Shown piece by piece: positions 1-64,000 of a stretch of 64,000 nucleotides of DNA. The position numbers were made by a program, and so were the translations under genes. Under the pieces are notes generated by a model. It saw only the letters and a program-made list of their open reading frames with translations. It had not been told where the DNA came from and did not search any database. The stretch is from Lepidodermella squamata (Eukaryota; Animalia; Gastrotricha). The first letter of the stretch is position 1, and each line of letters opens with the position of its first letter. The DNA is taken from assembly GCA_047495785.1 (NCBI GenBank), contig JBLDXI010000032.1, positions 3,534,001 through 3,598,000 on the forward strand, in the 5' to 3' direction.

Positions 1-173
1 TAGCTCTTCAGTTTCAACTTCCTTCGCTCACTCCCGGTTTCGATGAAGATTTTGATGATTCTTGTTACACTTACGTGGACTACCTTTTCCGGGCTATCGA
101 AGATGAAAGTCTTCTGAACTATTAATACAATTTTTGAAGTAGTTGTTTTGTTCAATATAGGGTTGTTAATAAA

Positions 174-1341
174 ATGAGTCAAGATAGCAGTTTTGAGCGT
201 AAAAATGTGTTCGAACTGATGGAGGATGAATCTAACCAACAGAGCACCGGTACTTCGAAACCGGCGGGAACTTCTAGCAATTCTCCGTCTGTTGTGATGG
301 AAGACGACGGCCCTGTGCCACCTCATTCTCCTCGCGAAGGTGAACCACTGATAATAAGAATTCCGAGCAAATCTCCGTCGCCGAAAAAAGCCCCTGCTAA
401 CGAAACAAAGGGAAAGAAGAAAGCTAAGCCGAGGCGGAAAAAGAGAGGCAAGAACCTCGATGACTCAGATTGTAGCGATGGCGGTCTGGATCCACGAGCT
501 AAACAACTGTTCAAGAAATACACTGCTAACAAAGGTAAAGGCGCTGGATCAGGAAAAAATGATATCGGGCCCTTTGTTAGAGCTGCAGGGCTTGAAAAGG
601 GCGAACAAAGCGCCAATTTTACTGTGATAAACAGTGCAGCTCAGGATGCTGCTTCATCGTCTCAAGTCAGCATAGGACGAGGGGGAGTTCTCGAACCTCA
701 CTTCTACGATTTAGCGAATTGCGACCCCGACCAGCCATGGCTTTGCTGTTTTTGCCGACGCCCGCCTTACTACGGGCAGTTGAGCTATTTATACGGTCCT
801 TACACGATCTCCGGTCAGTTCCACAAATATTTGATGGATGATCCCTATGATTGCTGCCAGCTGGAAAAGTCCTATCGAAGCAAAATGAAATCTGAACCTA
901 AGGAAGATGCTGGCCCTTCAGCTGTTTGGTTTCATTGGGAATGCTTCTTGTTCACCAACGGCTGCTACTTTTTAAACAAGCTGATTGGCTTGGACGATGC
1001 TGTAAAAATTGCTGTAAAAACCGTGAGTCTGAAATATGTCGTCAAAAATATTGATTTTTTTTTTCATTTTGCTGTACCAGAAATGCTCCTATTGCAAAGG
1101 CCTCGGCGCAACGTTGTCCTGTTGCGCTAAAAACTGCTCAAAAACGTACCATTATCTGTGCGGGCGTGGGTCAGGTATGCCAACAGACATCAGACGTTCT
1201 AATTGCATTATCTTAATATTTTGCGATGATTTGCCAGGAGCGTCTTTCAATGAGGAATATTGTACTATATTCTGCCACAGTCACAAAAACGGCTTTCAAC
1301 CGAAGCGGAGCACCGCCAATAACAGTGACAGCATTCATTAG
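174..1341 (+). CDS. TCF20/RAI1-like extended-PHD (ePHD) chromatin protein, 3 exons (174-1022, 1081-1174, 1238-1341), about 348 aa
   Basis: WLCCFC..YGPY..VWFHWECFLF..LIGLDDAVKIA|KCSYCKGLGATLSCCAKNCSKTYHYLC..FCHSH matches the ePHD of TCF20/RAI1. GT-AG introns restore the frame. Basic NLS-like run KKKAKPRRKKRGK. Confidence 0.75.
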
Positions 1342-3056
1342 TCGGTTGACAAGCCAACTTGTCTTTTCTTTGAAATTTGATCCGTAAAGACAAAGCATTT
1401 TGTAATTTTGTTTGTTTAATAAAAGTTGAAACGGAAGTTTACTCTAATCTTGTCAATTTGGGGCGCGTTCTTTTCGAGGAAAGCACAGTTCAGAAATTAC
1501 CTGAAGGCGTCCGCTGTTCGAAAAACGAAATACCCGCCTGCAGGTCGATCAGTGCAGTTTTAATATAATTTGCCATGTCAACTGCGTTTACGCGATATTC
1601 ATTCATAAATTTTGCGCGTCTTTGCGGTCCATTTGTGATTTTTAAAGCTCATATAAATCCACTTGTTAATCCGATAGCTCAACTTGACACATAATCGCCC
1701 ATTCAGCCGCGCCCAATCGAAAGCTTATTAAACGTAAAAAGTTATTGCTATAAGGTGCAGTGTGTTGATCACTGTATTGCCTGCTTCAGCATTTGCGTTG
1801 TTTGCGTGGAAAAATATTGTTATTCATAATATATATTTTTTCAAAAATAAATAAACCTACAATAAATTATATTGAGCCCACTCAATATCCAATCAAACGA
1901 GGATCATAGCGCTTCACGCGCCCATGCGTTCTTGCGCCCAAGCACTAATTTCCTCATTTTTTGACGCTATAGAATAACCTGTTTACGGCGACCGTTTCCG
2001 TCACCGTTTTTCTTTGCCCAGAGCCTAGAAAATAAGAATTATACCCCTTGATTTTTATGAATAAGAAATGCTTGCACCTTATAGAGTACTTATGTCTCAA
2101 GTATTTGATTTGGCGCGAAATATTTGCTCATCACAGCCATATTTCTGTCAAACTGAATATCGCAATTTTTTCCAGTTGAGAAACGATTGAAACTGAAATA
2201 TATGCTAATGCCACGCCCTTTTTCGGTCACTGTGCCATCTCTTTTACTAGGCCTTATTGCCTGAATTGATGCTTCAATGAATGCAATAACAGGCCTGAGG
2301 AAAATTATAGGCTCGAGTTAATTTTTTTCTTTCTAGCGCGCTCGCTCCCTCGCGCACCGATAAACATGTTTACATGTTTAGTGTTCTGAGTTACCTAAAG
2401 TCCATGTCCACTGAGGTGTAGGTAACCTGCGAAGGCGCTCCTTTTTTCTTATAATCCTATTAAGTTTGCAGGTAGGTAGTTTGGTGCATTCACACATGGC
2501 TGGCAATTGTATAGGAGGTACGCAGAACGAGCGCAGCATAGTATCACCAACGTCTGATGCGTCAACACCCTCAGTCAATGTTTTCGTAATATCTCACACT
2601 TTTCATAGGCTATTTGCAGATTTTATTAAGCATATATAGTTGAAAGCGTCTGAACAGTCACTAAAAAATGCACGCATTTCAATCATTCATTAGCCAATTT
2701 TTACGAAATGACAGAACAATGATGTTATTAAATTGCCTTGAGAATAATTTTACTTGATGCGCGGGTTACTCATCAGCAATCATCAGACGCGTCGACCTTT
2801 ATATTCAGCACGAGTAGCTTGCAATACACATTATTGTCCGTTTCGTGTTGAATTTTCAGAAACTATCATCTGGTGATTTTCCCTTACCGGAGCGATTGTA
2901 TAAAGTTGGCCATCTGTCAGGCGTGGCAGAATTTCCTCCCTCATTATTTTCACATAGTGTTAAACAAGTCACGTTCATATGCTTCTCTCAGACCTGGATA
3001 TAATTCGGCTCTTTACCTTACGATTCTTTTTCCAGAATATCATATAAATTTTATAT

Positions 3057-4069
3057 ATGCCACTGTTTTCATCTAACAAGAGCAAACGGCGGGATTCGTT
3101 AGCCAAGCCACCAGAGGTTTGCCGCATCGCGGTCCTCGGTACTTCGCAAACGGGCAAAACAGCCTTAGTCCAGCAGTTCTTGGAATTCAAAGTAAGAATT
3201 TAAGCGAAATTGCTCAGATATCAGCTGTATTTGCGATTTTGGACATTTAAATCCGATTTATTTTTCCAACTCAATGAGATCTATAGTTCCTCTGAGCCTA
3301 ATACTATATAATTGATTGGATTCATTTTAAATCATTTTTACTTTATTTTTTCCAACAGTTTTCTCAAAAGTACCGTCCGACTATCGATAGTATAATTGAG
3401 AAGAGCTATACTGTTGGCGAGGAAACCTATGAAATCGAAATTGTCGATGCAACAGGCAGTTTCGAGTTTCCGGCTATGCGTAAGGTGTACATCGATACAT
3501 CAGACGCTTTCATCATTGTCATGAGCATCGACCTGCCAGAATCAATCGAAGAGGCCCATCAGATGCTGCAGCTAATTCGTAATCGCCGGTCATCGCACGA
3601 CCGGGCATCACGGGGCAGTTTGCTTCTAACACCGCCTGATGGCTCGCCGATTTCCCAAGATAAAGCTGAGTCGAAATCTCCGAGGGTCGTGTTTGTCCTC
3701 AACAAAATGGACTTGCCGCCAGAGGAACGTAAAGTAAATGTCTCAGCAGTTCAATATGATCACGACTTTGGATTCGAGAATGTTGTATTGGTAAATTTTA
3801 ATTTCCAACAAATTCTATCGATCTAATATCCTTACTTTTTTCAGGCCAGCGCTAAGGAGAATTGGAACGTCGACGAGGCGTTTTCGCGGCTCGTGTCTCG
3901 ACCTACGCCTGATGCCGTGCAAATGGAACGAAGTCTTGAAGCTGCGTTACAACACCGCCGAATGACTGCTCCAGCTATTGACATCAACTCTGGTAGCGAT
4001 AACTTCATGCTCGCTTTGAAGAGCTCCATGGCGCCCAAACGCAATAGCTACAGTCCGATATCGCCCTAA
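3057..4069 (+). CDS. Ras-family small GTPase, RASD/Di-Ras-like; exons 3057-3191, 3359-3790, 3845-4069
   Basis: G1 GTSQTGKT, effector YRPTID, G3 DATGSFEFPAMR, G4 NKMD, G5 ASAK. All exons join in frame through phase-0 GT-AG introns. Confidence 0.8.
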
Positions 4070-4811
4070 AAAAGTCGCCTTTCGCTGCAGTCAGTGCTTT
4101 TATTAACTAGTGCTTTATCTCTACTATATGATTTACCCGGAAGTTGGCAATATAACTTCGTTTTTCAATCTTAATTTCCGTTGTTTTCATTAATTCCGAA
4201 GTTATGAGTCTGCTGGATTGTCATCGGAATATTTACACCTTGTTAAACTTGAAAAAAACATAATATAAATGACTCTTAGCTGTTAGAATGCGAAAAACGT
4301 AATTTTCGAACTATTTTGGAAATAAAATTGTACCTCAATGATGAGCGCGCTCGTGTCAGGTTTTAGGGTCTATTACGCATCAAATAAACGGATAAACAAG
4401 ACCTGTCCGTTTCTTCCATGCAGAATTCACGTTCAAGCATGCGAAGCTTCAGCGGGAAAATGTAAATTTAAAACACGAGCAGGAAGTTTTTCATCAACGT
4501 GGATAAGCGATGTTATTTTAATTTTACTGTAAAACGCAATGCCTCCTCCCCGATGTAAACAGATCTCACCTCATTGTCCCTGCATTTGCTCTTTCACCTT
4601 TCAACCCGTGACGCAACATATTCGTTCGCTCGATGGTTGGAATCTATATAAGCGTTTAGTGCATAGTAAAAAATGTCTCAGACCGCAAAACATCACGTGT
4701 TTCAACCTACACCACGATTTTTTTTCAAATAAAACCACGAGTATTTGCTGAAAGATAGTTCATCAACGTCTATTGCTGTAATTTTCCTAATATAGGCAAC
4801 AGATTAACGAA

Positions 4812-5216
4812 ATGCAGTTTTTCGCTGTCGTTCTTTGCGTTTCGATTGTTTTGGCCGTAGCTATTGCGGCACCAGTGTCGAAGGGGCGCAAGTCTGTTGC
4901 CAAGACCCGAGATGACGTTACTGTCAAGCCACTTGATCCCAGATCAGCAGCAATGGCGATGCTGCTTGCAGAGGGCCCAATCAGAAATACATTTCGCCGC
5001 GCATTTCCTGCGTGCGATGTGTGGGCTAGCAGAAAATTGGCGGAGAATGGGGGATCTATCGATAAATTGGCGGAAGGTATGTATTCTAGTTACTTATTCA
5101 AAATTGCAGGCTCATCTATTTTATTTTTTCAAGCGATCGATGGCGGAGAAGATGTGGCGATAGGCCTGGAATTCTTGTTATACTGCGTTCTTGGCTACGA
5201 CCAAATTATTGAATAA
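4812..5216 (+). CDS. Small secreted protein, CxxW-EFxxxC family copy 1 (intron 5077-5133)
   Basis: Signal peptide MQFFAVVLCVSIVLAVAIA. Core CDVW...LAE|AIDGG...LEFLLYC. TATATAA at 4645-4651. Confidence 0.8.
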   Translation: MQFFAVVLCVSIVLAVAIAAPVSKGRKSVAKTRDDVTVKPLDPRSAAMAMLLAEGPIRNTFRRAFPACDVWASRKLAENGGSIDKLAEGMYSSYLFKIAGSSILFFQAIDGGEDVAIGLEFLLYCVLGYDQIIE

Positions 5217-5394
5217 ACAAAACGGCTCAAATTAGATCGCACAAATATATATTGAAATGAATAAATTTTTTTCAAGATGATCCCATCGCAAGACTCTTAT
5301 TCGACATTTACGCAGGACGAGATCATAGAGTTTGCAAAGTTTCCGAAGATAACATTTTCAATTCTAAAAAAATGTAAGAAATTGTTGTCACATG

Positions 5395-5746
5395 TTAGCC
5401 GCGTCTCAGAAGCAGAGATTCGCCTGCCTTCAGAGAGGCCTTATCGATTAGAACAGGAGCGATAGCCTTGTCTCTTGACAAACAATTCACAATGAATTCT
5501 AGAATCAGATGGCGGGGGTGGCCTGCAACGATTTCTGGAAAAAAACGCATGTCATATACATTTATCATCAGATTATGGTCGAAAGTTTTTACTTTGAGAA
5601 ACTTCGGCGATTGATATGCCAAGCTCTTTGGTTTTTCCATCGATCCAAGCCTCGCAACGATCGTTTTGCTGTACTGGCATAGATGCCGTCGTATCTATCG
5701 CTGCAATCGTAAAAATCACGCAAGTCGCGAGAATATAACGAGACAT
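5395..5746 (-). CDS. Small secreted protein, CxxW-EFxxxC family copy 2 (intron 5535-5592)
   Basis: Spliced product MSRYILATCVIFTIAAIDTTASMPVQQNDRCEAWIDGKTKELGISIAEVSQ|KIVAGHPRHLILEFIVNCLSRD. Exon 1 is missing from the ORF track. Minus-strand TATATAA at 5820-5826. Confidence 0.75.
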
Positions 5747-6145
5747 GTCTTTATTGCCGTGTGAATTTGACAGCTTTTTCGTATAATAACCTGTTCCTAT
5801 GGCATTTCAGAAGCGGCATTTATATAGAGGAGGGAGCCTATCAAACATCGGCTGCTGATGTAAGTTGATTGCGCCCACGGAAATGCATTTTTCAGCCAAC
5901 TATGCGGTACTGCGCTTCTTCAGCGATTATTTTGCGGATGTAATTTACGGGCCTAATGACAAGCATTTTTGTCGGAACGTCATACATGTTGTGAAAATAC
6001 CAAGCTTAACTATAAATCAGGCCCTATTGAGCGGATTAGGGTGGCAATACTCACTAGAAGCTATTTTATATCTAGAATTTCAAAAGAAAAACTGGACGTT
6101 GGGAACTTCGTTGTATTTCTAATATATGTCAGAACACCGAGTTTT

Positions 6146-6163
6146 GATTCTAATCTTGGAAAT
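6146..6163. promoter_or_regulatory. 18-bp element GATTCTAATCTTGGAAAT, duplicated at 12843-12860, upstream of secreted-family genes
   Basis: Exact 18-nt match between two intergenic regions 6.7 kb apart, each upstream of a minus-strand family member. Confidence 0.4.
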
Positions 6164-6872
6164 GCGAAATTAGATAATAGATAATTATATAATTATATTA
6201 TCATCTTGCGTAACCGAAGATGAGTGAAAAACGAGCAAAAAATGCAACTGTACGGCTCTTATCAATGCATTCATCATTCATTCTAAATATGGGAAAAATG
6301 CGAAGGACATCAGGCGAAATCAGTGTAAAATTTAGACGTAAAAGATATGTCTCAAGGCGAAATGTGAGAATTAAAACACTGATAATCTGGCTCAGGGTTG
6401 ACACGTGAGATGAGGAATGTACCCATCGTATCAGATTTGCTGATTATAGCCGCTTGCCGCGTTAATCAACGGCCAATTATATTGCTCGCATATTATCTCT
6501 TCAAATCGGCTTTCTTTCGTGATCAATGTCCGCAGTGAGCCTATTCGTATTCAACCCGATTCGCTTATTTTTATTTTAATTATTACAAATTCAAGATTAA
6601 CCGATATACAAATTATTTGATAGCTTGGAGAAAATACATGAGAAAAAAAAGCAGAGCGAGAATAGGAAAAAACGAAGGTATGTTATATTTTTTCCACAAT
6701 GATGGAAATTATCAATGATGAGAAAGGATTTATAGAAACAATATGTATAGCTTTTGATTTTTTGCCTTCTGTTTCAAGCTTCAATTTAAGACATTAATGA
6801 TGTCGGCGGTGGTTATTTCTTAATGAATTTTTCTACTATTAAACTCATTCGGGAATTTAAATATCGAATAGT

Positions 6873-7347
6873 TTAGATCTTTCGGGCCTTCGACTTGGGT
6901 TTCTCGGCTTCCAGCGCCGTTTTCTCTTCGTCGATAGCCAGCTTCAGCATGGAGGGACGGTCCGACATTGGCTGGTCGTCCATCAGGCAAAATACGATGA
7001 ATTCGAGGGCGAGCTCCTTCGGTTCCGCCTCAACGATCACTGAGGGAAATAATAAGTTAAGATGCTTTGAAATAGGGAAGGGGCTCGAACTAACTTTTTG
7101 CAAGCTCGTCAACGTTGGTCTTCATCTCCTTCATCTTCGAGTCGATCCAGCTGTCGCAGGTGACTCCGTTGCCGAGGTTCATGAGTCCAGCGTTGAGGAG
7201 GCTGTCGAGTTCGTCGTCGTCGAGGCTGGGCGCCGGCGTGGTCGTAGTGGTGGTTCGTTGTTTCCTGTTGCCGACTGGTTTAGCATAGGCAACAGCAGCG
7301 ACCAGCACGCCGAAGACAACTACAGCTAGTGAAATTTTGCAGGCCAT
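6873..7347 (-). CDS. Small secreted protein, CxxW-EFxxxC family copy 3 (intron 7040-7094)
   Basis: Signal peptide, Thr-rich linker, TCDSWIDSKMKEMKTNVDELAK|MIVEAEPKELALEFIVFCLMD. Confidence 0.85.
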
Positions 7348-8718
7348 TTCGAGAAAGTTTAAAATTTGAAAAAACGACTAGTTATCACTAAAAAATAATA
7401 GAAAAAAACGTTATGCGCGACTTTTTGTAATTACCTGTGATTCTGACGTCTACAGAAGTTTTATATGAGGAGAAAAAGAAGTGGGAGCGGGTTTATGAAG
7501 TGCAAATGTATCATCGTCAACATTTGCCTGTCAACACACGACTCAATTTAGATTTGTGTAACCAATCTCCTTCGTTTTTTTCCCATTAGAGCGTAGGCGA
7601 AGGTAAGATGTAGAAACGGCGATTTTTAATTACTAAACTTTGGTTTTATTTGCTGAAGAAATAAAGACAACTGTAGCCGCGACATTATCCTTATTACAAA
7701 TCTGCCGCGCGAAGAAAATCTTTGCGCTATCAGCTTTTTCTTCTAATAATCTCTGCCTTGTTTTTATTCCTCTTTTTTAGTGATTATTCACCCAAGATGA
7801 GTCTTTAGCTCAGTTTTTCCTCTCATCCGGTTACACAGGGTAAGGGAGTGCAAATAAATCCTCGAAAAAGAGCCATCTAATCGATTTTCTTCCGATTTCA
7901 ATTTGCCTATATAAGAGCTATTAACTGATAGTCTGCAATTCGCTGAAGTAGGCGTTTCGTCTCGTCAAATATTTGTCGCCCGGGTTCAGCAGATATAATC
8001 TGGGCTGATGACTTTTTTGTCCTTTCTTTTTGTTTCAAATATTTAGCTTGGCTCGGATCCGCGAATCTAAAATAATCCAGAAGGCGGCATGCGGCTATCA
8101 TCGTCAGGAAGGATTAAAAATCACCTCGTTTGAATCACTTCTCACGTCATTTTTCTTATTTATTCCGCCACATGATCTGAGTCATCACAATAAACCGAAA
8201 AGAGGCTTAGATAGTGTGACCGGGGGCGCTGATAGCCAACATACTATAGTCACACTTTTTCCAAGATCTAAAAAAAAACTTAAAACGGGAAAAGCTTGAT
8301 GGATTGAAAATCGGGTGGGCGCTGCGTGTTTTATTTTGGCCGCACAGATGAGACTCGGTCATCATTCTCTCGCTTGAATTGGCGTGCTGTGAAGCGTGTG
8401 TAACCATTTACAGAACGGGAAAGAAGAAGCCAAGCGTGATACGAAACGAGTTGGTGGTGCCCCTGAAGCTACAATGTGTCAAGCGGGAGAAAGGAATTGC
8501 CGAATTACCGGTTACTGCCCCCGATCGTTGTAGAGCAGCAGGCAGCAAGCAGCTGGGCGTCCGTGCGCTAAAAAAATGATCCGTCTTATAAATGAAGTCA
8601 AAAATCAAAGTTAAAATAGTTTAACGCTTTCAGTGTTATTGAAAATATAAATATTGGTACAAACTTTCTAAATTGAAATTTCATTTTTAGAAAACACGTT
8701 GAAACAATTATTACAGCA

Positions 8719-9099
8719 ATGGCCAGTAAGACTGTATTTCACATAGCAGCCATTTTCGTTGTAGGAGCGCTCTTCGTGCAATCGAACGCTAACCCAGCTG
8801 AGGCGCTCTCATCGGTTGAGAGTGAAGAGAGCGCGGAGATCACTCAATCATGCGACGATTGGACAGCGAGTAAAATGGAGGAACTCCACGTTTCGTTCTA
8901 CGACCTCGCAGCAAGTATGCAAAAAATTGCAATAAATTTATCAGCGTCTAATTCTTTGTTTTTTTCAGTGATCATGGAAGGTGACTCAACCGAGCTATCG
9001 TTTGAATTCATCATGTTCTGCTTGATGGACGAATCGCCTGCCCCGGATCGGCAATCCATGCTGCGAAGTGAGATCGCCAAGATGAAGTCGAAACTTTAA
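8719..9099 (+). CDS. Small secreted protein, CxxW-EFxxxC family copy 4 (intron 8915-8968)
   Basis: Signal peptide; SCDDWTASKMEELHVSFYDLAA|MIMEGDSTELSFEFIMFCLMD. Closest to copy 3. Confidence 0.85.
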   Translation: MASKTVFHIAAIFVVGALFVQSNANPAEALSSVESEESAEITQSCDDWTASKMEELHVSFYDLAASMQKIAINLSASNSLFFSVIMEGDSTELSFEFIMFCLMDESPAPDRQSMLRSEIAKMKSKL

Positions 9100-9453
9100 A
9101 ATCCATGCGTTTCACTCAATAAGCATTGATGTACCCCATCCTTTCCACGAGTTCCACGAGACCAAACCTTGTACCCTTGTCGCTACAGCTGGTTGATAAC
9201 AATACCTATACCTTTGGCGTGTTTATGTTGCAATTCAAAGACTGAGCTTCCTATCCTATGCTGTTTCGATTGAAGTTTCGTTGAAAATAAACATCAGAAA
9301 ACAAGATTAGCGGAGTTATTCCAACACTTTCAGTATTTTGAATGAATGAAGTCATGCTTCAGAAACAGTATAGTGCCTAGAATGCCACGTTCTACGTAGG
9401 AATATCGTGTAGAGAGTTGATAATGAAAAAGTTGCTTGCTTCAGTAGGAAAAC

Positions 9454-11998
9454 ATGTCTATTAGAAAAGCACTTGTTACCTTGATCTTTTCTAGCAGTTT
9501 AGTGGATCTACTGCGCTGCCAAACGGATGTAAGTCCAACTTTCAAGTCGGTTGTGGAATTCAAGTTCGAATTTGGAATTGCCAATTATTTTAGGTGGGCA
9601 GTGAACTTCCCCGAGTATGTGGAGCCAAACCACCTCAAGCTAACGATGACAGCGACATGCCGTGGCTGGTAATGCTATCTTTTTTCTTCGCATCCCATCA
9701 TTTAAAATGCATCAATTCTGCAGGTTGTACTTGAGATTTACTTCCCTGGTGATACAGAGCCAAGCTTCTGCGGGGCGATATTGATTAACCAGCAATGGTT
9801 ACTAACAGCAGCTCACTGTGTCTCCACCCAGAGCAGCCGAGCAGTCAACATCAGCGCCTATTTAGGCAAACAAAACGAAGTACTGACAAAATCTGCTGCA
9901 GTGCCCTGCAAAACTACCGTGCCGCATCCGCAGTTCACAGTTCAGGCTTCAGGTGGTGCGGTTGAGAACAATTTTGCCCTGGTTAAAATGGATAACCCGG
10001 TGAAAGCTTTCAACGCAAAAATCAGACCAGTCTGCCTGCCAGAAACCTGCAGCATTGACTCTAAGTGTCGGCAGCTGCAGGCAGTTGGATGGGGAGGTGC
10101 ATCAGGGCCAGAAGGTAAATGAGTTTGATTCACGTCACTGAATCATCTAGATTTTATTTCAAAAGCTTCTCTTCGAGACAAGACCAGACTTTCGGTTAAA
10201 AGAGCCACCCTAAATGTGAAATCAAACTCGGAATGTGGCGGGTCTACATTGGATTCCTTATTCTGTGCTGACGCTCCACCTGGTCAGGATACATGCGTCG
10301 GAACATCAGGTGGCCCAACCCTATGCACATCGGATGGGAAAGTTTACGCCACCGGTGTAATGTCCAATGGCGATTATGATTGCGGCACAGCTGGAGACCC
10401 GGCGTACTACAACAAGATCTGTGCTGTTATGCCGTGGTTGAAGTCGGTCTTGCAAGGGAAGGCTACAGCTCAGACGGTCACGCCAAAGCCTCAATCGGTG
10501 GGTTTAAGCTCCACTAATGCTTATTGATGTATAATCAACTTATTGATAGTGTCAAATGCCAACGGATGACCGCGGGACTTTTGTTGTTGATGGAACTGCG
10601 ACCCAAAACGAGGTCGATAAGGGCACTAGGGTGACATTGAATTGCAGATCGGGCTTCAAGGTACAAGGGGCCAGAATGAGCGACTGCCTTGGCGGCTCGA
10701 AGTGGTTGCCAGCTGTGGGGAAGTGTGTAGCCGACTCAATGAGTATGCAGTTTTATTCGCAATTTACAGCTTTATTTTCAAATTAACTTTGCGCAGCAAC
10801 TACTCCTACAACAACAGCGGAGGCTTTTCAAACTAAAAATTTCGGTGATACGTCTAGGTTCTGCGCCTTTCCAGGTGACGTTTTGTCGAAGACACGAGGA
10901 GGTACTTTCAAGTTGAATAGACAACCCATTCCGGCTTCCATTCGCGCCGGTGATGCTGTTAATGTCGGAGGCAACTTGGATCTGACTTGCCTAGACACCC
11001 ACAGGCTACTGGGCAGTGCCTCGTCTCGATGTACAAATGACGGATGGTCACCGAAGATCGGGCGGTGCATCTTCATGGATGCAAAGCAAGAGGGTATGTA
11101 AAAGCTTCCCCTAATACAATTAATGAAATTGGCTCATTCCAAAGATACCACATCAACTAAAACTGTTGCGTCAAGCAGTAGGACTACGAGCAGCCGTCGG
11201 CGGCCGACTACAACCACTCGGGCAGCAGCAGTAACAACCCGGAGGGCCACGAAACCAACTGTGGGTGAAAGTTACCAGTATCCAGATGACGATGATGTTG
11301 CAACTAGTAAGGCTCCTATTACGACTACAACCCCTCGAGCTGCAGTAGGTCAGGCGAACGCCCTAGGTACTTCAGCCCCTTCGCCGCGGCTCATCGACGC
11401 AGCTAAATCAGGTCGGCTTGATGCAGTTATGCGGCGGGTAAATCAAAACGGCGATTTCGTCGACTCGAGAGATGAAGGTACAGGGAGAACGCCGTTGATA
11501 ATTGCTGCAGCGAACAACAAGGACGAAATCGTCGAGTTCTTACTAGCTAAAAATGCTAATGTCAACCTTCAGGCAAATGACATGACGACACCGCTGATAG
11601 CTGCGGCGCAAACGGGCTCGAATCGAGCTGTCGATGCTCTCTTGAACAAAGGCGCGAATGTGAACTTGAAGGATAGTGATGGCTTTTCAGCCCTGATGCA
11701 TGCGGCTAATGGCGACTACAAAGCTATTGCTGAATCTTTGATTCGGAAGGGGGCAAATGTTAATGATAAGGACAACGATGGCAGAACGGCGTTGCATCAC
11801 GCTGCCGATAATAATGCTCAACAGGCAGGAGCTGCCCTCCTAAATGCCCCGGGGATCAATTTGAATTTGAAAGACAATAGTGGTATGACGGCCCTGGTCA
11901 TCGCCGACACGAAGCAACTCGCTGCTTTTGGCACCCTTCTAGTTGGCAAAGGGGCTGATAAAACTGGGTGCTCTAAGCTGACTGCTTGCCGGTGGTGA
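9454..11998 (+). CDS. Secreted multidomain protein: signal peptide, trypsin-like serine protease homolog, two Sushi/CCP domains, Thr-rich linker, about 6 ankyrin repeats; 7 exons, about 738 aa
   Basis: Exons 9454-9528, 9594-9668, 9724-10114, 10166-10497, 10550-10742, 10797-11093, 11145-11998 join in frame via GT-AG introns. Motifs FCGAILINQQWLLTAAHC and DTCVGTSGGP; CCP pattern C..GF..QG....C....W......C; ankyrin GRTPLIIAA and GRTALHHAA. Confidence 0.8.
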
Positions 11999-12155
11999 CC
12001 TGAAAACTTATTCGAGTTCAATAATAAATTCAATGGTTCATTTTTTTATTGGAGTATCTCAAAGATTGACTAGCAAAGCTTTGCAGAGTATTGCATTATA
12101 TTTTACAGTTGCAAAAATAGGCGTTTTTTTTCCCATATTAAGCTGGTCCAACGAT

Positions 12156-12570
12156 TTACATGAGGGCAGCGAAATCTGTTCCGCCGTTTGTGACTTGGTC
12201 TTTCAAAAATTCAACTCTTTCCTCGAATGGCACGCCTTCGAGTAAGCAGTAGGTCATAAACTCAAGCGAGATACGGATGTTGTCACCACTTGCAACGACT
12301 GAAATAACATAGGACAGGTTTTTGAGATATAGCGTGTATTGATTTCTTACCTTTAGCGAGATCTCCATTCTTGATTTTCAACTTCCTAGCTGTCGATTTC
12401 GTCCACTGATCACATGTTCGCTTATCGTTTGCCAGGATGCCAACAATTTCTACCATCGCAGTCATAACCGGATCATCTTGATCTATCTGTTGCTGTGAAT
12501 CGATAGGTATCGCATAGCTGATAGCTACCACGAAGGCCGCAAATAAGGTCAAAGCTACTGCGGAGGACAT
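12156..12570 (-). CDS. Small secreted protein, CxxW-EFxxxC family copy 5 (intron 12299-12350)
   Basis: Signal peptide; TCDQWTKSTARKLKIKNGDLAK|VVASGDNIRISLEFMTYCLLEG. Confidence 0.85.
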
Positions 12571-13257
12571 ATTATTGTTTTATTCAAGGTGAATATTTGG
12601 AACTATTACCGGGGCTTGTTTTGAATGCGGCTTTTATTCTTCCCCGCTCAGATCAGCCTACGACTGTTTTTATTCGAACCGTGAAAAACATTTGTATAGA
12701 TTACATTATTATTTTAATGAGCGTGTTTTACGCCCGATTTGACGTAAATATCGGACATCGATGTTATTTGTTCTAATTTTTCAGGCGGCAATCATTATTT
12801 TTGTTCATTTTCAACGACGTCACTTCGCACTTCCGTCAGCACGATTCTAATCTTGGAAATCTTGGAGGATAAAATCGCCTAGGTCTGATGATTTCATATA
12901 TAGCCATTTGCGTTGGAGTGAGAATAAAATTCTGCCCGCAATTTCGACCGAAAATGTATCACCAAGTAACAAAGCGAAATTTTTAATTGAACGTGACTAG
13001 GCAATTTTCAGTCCTTCCTGACTTTGCGAGCAAAAAATTAACCCCACGAAACAAATCAGCTAAAAAATCGGAGGCAGATGGCGAAGCTCATTTCTTTTCG
13101 AGGCGGGTTGGTAAGGTGACTTATGCACGCAGCGGGTCCTACGCGTGATGAAAAATGCGAAGTCACATCCGCCGAGGATGGCGCTATAAAACTGACGAAT
13201 TGAAGCCATAAATTTCGCGCATAATTTCATATCCAACTTTTTGAGATTAACAAAAAA

Positions 13258-13767
13258 ATGTCCGCTAAATATATCGTCTTCAGTATGGCCATCACGGCTT
13301 CTTTAATTTTGAGCGTTTGCTGCGATTCATCCGTCGAAGATCAGGATGAAGATGAGCGAGTTGAGAAGCGCCTCAAGCTGAACTTCGATTTCATGGACGA
13401 AAATTTGTCGTGTGAAAATTGGTACTCGCTGAAGGCGAAGAAACTCGGCATGAGCATGGCTCGGCTAACTCGAAGTATGAACATATTTTTTTTTGCTATA
13501 ATTATTTAATTAATATTTCTATGCATTTCAGCTATTTCGACAACCAAAGATCCTATTCTCACTGTCGAGTTCATCCTGTATTGTATTATGGAAGGCGAAC
13601 CCTTCGACGAACGGCTCGAGGCCATTGAAAAGACCTTGGAGGATGAAGTCGGCGGTGGCGAGACGTTGGCGAAAATTTCAGCCGTGACTACGACTACGCC
13701 AAAGCCAGAAAAGCCGCGAAAGAAGCAGCAACACCTTCGCAAAAGCCGCAGCGCCATGTTGTTCTAA
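13258..13767 (+). CDS. Small secreted protein, CxxW-EFxxxC family copy 6 (intron 13475-13531)
   Basis: Signal peptide; SCENWYSLKAKKLGMSMARLTR|TISTTKDPILTVEFILYCIMEG; basic C-terminal tail. TATAAAA at 13185-13191. Confidence 0.85.
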
Positions 13768-14490
13768 TCAAAACGCCTGTTATTAAATTTTTCTAAATTT
13801 TTCATATTTCCTATACATTCCGATTTGATATTGTGTGGTTCATCTTCTTCTGCAGCACATCATCATTGATAAGGATAGCCGAGAGATCGTGGCCAATTTT
13901 TTTGCACCGAATAAAAACAAGCGTCCAAAAAGGTCCGCCTATTTTTCAGGTGACATAATTGTTGTCGAACTTATTGCGGAGGAAAATACCACGTCATTCA
14001 CACCTCATTTAACCACTGATGGGGCAATTTAATCTATTCAACACTCCACAGCTTGTTTCGCATCAAGCGGAAATAATTAACCGCAAATTTATTAAAATGC
14101 ATTCAATCTAATAAAATTGAGGTAACATTTCCTGAAATGAGCTATAACCGATGATGGGAAAGAAAAATGCGAAACAGAGCGTTATGTAAAAAGACCCACC
14201 GATTTCTTTTTAACAATAGCTTGTTTTTAACCGACGCCTACGAAGCGAGTTGTGATGTGGGCATTTAAACCAATCAAATCGCCCTATTTAAATCTAATTT
14301 TGCGCTCAGTCCCTTTCATAAATAATTTTCCATCTTTTATTGAAAGCAGCCACTTGGGACTAAAATAACTTCGCGTTATACTCCCCCATCTATATAATGG
14401 AGTTATTGTCGTCTGAGCATCATTCTAAACTGATTCTTCCTATTTTTTTTAGCAAACCGTTAGCTTCCTTTGTATTTAATTTATCCCAAG

Positions 14491-14949
14491 ATGTTTCGCT
14501 CGATTGTCTTGCCGCTGGTTTTTCTCGGCCTGGTCGCAATCATCTCAGCAAAACCTTTGAAGAAGGTAGTAAAAAACAGCAAGGGTGCTGCCGTCCCCAC
14601 GACCACAACTGCAGCACCAACAACTCGCATGGGCATCGATGAGGAAGATGGCAATCTCCTAATTGAAATGGCTGACAATGAAGAATCAACGTGCCCAACT
14701 TGGACCCGCAAAATGTCTGACAAACTCGAAATCTCGCCCGAACGCCTAGCTAGCCGTAAGTTCAAATACTTGCCATTTTCTTCTGGTTTAATAAATAGCT
14801 TTTCCTTAGTGGTGACGGAGGGCAAGAACTCGAATTTGGCTTTCGAATTTATGGTCTTCTGCGTGCTCGACGGTCTCCCGATGCAGGACCGCTTGGATAT
14901 GCTGAAAAGCGGCATTTCGTTTCAAGACACCGCGATTTCTGATGCGTAA
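14491..14949 (+). CDS. Small secreted protein, CxxW-EFxxxC family copy 7 (intron 14756-14809)
   Basis: Signal peptide MFRSIVLPLVFLGLVAIISA; TCPTWTRKMSDKLEISPERLAS|LVTEGKNSNLAFEFMVFCVLDG. TATATAA at 14391-14397. Confidence 0.85.
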   Translation: MFRSIVLPLVFLGLVAIISAKPLKKVVKNSKGAAVPTTTTAAPTTRMGIDEEDGNLLIEMADNEESTCPTWTRKMSDKLEISPERLASRKFKYLPFSSGLINSFSLVVTEGKNSNLAFEFMVFCVLDGLPMQDRLDMLKSGISFQDTAISDA

Positions 14950-15190
14950 CACCCGTCGTGATCTTATCCAAAATCGGTGACGGCGATATCTTTTCTCACC
15001 ATTTGAGTTATAGGCTTTTGGCAAAAAAATAATTATGAGAATATTCTTCACTGCATCTCGCATAGAAAATAAGTCTATTAACACAGATTGATTTTCGACT
15101 ATTGACACTCCGGTTACAAATAAAAAGACTCTTGTTGCTTTTTACAATTTTTATTTACAAAACTGCAAGTACAAAGGAATTGTGAGAGTT

Positions 15191-16829
15191 TTACTCAGGG
15201 GGGACGACGAATAAATCACGAATCTTACGATCGGACACAAATTTTCCCTTGAAATCCGAGGGATCGGGTTGCATTGCTAGCCAAACGATCGAATCGGCAT
15301 TACGATCGTCCAAGTTACCCGGTTCCCAATTGCCAAACACGCCAGGGCAGCAGGAGGTGAACACCACGCTTTTCGGCTCCTTTTCCTCATCGAAATGGCG
15401 CTGGTAGCAGGACGCCAGTAAATTGACGCCCATTTTCGCGATGCCTAGGGCGTAGATGCTGCCTAGAGTGAAGTGTTCCATAACGCGTTTTTCAGGTGAA
15501 CCCGTCATACAGCCGTTTTGAGTCTCAAGCACGTTGAGATCTGTCTTCAGAAACAGGTCCATCGCCTCGCTGACTTGCTTTACGCTACGACATTTTCGAA
15601 GCCTCTGCTGCATTACCTCATTAGTATGCATAAAACTTGAAAAGAAAATCCAATAAATAATTCTTTGTTTGCCTGTAATTTTACCTGGCTTGCGAGAACC
15701 TACTGGAAACGAAAATAACCCGTGATTGTTCCGCCATCAGTGGGAGAAGTTCGTCGCAAACTGCAACTGTGTCGAAGTAGTTGCTTTTCACAGTTTCCTG
15801 GAACTTCTCCGGGTCGAACTTGAACCAGCGATCATATTTAGCATCGCGAACATTGGGGAATGATCCGACGTTCAGCACTAGGATATCGATCGATTTGTGA
15901 TCTTCGTAGAGTTCGTCGCGAAATCGGCACAAGTCAGCTGAGCAACTCGGGGCAACTTCTCGAAAATGGGTGTTGTAGCAGTCAAAATCGTTACGTAAAC
16001 GATCGATCGCTTCCTGGCCACTCTTCGGATCTCGCGCTGTCAAATAGCCAGCCCAGTGTTTGTTTTCCGATAGAATATCTTTCATAATCGCAAAGTCGAG
16101 GTCAGTCACCTTTTCGCCACAAGCTACGACTACAACTTTGCCGGGCGTCAGGTCAGGTTGAACGAATTTCGAAAAAATGGCTGGTTCCGATCGCCGTCTC
16201 TCGCCAACTTTCATGCTTGATTGCAAATTCGTATCATTCGCTCGGGAAATTATCGGCGGTTCATTCGTGGCCGTTGGCGTCATCATGTTGTCCTCGCCCA
16301 AATTTTCGATTGAGGATTCATTCAGATCACTGCCTTCAGCTACGTTGTCAGGGTCAGGGGTTTTATCCGAGGCAATTGACCTCGTTGACCAATCGACGCT
16401 CGAGCCTCGGGTGTTTGATACCACTTGGCCATGCGATTCTTCTCCAATCACGTACCGCATTGGTTCAAGCCTGCTATTGCTAGACGACTTGTTGTTATTG
16501 TCATCTGGAGGCTGTTTCGGAAAATGGATTTCAACTCGTTTTGGTGAAGATTCATCGGCTTTTTCGGCTGCCATGATCGACTGAATGTTGGAAGGAGGAT
16601 CGATCGGTAGCTCGACCTTGACGTCTTCTTCGTTGTTCGGGGTTCCGGGCGGCGTGGCTGGATGATCGTCGATATTTCGTTCACCCGTCGGCGGCAAAAC
16701 ATCGCTAGAGTCTCCTTCTTCTCTCGCCTCCGTTTTAGTCGATGATTTCTTGTGAAACACTTTGCGTAGCACCTGAAAGCGAAAATAAACTTAGGTATCG
16801 AATATGCTGAAAACACATGCCTTCTCCAT
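15191..16829 (-). CDS. Degenerate carbonyl reductase (CBR1-type SDR) with long acidic disordered N-terminus; intron 15636-15684; probable first micro-exon MEK via GC-AG intron 16773-16820
   Basis: YLTARD...GQEAIDRL, DILVLNVG, NYFDTVAVCDELLPL..RVIFVSS, AKMGVNLL and CCPG follow the CBR1 pattern. Start codon is uncertain. Confidence 0.7.
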
Positions 16830-17015
16830 GGCTTGATCAAAATTGCTACGATAATTGAATGAAATTTCAAAAAGTCAAAAAGTTCACCTTCATATGCAGT
16901 TTTATTACGCAACAACGGAGCGAGAAGCTGAGAAACTACGCAACAGAGATCATCTTTATTATCACAGAAATTATCACAGAAAATCGATTTTCGATGCAGT
17001 CCAGTTCAAAAACTA

Positions 17016-17660
17016 TTAGAAGTCCTCCAAATCAGCGACTCGAACAACTGGAGGCATGTTAAAAGCGGTGATGCTGAGTCCATTTAGCGAGTTGAGTTTG
17101 AAAAATTCCGATTTTAAACGACTCCACGTTGGTATCAATGCGTAGTTCAAGTAACAGCCGACGAAGCAAATCGCAGCGATGATGTCGGACGCGACTAGAA
17201 CGGCTAAAAATATTGTGCTGTCATCTGTTAGCCGGCGAATCGACTCGTCGAGTGAGCGAGGCGTGACGATACCGTAAAGCGATACAATTTTCGTCAAAAC
17301 AACAGTGAAAAACGGGTAGATGATGCGAAGAAATTCCGCCATGGTTGGCCAAGGCATGCGCCACTCAATCAATGGCTTCAAATGCTGACGCGTCGCCTTT
17401 ATGCGGTACCGCTCGAGGCACAACTCGCAGGCCATTTTTGGGTTTGTCAAGGCCGTCAGCGCTTTTTCCAGGCAAGTTTTGTGAATATACGCTACGCTGC
17501 CACGACAACCGCAGACATTTGTGTAGAGATCAGCAACATGACCCGACAAACAAATTCGGCAAAAGTTTTCTGAATTCGCTGGCGTTGACGCACGTTGGCA
17601 GTCATCGTCGTCGTCGAAACTTTTGCGAACGGATATAACAAAATCATTGCTACCTGGCAT
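17016..17660 (-). CDS. RINGv (C4HC3, MARCH-type) membrane E3 ubiquitin ligase
   Basis: CRIC...VCGCRGSVAYIHKTCL...CELC followed by two hydrophobic segments; intronless. Confidence 0.8.
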   Translation of the reverse strand: MPGSNDFVISVRKSFDDDDDCQRASTPANSENFCRICLSGHVADLYTNVCGCRGSVAYIHKTCLEKALTALTNPKMACELCLERYRIKATRQHLKPLIEWRMPWPTMAEFLRIIYPFFTVVLTKIVSLYGIVTPRSLDESIRRLTDDSTIFLAVLVASDIIAAICFVGCYLNYALIPTWSRLKSEFFKLNSLNGLSITAFNMPPVVRVADLEDF

Positions 17661-18188
17661 AGTATTCGAATGTTTAAAATCAGCCTTAAAAACGGTTTTA
17701 CAAAGCTAAAATTCAAATCCCTGTGACCCGTGTGACCGGGTTTTCGCTCTTATCCTGTCGGATGCCGGCTATTGACATAAGGCTTCCTTTGATATAGGAT
17801 GGGACAGGTAGAAGTTGATGGCAGCTATTATGTCGCTTGCAAAATGGCCTATCTAGAATTAATTTCCTGTATTGAGGCATTGGTATAATTGAAAGCATGA
17901 CTGGAGAGAAAAAAATCGCTCGGAATTAAAAACTGCTAATTTTCAAAATTTTGAATTTTTGCCTCATCTAAATAACGCAATCGGAAATTTTAACGCTTGT
18001 TGAAACTTATAGGTATGATTTGTTTGCTACCGTAATGTATCCTAACGTTGGACAAAACAAGTTTTTTAATTACTATAAATTTGGTTTTAGTCAAAAAAAT
18101 CTAAAATAAATTGCCAAACCTTTGCCCGATGAATCCGGATGGGCAGGTAAATTTTGGGGCATTCAGAAGCTCACCTTGATTTTTAAAA

Positions 18189-18710
18189 GGGTCAAGCTAT
18201 TCGTACATAACTATGTACGCGAAAATTGCTATTCGTACATAGCTATGTACGCAGAAATTGCTAATCGTACATAGTATGTACGCGAAAATTGCTATTCGTA
18301 CATAGTTTTTCGCGATTTTTCAGAGTTATTCAAACGGGTGTGGAAATTCGAAATTTGACGATGATAACATGGAATTTCACAGGTAGATGCAGTAAAGTGA
18401 GGCCTATCTAGTGGTCAAATTTCGTCAGAATATCTTCCAAAGTATCCACGCTAGGGTCGGGAAAAACAATTCAAATAATGCCATTTTGCAACTCTACCAT
18501 AGGGGGTCCAATGGTGATTTTTTGAGGGGAGATAGGCCTGATGGTCAGCTATCAGCGCACGAAAAATTAGATCGATGGGATGAAAACTGATTAAGTCGTT
18601 CATCTTAGAAAAAAGCACATCGAAACTATGTACGAATAGCAATTTTCGCGTACATAGTTATGTACGAATAGCAATTTCTGCGTACATACTATGTACGAAT
18701 AGACATTCCG
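18189..18710. mobile_element. Non-autonomous foldback/MULE-type MITE with tandemly repeated TIRs and 9-bp TSD
   Basis: About 33-bp units (GCTATTCGTACATAGCTATGTACGCGAAAATT) at 18196-18308 recur inverted at 18625-18702. TTTTTAAAA direct repeats at 18180-18188 and 18711-18719. Confidence 0.75.
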
Positions 18711-21700
18711 TTTTTAAAAAATAGGTACAGAAACCTCTAAATTTGGACGTTTCGTCCTAAATTTGGACACCTCATTTGCATATGCTAATTCGACCTTACA
18801 CATGTTATTCCTTGTTGCGCAATTTTTCTCGTTTTTAAAGGCGATTTTAGTAGCGACTTGAGACTAAAATAATGCTACCGATAGGATTCACTCATCGCCA
18901 GATTTAATGCAGATGAACGTTTTACCAACTATACACCAGGCTCTTAATATCGTTGAAGGTATTCCTATACTAGGCATTTCTTGTCATTTTGGATTATTCC
19001 ATTTCCGTTTTTATTACCTATTAGTAAGAAGAAATGCAGGTGGGAATATTCCGCATTACTCAATTTTACCTGTGGAATGATCCTGATCATAATATAGCAG
19101 CACCTTGTCGAGATTGCGCGAGTTTATTATTGAGTTATTTGTGTTGTTCCGGATCGATTGCCTGGTTTTGTTGTTATTCCCACGCATTAATTGCTACTTA
19201 CCGGCTCGGCGCCTTTTCCTCCGCCGCATTCCTGTTAGTCGGCGCCGATGTCGGTGCACTTGTCGCCGCGCTGAGCTGGTTTGATGTCATCGGAGACGCC
19301 GGCCGAGATTCCGTTCCGGCTTATATTGCTGCTCGCCGGCCTAAATCCCGGTATCACTTACACGTGTCCTTGAATTAAGACGATGAGGCGTCCGGCTGTG
19401 CGGCGGCGCCCGATTACAACCGGATTAATCGTTGCGCCCGCCGCTCACCTCGATACTTTGCCAAGTGTGTTTACCTCGAAATACCAGGAAAGCACCTAGC
19501 GCCGCAAACCGTTTATGGCGCTAATGTGAAACCTGTCGAGATTTTTCTCATGGCCCACTTGCACACTCGTCTAATTGGATGAGTTATAAGGAGGCGCCAC
19601 TCGAGACACTCAAGATGCGCTTTGATACGGCGACACAGAGAGATTCCAGCGCCCGCCGCCGCCCCTATTTACCGATCACTTTGCGAAACCGTTAAACGCC
19701 GGAAGACTGGCAGTAGTTATTTGTTATTGTTGTGTTTTGCGTTTGCTATACAAAGGTATATTGAAAAATCGAGCAAACACCCAAGTTACGCGCGCGCCAG
19801 CCGCACCTGCCCGTCAACGGGTGTGTCGGCACGCCGCCGCGAGGCGCATCACAATACAGGCGACGTCTTAAGAACCGTTGGCAACTTCTTTGAGCGCCCG
19901 CTTAACCCTTGTTTAGATTTGTTGTTTGTCAACCAATTATCAACCAGTTATATACCTGCGCATTGCCAATTCAATTATTGATTTAAAGAGAGACACCAGG
20001 CATCGCGTTCCAAGGGACACAAGGCAAGTGGGCGGTATTTCAAGTGGTCCATCGTCGAAATCGCCACGTGCAATAAAAACAGTCGCGTCAGGGCAGCAGC
20101 GCACGCGCAGGAAATTAATTTCGCCTGATAGCAAGTGCGTGCGCGCAAGGTGCGCATAAATTTTTGATGCCCCACACCCCGTGACTAGCGCGTGGATGGA
20201 TATATCACGCGAGGCAATCTTATCTCTACTTTCGTCTTCCAGGACAAGCATTGCGTGCGCGAAATTCAATTATCATCAAGTGGTCGAAGAGCCCCACCAG
20301 GTGCCAACGTGTTCATTATTCAGAGGAGCATTCTTCCACACCTCAAGTTTTATCACGCCATAAAATCCTTGGTCTCATATCCGATTGATTCTAACACTTT
20401 CGTGACTAGACGAATTTCCGTCAGCACCGAAATAATTTGAGTAGTTTTCATTTTCATATGTAGGACAACTCTGTTACTCATCCGACGATTAACATTGTCA
20501 CATTTTATTGAGTTTGAGGTATTTGTAATATCTTTTTTTCTAGCTTGATTTATTACCAAGCCTGTTAGGGTCAAAGATTTACAAACGCGTAAAAATGGCA
20601 TGGCTATTACAAACGTTAATTTACTCGCGCTGATAGATCAAGCGTTGAGTAATAAATAATAATAGTTTTGCCGACTAACGCACCTGTTTGAAGCGGCTTG
20701 TATGATGTGATGTTGAGCAATTTATTGCGCGCGCGCTCGCATATTTTTCGCCTCGCTCAATTCAGCACTTTTTAAAGGCGGCTTCGACGTGCGCTAGTAA
20801 TAAATTTTTTTATGATTATTGTTATTATGAACACATGAAGGCGGTGTTGTTGAGTAGTAGTTTTGCAAGGCTAGCAGCTAGCTGGCAGTCGAGAGGCTTC
20901 GCGGCCGTCTCGCGCCGTGTCTCACTTGACGTTTTTAGTGGCAGCGAGAGTCGATGCGCGCACGTTTCGCTTTGAAGTTTCAAGCCTCGAGCCGCGCGCG
21001 CGCGTCTTTCAACGCGCATGATGTATGTGACAGCGGCACGTCAAGTGCGCGCGGCTCGAATTTTTAGCGCCGCGCGGCCGCGAAAGGACACGACATGGTC
21101 ATGTCGGACGGGCGCCGGTTATTAATATAGATTTTCAAGAATAATAATATTACCTGCTTTTCAACAACATCATCAACATCATAACGCTTGGCTTGAAAGG
21201 CAAACGATGTTGCAGCGCGCTCATCAATCATCATAATCATCGCCTTCTCTCTCGCAGTGTGTTTTCAAACTTTTTAACATTAATTTAATGCGCTTGCTTA
21301 GACTTGCGCGTATTATTATCACACAGTATATACTATCCATCTACCTGTATGGTGTTGGTGGTATGTGTCGCCCATTAGCCAGTAAAAAGCCTCGGCACAA
21401 AACTGCCGCCGGCTGTCATGCCAAATATAAGAGCGCGCGCGCTGACAAACAAACATCAACATGAGCGAGCGCCGATGAACAGAACAAGAGCGGGTTAATG
21501 GTAGCCGATAGGCAAACACAAGACACAAACGCCGCCTTCAGGGTAAAGTCGACGTCTGCCCCCACGTTTCTTTCTTACGACTGTCGTCACTTGTATCTTG
21601 TCTTCACGCTAATCCGACACATGCTCTTCCACTAATTTCACTGCCTTGGAAATATTTTCCCAACAGCTCTACTGTGTTTTATATCGTCATTAGCGAAACC

Positions 21701-22586
21701 GGGCCTCTCTTCCTGATTCTGTAATGAATAGGCTTGTTAATAGCGCACTTAATTCCGCAAACTTTCCGCCTCACCAACTTGCGGACATGTTATGAGCGCG
21801 CGGCATCTGGCGGTGTCATTACCGGCGGCGAGTTCAAAGTTAGCGCGACCAGGTAGGTATAAATTAGCCGCATTAGGCGAACGCGCACACGCACGCACAC
21901 GCGTTCGATTTTGGCGCCTTAGCCTATACACCACTGCCGATTGACAGGAGACACGGCGGCGCCTTAAGTGCCAACTTAATAACAGACTGCCAGTCGCCTT
22001 GCCTTTCAACTCGTCAACGCGCCAGGGTTGTTCGCGCCAATAGCAACGGCCGTATTTCTTGTTATCGCACATCGACGCCTGTTTCGCCTTGTTACCGTCA
22101 ACGTCACATCATTGTCAGCCACTGACAAGCTTCATTCTTTTTTTCTGAGGCGGACACGGTGATATCTGTGATTTTTGTCACTCATGCGGTGCTGATTGGT
22201 CAATTCGATATGCACACTTTCCCACTCCTGTCAACTACTTTGTCGCCCGAAATTTTCATCAAAATTGTCATTTACGTCCCAATTGTAGATTGTAGTATAG
22301 TGTTCATTCTGACAAGTCTTAAAAAGTTGAAAACAATTTATGTCACCAGTCTGTCGACTTGCCTCGAAAGAATTATCCCAGCCTGTCTTGTATAATTGCT
22401 GTCTAACATGAGACGACATTTAGTTTTGTTTACTTGTTTTACAACTAATTGATATCATTTCCGTATTTTTCTTAGGGTTTTAGTCGTGAAAAATCAAACT
22501 TGATTACGATAAGACCGTCACGCGCTTCGACCGTACAAGCTATTTAAGCTCAGGCGTGTTGCCCAACGTTGACATTTCCTGTTAAA

Positions 22587-24442
22587 ATGACTTCGACCAA
22601 TAATTCCGAAACGTCTGGCAAGTCCGAGTCTAACAGCGGTGCGTTGAACCTCACCAGTTCGACACCGACCACGGCCGAGCCAGCGCAATCGATCATGTCT
22701 AAGTACATCGATCCTGAAACTGTCGCGCCGCCTCCGACGATTGACCCGAAAACGAACCCACTGGCGTTGCTGGCGCAAACTTGCTCGAACATCGGCAAGG
22801 ATATGCCACCTGCGACGAGCAGCAAGTCGAACTTGATCTCGGTTGAAACTGCCTCGAATTCATCGACGTCGAGCGTTGGGTCTTACTCTCGCCCGGCTAA
22901 AGTTTCGCCGCCTGCCATGCAACAACGCGCACCGTCACAGCAGCAACACCCTCAATCGCTCGCTTTGAAACGCCCACGTGCTTTATCGCCGCCTCAAAAC
23001 TCGGCGAGCCCTGTTGCCAACGGCTCATCTCCTCGCCAGAACTCATCAGCCGCCGATGCGGTGACTAATGCTTTGAACGCTCTGGAGCAGGCTGTTCGAG
23101 GAAACCCGTTATCAGCCGCTCAACAGTTCGATCTCAGCAGTCAGTTGGCTGATTTATCGAAAATGGTTTGTTTTTTTAAAATCTCAAATTTCAAAAATAT
23201 AATTTTGTTTTAATTTCTTAGAATCGATCAGAACCTGGCGCTCCTCCGGCGAAGATGCCGAAGCAGGTTCCCGAACAGCCTGTGATGCCAATGTTGGCGG
23301 CGCAGTTGCTGCAAATGCAGAACGCTAAACAGTCGGCGCCGACTGCAACGCCACTAGCCAACAACAACAACATTCGCCAATCACCCGCTGCCGCCGCCCA
23401 GCCGGTACCGCCTGCCGAACAACAACAGTTCTACGCAGCGTACCTGGCCCAGGTATTGCGTACGTGCGGCGGCCAGGTACCGGCACAGCCACAACAATCA
23501 TCGCCGCTACCGCCCACCCCGCCGCCGCCGCAGCCGGTCGCGCCTCAGCCCCATCAACCTGGCAGTGATATCTGGTCGATGGTTCTCCAATCGTACCAGG
23601 GTAATAAACCCAACAACATCAGTCATCCTGTCCCGGTCGAACCCGCTCAAACCAACAAAGTCATCCCGATTCGCCCCCAGCCCCGTTCATCTACACCTGG
23701 CACTTTCGTTTGCAACTGGCTTGTTGGCCAGTCGTTTTGCGGTAAGAAATTCGCGTCGAAGGAGCTACTGGTCGAGCACGTGTCCCTTGTCCATTGCACA
23801 TCGTCGTCGAACCCTGCTGTTGGCACCAACTCACCGGTTCCAGTCCCCGCACCAGTAATTGCTCAACCTGAACAACAACAACCTGTTGCTGAGGCTCAAC
23901 AACAGTCAAATGCTTTTTACCAAACAATGCTCTACGGCTACCTTCAATCACTATCGGCTGCTGGGAAGAACGGCGCGAAAATGGCGCCGCCCCAGCAATC
24001 GACCGTCTCGCCGCACAGTAATTCAAACTCGAGCAGGTCGGAGAACTCGCCAGTCTACGGACAACAAAACAACCAGGCCCAAAACTTGCAGCATTTGATC
24101 GCTGCTCAAATGGGCGCTGCTGTTAATCGCGCGCCGTCGCCGCCTCGCCATCACCAGCAGCAGGTTGCTCCGATGGACCAACAAGCCGCCCTCGTCGCGT
24201 CGTTTCTTCAGCAGATGAATGCGGCTGCGTCGAATGTTCACCCTCACGCGCCTCAAACCGCAGCGGGGCTCTTGGCGAACCCCGCCTTGGCTCAAATGGC
24301 TACGTTGCTAGCAGCTTCCTCGGCGCCACCCGGTGGCAACGCTGGCTCGGAGATGGATCACTTCATCGCGCGACAGGCTCTTCAACAACAACGCCTTCAA
24401 CACGTCCTCGCTGCAGCTAAGAATTCAGCTCAACATTACTGA
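22587..24442 (+). CDS. NET-family (elbow/no-ocelli, ZNF503/ZNF703, TLP-1) zinc-finger transcriptional regulator; intron 23166-23221
   Basis: Sp motif IDPKTNPLALLAQTCSNIGKD and single atypical C2H2 finger FVCNWLVGQSFCGKKFASKELLVEHVSLVH; Q/P/A-rich. Confidence 0.85.
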
Positions 24443-26979
24443 GAATGTTTTGTCTCGTAAAAATCTCTCGCGTTTTTCAATCGCTTTAAATTTGATGTCT
24501 CGCGGCGGAGATGGTGAATTTTCAGTACATTGTTGATCGACTTTCTCATTATTTTATCGTTTATATCGACAATTTTAATTTCATTGTTTTGAATTTCGAC
24601 GAGATGATATTATTATAATTATTATGCTGACTGGAATGAGTAGACTACTGACTAGCGTGTGAATTTTCGGTGTTTTTCGCACATAAAAAATGACGGATAA
24701 ATTTAATAAATAGTTCGAAATTGTTGAATCACCGGTGTCGTTTTACTTCTTCATGATGGCATTAATCAGTTGGAGTGAGAATAATGCGGTTTTCCGTCTA
24801 AAAACGGCAGCCAATAACGGGTCCATTTTGCTAGTGAACCAGCATGCCAAACGATCGGATACGGCTAAAATTTTTACTATTTTTATGTTCAAAACGACGC
24901 AGCCATAAATCAACCTGTTATTGTCGGCCATGTCACAGCTAGTGCCATTATTTTTGATGGGTCGGCACGAGGTATTTAATACACCCGATGATACATGGCG
25001 CGGCGTGTTCTTTTTTCGCCTTGTCGGCGCAATGGCTCGCGCGCGCTTGAGCACCCGGCTGGCGTTTTTATTGCTAAAATTTGGCGAAAGCGCGCGATGA
25101 GCGACAGCGCGTGGCCGTTAAGCGCGCGTGTCAAATATGCCGCAAAAAATAAACAGCACGCTGCCTAACTTTCTCCCACACCCGCGCGACTGAGTCAAGT
25201 GTGCGTAAAATAATAAGCAAACAGATATTTAAACTCCAACCATTATCGCTGCAGTGACGTTAATCGTTTAATTTACTGTCAAGTTGATAGCTGTAATAAA
25301 TGTATTCACTTGCATCCTATCTTTTCATTTCATCATCACTCGCTGCCGCTTGACTCAAAGAGATGAGCATTTAAATTTTGATTTATTACCTACTTATACC
25401 GCGACATTTTAGTTCAAAACTCTCAACAACAAAAACTTCCCGAGTGTGTTTGTCTTCAAAATTTTATATCCGCGGTCGGGTCTCGCAAAACACACGCTTG
25501 CTTGAACAAAGCGTCGCATGGCATCAAAGTTGCGCTAATTGGGTATGCTATCCAGTCACATAGATCAATCACTTTGTCATAAAAATTGACAGCAGCCAAT
25601 ACTAGGTAATAAGTCCGTGTGACATTCGTCAATATCGTACTTATTGTCTTGATGAGTTATGATTCGAGGTGACGTTGCGCTGTGTGGCACTGTTAATCAG
25701 TAGTGACCAAATTGACAAACGTTGGCATGATATGTTCTAATTAAATGTTTAACATTCAATTTGTGGCGCTTTTTCCACGGGTAATAATTGATCTATTTTA
25801 GGCTTGTCTTTCAGTCGATTGGAGACATCAACATTTTCCGTGGCAAACGAGGCGAATCTAAATCGCGTATTTTTCGGCTGTTCAATTAAACTCAAAATTG
25901 TCCTCCCCATCGAAATTGATTGGGATAGAATGACAGCCGTGACACCTGATTAAACAAAAAGCTCTACTCATGTCATGTATATAATGTCCGAGTTTCAAAT
26001 TGACAATATGTCGTCGATTTCGTCTCAAGCGAATGCACCTGAGACTGTGCAGTGTTCAAAGAATATTCGGGCAACAGCGCGTCTTGAACGTCAAGTCACC
26101 GCGAACGACAAACTGATGAGCGTCCGCAACCCGGTTGGTTTATAGGTCCATGAACAAACTCATGTCATGCATTGATGAAGTTTCTAAACCGCATGGGCAG
26201 AAGTAGGCCGCTTTTACAGTTTGAGTTCATGTTATGTTATGAATAGAACAATTATAAACCATAATTTAATCAGAAAATCAATCTTTCAGCGGAACCAAAT
26301 TTACGGTAAGCTGAACCAAATTGGCTGTAGCCTAGTTCGAAACTCGAAACCAGGGCAAATGTCGTCTTTCAAATTACAAACAGAATTTGAGGTAAATTAT
26401 ACTTTCTGAAGTGAATACTACACGTACGTCATGCCCAGAATTTCAAGCTGAATTTTACACTTATCTATCTAGATAACTATAAAAAGAATCCAGCAGTCGC
26501 CTATTCCATATATTTTTACATTATTTTTAAGATGATTTTATGATGATTCATTTTATGATACATATATTTTCATAGTCATTAACATGACATCGCTTTACCG
26601 CACCAAATCTTACGACTGAAAATATTATAATGATCCACAATGGCTTACATATTTTACAGCGTGTCCGAGAAGTTGCGCAACTATTTTCAATTTGGCGCCA
26701 CAGTTTTGTAGGCAATTCAATTTTTTTTATTTAAACATAGGTATACCGAGAAAATATTCTGAAGATTTAACCGAAAAATCAAAATTTTACCGGAGAAAAC
26801 GCGGAAAAGTCCGATGGTTATTAGTTCGGTAAATTTCGGTGTTTTACGCGGTTGGCCAAATTTCTCCGGACTTTTGTAATCCCATTAGCAAGTGGCATAC
26901 TTGATTACTATTCTCGTGATTTCTTGAATTTTTGTAAAACGAGCTTCTGAACCCTTTTCCGTGTATTTTCTTTGCTTGC

Positions 26980-27325
26980 GGCAATTCGCAGAACTTCCGC
27001 TCTGAGTTGTCGTGTCATTTGAGAATCCGCGCGGCGATGACTCAGAAAAATAGTTTGCCATTTTTCTGAGCGCGACAATTCAGAAACCGGCTCGACAATT
27101 CAGAATGCGAATTGTTACTTACTAATTTCAATGTGAACTTGCAGCCGATGAATTCAGCTCTGCCAAGACCGAGCAAGACATGTCGTAGATGCATGCTCAA
27201 GTCTCAATATTTCCTGAATTCTTGCATTCTGAATGTCGCTCAGAAAAATATTCTGCGTTGTCGTGTTCTGAATTGTACGTTTTGAATTGTCGATTACTGG
27301 GCTGGCTCTTCTGAACTGTCGTCCC
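26980..27325. repeat. Degenerate inverted/tandem repeat patch, possible old foldback MITE
   Basis: CGACAATTCAGAA occurs twice (about 27074-27105), with inverted variants TTCTGAATTGT, TTGAATTGTCG and CTGAACTGTCG at about 27267-27321. CTCAGAAAAATA occurs twice. Confidence 0.35.
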
Positions 27326-28097
27326 ATTTTCGAAATATTTTTCAGATCCCGGCTGCGTCGCGTTCTTTCAGGCCTTTATTAGGCCTTAGACTGGAAATCA
27401 CGGTGAACTTAAACGTAATTTGTTTGAACTTTTCAATCAGTCGTGAAACTCCGGAAAATTCTGAAACGGCATTTTTGGGTGAATTGATTATTTAAATTGG
27501 GTTTCTGCAGCGGGCAATATAGATAAAAGGCCCTACTTTAATTACCTAACAATCACTATCTGCTGTTGTCTCCGGCATCTTCAGTCTTGGTTATCAACTA
27601 ATGTAGCTTCGGGGTGTGACTGACCCTGTGTGCAACCACGACAATCAGTACCCCGCAATGTACTAAACTGGGTTTACCATTTTCGTGACAGCTGTAAATA
27701 ACGCATTCAACTGTTGAAACCGATGTGAAAGCTGCAGAAAATCTTTATTAGGTAGGTTCTACTCAATCTTATCCAAGCTGAATAAATATCATGGGTAAAA
27801 TTATTGAAGACAAAATGAAACAAAGGTTCAAATAGCAAACTGCATATTCAATATCCGATACGTTTCCATAAAACATTGTATACACATCGCCTCAATGTTG
27901 AGCATTTATACACGTTTCATCTCAAAATCACAACAAATAAGAAGACAGATTTGCATTAGATTGTCAAATTTGCGTCATAAGAGTATACGAAAAAACGAGC
28001 TGAAACAGTTGAACAGCAACGCAAATGTCAAAGTGAAAAGAACGTGAGAGTGATAAAAAGGTGAGATAAATCTCTATCAATTCAATCGTGCCAAGCT

Positions 28098-31000
28098 TCA
28101 GTAGTCAATCGTCGAAGTTTTCATGTGGTGGGACGTCGTGAGTGCCTCGATTGAAGACGAAGGTGCGAACAATTTCCGATGAATAGCGCTCGGAGAGGCC
28201 ATCTCTGAGCGATCGGTGTCGAATTGGCCCCGCGTTGACCGACTGCCCTTCATAATGCCGCGCTGATTCGGAGATGGCGAGGGTGACCGCCTGATTTGAT
28301 AATTCTTCGAATTGACCGCCGGTGCCGCGTTGACAGGCGTCGGAATCAAACTGGCACACGAGTTCGACATGGTGCGATTTCCGAGATACTTCAAAATAAT
28401 TTCGTCCACAGCCTGGCGTTCGGTTTTAATTTCAGGTGCAACATAGCTGTTCGACTGCTTCTCAACTCGAGGCGGCTGGGGTGACGCTGGAGGGGCTGAA
28501 CTGAACCCGTAATTCGAATAGTTATAAGTCTCTCGAGTTTGGTTTTGTTGCGACGCCGAGTTATTGTTCGTAAAACCACTCGGCGGGCTGATCGTCACAG
28601 GCTCAGAGGTTGTTGCATCCAGGCTAGCGGCTGGCCTTACATCAGAGAATGTCACCTTCCGAGCAGCTGGGCTAGTTGTTTGTTGCTCGGAGCCATTGTA
28701 AGACGACCGAGTGAATGAAGCAGATCCAGTATTTCGCCAGGAAGTAGTCGAAGAAGAGCCATTAGACTCAGGAATGTAGCTGCTTTTACTCGGCGTATTG
28801 GACTTTTGCGAGCTAGTTAACCCAAAAAATTGAATAATTCAAACATCTCAGAAATTTCCTACTTACCTTTCGACCCTAGCAGGCTTGGGTGAAGGGGAGG
28901 GAATTAGCGAAACACCGTAAGATTTCGCATTACTGGCTAAGGTAGCGCTTGCCCTTTGAGACATATTAGCGTAAGGCGACGGACTCGCAGCAGTATTTCC
29001 AACGTTCGAAGCAACTGAAGTTGGAACAGACGAGCCGCCGTTGCTGACCTTACTAGCCGAACCAGATAAGCCATTTGCATAAGATCCGGACGACTTAATC
29101 GGGTTGCTGGATGTAGATCCAATTCCGTTAAGGTAGCTGCTACTACCGCCAAATTGGCTGGTTTTCGTCGCCAGTCCACTCAGGTCAAGTCGCTGACTCT
29201 CGCCAGTTTTCGACTGGGTCGTAGTGCTCAAATCCTGGCTAGACTTCGCCAGCGAGTTGAAACGACTTGAAACAGCAGCAGTTTCACTGAACGACGTCAA
29301 ATTTTTTAAATTCGTCGTATCTGTCGGAGGTTTACTAGCAACGACTTTCGGCTCTTCAATCGCTGGGTAAGTCGTGGTTGTAACAGCAGCCGGCGTTGGC
29401 GGCATCAGCGAGCTTTTAAAACAGTCCAACATTCGCTTCTGCGACAATTTCAACTCTTCCATTTCCAGCCGAACCGTGTTAACAGCATGAACCATCTCGC
29501 TTAAAACTCGTTTCGTTTCAACGCAAGACGAGCAGTTGACGGGTCGAACCGGCTGGTTTGCAGCTATTTCGGTTGAGCCAGGCAGTTGCGTGAAACTTCG
29601 CTGGCTCGCAACAGGTAGCGACATCAATTGTCGCGGCCCTTGGACCTGAATCGCGTTACCAGGTGCGGGCGACCTGGTTTGATCGTCCGACGACGCCTGG
29701 CTCTCCAAATCCATCGAATTCTTGTTGTTCGACCCGATTGCCGTCCAAGTTGTCGTACTGCTCGCCGATTGGTTCGAATTAGCGGCGATATTCGAGATGA
29801 TGGCCATCGCTAGGCTGTTGACAGCCGACTGCTGGTCGGTTTTGTTTCGCGCCAGGTCGCTGACCTGTTTATTCAACCGATCGTTATCAGCTCGAAGCGA
29901 CCGTAATTCACCCAACAAAGCTGCAAAATGACGAAATAAAATGTTAAAATATCTCAATGTTTACGGCGTATAGATTGAGAAACGTAAACAAAACGCAAAT
30001 AAAAATGGCCATTATTTCGGCTAGAATTCAAAGGCTACGCGAGAAAAAGAAAGGCGCGCGCTATTGTTTGATTAAAAGAGTCAGAAGGAGACACTAGGCG
30101 TGCTATAAAACTAGACCTACCATTGACGCCTGCAAGATCGTCACCTTCAAAAAGAATATTGTGTGGCCGTGAATTGCGAATCAAATTCAAAAGCTTGAGA
30201 CCATTGTAACCAGCAGATGAGGCGAATGTGCCCCCAAAAGAACCCATCGAAAATGTTATTTTTAACCTCAAATTTCAAATAACGAGCTAGACTTTAGCTA
30301 GAATTTAGGCGTTTTTTATGCAAACGCGTTTGCCAATACTGAAACGCAGCGCTTGTAAACAATGCTAGAAAAATATTTCGAGATGAAATGCGCATAATTC
30401 AATTAATGTTTCATGACCCGAACAAAGACCGTCGACCATCGAAATACGAAACTCACTTGTCATCAATCCGTTATTGTTTTCGTTTTCCTGAGCCGTTGTT
30501 GTCGATGAAGAAACCACGGTTGACGTATTGGTACTAGCGTTTTTATTCCGCAGCGATTCGTCGCTTGATTCGTTTCTCACAGGACTGGTCGGCTGCGGCG
30601 AATTTCGGTGATTGCCGGGTATTTGCGACGGAGAGTTCATCACTCTGTCATTGATTGTCTGCGAATTACCGCCGCCCAGCGGAACCGGGCTGCTACTAGT
30701 CGCCATCGCAGCCATAGATTTGTTAAAAGAACTCGACAAAAGCGAGGCGGATGGGCTGTAGGAAATCTGATTTGGCGATTTAGTACTAATACAATCGGTG
30801 TTTAGTTGTTGCTGCATTTTGGCGCGTTCGTCCACGGATAAGTCTAGAATTTCAGCCGATAGCCGGCCGTAGACGTCATCGACGGCGTCGTGCACCACAG
30901 AGGCCGTGTCATCTGACGACGTTGAGTTACTGCGAGATCGAGTTGGTAACGAAACTGACGCTACGTCGTCGGCCTGTTCGATTAGCTGCTTAGACTCGCC

Positions 31001-31206
31001 GAGCGAAATCAGGCACGCTGCAGAGATTTGGTCATTAGCTGCCGTCGAGCTTCTACCCCCGCACTATAGTGTAATATACAAGTGCGTCTGCGTAAAATCC
31101 CCCTTAATAACAAATCAAAACTTACGTTATTCGCAGCAGAAGAAACATCAGTAAAAGCGATACCGGATAGAAGATCTACAATAGATGAAGTAGCCGCCGT
31201 TGTCAT
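28098..31206 (-). CDS. Uncharacterised Ser/Thr-rich disordered protein with coiled coils; 4 exons (introns about 31064-31125, 29921-30456, 28813-28866)
   Basis: Four minus-strand ORFs join in frame through GT-AG introns. Coiled coil LLGELRSLRADNDRLNKQVSDL; RKVTF motif. Confidence 0.65.
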
Positions 31207-31928
31207 AGCCTATCCCCTAAAGACCCAACACACAACATCAAAGCTAAATAAAATTCTAGATGGGAGAAAAATAACAGTGAAGTGCGAGCGAAATGTCACA
31301 TACGTAAAATAATCGATTGACATATCTGCCATTTGTTGGTAAATAACGCGCATTAGCGGGCAAAACAAGAATAAATTGTGTCACAAACTGCGTGAATGAA
31401 TGCAGGTGCGGAAATACTTGTTCGACACGCATCTAGTCCGTCATCATTCATCGTGTCGCAAACATTTTGCTCGATTTTAGGGTATATTACTTGTAGCATT
31501 TAGTTTATAGCAACAGCGGTGCAAACTATTTATCTACGCGGCATGTGCGCTTGCAGCTAGACGAACTACCTACAACTGAATGTACGTTCAATTAGAGGCC
31601 AAAGGCGACTAATACCTATGCGTAAGGAACCCGTATGACGTTTTTCAATCAATAAGTTCACACGCGCGAGTTGTGCGCCTCAATAGAAAACGGCCGGGCC
31701 TTGTGCATTGAAAATCGGCGTGTTAAATCGCAACAAACACCTGTAGCCTGGCATGACTCTTTGCGGGTGAAAGCGCCCGCGGGGACAAAATCAAGTTATT
31801 TAGCACAGACGGGTGCTTCAGCAACAAAAGACTCCCCGCTCAAATAAAACAACGATAAAGCATTTATTTCCACACGAAATAGCGGCTATAAATGAAAGAA
31901 ACAAGAGTAAAAACAACACTTAGCAGCT

Positions 31929-32675
31929 TCAAGTTATCTTCTTGTGCTTGAAAGTTCTTTTCATTCGTTCACGAGCGCTGCCGTCTAGAAGACCAGTGAT
32001 AGCAACTAGTTGGTATTGCTGTTCATTCGTCGCAGGCGTAGGCATAAACGATGCTTTCGGATTACGCCCTCGCGTGCTTGGGTCTAATATAAATAAGCCC
32101 TTATCCGGAGATCGGCAACCAACGACTGTCAAACTGTGCCCTGCATACTGCATATACAACGGAAAAGGGATATTCGACGTAATGTATTGGTGCACGTAGG
32201 TAACTAGTGATCGGTGAACCGGTTTACCCGATGGCGTTCGACTGGTAGGCAGAGAAAAATCAACAACTTCACATTCGATGCCGAGAAAAGCTAGTAACGT
32301 AGCAATTTCAGTTGCACCGATCCACTTTTTCGTACCAATTAGTTCGCCATTTAATTGAGCCGCACCAACAGCATCAAAGCCATTTTGCCATGCCGACTCA
32401 ATCAAAGTTTGAATCGACGGTATAGACGGAACAAAATTAGGCAGTCGTTGAGCAAACTCAGGCACATCTAGCAGGGCAGAAATAACGTTTTGGGTGTTTC
32501 TGTAACCACATCCCCAGCCATTATCAACGCGATATTGAGCACGATACCAGTTCTTCGGTAAAAGCGTATAAATGGTATCACCAAAAACCGAGGAATTTAG
32601 AAAGTCAGACGGGCCAGCCTGTTGTTCGGCCTCAAGCGGCAAATGCCGCCAATATCCATTCAACGAAGACATCAA
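31929..32675 (-). CDS. ZUP1: ZUP1/ZUFSP-family deubiquitinase (peptidase C78), catalytic domain only
   Basis: DNGWGCGYRNTQ (Cys), IPSIQTLIESAWQNGFD, WIGATE, YMQYAGHSLTVVG (His), ILDP (Asp). Confidence 0.85.
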   Translation of the reverse strand: MMSSLNGYWRHLPLEAEQQAGPSDFLNSSVFGDTIYTLLPKNWYRAQYRVDNGWGCGYRNTQNVISALLDVPEFAQRLPNFVPSIPSIQTLIESAWQNGFDAVGAAQLNGELIGTKKWIGATEIATLLAFLGIECEVVDFSLPTSRTPSGKPVHRSLVTYVHQYITSNIPFPLYMQYAGHSLTVVGCRSPDKGLFILDPSTRGRNPKASFMPTPATNEQQYQLVAITGLLDGSARERMKRTFKHKKIT

Positions 32676-33385
32676 CCCTAAATATCAAATTTAACATGTA
32701 CACCGCTACGAAAGGATTCTGAGTCTGAAAATAATTCTTAATTAAAATGATTCAGCTAACATTATACTTGAGAGCCAAGAAATTCAATATCTTCGAGAGC
32801 CGGATCAAGGACCATAAAACAATAAAACATTCAGGGTTCGCCTTTCAGAACAATTAACCACGATAAATAAGCCACAAATTAACGTTCAGACAGCTTTTTG
32901 CTGCTGTTATCGCGTTTTTAGCGCTGGATTCACATTTTAGGAAGAAAACAGCTATCCTTAAAGAACTGGAAATAGTAAACAGTAAACAGTGGTGCATTAA
33001 GCAAGAGGCAATGATTCAGACGATTCATGAGCTAAATAAGACAAATAGAAGCTTCCAATTTTAGCGGCTTTCTACATTTTGAAGATGTAGGGAGTAGGGA
33101 CAAATCTAAGGTTCGTCCCACTCTTTTTTTATATGGGAAAACAAGGGTCAGAAAAAACTGTAATCGAGCACGTTCCTCATCATCGATCCCCGCTTACTTA
33201 TTTCGATTTTTTAAATTACGCGCCTGTAAAATCATTTTGCTACAACAAATTTTTTATCAAAATTTTCTATGGTTTTGTGTTATTTTTATAAACAAACATG
33301 AAAACAGCACGTTTATCAAAGCGCGCGAACGTTGGGATTTTTCGCCAACTTTTTGAAAGAGAGGGTTTAGCTGTTTTCTAAGTGC

Positions 33386-33800
33386 CTAAAGCTCGTCAAA
33401 CTTGTCGAACAGCGTAAGGAGGAGGGAGGATACCGTCTTCTCCTTGACAGGATAATCAACTACACCAGTCTCGTCGTAGTTGAAGATATTTTCAGGTGGT
33501 GCTTGACCGATATCCGTCTTCGACAACTGAAGAAAAAATTCAGTGATATCATAAGTTGTTACTGTAGCTCTTGAGCGAGAAATATTAGCAGCCGTGGTCA
33601 CTTTGATTTTTCCACGGTTGAATTTTAAAAACTCGTCCACCCAATCTTGGGAAGGCAAGTTATTAGTTATTATCATTGAAAACTTTCCGTCCCTTGTCCC
33701 TTGTAATCAAGGAGTGACTTAACGAGCTGACGAAGTTGAAGTTTATCAATCAGAAATTTCCAAGAAGCCAGAATTTGGCAGTAGGTAATGATTATGTTGT
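33386..33800 (-). pseudogene. Decayed pogo/Tigger-type DDE transposase fragment
   Basis: LPSQDWVDEFLK (CENP-B-type HTH end), AANISRSRA and NIFNYDETG (first catalytic Asp of DDE_1). Frameshifted and truncated. Weak imperfect inverted repeats at 33103-33123 and 34473-34498. Confidence 0.7.
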
Positions 33801-34739
33801 TTTCTTTATCTTCGAGTACTCGTTTTCTCCCTATCTTCTATCTTCCTCGAACCTTCCCCTGTGACAATGCGCCATACGGTAGTATGAGGTACATAAAATT
33901 CGTATTTCTGTTGAAACATTTCGCTGCGTCGCCTTGACGACAATCTGGAGTCCGCAGCGTACCATGTTTTAAGGTCGTTAACTTGCTCTTCACGTTAGCA
34001 TGACACGTTTACGCGTGGTCGCTTATGTAAACCGTTCCTGGCGGAGTGTTTCCGAAGCTTAGAGTAACCACGGGAAATCGCGAAAATACAAATTATCAAA
34101 GAGAAAACAATAAACAGAGCGCTGAGGATCCACCCATCATAGTCAGAGGGCGTTCTTTGCATTAAATACATTCTACAAGGAAGAAATAAGATAATATTTT
34201 AGTGAGGAGCTTGGAAATACCTCCAGACCAATTCGCCTGCTATTCCATCAGGTCAACAGGCTCTTTCATTTTTCAATGTCCAATTAGTAGCGATCCGTTA
34301 AAATCTGCGAACGACCTTTCACCATCGTTATTTACTATAAGGGATGTTCATTGGAAGCTCTGACAGCTTTTTTACTCATTTCCGCGATCGAGCGGGACGA
34401 AGTGATCAATTTGAGCTTCGCCGAACGGGCGGTACTTGTAGTATCGGCAAGTATGTATTATAAATAGAATGAGAGTGCTGGGACGGGCCTTATAGATTAA
34501 TTTTGGCTATATACACGGGTTTTTAAAAGCCACTATAAACCTGGATTTTGTACAGTGAAATGTTATCGTGTAAATAAAATGGGTTTCCACGACAACGCGA
34601 ATAAAGTAGCTGCGCCCATAGCGGGACGTGCTACGTTTTCTCTGTATTTTGATTACAAGCTGAGGATGATACCTCTTTTTCCAGTGGGTTACATAATACA
34701 TATTGTCGTTTATTTTAGTTTCTTTACAAACTTGGAAAA

Positions 34740-38012
<3,273 letters not shown>

Positions 38013-38119
38013 TTGTGGCTGTGAAAACATTGATCACTTTGCTGCCTTTTTAACGCTCTTTCGTGAATAAAAATCATGTTCTATGAGTTCAATATGAGTT
38101 GGAGTCTTTTTGATCAAGT

Positions 38120-38865
38120 TCATTCAAGCCGTGATACACGTGCATCATTGACGCCGGTGTAAAAATCATTAGGAAAAGCAGTCGGTCCAATACTGAACGT
38201 AACCAGCAGACCACTCCGAAGTGTTGAATTCGCAGCTGTTCGAAAATCAACGAAAGCTCTAATCCAATCATGCAGTTCGCCGCAAACATTGATATCACAG
38301 TGTTTATTGAGTATTGGCGCAATTGGATCGGCATCAATTTAATACGGACTAATTACCGAGTCCGTCAGTAGTTGGGAATAATTTGTATGGTTTCTCAAGG
38401 ATTTTGATTTATTTATTAATCTTAAAATTGCATTAAATCAGGCAAAACAACTGTTCGCTCGCTAATTTAATGATGCTGTGAACGGGTAACGTTTGAAGGG
38501 ATAGGTTAAGTGAAAAAGGTCACATAAACGGCTTAGGCGGAGTCGAAATCGGCTAGCCTTCGGCGATGAGGTCTTGAGGATAGCTTCGTATTCTTCTTGC
38601 AAAGCCTTTTCGGCCCAGCTAATGTCGATTACTTGCGGTCAAAAACTCTTTTTTGTGGCACCCCCATGAAAATTAGTTAATCGATGGTAAATTGTGTTCA
38701 GTCCAAAACGCAGCGTTCTGACTGTTGACAATGCCGCCCAGCTCGACAAAAGCTTCATTGGTGAACCACACTTCATCCTTCACTATTGCTTAGAGCTTAG
38801 AACACGTAGCGCTGCCAATCAACTCGATGCGACAATAAGACTGTTGATCTGTTCTAATTTATAAT
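38120..38865 (-). pseudogene. Decayed Tc1/mariner-superfamily transposase fragments
   Basis: Minus strand 38676-38777 reads DEVWFTNEAFVELGGIVNSQNAAFWTEHN (cf. WFSDEAHFHLxGxVNKQNxRxW). Near 38140-38195 it reads IGPTAFPNDFYTGVNDAR (cf. IGPYFF...VNxxRY). Interrupted by stops and frameshifts. Confidence 0.45.
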
Positions 38866-39017
38866 ATCTTCATCTCGGTTTATATTCGTGGAATATGATC
38901 AAAACAAATTCGTTTCGCTAACAGTTCGAATTTCGGTTCTTTCTGTTTCAGGCGGATATAACAGAATATCAGAAATTTTATTATCAAATAATATTTCAGT
39001 CTTATATATACTGGGAA

Positions 39018-40177
39018 CTAGGACAACAATAAAGTGCGGCCTTCGATGAGCAATCGCGATTCCGCTGATTCGTTTAGACGGCTGATTCGCACTTGTGACT
39101 TTGTCGAAGAACTTTGAACAAATCCAAGGGCCAAACTTGGGCTGGAATGTGCCCAAATGACATCAACCATTAAAGCTGGCGGAGATTCGCCCTCGTTTAT
39201 TCGATGAGCGTAGACAAGAACAAGGCCGAGTTGGCAGTCATTGTCGAAAATCCGCAACTTCTTCATAGCCGATGATGCTGAATTTATAACAGGTGACGAT
39301 GAATCATCAGGGTTTGCGCTGTCCATCACGTGACTAGCTAGAGATTTCGCGATGAGTTTTGCTAAAATTACTTCACCTTCACCCGATACGACAACTCCGC
39401 ATGCTGAAGATCCATCATCCGATTTCTCGCACCAACAGCTCGCGCCAATAACCGCAGCAGGTCCCACTCTGCCTTAAAAAGATTGGAAATAAGAATTGTA
39501 GGTACTTCTTTTTAAGGTGGGCTCTTTACTATACCTTGCGTCTTCATGACACTCCCGCCACTGCTGGATCCAGCAGCAATGTAAAAATCGTTGGAATTCA
39601 GGCTGAGTGAGATCGCTCCTACAGTGTCTTGCGGTGGCATTTCATTGGCTGCTATCGAAGATGCGCTGTTTTTGGAGTCAGCGAATGCCCGAGAATATTT
39701 TGAATACTCGCGTTTGCGTTCAGGCGCAATCAGCTCATCTGGTTTACATGTCTGAATGCTTGCGCCCTTGCACCAGTCCTTAGCAGCGGATCCACATAAA
39801 AAACTTGGTTGGACAAGTCCGAAAGTTTTCTCATGTTGTGGCGGGGATATTTGATTTTCCAGCAATTTGTGAGCTGCCTTTATTGGATTCTTGACGGAGC
39901 CTATGCAGCCAACTGCCCCGAACATTCCGTTTCTGCCATCATGTATTATAGCATCCATTTCAACCTTACCGACCCTATTTAGGGACGAGCCGTAACCGGC
40001 ATTTGTGAATTCGCTATTTTCGAGGGAGACTATCGAATTAACGACATTAATTAAGCTCGCCGACTTAGAGCCGGATGACAATCCGGCATCACAGGAATCC
40101 CGAAGCAAAGATTTATACTGAGGCTCCAAATTCGGCGAGTGAAAACCCGCACCGCCCATGACAGCGACAAAAGCCAT
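39018..40177 (-). CDS. TASP1: Threonine aspartase (Taspase 1); intron 39473-39534
   Basis: GGAGFHS, LENSEFTNAGYGSSLNRVGKVEMDA, autocleavage site QD|TVGA, SSGG..K..GRVGPAA. Confidence 0.9.
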
Positions 40178-40311
40178 TTAATCACAAAAAACTAAACAAA
40201 ACAAATAGATGACCCCATTTCAACAATTTTATTAGTCGAGGCTGACAGAATCATGCTTAGTCTCAAATGGCGATGGAAAATTAAAATTAAGAATGTCCGA
40301 GGTTAGTTTAA

Positions 40312-40920
40312 TCATGACTTCCAGAAATGTGGATCGGCCTTTAGGCGTTCGCTGAACTTTTGATACCATTGCACGACAGCAGTGATAGGAACCACGACTT
40401 CATTACTAGGCACGCCCGGACAAATGCTGGAAATTGGCTTTCCGAACGACGAGATGTAGTTGAATAGATTTTCGGCGCAATATTGCGAAAATTCAAAATG
40501 GTGCTCAGCCGATTGTGCAGGATCGGTCGAATATCCGTTAATTGTCCCCATCGGCTCTAAACTCACGCCAATTTGGGCGGATGAAGATATAGGAGATGCA
40601 AGACCAGCAACGAATGCCTCCTGGCCAGCTGATGGCGACGCGTGGCGGAATTTCGACAAGCGGAACAAAGCGCTGGGTTTTTCGTTCGAGATGAACCCGA
40701 GATATTTGGTGCTCGTGGTGCCATCTTCGGCCAGCCATAAGAAGTAAACAGCGGCGCCGTACCCAATAGGGAGTTGGATAGTTCCAGTCATAAAAACCGC
40801 AACATGCTTGACACTATTCACGTCGGGAATCGTGAATACAATTCGAGCATCGTCGATCGTTTGATAGTCGGTTTGTATCCCTCGGCCGCAGCACAGCAAC
40901 CCGAAGGCGGGAGCAGCCAT
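40312..40920 (-). CDS. HIKESHI: Hikeshi/OPI10 Hsp70 nuclear import carrier
   Basis: FGLLCCGR, HVAVFMTGTIQLPIGYGAAVYF, LGFISNEKPSALF, AQIGVSLEP, WYQKFSERLKADPHFWKS. Confidence 0.93.
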   Translation of the reverse strand: MAAPAFGLLCCGRGIQTDYQTIDDARIVFTIPDVNSVKHVAVFMTGTIQLPIGYGAAVYFLWLAEDGTTSTKYLGFISNEKPSALFRLSKFRHASPSAGQEAFVAGLASPISSSAQIGVSLEPMGTINGYSTDPAQSAEHHFEFSQYCAENLFNYISSFGKPISSICPGVPSNEVVVPITAVVQWYQKFSERLKADPHFWKS

Positions 40921-41008
40921 ATTTTAAATGATATGTAACTCTCTAAATAAAAATACACACTTTGTCATATGAGTTAAAAAAAACGAATTGAGTGATTTAA
41001 TCGAAATA

Positions 41009-42019
41009 CTAAGATACAACTAAGGATTTTGAACGATAGGCAAAATGGCGAATAAATTCGATACCAGTGCCAGTGCCAGCAACGGCTGTAACACTGTTAT
41101 TAGCACATGGAATGATGGAATATACACCCTTGATGTCAAGCGGAATTTCATTTTGCAATTTACCATCGACGGAGTAAATGTAAAGCGATCCTGATTCACC
41201 CCCGAGCAGCAACTTGTCATCACTGAACAACGCAGCGTGAGCTTGAAGTGAACTAGGCTCCATCGATGCTGCAAAAGAAGTCATCGCAACGCTGTAAATA
41301 CCAGATTGAACTCCACCGCCGAATGCCAAGAAATCACCAGAATTATCGACAGCAATGCATCCTACCCAAGAACCAGAGGAAACAGAAGCGGTTTTGCGGG
41401 TTCTTGGGTTGATATTAGCAACCTGTTGCGCTGACTTGTAATCCCAAATTTTAATGAAGCCATCTTCGCTACAAGAGAAAATCTGCTGCTTTGCTTGATT
41501 GTGTGCAATTTGATGAATAAAGTCAGTGTGTCCCTCCAGCGTTCGGACTAACTTGCCACAGGACAGGTCAAATGAATAAATGTTGGAGTCGCCGCATCCA
41601 ACATAAAGATAATGGGAAGCATGACTGGATGATGGAATTGTGACCATGGAGTTTATGTCCAAACCAGAAGATGAGCGGCGAGAATAATCTGCGACGTTGA
41701 TGACGAAGGCAGGATCTGGGTTTTTCATCACTTTAGAGGTAATGCTTTCCCATTTCCATGCACGAATGAAGCCACGGGAATCTCCGCATATCAGATGATA
41801 GGGCGTCGACGCCAGGGAATATGCTCGATTAGCCATAACTGGAATCTCGCAAATTTGTACTGAGTTGCTTGATAGATCAGTGTCATTGCGATCAAGTTTG
41901 AAAACTATCACACTACCAGCATTCGTAGCAGCAGCCAAGTAGTTCTCGCATGGTGATAGAGCCAGCGAATATATTTTCAAGTACATGAGTTGACGCTCAC
42001 GCAATACATCCAAATGCAT
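41009..42019 (-). CDS. THOC6: WD40 protein, THO complex subunit 6
   Basis: IYSLALSPCENYLAAATNAG, GCGDSNIY, EGHTDFIHQI, SCSEDGFIKIWD, WVGCIA and LAFGGG follow the THOC6 pattern. Confidence 0.8.
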   Translation of the reverse strand: MHLDVLRERQLMYLKIYSLALSPCENYLAAATNAGSVIVFKLDRNDTDLSSNSVQICEIPVMANRAYSLASTPYHLICGDSRGFIRAWKWESITSKVMKNPDPAFVINVADYSRRSSSGLDINSMVTIPSSSHASHYLYVGCGDSNIYSFDLSCGKLVRTLEGHTDFIHQIAHNQAKQQIFSCSEDGFIKIWDYKSAQQVANINPRTRKTASVSSGSWVGCIAVDNSGDFLAFGGGVQSGIYSVAMTSFAASMEPSSLQAHAALFSDDKLLLGGESGSLYIYSVDGKLQNEIPLDIKGVYSIIPCANNSVTAVAGTGTGIEFIRHFAYRSKSLVVS

Positions 42020-43780
42020 TGTTGAAAATGAAAACAAAATATAACCCTAAATTCAGACCAGATTACGCATATTACATAGTCAGCACAGGTCAGTTTGTGA
42101 TGCCAAGGTAACACAAAACAAATAGGAGATTAGGATTCGATCAACAATATTTATAGGGGGCGCAAATAAGAGATGAACGGCGAGATGAACTCTTCGAATT
42201 GAATTTCCCCGATCCAACAAACAACAAAGAAAAGCGAAGCACTCAAATCAGGGTAGTGTATCGGTCGTAGAATACTTACATAGACTACCGGCAACAAGCT
42301 CTAGGATAAAGATGGCGTTCTATTTGAGGACTCGATTGCTCGGCCAGAGTTTCTTCAAGGTTTGTCTGGAAGATTCTGGGAACTTCTAGCTTCCTCCGTA
42401 CGGCCGCAGCAGCGAGAGCGCCAAAAAGCTCATCAAAAGTGAGCGCCAAAAATTCAAAAACGCACGTGCGACCTTGGAAAAATAAAAATGTTGCAGATGG
42501 ATACGAAAACTATTAATTCAGCAGTGTTATGAAGCTAATATAGCTTTTCCTGAAAATTCTTAATAAAATAAATCAAAATCATGCTTTTTCAAACATTTGA
42601 ACTTGCGATTTTTTCTGGCGATGACATGCGAAACACCCCACCTTATGTGCCCATTGTTCGGTGGAAGGTAATTCTGAGTCATCGCTAGATGTCCGTATTG
42701 CGTAGTGTTCTGGGCGTGAGAAAAATTCGCCTCCTTAAAGTTGTTTTTGAGCCCAAGCAATCGAAAACCGGCAACCGACGGATCAGCTGATTGACTTTCC
42801 TCGCCTTCTGCGTTTTTCATGACTCGTAGCGTTCCTCTTCGTCTGACATTTTCTTGGCGAATGTTATAGTGCTGATGAACGGGGCTAAGAGTCATACTCT
42901 CAGAGTCATGGGAGACATGCAGTGACAGATACCCATTGATTACATGGGATTGGAGTGCTGTTAATGTCTGAATTCGCACATTATATCTGCCATGTTTCAC
43001 ATCCACGTCACTTGAAGTTTCAGCTCTCGAGGCAAGGAGTAAGACAATTAAATACTTATAGCTGGATGCCTCTACCCATGGCTTATTTGCAGGCTTCGGC
43101 CTTCGGTTAGGAAAAATGATCTTTGATCTTCTCTCATCGACTTCACTCATTTCTTTGCCTCTGTATTCCTTATTGTATTTTTAATATTCTATACTTCAGG
43201 GTTTCCATTCTCTTAATGGTAGGCGTCCGGCGTCCTTATAAGCATCAATTACTTATTACTTCGATCGCCATATATAAGAGTACTCATATGATCTGTAATG
43301 GTCTGCAAATATCGTTTGGTATTATTCCGAATATAATTGTACCCGACAGTCAACCTGTTGCGCCGTACTATGGCGTTGGAATGTTAATTCGAAATTATAT
43401 GTTCGTTTTGCAAGAGATAACAGGCGTTTTAGTTTGAAATTGATCTATCAAATCGACGATGCAACTTATTTTATTGTAGTCTTCAATACTCTGGAATCTG
43501 AAAATACATGCTCTAAAATACTCGGTAAGATCAAATAAAAAACCGCACTGCCGTTCATCGTTAGATTATCTTAGTTATTCGATGAACTCGATTAGAGGAC
43601 TATCATCAAGTTTTTTTAATCATTTGTCTCCACTAATTCTCATGCCGCGCTGGCTTTTGATTGCCGCGAAACATCTTTATAGCTTGTTTGTTCTCATATC
43701 AGGTTCGCATCGTGAACGTTTCTGATAAGCCATTGATAACCAAATTACACTCGCTATTTGCGTAGCTGATATATTTATAA

Positions 43781-44697
43781 ATGTCTGGACTGGTTGGTAT
43801 AACTCATTACGCACAACGTCCTACTGCGCTCGTCAAAGAAGTTTGGACTACGGGTTTGTATTCGCGTTTACCGAGTTTCTATCGGAAAAATTACGAGGAA
43901 TGGGAGCGATACAAAGCAAAAGGCAGAACACCTCATGAAGTGCCTCCCAAGATCAATTCGCCATGGTATAGCGACAAGTTTGGCGCGCCTAAACTTCACA
44001 ATAATGTCCCTATTCGCGTTCACTATCCTGATCAATGTGATAAGGGATTATGGGGTGGCGAAGGCATTGTTGAAGGAATGATTGTGAAGGAAAAGCGGTG
44101 GTTCGATGCTGTAATTCCTAAAATATGGCGGCCCTCTCTTTCACGACGCGTTTTCTATTCAGAAATTCTCGATAAATACTTTCTCTTGACATGCACACAG
44201 CGTACGCTGGATCTTGTTGACGAGTCTAATGGCTTTGACTTCTATATTTTGAAAACCCACCCCGTTGAATTGAGGTCTCAGCTAGCACTAGACTTGCGGC
44301 GAGAAATGTTGCTATGCCTTGCCAGAAATCAAACAAAGAGCGAGGAAATTCGTCACAAGTACGCTCATTTTGCCGTCTCTGAAAAAGAGGCCGAGTGGTT
44401 TGGCCTGCCGCTAGACGTCGCCATTGCTAAACAGGTCTCATTCTATAGCTCTCTTTTCATTTATCGTAATAAAGCTATTTTCATTCATTTTCTATTAAGG
44501 CGGAAATCGAAGAACGTGAACAGAAAAGCAGCATTCGCCCGCTCAAAGAATTATTTCGCGAACAACTGATCGCGCGTTTGAAAGAAGGTACAGACATTAC
44601 GCAACAGCCACCTGAGAAAGCAGAATCGGATGATAGCGAGCCGAAAGCTGAAAAAACCACTCTTCAAAAACTTGCGTTCTGGAAGAAACAAGAATGA
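43781..44697 (+). CDS. MRPL28: Mitochondrial ribosomal protein bL28m; intron about 44435-44499
   Basis: GLWGGEGIVEG, KIWRPSL..VFYSEILDKYF, RTLDLVDESNGFDFYILKT, EAEWFGLPL. Confidence 0.9.
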
Positions 44698-44768
44698 ATT
44701 CTATTTGCTCACGTTGTTTTAACCAAACGCTGAATCTTCTTTTGTAGTGTTTTATAATATTTTTATAA

Positions 44769-47014
44769 ATGGCTCCCGCCTCTAAAAATATAGTCATCCG
44801 CGTGCAATCCGGTGATTTTGGAACTAAACGAGTCGAAGTTACCCCGCTTGAATCGCTCGATGCTTTATATGAGAAAACGAAATCAGCGTTTTCACTGGAC
44901 ACTAATTCAGGCTGGGCGTTGTATACTGCGCGAGATCGATCGGGAGTGCTGACAAAAGGCGCCGCGAAGACAGTATCTGCGGCTCAGCTGAAACATGGAG
45001 ACATGATTTATATGATTTTTGACACGGGCGCGCTGACTAAGCTCAATAATGAGAGCAACGTGCAGGCTGATTATGCCATGGATATGTATGTGTCTCCTAT
45101 GACTGTTTCAGTTAAAACATTATATTGATTTTTCTGCAGAGCTTCTCCAGAAGATACGCCTGTAAAATCAACGCCGGCTGCTGTAAAACCAGTTTTCGTT
45201 CAGGAGGACGATGTCGATGTTCAGTTATGGCAACAAGACGGCAAAGTCGAGCGGGGAATTACGCCAAGCTGCAGTCACAATGCTAGGTCAAAATGCTTCA
45301 ACTGCGTTGCACTTGAGCCTTACGACGAGGAGTTGCTAAAAATGAAAGATATCAAGTTTCTTTCCTTCCATTCATACGTCCGCAAAATGCAATCTGGAGT
45401 GGATAAAGGGAAGTTTCTCTTCCTCGAGGACATCAACTGTCGCATCAAACCTGGCTGCCGTGATCATTTGCCATGGCCGAAAGGTATTTGTACAAAATGC
45501 CAACCGAGTGCCATAGTCTTGAATCGTCAGAAATATCGCCACGTCGACGGTATCGTCTTCGAGAATCATCATTTCGTTGATCGATTTCTCAATTACTGGC
45601 GTATGTCGGGCTGTCAGCGAATCGGTATTATGTTCGGAGTTTTCGAACCTCATCCCGATGTTCCTTTGGGCATTCGCGCTCGAGTATGTGCAATTTACGA
45701 GCCTCCTCAAAACTCATCTCCTCACAGCGTTGAGCTGCTTGAAGATCCTAATGAAGCTATTGTCATCTCAACCGCGAAAAAACTCGGTCTCCAACCTGTT
45801 GGATGGATATTCACTGATCTGCTTCCAAAAGATACTCGAAAAGGAACTGTTGAATGCCTGAGAGGCGCTGTACGTTTCTTATTAAACTGGATGAAAAGTC
45901 CTATATTGCTTTAAATTTTCAGGATACGTTTTTCCTCTCGGCAGAAGAATGCATATTAGCTGCTGAATTTCAAAATAAATTCCCCAATCCGTGCAAACTC
46001 TCGGCCTCCGGTTATTTCGGCTCGAAATTCGTTACAGTGGTAGCATCTGGTGCGTTGAATTCATGGATTTTGTTCGCAAATACAAAATGTTCATGCTTGA
46101 TAGGTGATCAAAGCAATCAAATCCATTTCGAGGCGTACCAAGTGTCTAACCAATGTATGGCCCTGGTTCGTGATAATTGCCTCGTGCCTACAGTCGACCG
46201 GCCCGAGCTGGGCTATGTGCGCGAATCCTCAAGCGAGCAGTACGTGCCAGACGTTTTCTATATGGTAAGTGAAACGTAGTAAATATCTTACACACATATC
46301 CAGATCATAAAGAGAATTATTACTGTTGCGTTCTGTTTACCTCGAGAAACAGCCGCCTTAATAATAATAATATGCTTTGTGGGCCCAGCTTGATGTGTGT
46401 ATTAACTATATGCGCTTTTGTTGTTTGTTTACACGCGAAAACGAAACCAGAAAGTCGATCAGTATGGTAATCAAGTGCGTGACTTGGCCCGACCGCTGCC
46501 CGTAGAATATCTCTTGCTCGATTTGTCAGCCACGTTTCCCATCGAAATGCGCTACACCTTCGCGGCGAATGACCAAATCTCGAATAAATTCCCGATCGAA
46601 AATCGTGAAATGATTGGCGAAGGCCAGTCGCTTTCACGTCTTCGCGCCTACTTCGACGAGTTTCCGAAAGATCAACTTAGTTTGGCTCTGAACGATTTCC
46701 ACGTTGTGATGAACCTTGCCCTATCTGAGGTTCTACCGATGAAGGCGGTTATCGACCAAATGTGCCAGGTTGTGAGGACAAACGATCCGTACGAATCGAG
46801 GCGATTCTTTCAAACCGACGAGTGGAATACTTTGATCGAAATTCTGAAAAGCGACCTCGACATTGGCTCACCTGCCGCTTCTATGGAGACTGGCGGCGCG
46901 TCAGGCAGCCGGGTCAGCTCTACCTGGACTTGCGGCGTTTGCACGTACGAAAACCGAGGCAGCAAAGGCGACTGCGAAATGTGTGGTCTGCCTCGCAATG
47001 CTGAGATGAACTGA
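44769..47014 (+). CDS. NPLOC4: Nuclear protein localization 4 (p97/Cdc48 cofactor), multi-exon
   Basis: IVIRVQS UBL start, HLPWPKGICTKCQPSAIVLNRQKYRHVD, AIYEPPQ, GWIFTDL, ARPLPVEYLL and C-terminal NZF finger WTCGVCTYEN..CEMCGLP. Confidence 0.95.
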
Positions 47015-47190
47015 AATTTTCATGCCGGTGATATTGCTGTTTATTTAATGTAGCAACTCAATTTGATTATTAACCAAGCTGAAAGCATTCTTTAATGTTG
47101 TACCACTGTCAAGTGAACAAGTTTCAACAATTGTTTATTTTTTTGTATAGTCTTTAATTTAACAAATTAGCCATACCCTGAGAGTGAATT

Positions 47191-50100
47191 ATGAATTCCC
47201 TTCACGAGTGTTGGGCGTCTTTTCACAAATTATGTGTAAGTACAAATTTATTACGATTGTCTCATAAGTAATTAATTTAATTTTTTAAAAGGAAAATTTT
47301 TACGAAGTGCACCCGATTGGAAGCGTAGTTGCAACCAGCATCGCGATAACAGTGCCTTTCCTGTATTACCTTTACAACAGAAATCTTCAGTTCTGGACTT
47401 TTAAGCTGGACGAATGGACATCGGTTGAAATAGCGAAAGGAGTACGTTGCAATAAGGCGGTGGCAAAAACCGGCTTGGTCGATTCTCTAGACCACAAGCT
47501 TAAAGGCAAAGGTCTCGTTAAGACTGTCTACGACTGCTTCCAACATGGTGTTGCCGTCTCCAGTAAATTTTTCAATGCGAAAATTGATTGCTTTTCAATA
47601 AATTATAATGTATTTTCAGACGACAGACCTTGCATGGGTCGATTGGTCGACAATGCCTCGAGATACGAATGGCTGACTTACGGCGAAGTCGCGAAGCAAT
47701 CTCGACTGGTTGCTCAGCTGCTTCGCGGGCGAGGCGCGAAACGCCAGGAATGCGTCGGAATTTACGCTGTTAATAGCCCCGAGTGGGTGATGGCTCAACT
47801 TGCCTGCGTTATGCAATCCCTTGTTACAGGTAACGCATTGCTCTTAAATTGAGGTGGTCAAAAAATATCCCATTTCGAATTTTAGTCCCCCTTTACGATA
47901 CTCTGGGCCCTGAAAGTATTCGCCATTCCATCAATGAAGTCGAGCTGGGTGTGTTGTTTTGTGATTCCGAGGACAAGTTGAAGAAAATTCTGGCGGAGCG
48001 GAAAAATTTCCCGACCTTGCGGCTCTTCATCTTACTCAACGATAACGTGAAAGACGCTAATTTCGCCAATGATTGCAAGACCAACGGAATCGAACTGCTG
48101 ACATGGTCTCAATGCAAAGCCGCTGGAGCGGAGTACTCGAATATTAAGGATGACGCGCCGAAACCGGACGATCTTTTCTTGATTCAATACACAAGTGGCA
48201 CGACAGGTTTGTCTATCCATCCCTTTAACCCAAGTAGTTTCACACAGTTAAGGTGGCTGTTCAGGCATCTCAAAGGGCGTAATGTTGACGCATCAGAACA
48301 TGGTTGCTGATATTGCTGGCGCCGAAGGCCTCGACTTCTTGCTGAAGGCCAAGGGCATGGATTTGATGTCAAACGAAGATAGAATGTTTTTCTACATGCC
48401 TCTGGCTCATGGCTATGGTCAAACTGCCATGGTTTGTTTAAGTGTTGTCGTTGTGATGTCTGAAAGATGCGGAATACCACCTTAATTGTAGTCTGAAAGT
48501 CTAAGCCATTTTAACACAGTCTTTCTAATGGTTGTTTTTCTCTTCTGTCTTTCGATGTTTTAAAGGTATCTGTAAAGGTGTTCAGCTTTGCCATTCGAAT
48601 TTACCCGCTCAAATGGCGGGTTTCGAATACCTGCCGTTCATTATTCACGGGAAGGATTTTATGCTCGGGCCTGAAGATCGGATTTATCTCTTCTTGCCAT
48701 TGGCTCACGCTTATGCGCAAGTGGCTACGGTATAATCTTAGACACAACTGTACCCGAGTGATTTAGTTCCGAAACTAACAGCTATAAGGGTGTAGACATT
48801 TTGCATGACACTACTAACGCTTTCCTTAATTATCAAGGTTGCATCAGGTTGAGCTTGGGTGCGTTTTAGTAGTTGCTCCTTTTTATTAGCGTGAAATTGT
48901 TGAATCTTCTTCGACTTGGTTTTTATCTATGCTTCATCCCGTAAGAATTCTGAGATGGTCTTAGATCATCCGATTATCTTTAGTTTCTCTTGTGGAATTC
49001 CGCATGTTTCTGCGTTGCATTTCTCGCGTTTATCACCAATACATCTTCTTCATTACCTTTGCAGGTCTGGTTTTTGTACGCGGGTGGTCAAATTGCGTTC
49101 TCTTCTGGCAACGTTACTCGAATCGTCAACGAAATGCAGCTGAGCCAACCGACGTATCTGCCTCTCGTGCCACGAATCATGAATCGTGTCTACACTAAAG
49201 TTGTGGAGGAGACTAAATCTGGTTTCAAGGGGTGGCTTTTCTGGAAATGTTACGAGGGCAAGCGGCGGTTGTTCAAACAAGGCTGTCTGACCCGAAACTC
49301 TGTTTACGACTGGCTAGTTTTCCGAAGGCTCCAAAAGATGATTGGTGGACGCGTTCGCTTCATGACCACTGGTTCTGCGCCAATCGGTGTTGAAGTGCTC
49401 GAATTTTGGCGGGTTGTGTTTGGTGCTTTTGTGAGTTTCACTATTACAAGCGTCACATTTCATATCGTAAATTTATCGCAAATCAGATTATGGAAGGTTA
49501 TGGTCAAACTGAGAACACATCGGCTGCAACTGGAGCTATTGACGTGACTGGTGGCAATGTTGGACATCCGATCTTGTGCAACTACATCCGTTTGCTGGAC
49601 CTGCCCGAGCTTGGCTATACCACAGACAACGACCCACCACAAGGCGAAATCTGCATCAAGGGAACGAATGTAATGAAGGGATACTACAAGCAACCACAGT
49701 TGACGAAAGAAGCGTTCACTGCTGATGGTTGGCTAATGACTGGCGATATTGGCGAGTTTTTGCCCGATGGATCGCTGCGAATGATCGATCGCAGGAAACA
49801 CATCTTCAAGCTGGCGCAAGGCGAGTACGTCGCCCCGGAGAAAATCGAAGCAATCTATGCCCAATGCCCCCTTGTCGCTCAATGTTTCATCGATGGAAAC
49901 AGTTTGCAACCCTACGTTATTGCTGTTGTTGTCCCTGAGGAAGGCGCAGCTAAATCTTGGGCGAAAGCTCAGGGCCTGACCAATGTTTCTCTCAGCGATC
50001 TGTGCTCGAATAAAGTAAGTCTCGTTCTCTCGACCATACCATTTTTTAATCGGGCTTTTTAACAGGATTTTAGACGTCACGTTTTGGACGCTATGTTGGC

Positions 50101-50296
50101 GCTTGGCAAGGAGAAGAAGCTGAATTCTCTTGAGCAAATCAAATCATTGTACCTTCACTCCGACCCATTTTCGGTCGTCAATGGCCTGTTGACACCGTCG
50201 CTTAAGAACAAGCGAAATGACCTGCGCCGTCGCTTTGAGGCTGAGATCGAACAGCTTTATAAGGCTGGACCCTTGATCGCTTCCAATAGAGATTGA
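47191..50296 (+). CDS. ACSL: Long-chain acyl-CoA synthetase (ACSL1/5/6-like) paralog a, with N-terminal membrane anchor and mutually exclusive exons 48265-48431 / 48566-48729
   Basis: [64 protein letters not shown]. First exon 47191-47235. Confidence 0.93.
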
Positions 50297-52239
50297 TCGA
50301 GTGATTATTTTCAACAGTGAACGAAAAACGCCCGATAAAGACTCAATTTATAACCTCGAAATAGTCAACTTCAGACATATCGCAGTCATCTATTAGAGGC
50401 AGACGTCCTTCCTATATTTTATATTAGTCGTTTTTAGACTAGTGTTATCTCCTGGTTAGACAGAGAGAGATCATGTAGTGCCTTATATTATTCAAGGCGA
50501 TACGCTAGTATAAAACCGACGTCTAATCCCTGAATTGAGCCGATGGCTACTTCTATGATAAACACAGACCTGTTACGCTTATGGTTTATGGACCACTGAC
50601 TTTTCTTTTCTGCGTCTCGAACATGTTTTCTGGCGCGAGCTCTTCAAGTCACGCTTTGCGCAAAAATGTGCCGGTTTGTCGTGGTGATTTTTCTCTACTA
50701 ATCTTGTTCTTTATATAAAGTTATTTACAAGGCCTTCAATTAAGTGTATGATATAGATGTTTTCTGCACGAATAAGCGCGCTTAGAGATTTTTCTACGAC
50801 TTTTTTTCGGAAAAAAAACTGCTTTTGTAAATAAGAAATAAGCGAAAATCGAACCTGTAATTTTGCTAATTTCTTTGCATTCCGGTCGCGGTAGTTCGAC
50901 TACCTGATCGTTTGTTTTTGAGGCTTGGAAATTCTAATTTTCTGCGGGAATTTAATAGCGCATTATTGTCGATTTGTTCCAGATTGATTTTATGATTATC
51001 CAGGTTAAATCAATAGGCTGTAATCTATGTTCTGCTCATGTTTTCGTCTGTTGTTCAATTGATTAGAGATCAAATTGTTTTATCGAACATGTATACCTTT
51101 ATGCCACTGTCTTTGCTCATGATTGTGCTATTTTTCCTACTCTTCACCTGGAAATTATTGTTCCCAAAACGCCTCTCTTGTGCAAAATGCCCTCGAAATT
51201 GTGCCCGATATTTCATTGACTGGCCTGCTTGTTTTATATTGATGTTTTTTCGCTCGTACTATATTATTGTTATTATCGTCCGTGTCGCGACAAGTTAATC
51301 AAACACATATATTCACACACCACAAAGTACATACATACACACATTGCAGCAGTCGAGTGAGGAGAAATGTTGAAACGAATTACGGTACCAATTGATAAAG
51401 ATAAAACAATAAACAATTACTTTTCCCGCTCGTAACATGTCTCACACATAGGGTTCTAGGTTACTCGAATGGCGTGCCGCGGTTTTGTTGTACCACGCCT
51501 ATTTCATGGCAGCTATCTACATCTTCCTTTTATAATACCTATACGTGTACTATGCGTCTTGAATCGGCGGCGATATGCTCGAGCGATAAAAACGAGTTGA
51601 AAGGAAAAAAACTAGACGCACCGCTGACGTAGGCGCTCAATTGAAAAACTATAATGGCTTCGCTGGTGTGAATGTCAACCGATGGCGACAACGGGCGACT
51701 AACGAGCATGTTAATGTGTAAAGTGGACGGCTCGTTAGAAAAACGAGGTCTAAATGGGGTTGATGGTGTGAGATTGCCGCACGTGTGTATCGGATTTGAT
51801 TCTCTTGTTGTAATAGCGTATTACACCTTGTTAAACAAGCGTGTTGATTAAAAAAGAGCGCCGCTCAATGTAAAATAGTGGTTGGTTGTATGGAAACCAA
51901 GCCGTTTTTTATTGGTGGTCATAATAAAGTATATATTCGCGGTAGCCATACGTACTTGGCTCGGAACAATTTACATCCACCCTATATGTCAGGGTTGTAT
52001 ATAATTATTTTTTCTACTTCTGTATACTTATTAGTGCGTGTTCAGGAGCGACGTGTTATATTAATATTATATAAGTATAATACACCTGATTTTTTGGCCG
52101 CCCGTTGAGTCTACGAAAGCCGACCCCCGAAAAAGAAAAATTACCTGCTGCTGCTGCCGCCGCTACTACTGCTGTTTCGTCGTCTTGTATTCATTGCGTA
52201 GTAATGAGAAAATCTCCGTCTATTGGCGCGAGTCCATCC

Positions 52240-55200
52240 ATGGTTAGTCTGGTTTTGTACTTTGTACCATAAATAGGGTGGCTTATCAAATGAAAATATG
52301 GTATTTACAAGGAGTTGTAATTTTACTTAAGGTGGACTTTTTTGTTCGATTTTTTGCGACCTTTGACTTTATTAAAATCGGATTTTAGAGTTGCTAGGCC
52401 CCCTTTTTCTTTTGATATTATGACTGGTGCGGTAATGAGGCCATACATACCCTATGCCTTCAATTGTATAGGACAGCAAATATTTGACTAATGGTACGAA
52501 TGGCAGTACGCCGAATGGCCGTGATTCACCCTCTACTCCGAACTCTGCTGCGTCAAAGAACGGCCACGCCGTCAATGGCCACAGCAATGGCAAGTATACT
52601 ACGCCGCTGAAGCCTGTTGTACAAATAGGTGGCATCGTGTCTGAGCCCGTTAATTTGAACACTACGCCAACGTCGAGCGGTAAGAACAGCGATTCACCCA
52701 AATCGAAAGGATCCGCTGAGAAAATGCCGAAAGGCGCGCCCACAGTTTACGACAAGTGGGGCTCGTACGAGGTTGAGCCGGGCATTCGATGCTCACGCAT
52801 GTGCTCGCACGCTGAGCCTCTCGTATCAACGCCGGCCAACGATCCGAACGTCAAGACGACCTGGGACGTTTTCCGTCACGGTTTGGCTATTTCGCCCCGG
52901 GGCAACTGCCTCGGCTGGCGAGAGGGTGACGCCTTTAAATGGTGGTCCTATGAAGACGTGGGTGAACAAGTGCGACAACTCTGCGGCGCTCTGAAGCTTA
53001 AAACTAAGCTGGCGCGCCAGAGTTTTGTCGGAATCTACGCCGCCTGTGTGCCGCGTTGGGTCGTTTGCTCACTTGCCATCAACGCTCGGTCGCACTGCAT
53101 CGTGCCCCTCTACGACACTCTTGGCCCTGAAAGCTGTACCTACATTATTAACCAGGTTTTTTTTAATCTCATTCCAAAATTAGGGTATAAATATGGCGTT
53201 ATTTTTTAGGTGGAGATGACCATCATGTTTGTCGACACCGCTGTTGCAGCCACTCGTGTTTTGGATTCGATTAATACGACCCCAACTCTGAAAACCATTG
53301 TTTGCTTCCAGAGTGTTCTGAGTCACGAATTGGTCGAAAAGGCCAAGGTGGCTAATGTCACCCTGATCAGCCTAACCGATTTCGTTGCCGGGGTCGACCC
53401 TGATAACAAAAATGTGTACGACGAGCCGAATGCTGAAGACATTGCCATGGTCCAGTACACATCGGGTACTACCGGGTTCCCTAAGGGTGTTGTTCAAAGT
53501 CATCGCGCTTACGTGGCGAATGTTGCCGGGGCTGACTACCCGTTCTCGAAGCAGATCGACCCGGCGTTCACGATGTCTAACCGCGACATCTGCCTTCAGT
53601 TCCTTCCTCTGGCCCACGCCTATGCTCAGATAGTTTGCACGTGGTTTTTGTTCCACGGCGCCTCTATCGGTTTCTTCGGCGGCAACGTTATGAAGTTGTT
53701 CGAAGATGCGGCGATTCTCAAGCCTACCTACATGCCAAGTAAAATTAGGAGAATTTTTTTTGGAAAATCGCTAAATTATTGAATTTTTCAGTGGTTCCTC
53801 GTATTATGAACCGTTTATACGGCAAGGTGAAAGGTGAAGTTGGAACTTCTGGCCTCAAGGCCAAAATGTTCTGGTTCTGCTACGAACGCAAACGCGATTT
53901 GGTGAACAAGGGCAAGGTTACTCGTGACTCAGTTTGGGACACCATTGCCTTCCGTCGCGTGCAGCGTCTTCTTGGCGGTAACGTTCGCATCATGACCGTC
54001 GGCTCTGCGCCCATTAGTGCCGAAGTCCTCGAGTTCTGGCGCGTCGTTTTCGGCGCCCTGGTAAGCAATAGCATAATATTTATTCATAAAATCAAATGAT
54101 TATTCAAGCATAATTAGATGGATAATATTAATAGGTCTAATAATAGTCCGTTGCTAGAATTAGGTCTGCTTAGAATCCAGCAAAATCCTCGGCGTGAATG
54201 CTAGCGGCAAAATTTCTTTCAAGGTGGCTGATTTGTAAACGCCATCCGTTGATCGTATCATATAGATTTTGATGTCCATATCGTGCGCAAATTCGGCGAT
54301 AAATTGCCTGCACCTACCGCAGGGTGATGTAAACTGACCGGGCGGGGCATCGGCTGCGACCGCTACAGCATGCAGCGTTTTCGCCCCTTCGGATATAGCT
54401 TTCGAAACAGCCGTAACTTCGGCGCAAACTCCAAGGCCGTAACAGGCGTTTTCAACATTGCAACCGAATACGATTTTTCTATGAAAGTTCAGGTAGATGA
54501 TTATTAAGGAAGATTTTTTGAAAAATTACCCTTCGTTAGTCAAAACAGCTGCGCCAACTAGAAAGTTGCTGTAAGGCGCGTAGGCTGGTTTGCGAGCTTC
54601 GAGGCTGGCTTTCATCAATGAAAGCAGTCCATCATCCTTGACACTGTCGATATTTCCGCAATTCCAAGAGTCTAATTCTTTGTCAGCCATAACTTTTTTG
54701 GCTTTGATGCGCTTTCTATAGCTTGTACGCAGCACTAAAATTGATAAAAATAAGCAAATGGAGTGAGATGACTTGTAGGCGAACAAAATGAGCAGATGAA
54801 AAGCTTACTTCCTTATATTTGCTCGCGCGTTAGCCAATCCTCCATGCAGCTTCCCGGTTAGATGCAATTATGCGGTAATATCGCTGTGAGCGTATTACGA
54901 GTCTATCGAATAATAGTTTTTATGCATGTCTGCCGTTTTTTTCCCCAGATCTTCGAGGGTTACGGGCAAACGGAGTGCACGGCTGTGGCAACTATTGCCG
55001 TCGGGCCTAGCGGCGGTGAGTTATTAATGGCGTGTTCATCTCTCATTTATTGCGGTATTTTTTTTGGTTTAATTAGGCAACGTCGGCCACCCATTGGCAT
55101 GTAATCTTGTTAAGCTGGCTGATGCGCCAGAATGTGGCTATTTCGTAAAAGATGGCCGCGGTGAGGTCTGCATCAAGGGCCCGAACGTCATGACCGGTTA

Positions 55201-55858
55201 CTACAAGCAGCCGGACAAGACGGCGGAGGCGATTGACGCCGACGGCTGGCTGCACACCGGTGATATTGGCGAGTTCTTGCCCGACGGCGCGCTGCGCATT
55301 TTCGACCGCAAAAAGCACATTTTCAAGCTGGCCCAGGGTGAATACATCGCCCCTGAAAAGATCGAAAACGTCTATGCTATGTGCTCTCTCGTCGCGCAAG
55401 TTTTCGTCGACGGCAGCAGCTTGGAGGTACACATTGAAAAATCTTGAACATATTTTAAGGAGGATTAGCGTTGTGAGCGGAATATTGAATTTTTGCGCTA
55501 TTTTTTCCAGTCATTCACCATTGCTGTGGTTGTACCGGATATGGCTGCTGCAAAGAATTGGGCCAAGGCGCATGGAATCGACGCGGAGACTGTCACGAAT
55601 AACCGTGAATTTTTGAAGTATATGTTGAGTGAAATGCACGCTGTTGGCAAGGCGAACAAGCTCAACTCGCTGGAGCAGGTTAAGAACATTTACTGCACGG
55701 CGGATGCTTTCTCGCCAGCGAACGGCCTTCTGACGCCGTCGTTGAAGAACAAGCGCCCGGAGCTGCGTCGTTATTTCGACGACCAAATCACGGCTATGTA
55801 CAAGGCTGGTCCCTTGGTCGAAGAAGCGAACGGCGGCAAGTCGCCGAACAAGAAATAA
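52240..55858 (+). CDS. ACSL: Long-chain acyl-CoA synthetase paralog b (F-gate); first coding exon ends ATG|gttag (alternative in-frame start at 52204)
   Basis: Same ACSL motifs; gate DICLQFLPLAH. An 888-nt intron at 54061-54948 hosts a nested gene. Confidence 0.93.
54160..54690 (-). CDS. CDA: Cytidine deaminase, nested antisense in an ACSL-b intron; intron 54479-54529
   Basis: AYAPYSNFLVGAAVLT..G|KIVFGCNVENACYGLGVCAE...SPCGRCRQFIAEF...LKEILPLAF (zinc motifs CAE and PCxxC). Exon 2 is absent from the ORF track. Confidence 0.92.
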
Positions 55859-56899
55859 AAGACTGCATATTTTGACCCGGAATAGCGTCGATGTAGATGT
55901 GAGTGCTGGTATAATTTGTTTTTCTTTTGTAAAAAATTCAAACTAGTGTCACATGTATTTGTTTTGCCTTTTCTCTTTCATGCCTCGCCCTTTAAAACAT
56001 GATGATATTATTCTCCAATTCTCAAGCTCATTTTGAGTCTAAAAGCACCGCTCCTGAATATTTTGCCCTCAGATCATTGAAATCTCTTTTGAGGCTTTAT
56101 CTAAAGTATTAACTAGTTTTCTGGCCTCATTACAATTTTTCATGGAAATCATCGATTTGTTTTTTTCATGCTGATCACCGGGACAGATTTACGCACGACA
56201 TTGACGTTCACTACCTCCAATTGAATCACTATAGCTAACTGCTGAATACTTCGTCTTCTATCACGCATTTGATCCTAATAATTTGGAATTAGTCAGTTGC
56301 TCTGAACCCTGTTGATGAATGTAAAGTTACGATATTATTTGGAGACATATTATTTGTCATTATTCACGTGAAACCTGTCGTGTTTGAGTGTGCAATGCTT
56401 CGTCAAACTTCCCGTGTAAATTTTAATCCGAAAATGATTATTTTGAGACGTGATACTGAGACTTTTTCTGCTGTCATCTTATCGTCTAGATAAAAATGTA
56501 TCTATTTATGGCTGAAAAATCAGGGGAAAAAATGTATCTATATTTACGTGAAATCAAAATTAAAGATGTTATAATTTTTTGCTGCTGACATTTCGAAGTA
56601 AAAAATAATCAGGGATCGATTTTTATCTTTTTTTTTTAGATTTTTTCTCAATTTTTTGCCTGTGATGGTTCGATCACGAGTTCCTTTGTTGTTCCAAGTC
56701 CGATTGTGGCGCGTCATGCGTCATGGAAGGCAATACAATGGAGCGCGTGCGCACTGAGACCACGTGCCGCCTTAATATTTTGCAAATCATCAGATGCGCT
56801 TTTGTTTTATATACGATCGATTTGATGTGATTTATAGGTCCGCAGATTTTTCATCACCTGGTTGTTTACATATTTATTATCGCTTGTAGCTGAGATTAC

Positions 56900-59190
56900 A
56901 TGGTTAGCCAGCGATTTTAAATTTTTTCAAATTTTTTCGAATTATTAATATGTTTATTACAGGCAACAACTCCAGTGAGAAACGGCTCGCCTGGGGGTGC
57001 GACTGCCGATGCTTATAGCCCGTCGAAATCGCCAAGCCCGAAAAAGGCTGCCCAGTCGACTATTTACGACATGTGGTCGTCGTACGAGGTGCAGCCGGGT
57101 GTTCGCGCGAGCGTGCTATGCAAACGCACAGACGGCGAGCTGATCGGCAAACCGGACGACCCCGCCGGCATCGACACCACTTGGCACTCTTTTCGCCACG
57201 GCCATCAGCTGAACCGCTACGGCAACTGCCTGGGCTGGCGCGAGGGTGACACGTTCCAGTGGCTGACCTATGAAGACGTGTATCGGCAGGTTCGTGGCCT
57301 GGCGGGAGCGCTGGCTTCGAAGACGCAGTTGAAGCGCCAAGATTGCGTTGGCATCTACTCGAGTTCCAAGCCGAACTGGATTATCGTGTCTCTCGCGCTT
57401 AATTCCCGGTCGCTCGTTATGGTCCCACTTTACGACACCCTAGGCGCTGAGTCGTGCAATTACATCATCAACCAGGTAAAAAATCTGCCTTAAAATTGCG
57501 ATTTACGGGTTTAATTTTTCATTTTTAAGGTTGAAATGCCGATTTTGTTCATCGATACACTGGTTGCTGCCAAGAAAATCATGGCTAATGCTGCTAAAAC
57601 GCCGTCGCTTCACTCGTTGGTACTTTTTGTTAAGCCGGACGCTGAGTTGGAACGGCAGGCGGCTGAGAGAAATATTACGTTGTACACGCTCGATGATTTT
57701 ATTGGCAAATATTACGACACCCCCGATGAGGTTGCTTTCGATTTGCCGACCGGTGATGACACGTGCGTTATCATGTACACATCGGGCACGACCGGCGAGC
57801 CGAAGGGTGTCATTCACACGCACAGCGCCCTTGTCGCCGATTTCATGGGCATCGATCACTTTTTCCTGAACGACTACGGACCAGGGTTGAATTTCTCGCA
57901 AAACGACGTTGGCCTGCACTATTTGCCACTCGCCCATTCCTACGGCCTGCTCGTCGCTAACTGGTTCATGTACCGCGGTGCTTCCCTCGGCTTTTTCAGC
58001 GGAAATATCCTGAAATTGACCGAAGATGCGGCCATTTTGAAGCCTACTTTCTTCCCGCTGTAAGTAGCGTATTTTTAAGCCGCCTTAAAATTTAGTTAAT
58101 TTTTTTATTTTTCCCAGTATTCCTCGTTTGATGAATCGCATCTATGGCAAAATTGTTGGAGAGCTGCAAAAGGGAGGTATCAAGTCGAGCTTGTTTTGGT
58201 TCGCCTACCGCCGTAAGCGTGACGCGATGATGCGAGGCGTAATTACCCGTGATTCGATTTGGGACAAACTGGTCTTCCGCAAAGTTCAGGCCATTCTCGG
58301 CGGTCGAGTTTGGTTCATGTCGGTCGGCTCTGCGCCGGTTTCTAGCGAGGTGCTTGAATTTTGGCGGGTCGTTTTCGGCTCGTTGATTCTCGAAGGTTAC
58401 GGCCAAACCGAATCGGCTGCCTGCGCCACCCTGGCTATGGGCCCGGTTGGCGGTAATGTGGGCCACCCTATTCAATGCAACTACGTTAAGCTGGAGGACG
58501 TGCCCGAATGCGGCTATTTCGTCAACGAGTCCGGCAAAGGCGAGATTTGCATTAAAGGCCTCAACGTGATGCGCGGCTATTACAAGCAGCCGGAGAAGAC
58601 CGCCGAGGCGCTGGATGCTGACGGTTGGCTGCACACGGGTGATATCGGCGAGTTTTTGCCCGACGGCTCGCTTCGCATTGTCGATCGTAAGAAGAATATC
58701 TTCAAGCTGGCCCAGGGCGAATATATCGCCCCTGAAAAGATCGAAAATGTCTACCTGTTGTGCCCTCAGGTACTTCAAGTTTTCGTCGATGGTAGCACGC
58801 TCGAGGTAAGATTAACCCACCTTAATTTAGCCATGATTTTCTAGATAATTTGATTTCCAGTCTTACACCGTTGCTGTTGTGGTGCCTGAGCCTTCATTGG
58901 CGGCTAATTACGCGACTGAGCATGGCTTGGATCCGAAAACGCTCCACCTTAACGTTGAATTCCGCGATCACATGCTCAAATTGCTGACGACAGTTGGCAA
59001 GGATAACAAGTTGAACGGCCTCGAGCAGGTCAAGGCTATTCATTTGGTTAGCGATGCGTTCTCCATCGAAAACGGCCTGTTGACGCCGACGATGAAAAAC
59101 AAACGTCCTGAACTTCGCAAGTATTTCAAGGAGCAAATTGAGGCTTTGTATAAAGCGGGCCCTCAGATTGGTGCCGAAAAGAAGGAATAA
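56900..59190 (+). CDS. ACSL: Long-chain acyl-CoA synthetase paralog c (Y-gate); first coding exon is ATG only (56900-56902)
   Basis: Same ACSL motifs; gate [14 protein letters not shown]|gttagc...tacag|GCAACA joins in frame with ORF 56975. Confidence 0.93.
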
Positions 59191-59546
59191 TGGCTGTGGC
59201 TGCAACATTTTTTGTGAAAGACTTTCAATCATTCAGTTTTCTCGGCAACCTTGTGCAACCTTGCTGAGATATTAATTAGTCTTCCCTGCACCTCTTTTTC
59301 TGCCCTAGTCTCATCAAGTCATTTGTGCTATATTTGTTTTGAACGATGGAAACCTCGAATATAACCGGTTGAACGAAACTGCTGATAAACAATGAAATCG
59401 ATCTGTTTAACCGAGAGTTTATTTTTGTTTGTTTTGGCTGAAGCATGCTCAGTTTTTGACGAAGCAGTCGACTTCAAAATTAAAATAAAATTTATTCAAT
59501 GCACCTCACTGTTCACCAAGGTTTATTGTATTATTTTACTTGTAAA

Positions 59547-60069
59547 ATGAACGGAAACTACGACGATAAGATCACGCAGCTGCGGAAAAAGTGCCACGAA
59601 GCCAAGGAGAACTCCTATTGCCCTTATTCAAAGTTTCGCGTTGGGTGCTCTGTCTTGACTGAGAAAGGGTATGTGCGCACTAGTGCTTAATTTTACTTCA
59701 TCCACCTTAAAAAAATATATTTTCAGAAATATTTACACTGGATGTAACGTGGAGAACTGTTCTTATGGACTGACGCTTTGCGCCGAAACTGTGGCAATTG
59801 GGAACGCGGTGGCCGCCGGCGACCGCAATATTGTTGCCTTGGCGGTGTCGACGGATCTGCCTCCGAGTGCGCCGAAGTCGATGTGCGGCAGGTGTCGTCA
59901 GTTCACTGCTGAATTCGGGCAGCCTGATATGGAAATTTTCTATGAGCATGGCGATGGGAATTACACCAAAGTTACGCTGGAGGAGATTCTGCCGAACGCA
60001 TTCACGCCTAAGTCGCTGCAAATCTGTGCATCTAGCAAGCCAGTAGCCAACGGCATTAACAGTGCCTGA
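59547..60069 (+). CDS. CDA: Cytidine deaminase, second copy; intron 59669-59726
   Basis: SYCPYSKFRVGCSVLT..G|NIYTGCNVENCSYGLTLCAE...MCGRCRQFTAEFG...LEEILPNAF. Confidence 0.92.
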
Positions 60070-61211
60070 AACTTGGTCGTTCTTGAACGCGTTGCGAAGC
60101 GGATCCCCGATGGCATAAGTCAATGCAGAATAGTCAAGCTCAAGATCTTTCCGTTTAGATAACAAATATTCAGTGGAAAATGGAAAACTTGCCTCATTTA
60201 ATGTTGATGTTCTTTGAAGATGATTTAATATGGTAGAAAAATGTTTAATATTGCTCAACATAATAAATTTGAGAATTCGCATATACACGGCCTTCATCAA
60301 ATTTCTTAGCTTGGAATTTTTTGGCTGTAGCAGGGTAATCGGCTGATTGTTGATTGGAGTAGCATCCGCGGCTCGCAGCCACTGACGCATGTGATAGGAT
60401 AGTCGAGAGATTGAACGTCCTGACTAAAGACTGTTGACCCTACTGTTGTCACTAAATATTGGTGAATGAACTAGGCTACGTCTTTTACCAACAGTGACAG
60501 CCGAAATTTCTTCGTAAATAGGCAAAAAATGTGATAATTGGGTGCTGCCGTTAAACTCTTGGTTTAGATTGGCAGGCTACTTGACGCTTAGATACCTTCA
60601 ATAGGCCATTTTTGTGAAAGTTCATCCCTCAGCTACATCAATCCTGATCTGAATATTACTGGAACGCGACTCGGGTTTGTGTTTCGTTCACAGCAGCAGG
60701 CCCGGATCTAAAAACGTGCGCTTTTCAATTTCAGCAGAAGCTTAAATTATCCCTCATTGATGAGAGTTGCCAGTCCGCACTACGAGGTTATATTTGGAAT
60801 AAAAAACAAAATCACGCCAGCATTAATTATAAATTCCGATTTTATTAGCAGCGTAAGTGGGCTGATTTCATCAGCTGGAATTCACAATTGTTGATTCGTT
60901 GCATTTTTAAATAAATATCGCAGCTGCTCAAGTACAACAGCCCCGCAAAACACGTTACAGGTTTTCATCAAGTAAAACACATGAGAAGCATGAAGCACTC
61001 GAGCGAATGAGCAAATACATTATAATCGTAATAAATAAAGAATTTGTTTAATTATATGCGAGAATATCATTTATAATGATGAGATTGCGTCTTTTCCCAG
61101 ATCACCAGTAAAAGGTAGGAATATGTTTATCACCGTAACCTGAATAAAGATAAATTTTGAATAGAAAAATTTGATATTGTTTTCGATTCACAGTTGAGAA
61201 AAGACTAGAAT

Positions 61212-64000
61212 TCAGGATGACTCTTTCGTTCCGTTGATCGCAGCGTACAAATCAATGTGATGCTGCAACACTTGAATTAAGCAGTCGCTGGGAAGCGAGA
61301 TCAGCCGTACGACGACGGGGCTCTGGGGCGGGAGACCCGGGTCAGCAGCAGCAGCCCGGCTTTCGGGCGGCATCAGCACAGCCGGGGACATTCGCATAAC
61401 GACTTGCACGGCACCAGGCGGCGCTTGTCGCTGCGGGTTATTTGCGTTGGAAGTCGTGTTATTCTCAACAGCAAGAGACAAAATCTGCGTGTAAGCGGCG
61501 AAAAACAGTGGGACACGAGTTTCAGGGTGCAAAATCACGACGCCCTTAGCATTCAAGCCGAGAAAAGCAGCACCTTTCAGAGAAGACGTGGGTAGGTACG
61601 CACCTTGAAGGACAAAAAACGAAGCAGCACCCAAGGGACACTCTTTCATAAGTAATGCCGTCAGTTGACGTCGGGCAGATAGCGGCGATAACTTGGCAGC
61701 CACCTCAAAGTAAGTCTGTTGCACCGAGCGTAACCAGTCGGGCCGGGTCAGATAAACCCATCTCGGCATTAAGGAGGACAGCTCGACAGCACTCGGCGGC
61801 CGTTCCTCCGCAGCAGCGATAGAAGCGCGGTGGTGAAGAGCGGCCGTGGTCGCTACGAATTTGGCTAGTTCTTCCGGAGAATCGGCATGCAGAGGAGACC
61901 AGTTCGATTCCAGCCACGACCTCATCATTTGAAACGATATCATGTCGATCATGAAAGGATGAGTTTGAGTTTTCCCGGTTGGGTTCAGCAGATTTCGAGC
62001 CGGGAATAGCCATGACAGCCGGCGAATGACCAGGTCCAGGTGCTGCGGGGCACCATCGCCACCAGTCTGGCCTTTGAATAGATCCAAAACGAAAGAAGCC
62101 CCAGATACCAAAATGAACTGGTCTTTCGGCGACTTGCGGTAATACAGCCGGTATTCGTAACTTTCTGTCAGCGAAAGCCTCATGGCCGAAGAACCGACCC
62201 CAACTCGACCGGTCGGTGTCTCGATGCCTAGAGCCGACATGACCGCATCGACGACTTCCCTCACTAGAGAACAGCTGTCGACGTAAGAAGCGACCCTTCG
62301 TTGCCCGGGTAAGAAAATTCGGATAAAGACTGACGAACTCGGGGTTCGGCGACCTTCGATCAAAGACCCGCAGTAGTTGATTTCGTCCTGGGACGGCAGA
62401 GACCGGCGACTGCCCATCAGCGCGACTTTGGTCATAGCAGCCGCACATTCGAGGATCAGCTCCCGGTTCTTCCCGGTCGACAGCTGCTCGGCTAGGAATA
62501 GGTACATGTACGGCCGCAGTGTGTCGGATAGCCGGAAGAACTTTGCGAGGATTGATAGTAAATTCAAAACTCGCTGCGTCAGTTTCGGGGTGGGCGGGTC
62601 GGCATCCGGGGCGGCCAGTGGCTTCACGGTCTGCAGGAAAATTTCGTCGGTAATGCTCGGATATTGAAGCCCGGTGGACAATATGCCGGATATGAATTCG
62701 CGTTGAGCTGCGATGTCATTGGCATTTTCATCCGAAAACAAAAATCGGACAATTACTGAAAATTAAAATATTAGGAATGAAATTTAAAGTAACCAAGTTA
62801 CTTACGCGAAGAGCACTGAGAGCACAATGGGCGCATATCGTCGTTGACATTAAGGAAAATCATTTCATTGAAGTTCTCGACGGCATTTCCACCTGAAAAT
62901 GACATAGTGAAAAACCAGTTATTTCAGGGAAAAAACAGTTATAAAAGGGCCGTAGCCTTTGACCCGGAAATGACCGTCTTTGTTATAAGGGTGAGATTAT
63001 TATTTATATTATGTTATAATTAACTCTAAAACTCTACCTAAAGCAAGTTGGTCGATGTTTTCCCTGTTTCATTTGATGAAATCAATCGCCAATAAAAAAG
63101 GAATTTCTCTCAAAAAATTGACTCACCGTTGCCGCCTTAAAGCCAGTCGAGCGATTAAGCTGGTCAAGTTGTCGCCTTTATCTGACGGCCGGTCGCCCGG
63201 GTCTCCGCGGAGAAGCCAATTTTCGACAGATGAATAGTGCTCGCTAGTAAGGGCCCCAGCATCCTTCAAAAAAATGACGGCAAATGCTACGATTAAAATG
63301 GTAAAAAGAGCCACGTTATCATGCAATATTTAATCAAATTTCTAATTTATTTGAATAATTTAGAAATTCAATTGAAAATATTGAGGGAGTTGAATAAAAA
63401 TACTCACCACAATGAGATCACAATCTTGGATCCTTTTATCGGCAAAATGGCGGCGAAGTTCAAGAGGGACAAGTGACAGATCCATCGGAACAACGGCCGC
63501 GATCGGGAAAAATCCGCAACGACCGCGACATGTGCCATACAGAAGACCATCCTGCGGCTGAGCATCCAGCACGTAGACAATGTCATTTTTCCGCAAAACC
63601 AGCTGTCGCTCGGACGGTTCAGAAGGCACTGAATCGCGAGTGGCCGAGAATTTAACGCTGGACTGAGCTTCGATGGTGAAAGCACTCAATCGATCAGCGA
63701 GCAAGTCGACATTGTCCGACGTGAAGGTGTAGTCACCCATATGAGCTACCGCGATTTTAACCGAAGACTCGCCGGCAATCACCACATCCTCAACATCAGT
63801 CCATTGGAATGATTTAACGACATCAAGGATTCGGCTCGATGTAGTCGGGTCGATTCGGCGAGAAACCATCGACAGATACTTCGGAGATAAGGCGATGTCG
63901 GTGACAATAGTCGAAGTACCCGACTCGTCGAGAACACCCGAAACCGGGTAGATAGCCGCGAAGTACAGCTTCATGTCAACCGCCATTTTGACGACCAGTT
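61212..64000 (-). CDS. 3' part of a MyTH4-FERM myosin tail (myosin XV-like): FERM end, SH3, MyTH4, FERM; continues beyond the window
   Basis: YFAAIYPVSG, SH3 LVLRKNDIVYV..GLLYGTCRGRCGFFP, MyTH4 DEIFLQTVK...RRSLPSQDE, then a FERM-like region. Divergent, so myosin XV versus VII is not certain. Confidence 0.7.

Follow-up and report, generated by a model that had tools for sequence, protein, structure and literature searches.

Isoforms of long-chain acyl-CoA synthetases (ACSLs) determine the lipid pools that individual fatty acids enter. To our knowledge, the gate-exon switch of mammalian ACSL1 and ACSL6 is the only way in which one ACSL gene is known to produce different catalytic cores, and we know of no case of convergent duplication at the ACSL gate outside the vertebrates. 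A literature search likewise did not find the ACSL gate listed as a case of convergent exon duplication outside this group. The role of tandem exon duplication in generating alternative splicing was reportedly treated by Kondrashov and Koonin in 2001, by Letunic, Copley and Bork in 2002 and by Copley in 2004. The locus described here resembles the model of convergent tandem exon duplication, in which independent duplications of one functional region in distant lineages give rise to analogous isoform switches.

In vertebrate ACSL1 and ACSL6, the alternative region carries, adjacent to the P-loop, the gate D-x4-(F/Y)-LPLAH (Soupene and Kuypers 2006, PMC1543647; 2010, PMC2868784). It lies downstream of an ancient phase-1 P-loop intron, and its 3' border, in phase 0, is placed seven residues past the gate His. 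The duplicated unit measures 78 nt (26 amino acids), and skipping of both copies keeps the frame, yielding 'no-gate' isoforms. The full gate motif, D-x4-(F/Y)-LPLAH-x2-E, is given in PMC1543647, and the gate-exon isoforms of human ACSL6 differ in activity (PMC2868784). As for the choice between two tandem homologous exons, several systems, i.e. ATE1 exon 7a/7b, Dscam1, srp and 14-3-3zeta, employ a central intronic element that pairs with a partner either ahead of the first exon or beyond the second; the two pairings are mutually exclusive and one exon is looped out (PMC7797038, PMC6071210, PMC4691838). In human ATE1, for instance, R1 competes with R4 for pairing with R3 (PMC7797038), and a general model of competing stems has been formulated (PMC6071210).

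Here we describe two homologous exons, A and B, of a predicted ACSL gene in the window, that is the whole stretch of 64,000 nt that was analysed. We consider it probable (roughly 65%) that A and B are used as mutually exclusive exons, that they are chosen via competing stems, and that they stem from a lineage-specific duplication.

Anatomy of the exon pair

The pair resides in an ACSL-like gene, designated a (47192..50296; like all features below on the + strand), which encodes an AMP-binding enzyme, has a putative start codon at 47192 and is the first of three tandem paralogues. Its exon map combines GT..AG joints in spliced contigs of run X1 with direct reading of the sequence, the source for exon B, and comprises a first exon ending at 47562, followed by 47620-47829, 47886-48206, 48265-48431 (A) or 48566-48729 (B), 49065-49430, 49487-50014 and 50066-50296, which ends in the stop codon. 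Consecutive matches to the Pfam AMP-binding profile PF00501 (profile positions 75-174, 178-222, 226-311 and 315-384) run along these exons and are followed by AMP-binding_C, and the motifs GYGQTE, TGD, the DR-x-K linker and GEY-x-APE are visible downstream in the exon translations. The exons of gene a and the family member P0005 match 'long-chain-fatty-acid--CoA ligase 1/5/6' of nematode, mollusc and vertebrate with 41-46% identity; single exons, never joined isoforms, served as queries in all sequence searches. A sequence search of the PDB yielded no solved eukaryotic ACSL, the nearest matches being adenylation domains of carboxylic acid reductases. In a tree of the gate region, gene a belongs to a lineage-specific family that is placed among invertebrate ACSLs. 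Judged from these features, its product is a predicted, divergent long-chain acyl-CoA synthetase of the ACSL1/5/6 type. The canonical P-loop T-S-G-T-T-G-x-P-K-G is altered in gene a: TSGTTG and KG are present, and the Pro is replaced by Ser in exon A and by Cys in exon B, as well as in their respective counterparts A' and B' in a relative (see below), whereas the paralogues b and c keep it. The gate motif deviates as well, reading D-x4-Y-MPLAH-GY-G in exon A and D-x4-F-LPLAH-AY-A in exon B, and its Glu is replaced by Gly or Ala throughout the lineage-specific family.

The constitutive exon upstream of the pair (47886..48206) ends in the start of the P-loop, ...YTSGTT plus the first base of the following Gly codon, with a phase-1 donor (...ACA G/gt at 48206). 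Exon A (48265..48431, 167 nt; ag/GC ATC TCA... to ...GCC ATG/gt) reads ISKGVMLTH...FFYMPLAHGYGQTAM and spans the region from the end of the P-loop (SKG, with Ser for the usual Pro) to the Tyr gate D-x4-Y-MPLAH plus seven residues. Exon B (48566..48729, 164 nt; ag/GT ATC TGT... to ...GCT ACG/gt) reads ICKGVQLCH...YLFLPLAHAYAQVAT and extends from CKG (Cys for Pro) to the Phe gate D-x4-F-LPLAH plus seven residues; its reading frame of 54 codons is intact, with AG/GT borders and a strong pyrimidine tract. Both exons are entered in phase 1 and left in phase 0. The constitutive exon that follows (49065..49430) starts with VWFLYAGGQIAF..., and its acceptor belongs to a phase-0 intron located seven residues past the His of PLAH. 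The introns around the pair measure 58, 134 and 335 nt. At the protein level, A and B are 44% identical (tblastn E 5e-13), and each aligns with positions 178-222 of the Pfam AMP-binding profile.

Since each exon is 3n+2 nt long, inclusion of both or of neither shifts the frame and leads to a stop in the next exon, that is 43 codons into it when A and B are skipped, and 25 codons into it, upstream of two further junctions, when A and B are joined. Adjacent homologous exons of like length with equal entry and exit phases and usable splice sites are thus found, supporting the view that A and B represent a tandem duplicate pair whose frames would enforce mutual exclusion. The initial annotation had proposed such a homologous pair, with these phases and with a frameshift upon inclusion of both or neither, and sequence, borders and stops all agree with it; likewise, Tyr in exon A and Phe in exon B just before (L/M)PLAH can be read directly in this genome. 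The gate regions of the two paralogues are single copies: that of b (53483..53632; QFLPLAHAYAQ, Phe gate) is without an intron at the P-loop or after the gate, and that of c (57803..57946; Tyr gate) is without flanking introns.

Conservation and origin of the pair

A metagenome scaffold of a divergent relative, L001, has the matching gene order NPL4, a', b', c' and retains both exons with unchanged lengths of 167 and 164 nt as well as equal phases and AG/GT borders. The orthologue of exon A, A' (L001:1539-1705, 167 nt), shows 71% protein identity, and that of exon B, B' (L001:1893-2056, 164 nt), shows 50%. Between the window and L001, synonymous sites are saturated (pS 0.73-0.93) and introns align no better than shuffles. 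Comparison of B with B' reveals higher identity at codon positions 1 and 2 (0.61 and 0.69) than at position 3 (0.46), and pN (0.36) is smaller than pS (0.59; Fisher p 0.0096), which is a coding pattern of change. With a dN of 0.49 as compared to 0.19 for exon A, exon B evolves ~2-3 times faster and is the least conserved exon of gene a. Nonetheless, B and B' have the exon-specific residues C2, Q15, F19, I25-I26 and T54 in common, and A and A' likewise share their own set. These patterns indicate that both copies have been kept by selection in one further species. The scaffolds L003 and L004 derive from the same species as L001 (L004: 96.5% DNA identity), and L002, L005, L006 and L007 represent other paralogues with a single gate. 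In the search for further relatives, a metagenome scan with the next exon as query gave nothing, a scan with exon A retrieved only bacterial AMP-binding genes of at most 46% identity, and a protein search with exon A returned no candidate.

Exon B of L001 carries Tyr at the gate (FSYLPLAH), and several rodent ACSL1 isoform pairs have Phe in both exons. The initial annotation had placed the Tyr/Phe exchange at the centre of the switch, an idea that these sequences do not support: the Tyr to Phe difference appears to be recent and is not its conserved point.

In a tree built from a 54-column alignment, which provides moderate evidence, A, A', B and B' form one clade (93/97), within which B and B' group together (82/85). 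A and B are sisters within the lineage-specific family, whose other members have a single gate, and their clade lies apart from the vertebrate exons; moreover, A and B share derived residues (the non-Pro P-loop, D-R) that are missing from paralogues b and c. We also considered b (Phe, AHAYAQ) and c (Tyr, AHSYG) as 'frozen' versions of older A/B isoforms, and discarded this idea because A and B are sisters with derived residues that b and c lack; the Phe in B and the Phe in b would accordingly be independent of each other. Given that the two copies are each other's sisters and that their family is lineage-specific, their origin would be independent of the vertebrate pair, a conclusion supported by the sequence comparisons and in line with what had been proposed at the outset.

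The exon borders invite the opposite reading, in which the pair goes back to the bilaterian ancestor and to the same duplication as the F/Y pair of vertebrate ACSL1/ACSL6. In fish ACSL1a, a 74-nt exon is followed by the F exon (78 nt) and the Y exon (78 nt), and the introns bracketing this region of mini-exon and gate exons match the outer borders of A and B in both position and phase, i.e. within the final Gly codon of TSGTTG (phase 1) and seven residues beyond the PLAH His (phase 0). Furthermore, the alternative region holds the same gate motif. According to tblastn, introns are present at both border places in an annelid ACSL and at the P-loop place in a mollusc ACSL, the comparison with these two covering intron place. 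By its borders, the A/B exon corresponds to two vertebrate exons, that of 74 nt and the gate exon of 78 nt, apparently fused and then duplicated. The borders, whose comparison had been set beforehand, count toward common ancestry, but the duplication itself differs. In gene a the unit is a whole exon of 167/164 nt that also swaps the end of the P-loop and the following 24 residues and requires exactly one copy, whereas in fish only the 78-nt 3' part is duplicated, and an additional phase-0 intron and one 74-nt exon precede it. A and B, described as 'longer exons' that include the P-loop end, are longer only because this internal intron is missing. Likewise, the order of the copies is reversed: F precedes Y in mammals and fish (PMC1543647), and Y precedes F in gene a. 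A single gate exon, with no second copy in the flanking introns, is present in the annelid and mollusc orthologues sampled, and no gate difference is seen between annotated isoforms in Biomphalaria, Owenia and nematodes. Gene a has no 78-nt pair behind an internal phase-0 intron, and the copies group within the lineage, not across lineages. It further departs from the vertebrate genes in that Tyr/Phe is not conserved in L001 and the family motif is without the Glu of x2-E. Together with the sister relationship of A and B and their derived residues, these observations make shared ancestry with the vertebrate pair very improbable.

Predicted competing stems in the introns

Three candidate elements were predicted in the introns around the pair. 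The upstream selector (48237..48280) consists of 26 nt from the intron's end, the AG of exon A and 16 nt from the start of this exon; the docking site (48455..48499) lies in the intron between A and B; and the downstream selector (48966..49017, core 48991-49017) lies in the intron after exon B. Both selectors are complementary to the docking site. Upstream selector and docking site constitute the inverted repeat I2, with a duplex of -24.1 kcal/mol (z -2.3, 3/100 shuffles), and downstream selector and docking site constitute the inverted repeat I1 (19 nt, 89% complementary), with a duplex of -29.3 kcal/mol (z -3.3, 0/100 shuffles). In the window as well as in L001, both complementarities exceed dinucleotide shuffles and a single docking segment serves both duplexes, whereas the control, i.e. 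upstream versus downstream element, shows no complementarity above dinucleotide shuffles in either. The fold of the whole region is predicted to be bistable in the window: the docking site is paired with 48966-49016 in the MFE structure and with 48243-48280 in the centroid structure, and when the core stems are forced, the two alternatives reach -228.9 (docking site with downstream selector) and -227.6 kcal/mol (with upstream selector). The MFE structure of L001 contains the pairing of docking site and downstream selector as well. All stems are in silico predictions for two species, and the arms in L001 are partly GT/CA-rich low-complexity sequence. A search of 48150-49120 against Rfam gave no match.

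In silico, the region thus displays the docking-site/selector layout, in which one intronic element is complementary to two others and the predicted pairings exclude each other. This corresponds to the arrangement in ATE1, Dscam1 and similar systems, from which the present case differs in being predicted computationally, in two species, in having tiny introns, and in that the upstream duplex would directly cover the 3' splice site of exon A.

From these features we infer the following scenario. One exon, which covers the P-loop's second half and everything up to the seventh residue after (Y/F)-(L/M)PLAH, would have undergone tandem duplication in this lineage, later than the separation of gene a from its tandem paralogues but earlier than the split from the species of L001. 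Of two duplexes with nearly equal energy, the docking site in the middle intron would then form one or the other. If it pairs with the downstream intron, exon B would be looped out, leading to choice of exon A, the form seen in RNA. Alternatively, pairing with the end of the upstream intron would cover the 3' splice site of exon A and loop out this exon, so that B would be chosen. At the protein level, choosing the other exon would exchange ~55% of a cassette of 55 residues linking the ATP-binding P-loop with the fatty-acid gate, and the two resulting enzymes may differ in activity or substrate preference; Tyr to Phe happens to be among the exchanges in this species.

Possible use of exon B and meaning of the proposed switch

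RNA data were available as Logan contigs of X1, a single transcriptome-like run; such contigs can drop rare variants. In this run, a 1193-nt spliced contig of depth 205 joins 48206>48265 and 48431>49065, demonstrating use of exon A. Exon B has a depth of 0, and the junctions 48206>48566 and 48729>49065 are absent from these contigs. Of the four junctions named in the initial annotation, those of exon A were thus recovered, and those of exon B remained unseen in X1.

The contrast in depth could mean that exon B survives in the present species as a silent relic, once functional or functional only in the relative, and that the gene makes the A form only. The dN of exon B, the highest of all exons, would fit such a scenario, and the Tyr to Phe change at its gate and further window-specific changes (a long end branch of 1.21 in the tree) could reflect relaxed constraint. 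Yet the intact frame, splice borders and pyrimidine tract are at odds with decay, key residues (KGV, H, D-R, PLAH, Y, Q) are still in place, the length of 164 nt has been preserved exactly over a divergence that randomised the introns, and pN remains below pS. In addition, exon B shows 0 allelic differences between the window and run X2, whereas the flanking introns (469 nt) differ by 6 substitutions and 1 indel, a weak signal (p ~0.1). Finally, competing stems make sense only if both exons get chosen. On balance, we regard a silent exon B as unlikely, although it is the most probable of the alternatives. Much less plausible is a role of B as a 'poison' exon, which would lower expression through premature termination of A+B transcripts and thereby provide dosage control and not a second enzyme. 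The stop 25 codons into the next exon, before two further junctions, would suit this role, and the RNA data are compatible with rare, degraded A+B transcripts. But a poison exon needs neither an open frame nor catalytic motifs, whereas B keeps a coding substitution pattern and enzyme motifs in both species.

Taken together, mutually exclusive use of A and B remains our preferred reading, and the pair adds one example to well-known mechanisms. The more far-reaching interpretation, to which we give about even chances, is that the ACSL1/ACSL6 switch was re-invented independently at the same ancient introns, with the whole cassette from P-loop to gate being swapped and the copy being chosen by a conserved bistable RNA switch. 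The tiny introns and the predicted bistable docking site would make the locus a compact model for control of exon choice by RNA structure. A second, independent switch over the same region would also provide natural evidence that ACSL activity is tuned from the P-loop to the gate, and Tyr/Tyr in the relative as well as Phe/Phe in some rodent ACSL1 pairs argue that the remainder of the cassette is as important as the 'gating' residue. If this interpretation is true, the two inventions would mark the cassette as the evolvable determinant of ACSL activity or specificity, in which the Tyr/Phe residue would be incidental.

The tandem exon pair of gene a

Three ACSL-like AMP-binding genes lie in tandem on the plus strand of the window: gene a (about 47.2-50.3 kb) comes first, followed by b (52.75-55.8 kb) and c (57.07-59.2 kb). 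The exon of gene a that ends at 48206 breaks after the first base of the codon for the final Gly of the P-loop TSGTTG, and the exon following the pair starts at 49065. Between them, on the plus strand, lie exon A (48265-48431, 167 nt; C-terminal residues FFYMPLAHGYGQTAM) and exon B (48566-48729, 164 nt; C-terminal residues YLFLPLAHAYAQVAT). Both have AG/GT borders, are entered in phase 1 and left in phase 0, align to positions 178-222 of the Pfam AMP-binding profile and are 44% identical in protein sequence (E 5e-13). Using neither exon shifts the frame and leads to a stop 43 codons into the 49065 exon, and using both leads to a stop after 25 codons. Recomputation of borders, phases, homology and stops thus bears out the initial annotation in its coordinates, phases and frame-enforced exclusion. 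Paralogues b and c lack the P-loop and post-gate introns, both of which gene a has, as do fish and annelid ACSLs.

The product of gene a is an ANL/AMP-binding enzyme, and the named proteins closest to it are ACSL1/5/6-type ligases. The enzyme's long-chain specificity is presumptive, since two canonical ACSL motifs are not strictly kept: Ser (exon A) or Cys (exon B) replaces the P-loop Pro, and throughout the local family Gly or Ala stands in place of the Glu of LPLAH-x2-E. A PDB sequence search, made like all other searches with single exons, found no eukaryotic ACSL structure.

Conservation and possible use of exon B

The nearest database proteins to the local ACSL family come from metagenome assemblies. 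One scaffold of a divergent relative, L001, carries NPL4 and then three ACSL genes in the order of the window. The NPL4 gene lies directly 5' of the paralogues (window 47192-59200; L001 1-11900); its final exon in the window (46480-47014) encodes a C-terminal RanBP2-type zinc finger (W-x-C-x2-C...C-x2-C), and the syntenic place of L001 gives Pfam zf-NPL4/NPL4 matches. Constitutive exons of a and its counterpart a' are 60-80% identical, with saturation at synonymous sites (pS 0.73-0.93), and none of the three introns flanking or separating the paired exons resembles its counterpart more than shuffled sequence does. Exon A' (L001:1539-1705) is exactly 167 nt long and 71% identical to A in protein, exon B' (L001:1893-2056) exactly 164 nt long and 50% identical to B, with AG/GT borders and phases equal to those of A and B. 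Substitutions between B and B' follow a coding pattern (identity 0.61/0.69/0.46 at codon positions 1/2/3; pN 0.36 versus pS 0.59, Fisher p 0.0096), and both share a P-loop Cys, AQ-x-AGF, II and a final AT, all absent from A and A'. With a dN of 0.49 versus 0.19, B evolves two to three times faster than A. That frame, length, splice sites and motifs of exon B all persist over this distance indicates that it has been under selection as coding sequence, more weakly than A.

Only two public runs contain DNA of the window, and their evidence consists of assembled contigs. Run X1 behaves as a transcriptome: six GT..AG introns of gene a are spliced out of its contigs. One contig of 1193 nt, at depth 205, has the joints 47829>47886, 48206>48265, 48431>49065 and 49430>49487; thus, exon A is included and exon B left out. 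Most of exon B has a depth of 0, which would fit an exon B that is silent in this species. However, a neutral relic would not have retained frame, length, splice sites and motifs at the distance of L001, and as contigs can drop rare variants, X1 shows A to be the main form in this sample and is compatible with some use of B. We consider a silent exon B unlikely, and that it serves as a poison exon far less likely still, whereas a working two-isoform switch is the reading we favour, with a probability of about 0.65. In the genomic run X2, the two introns flanking exon B differ from the window by 6 substitutions and 1 indel, and exons A and B are free of differences.

X1 also yields low-depth contigs (about 4-14 versus 205 in exons) within 48750-49060, over the 3' two thirds of the post-B intron, with three joints between opposite strands (48787/48884, 48804/48907, 48879/48996). 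No such contigs lie over the intron between A and B or over most of exon B, and Rfam has no match for the region. A stable intron fragment, a cDNA artefact driven by hairpins and a separate small transcript are all possible sources of the signal. At 49543-49805, both runs contain a second haplotype of the exon segment with 12 differences in 263 nt, 10 at third and 2 at first codon positions, a pattern indicative of high heterozygosity and purifying selection.

Origin of the pair and the gate residue

In mammalian ACSL1 and ACSL6, two mutually exclusive 26-residue exons encode D-x4-(F/Y)-LPLAH-x2-E, F upstream of Y; when both are skipped, the frame is kept and a 'no-gate' form results (PMC1543647). 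Activities of the gate-exon isoforms differ (PMC2868784). The vertebrate isoform pairs we fetched differ only within residues 306-331. In fish ACSL1a, the upstream exon ends ACA G|gt, the window's phase-1 position in TSGTTG; a 74-nt exon (NPKG...KITE), a phase-0 intron, an F exon and a Y exon (78 nt each) follow, with a phase-0 intron seven residues past the His, as in the window. Both outer positions are shared, whereas the internal phase-0 intron is missing from the window exon. In tblastn alignments, introns occupy all three places around a single gate exon in the annelid Paralvinella, and the first two in Haliotis, which also has a single gate. The window exon is thus equivalent to the ancient 74-nt exon and the gate exon joined, without the internal intron; the fused unit was afterwards duplicated in tandem. 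The initial claim of longer exons holds through the missing intron; the outer borders reflect old intron positions rather than a common duplication.

Descent of the pair from a duplication shared with vertebrates is highly improbable, as a tree of only 54 columns joins A, A', B and B' in one clade (93/97; B+B' 82/85), nested in a lineage-specific family (97/98) and separate from the vertebrate exons. The other family members (b, c and those on scaffolds L002 and L007) have a single gate; A and B share derived states absent from the paralogues (loss of the P-loop Pro, D-R before the gate); and the gate does not vary between annotated isoforms in Biomphalaria, in Owenia or in nematodes. An independent origin, as proposed initially, is therefore well supported.

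The proposed Tyr/Phe switch stands for the window, where A has Tyr and B Phe, but is species-specific: B' reads FSYLPLAH, a Tyr gate like that of A, A' and most paralogues. The Phe codon (TTC) is one base from Tyr (TAC), and Phe in B is most simply a recent change. The two exons of gene a conserve the cassette as a whole rather than its gate residue. Among the vertebrate proteins fetched, a frog pair has Tyr and Phe, and several rodent ACSL1 pairs have Phe in both exons, so the F-gate/Y-gate rule is not universal even in mammals; these 26-residue exons (ISFLPLAHMFE) are from gopher, pocket mouse and kangaroo rats (pairs P0180/P0181, P0185/P0186, P0197/P0211, P0199/P0205, P0223/P0240). Unlike Tyr/Phe, the exon-specific P-loop difference is conserved in both species: the Pro of TSGTTG-x-P-KG, kept in all paralogues and nearly all of roughly 90 homologues with the P-loop read, is Ser in A and A' (48267-48275; L001 1541-1549) and Cys in B and B' (48568-48576; L001 1895-1903).

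Predicted competing RNA pairings

The middle intron has a candidate docking site (48455-48499) with complementarity to two further segments. Its core pairs downstream (48462-48480 with 48992-49010; 19 nt, 89%; -29.3 kcal/mol), and the site pairs upstream with 48237-48262, adjoining the AG of exon A (-24.1 kcal/mol). The layout recurs in L001, where 1769-1794 pairs with 2180-2204 or with 1513-1536, adjoining the AG of exon A' (-24.8 kcal/mol each), in different sequence with only TGCGGAA/TTCCGCA as a common core. Against 100 dinucleotide-preserving shuffles, complementarity is elevated between the upstream and middle introns (window z -2.3, 3/100; L001 z -3.0, 0/100) and between the middle and downstream introns (z -3.3, 0/100; z -2.6, 2/100), not in the upstream-downstream control (z -0.2; z -0.6). 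In the fold of 48207-49064, the docking site pairs with 48966-49016 in the MFE structure and, in the centroid, with 48243-48280, a segment that spans the 3' splice site of exon A; forcing each core stem gives -228.9 (downstream) versus -227.6 kcal/mol (upstream). In L001, MFE and centroid both have the downstream stem, the alternative costing about 6 kcal/mol more than the MFE. Downstream pairing would loop out exon B so that A is chosen, and upstream pairing would mask and loop out exon A so that B is chosen; competing stems probably select the exon. This arrangement, here predicted, is that of human ATE1, where competition of R1 and R4 for R3 was demonstrated experimentally (PMC7797038), and of the competing-pairing model for mutually exclusive exons in general (PMC6071210).

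Taken together, the exon pair is real, conserved, frame-enforced and of independent origin; of the initial interpretation, the frame-enforced pair and its origin stand, the Tyr/Phe switch and the borders do not hold as stated, and exon B is absent from the spliced X1 contigs. The relative's species carries at least three additional paralogues with a single gate at other places (scaffolds L002, L005/L006 and L007); thus, the ACSL expansion is lineage-specific. Gene a would join known kinds of arrangement: tandem-duplicated mutually exclusive exons, an ACSL gate switch and docking/selector control.
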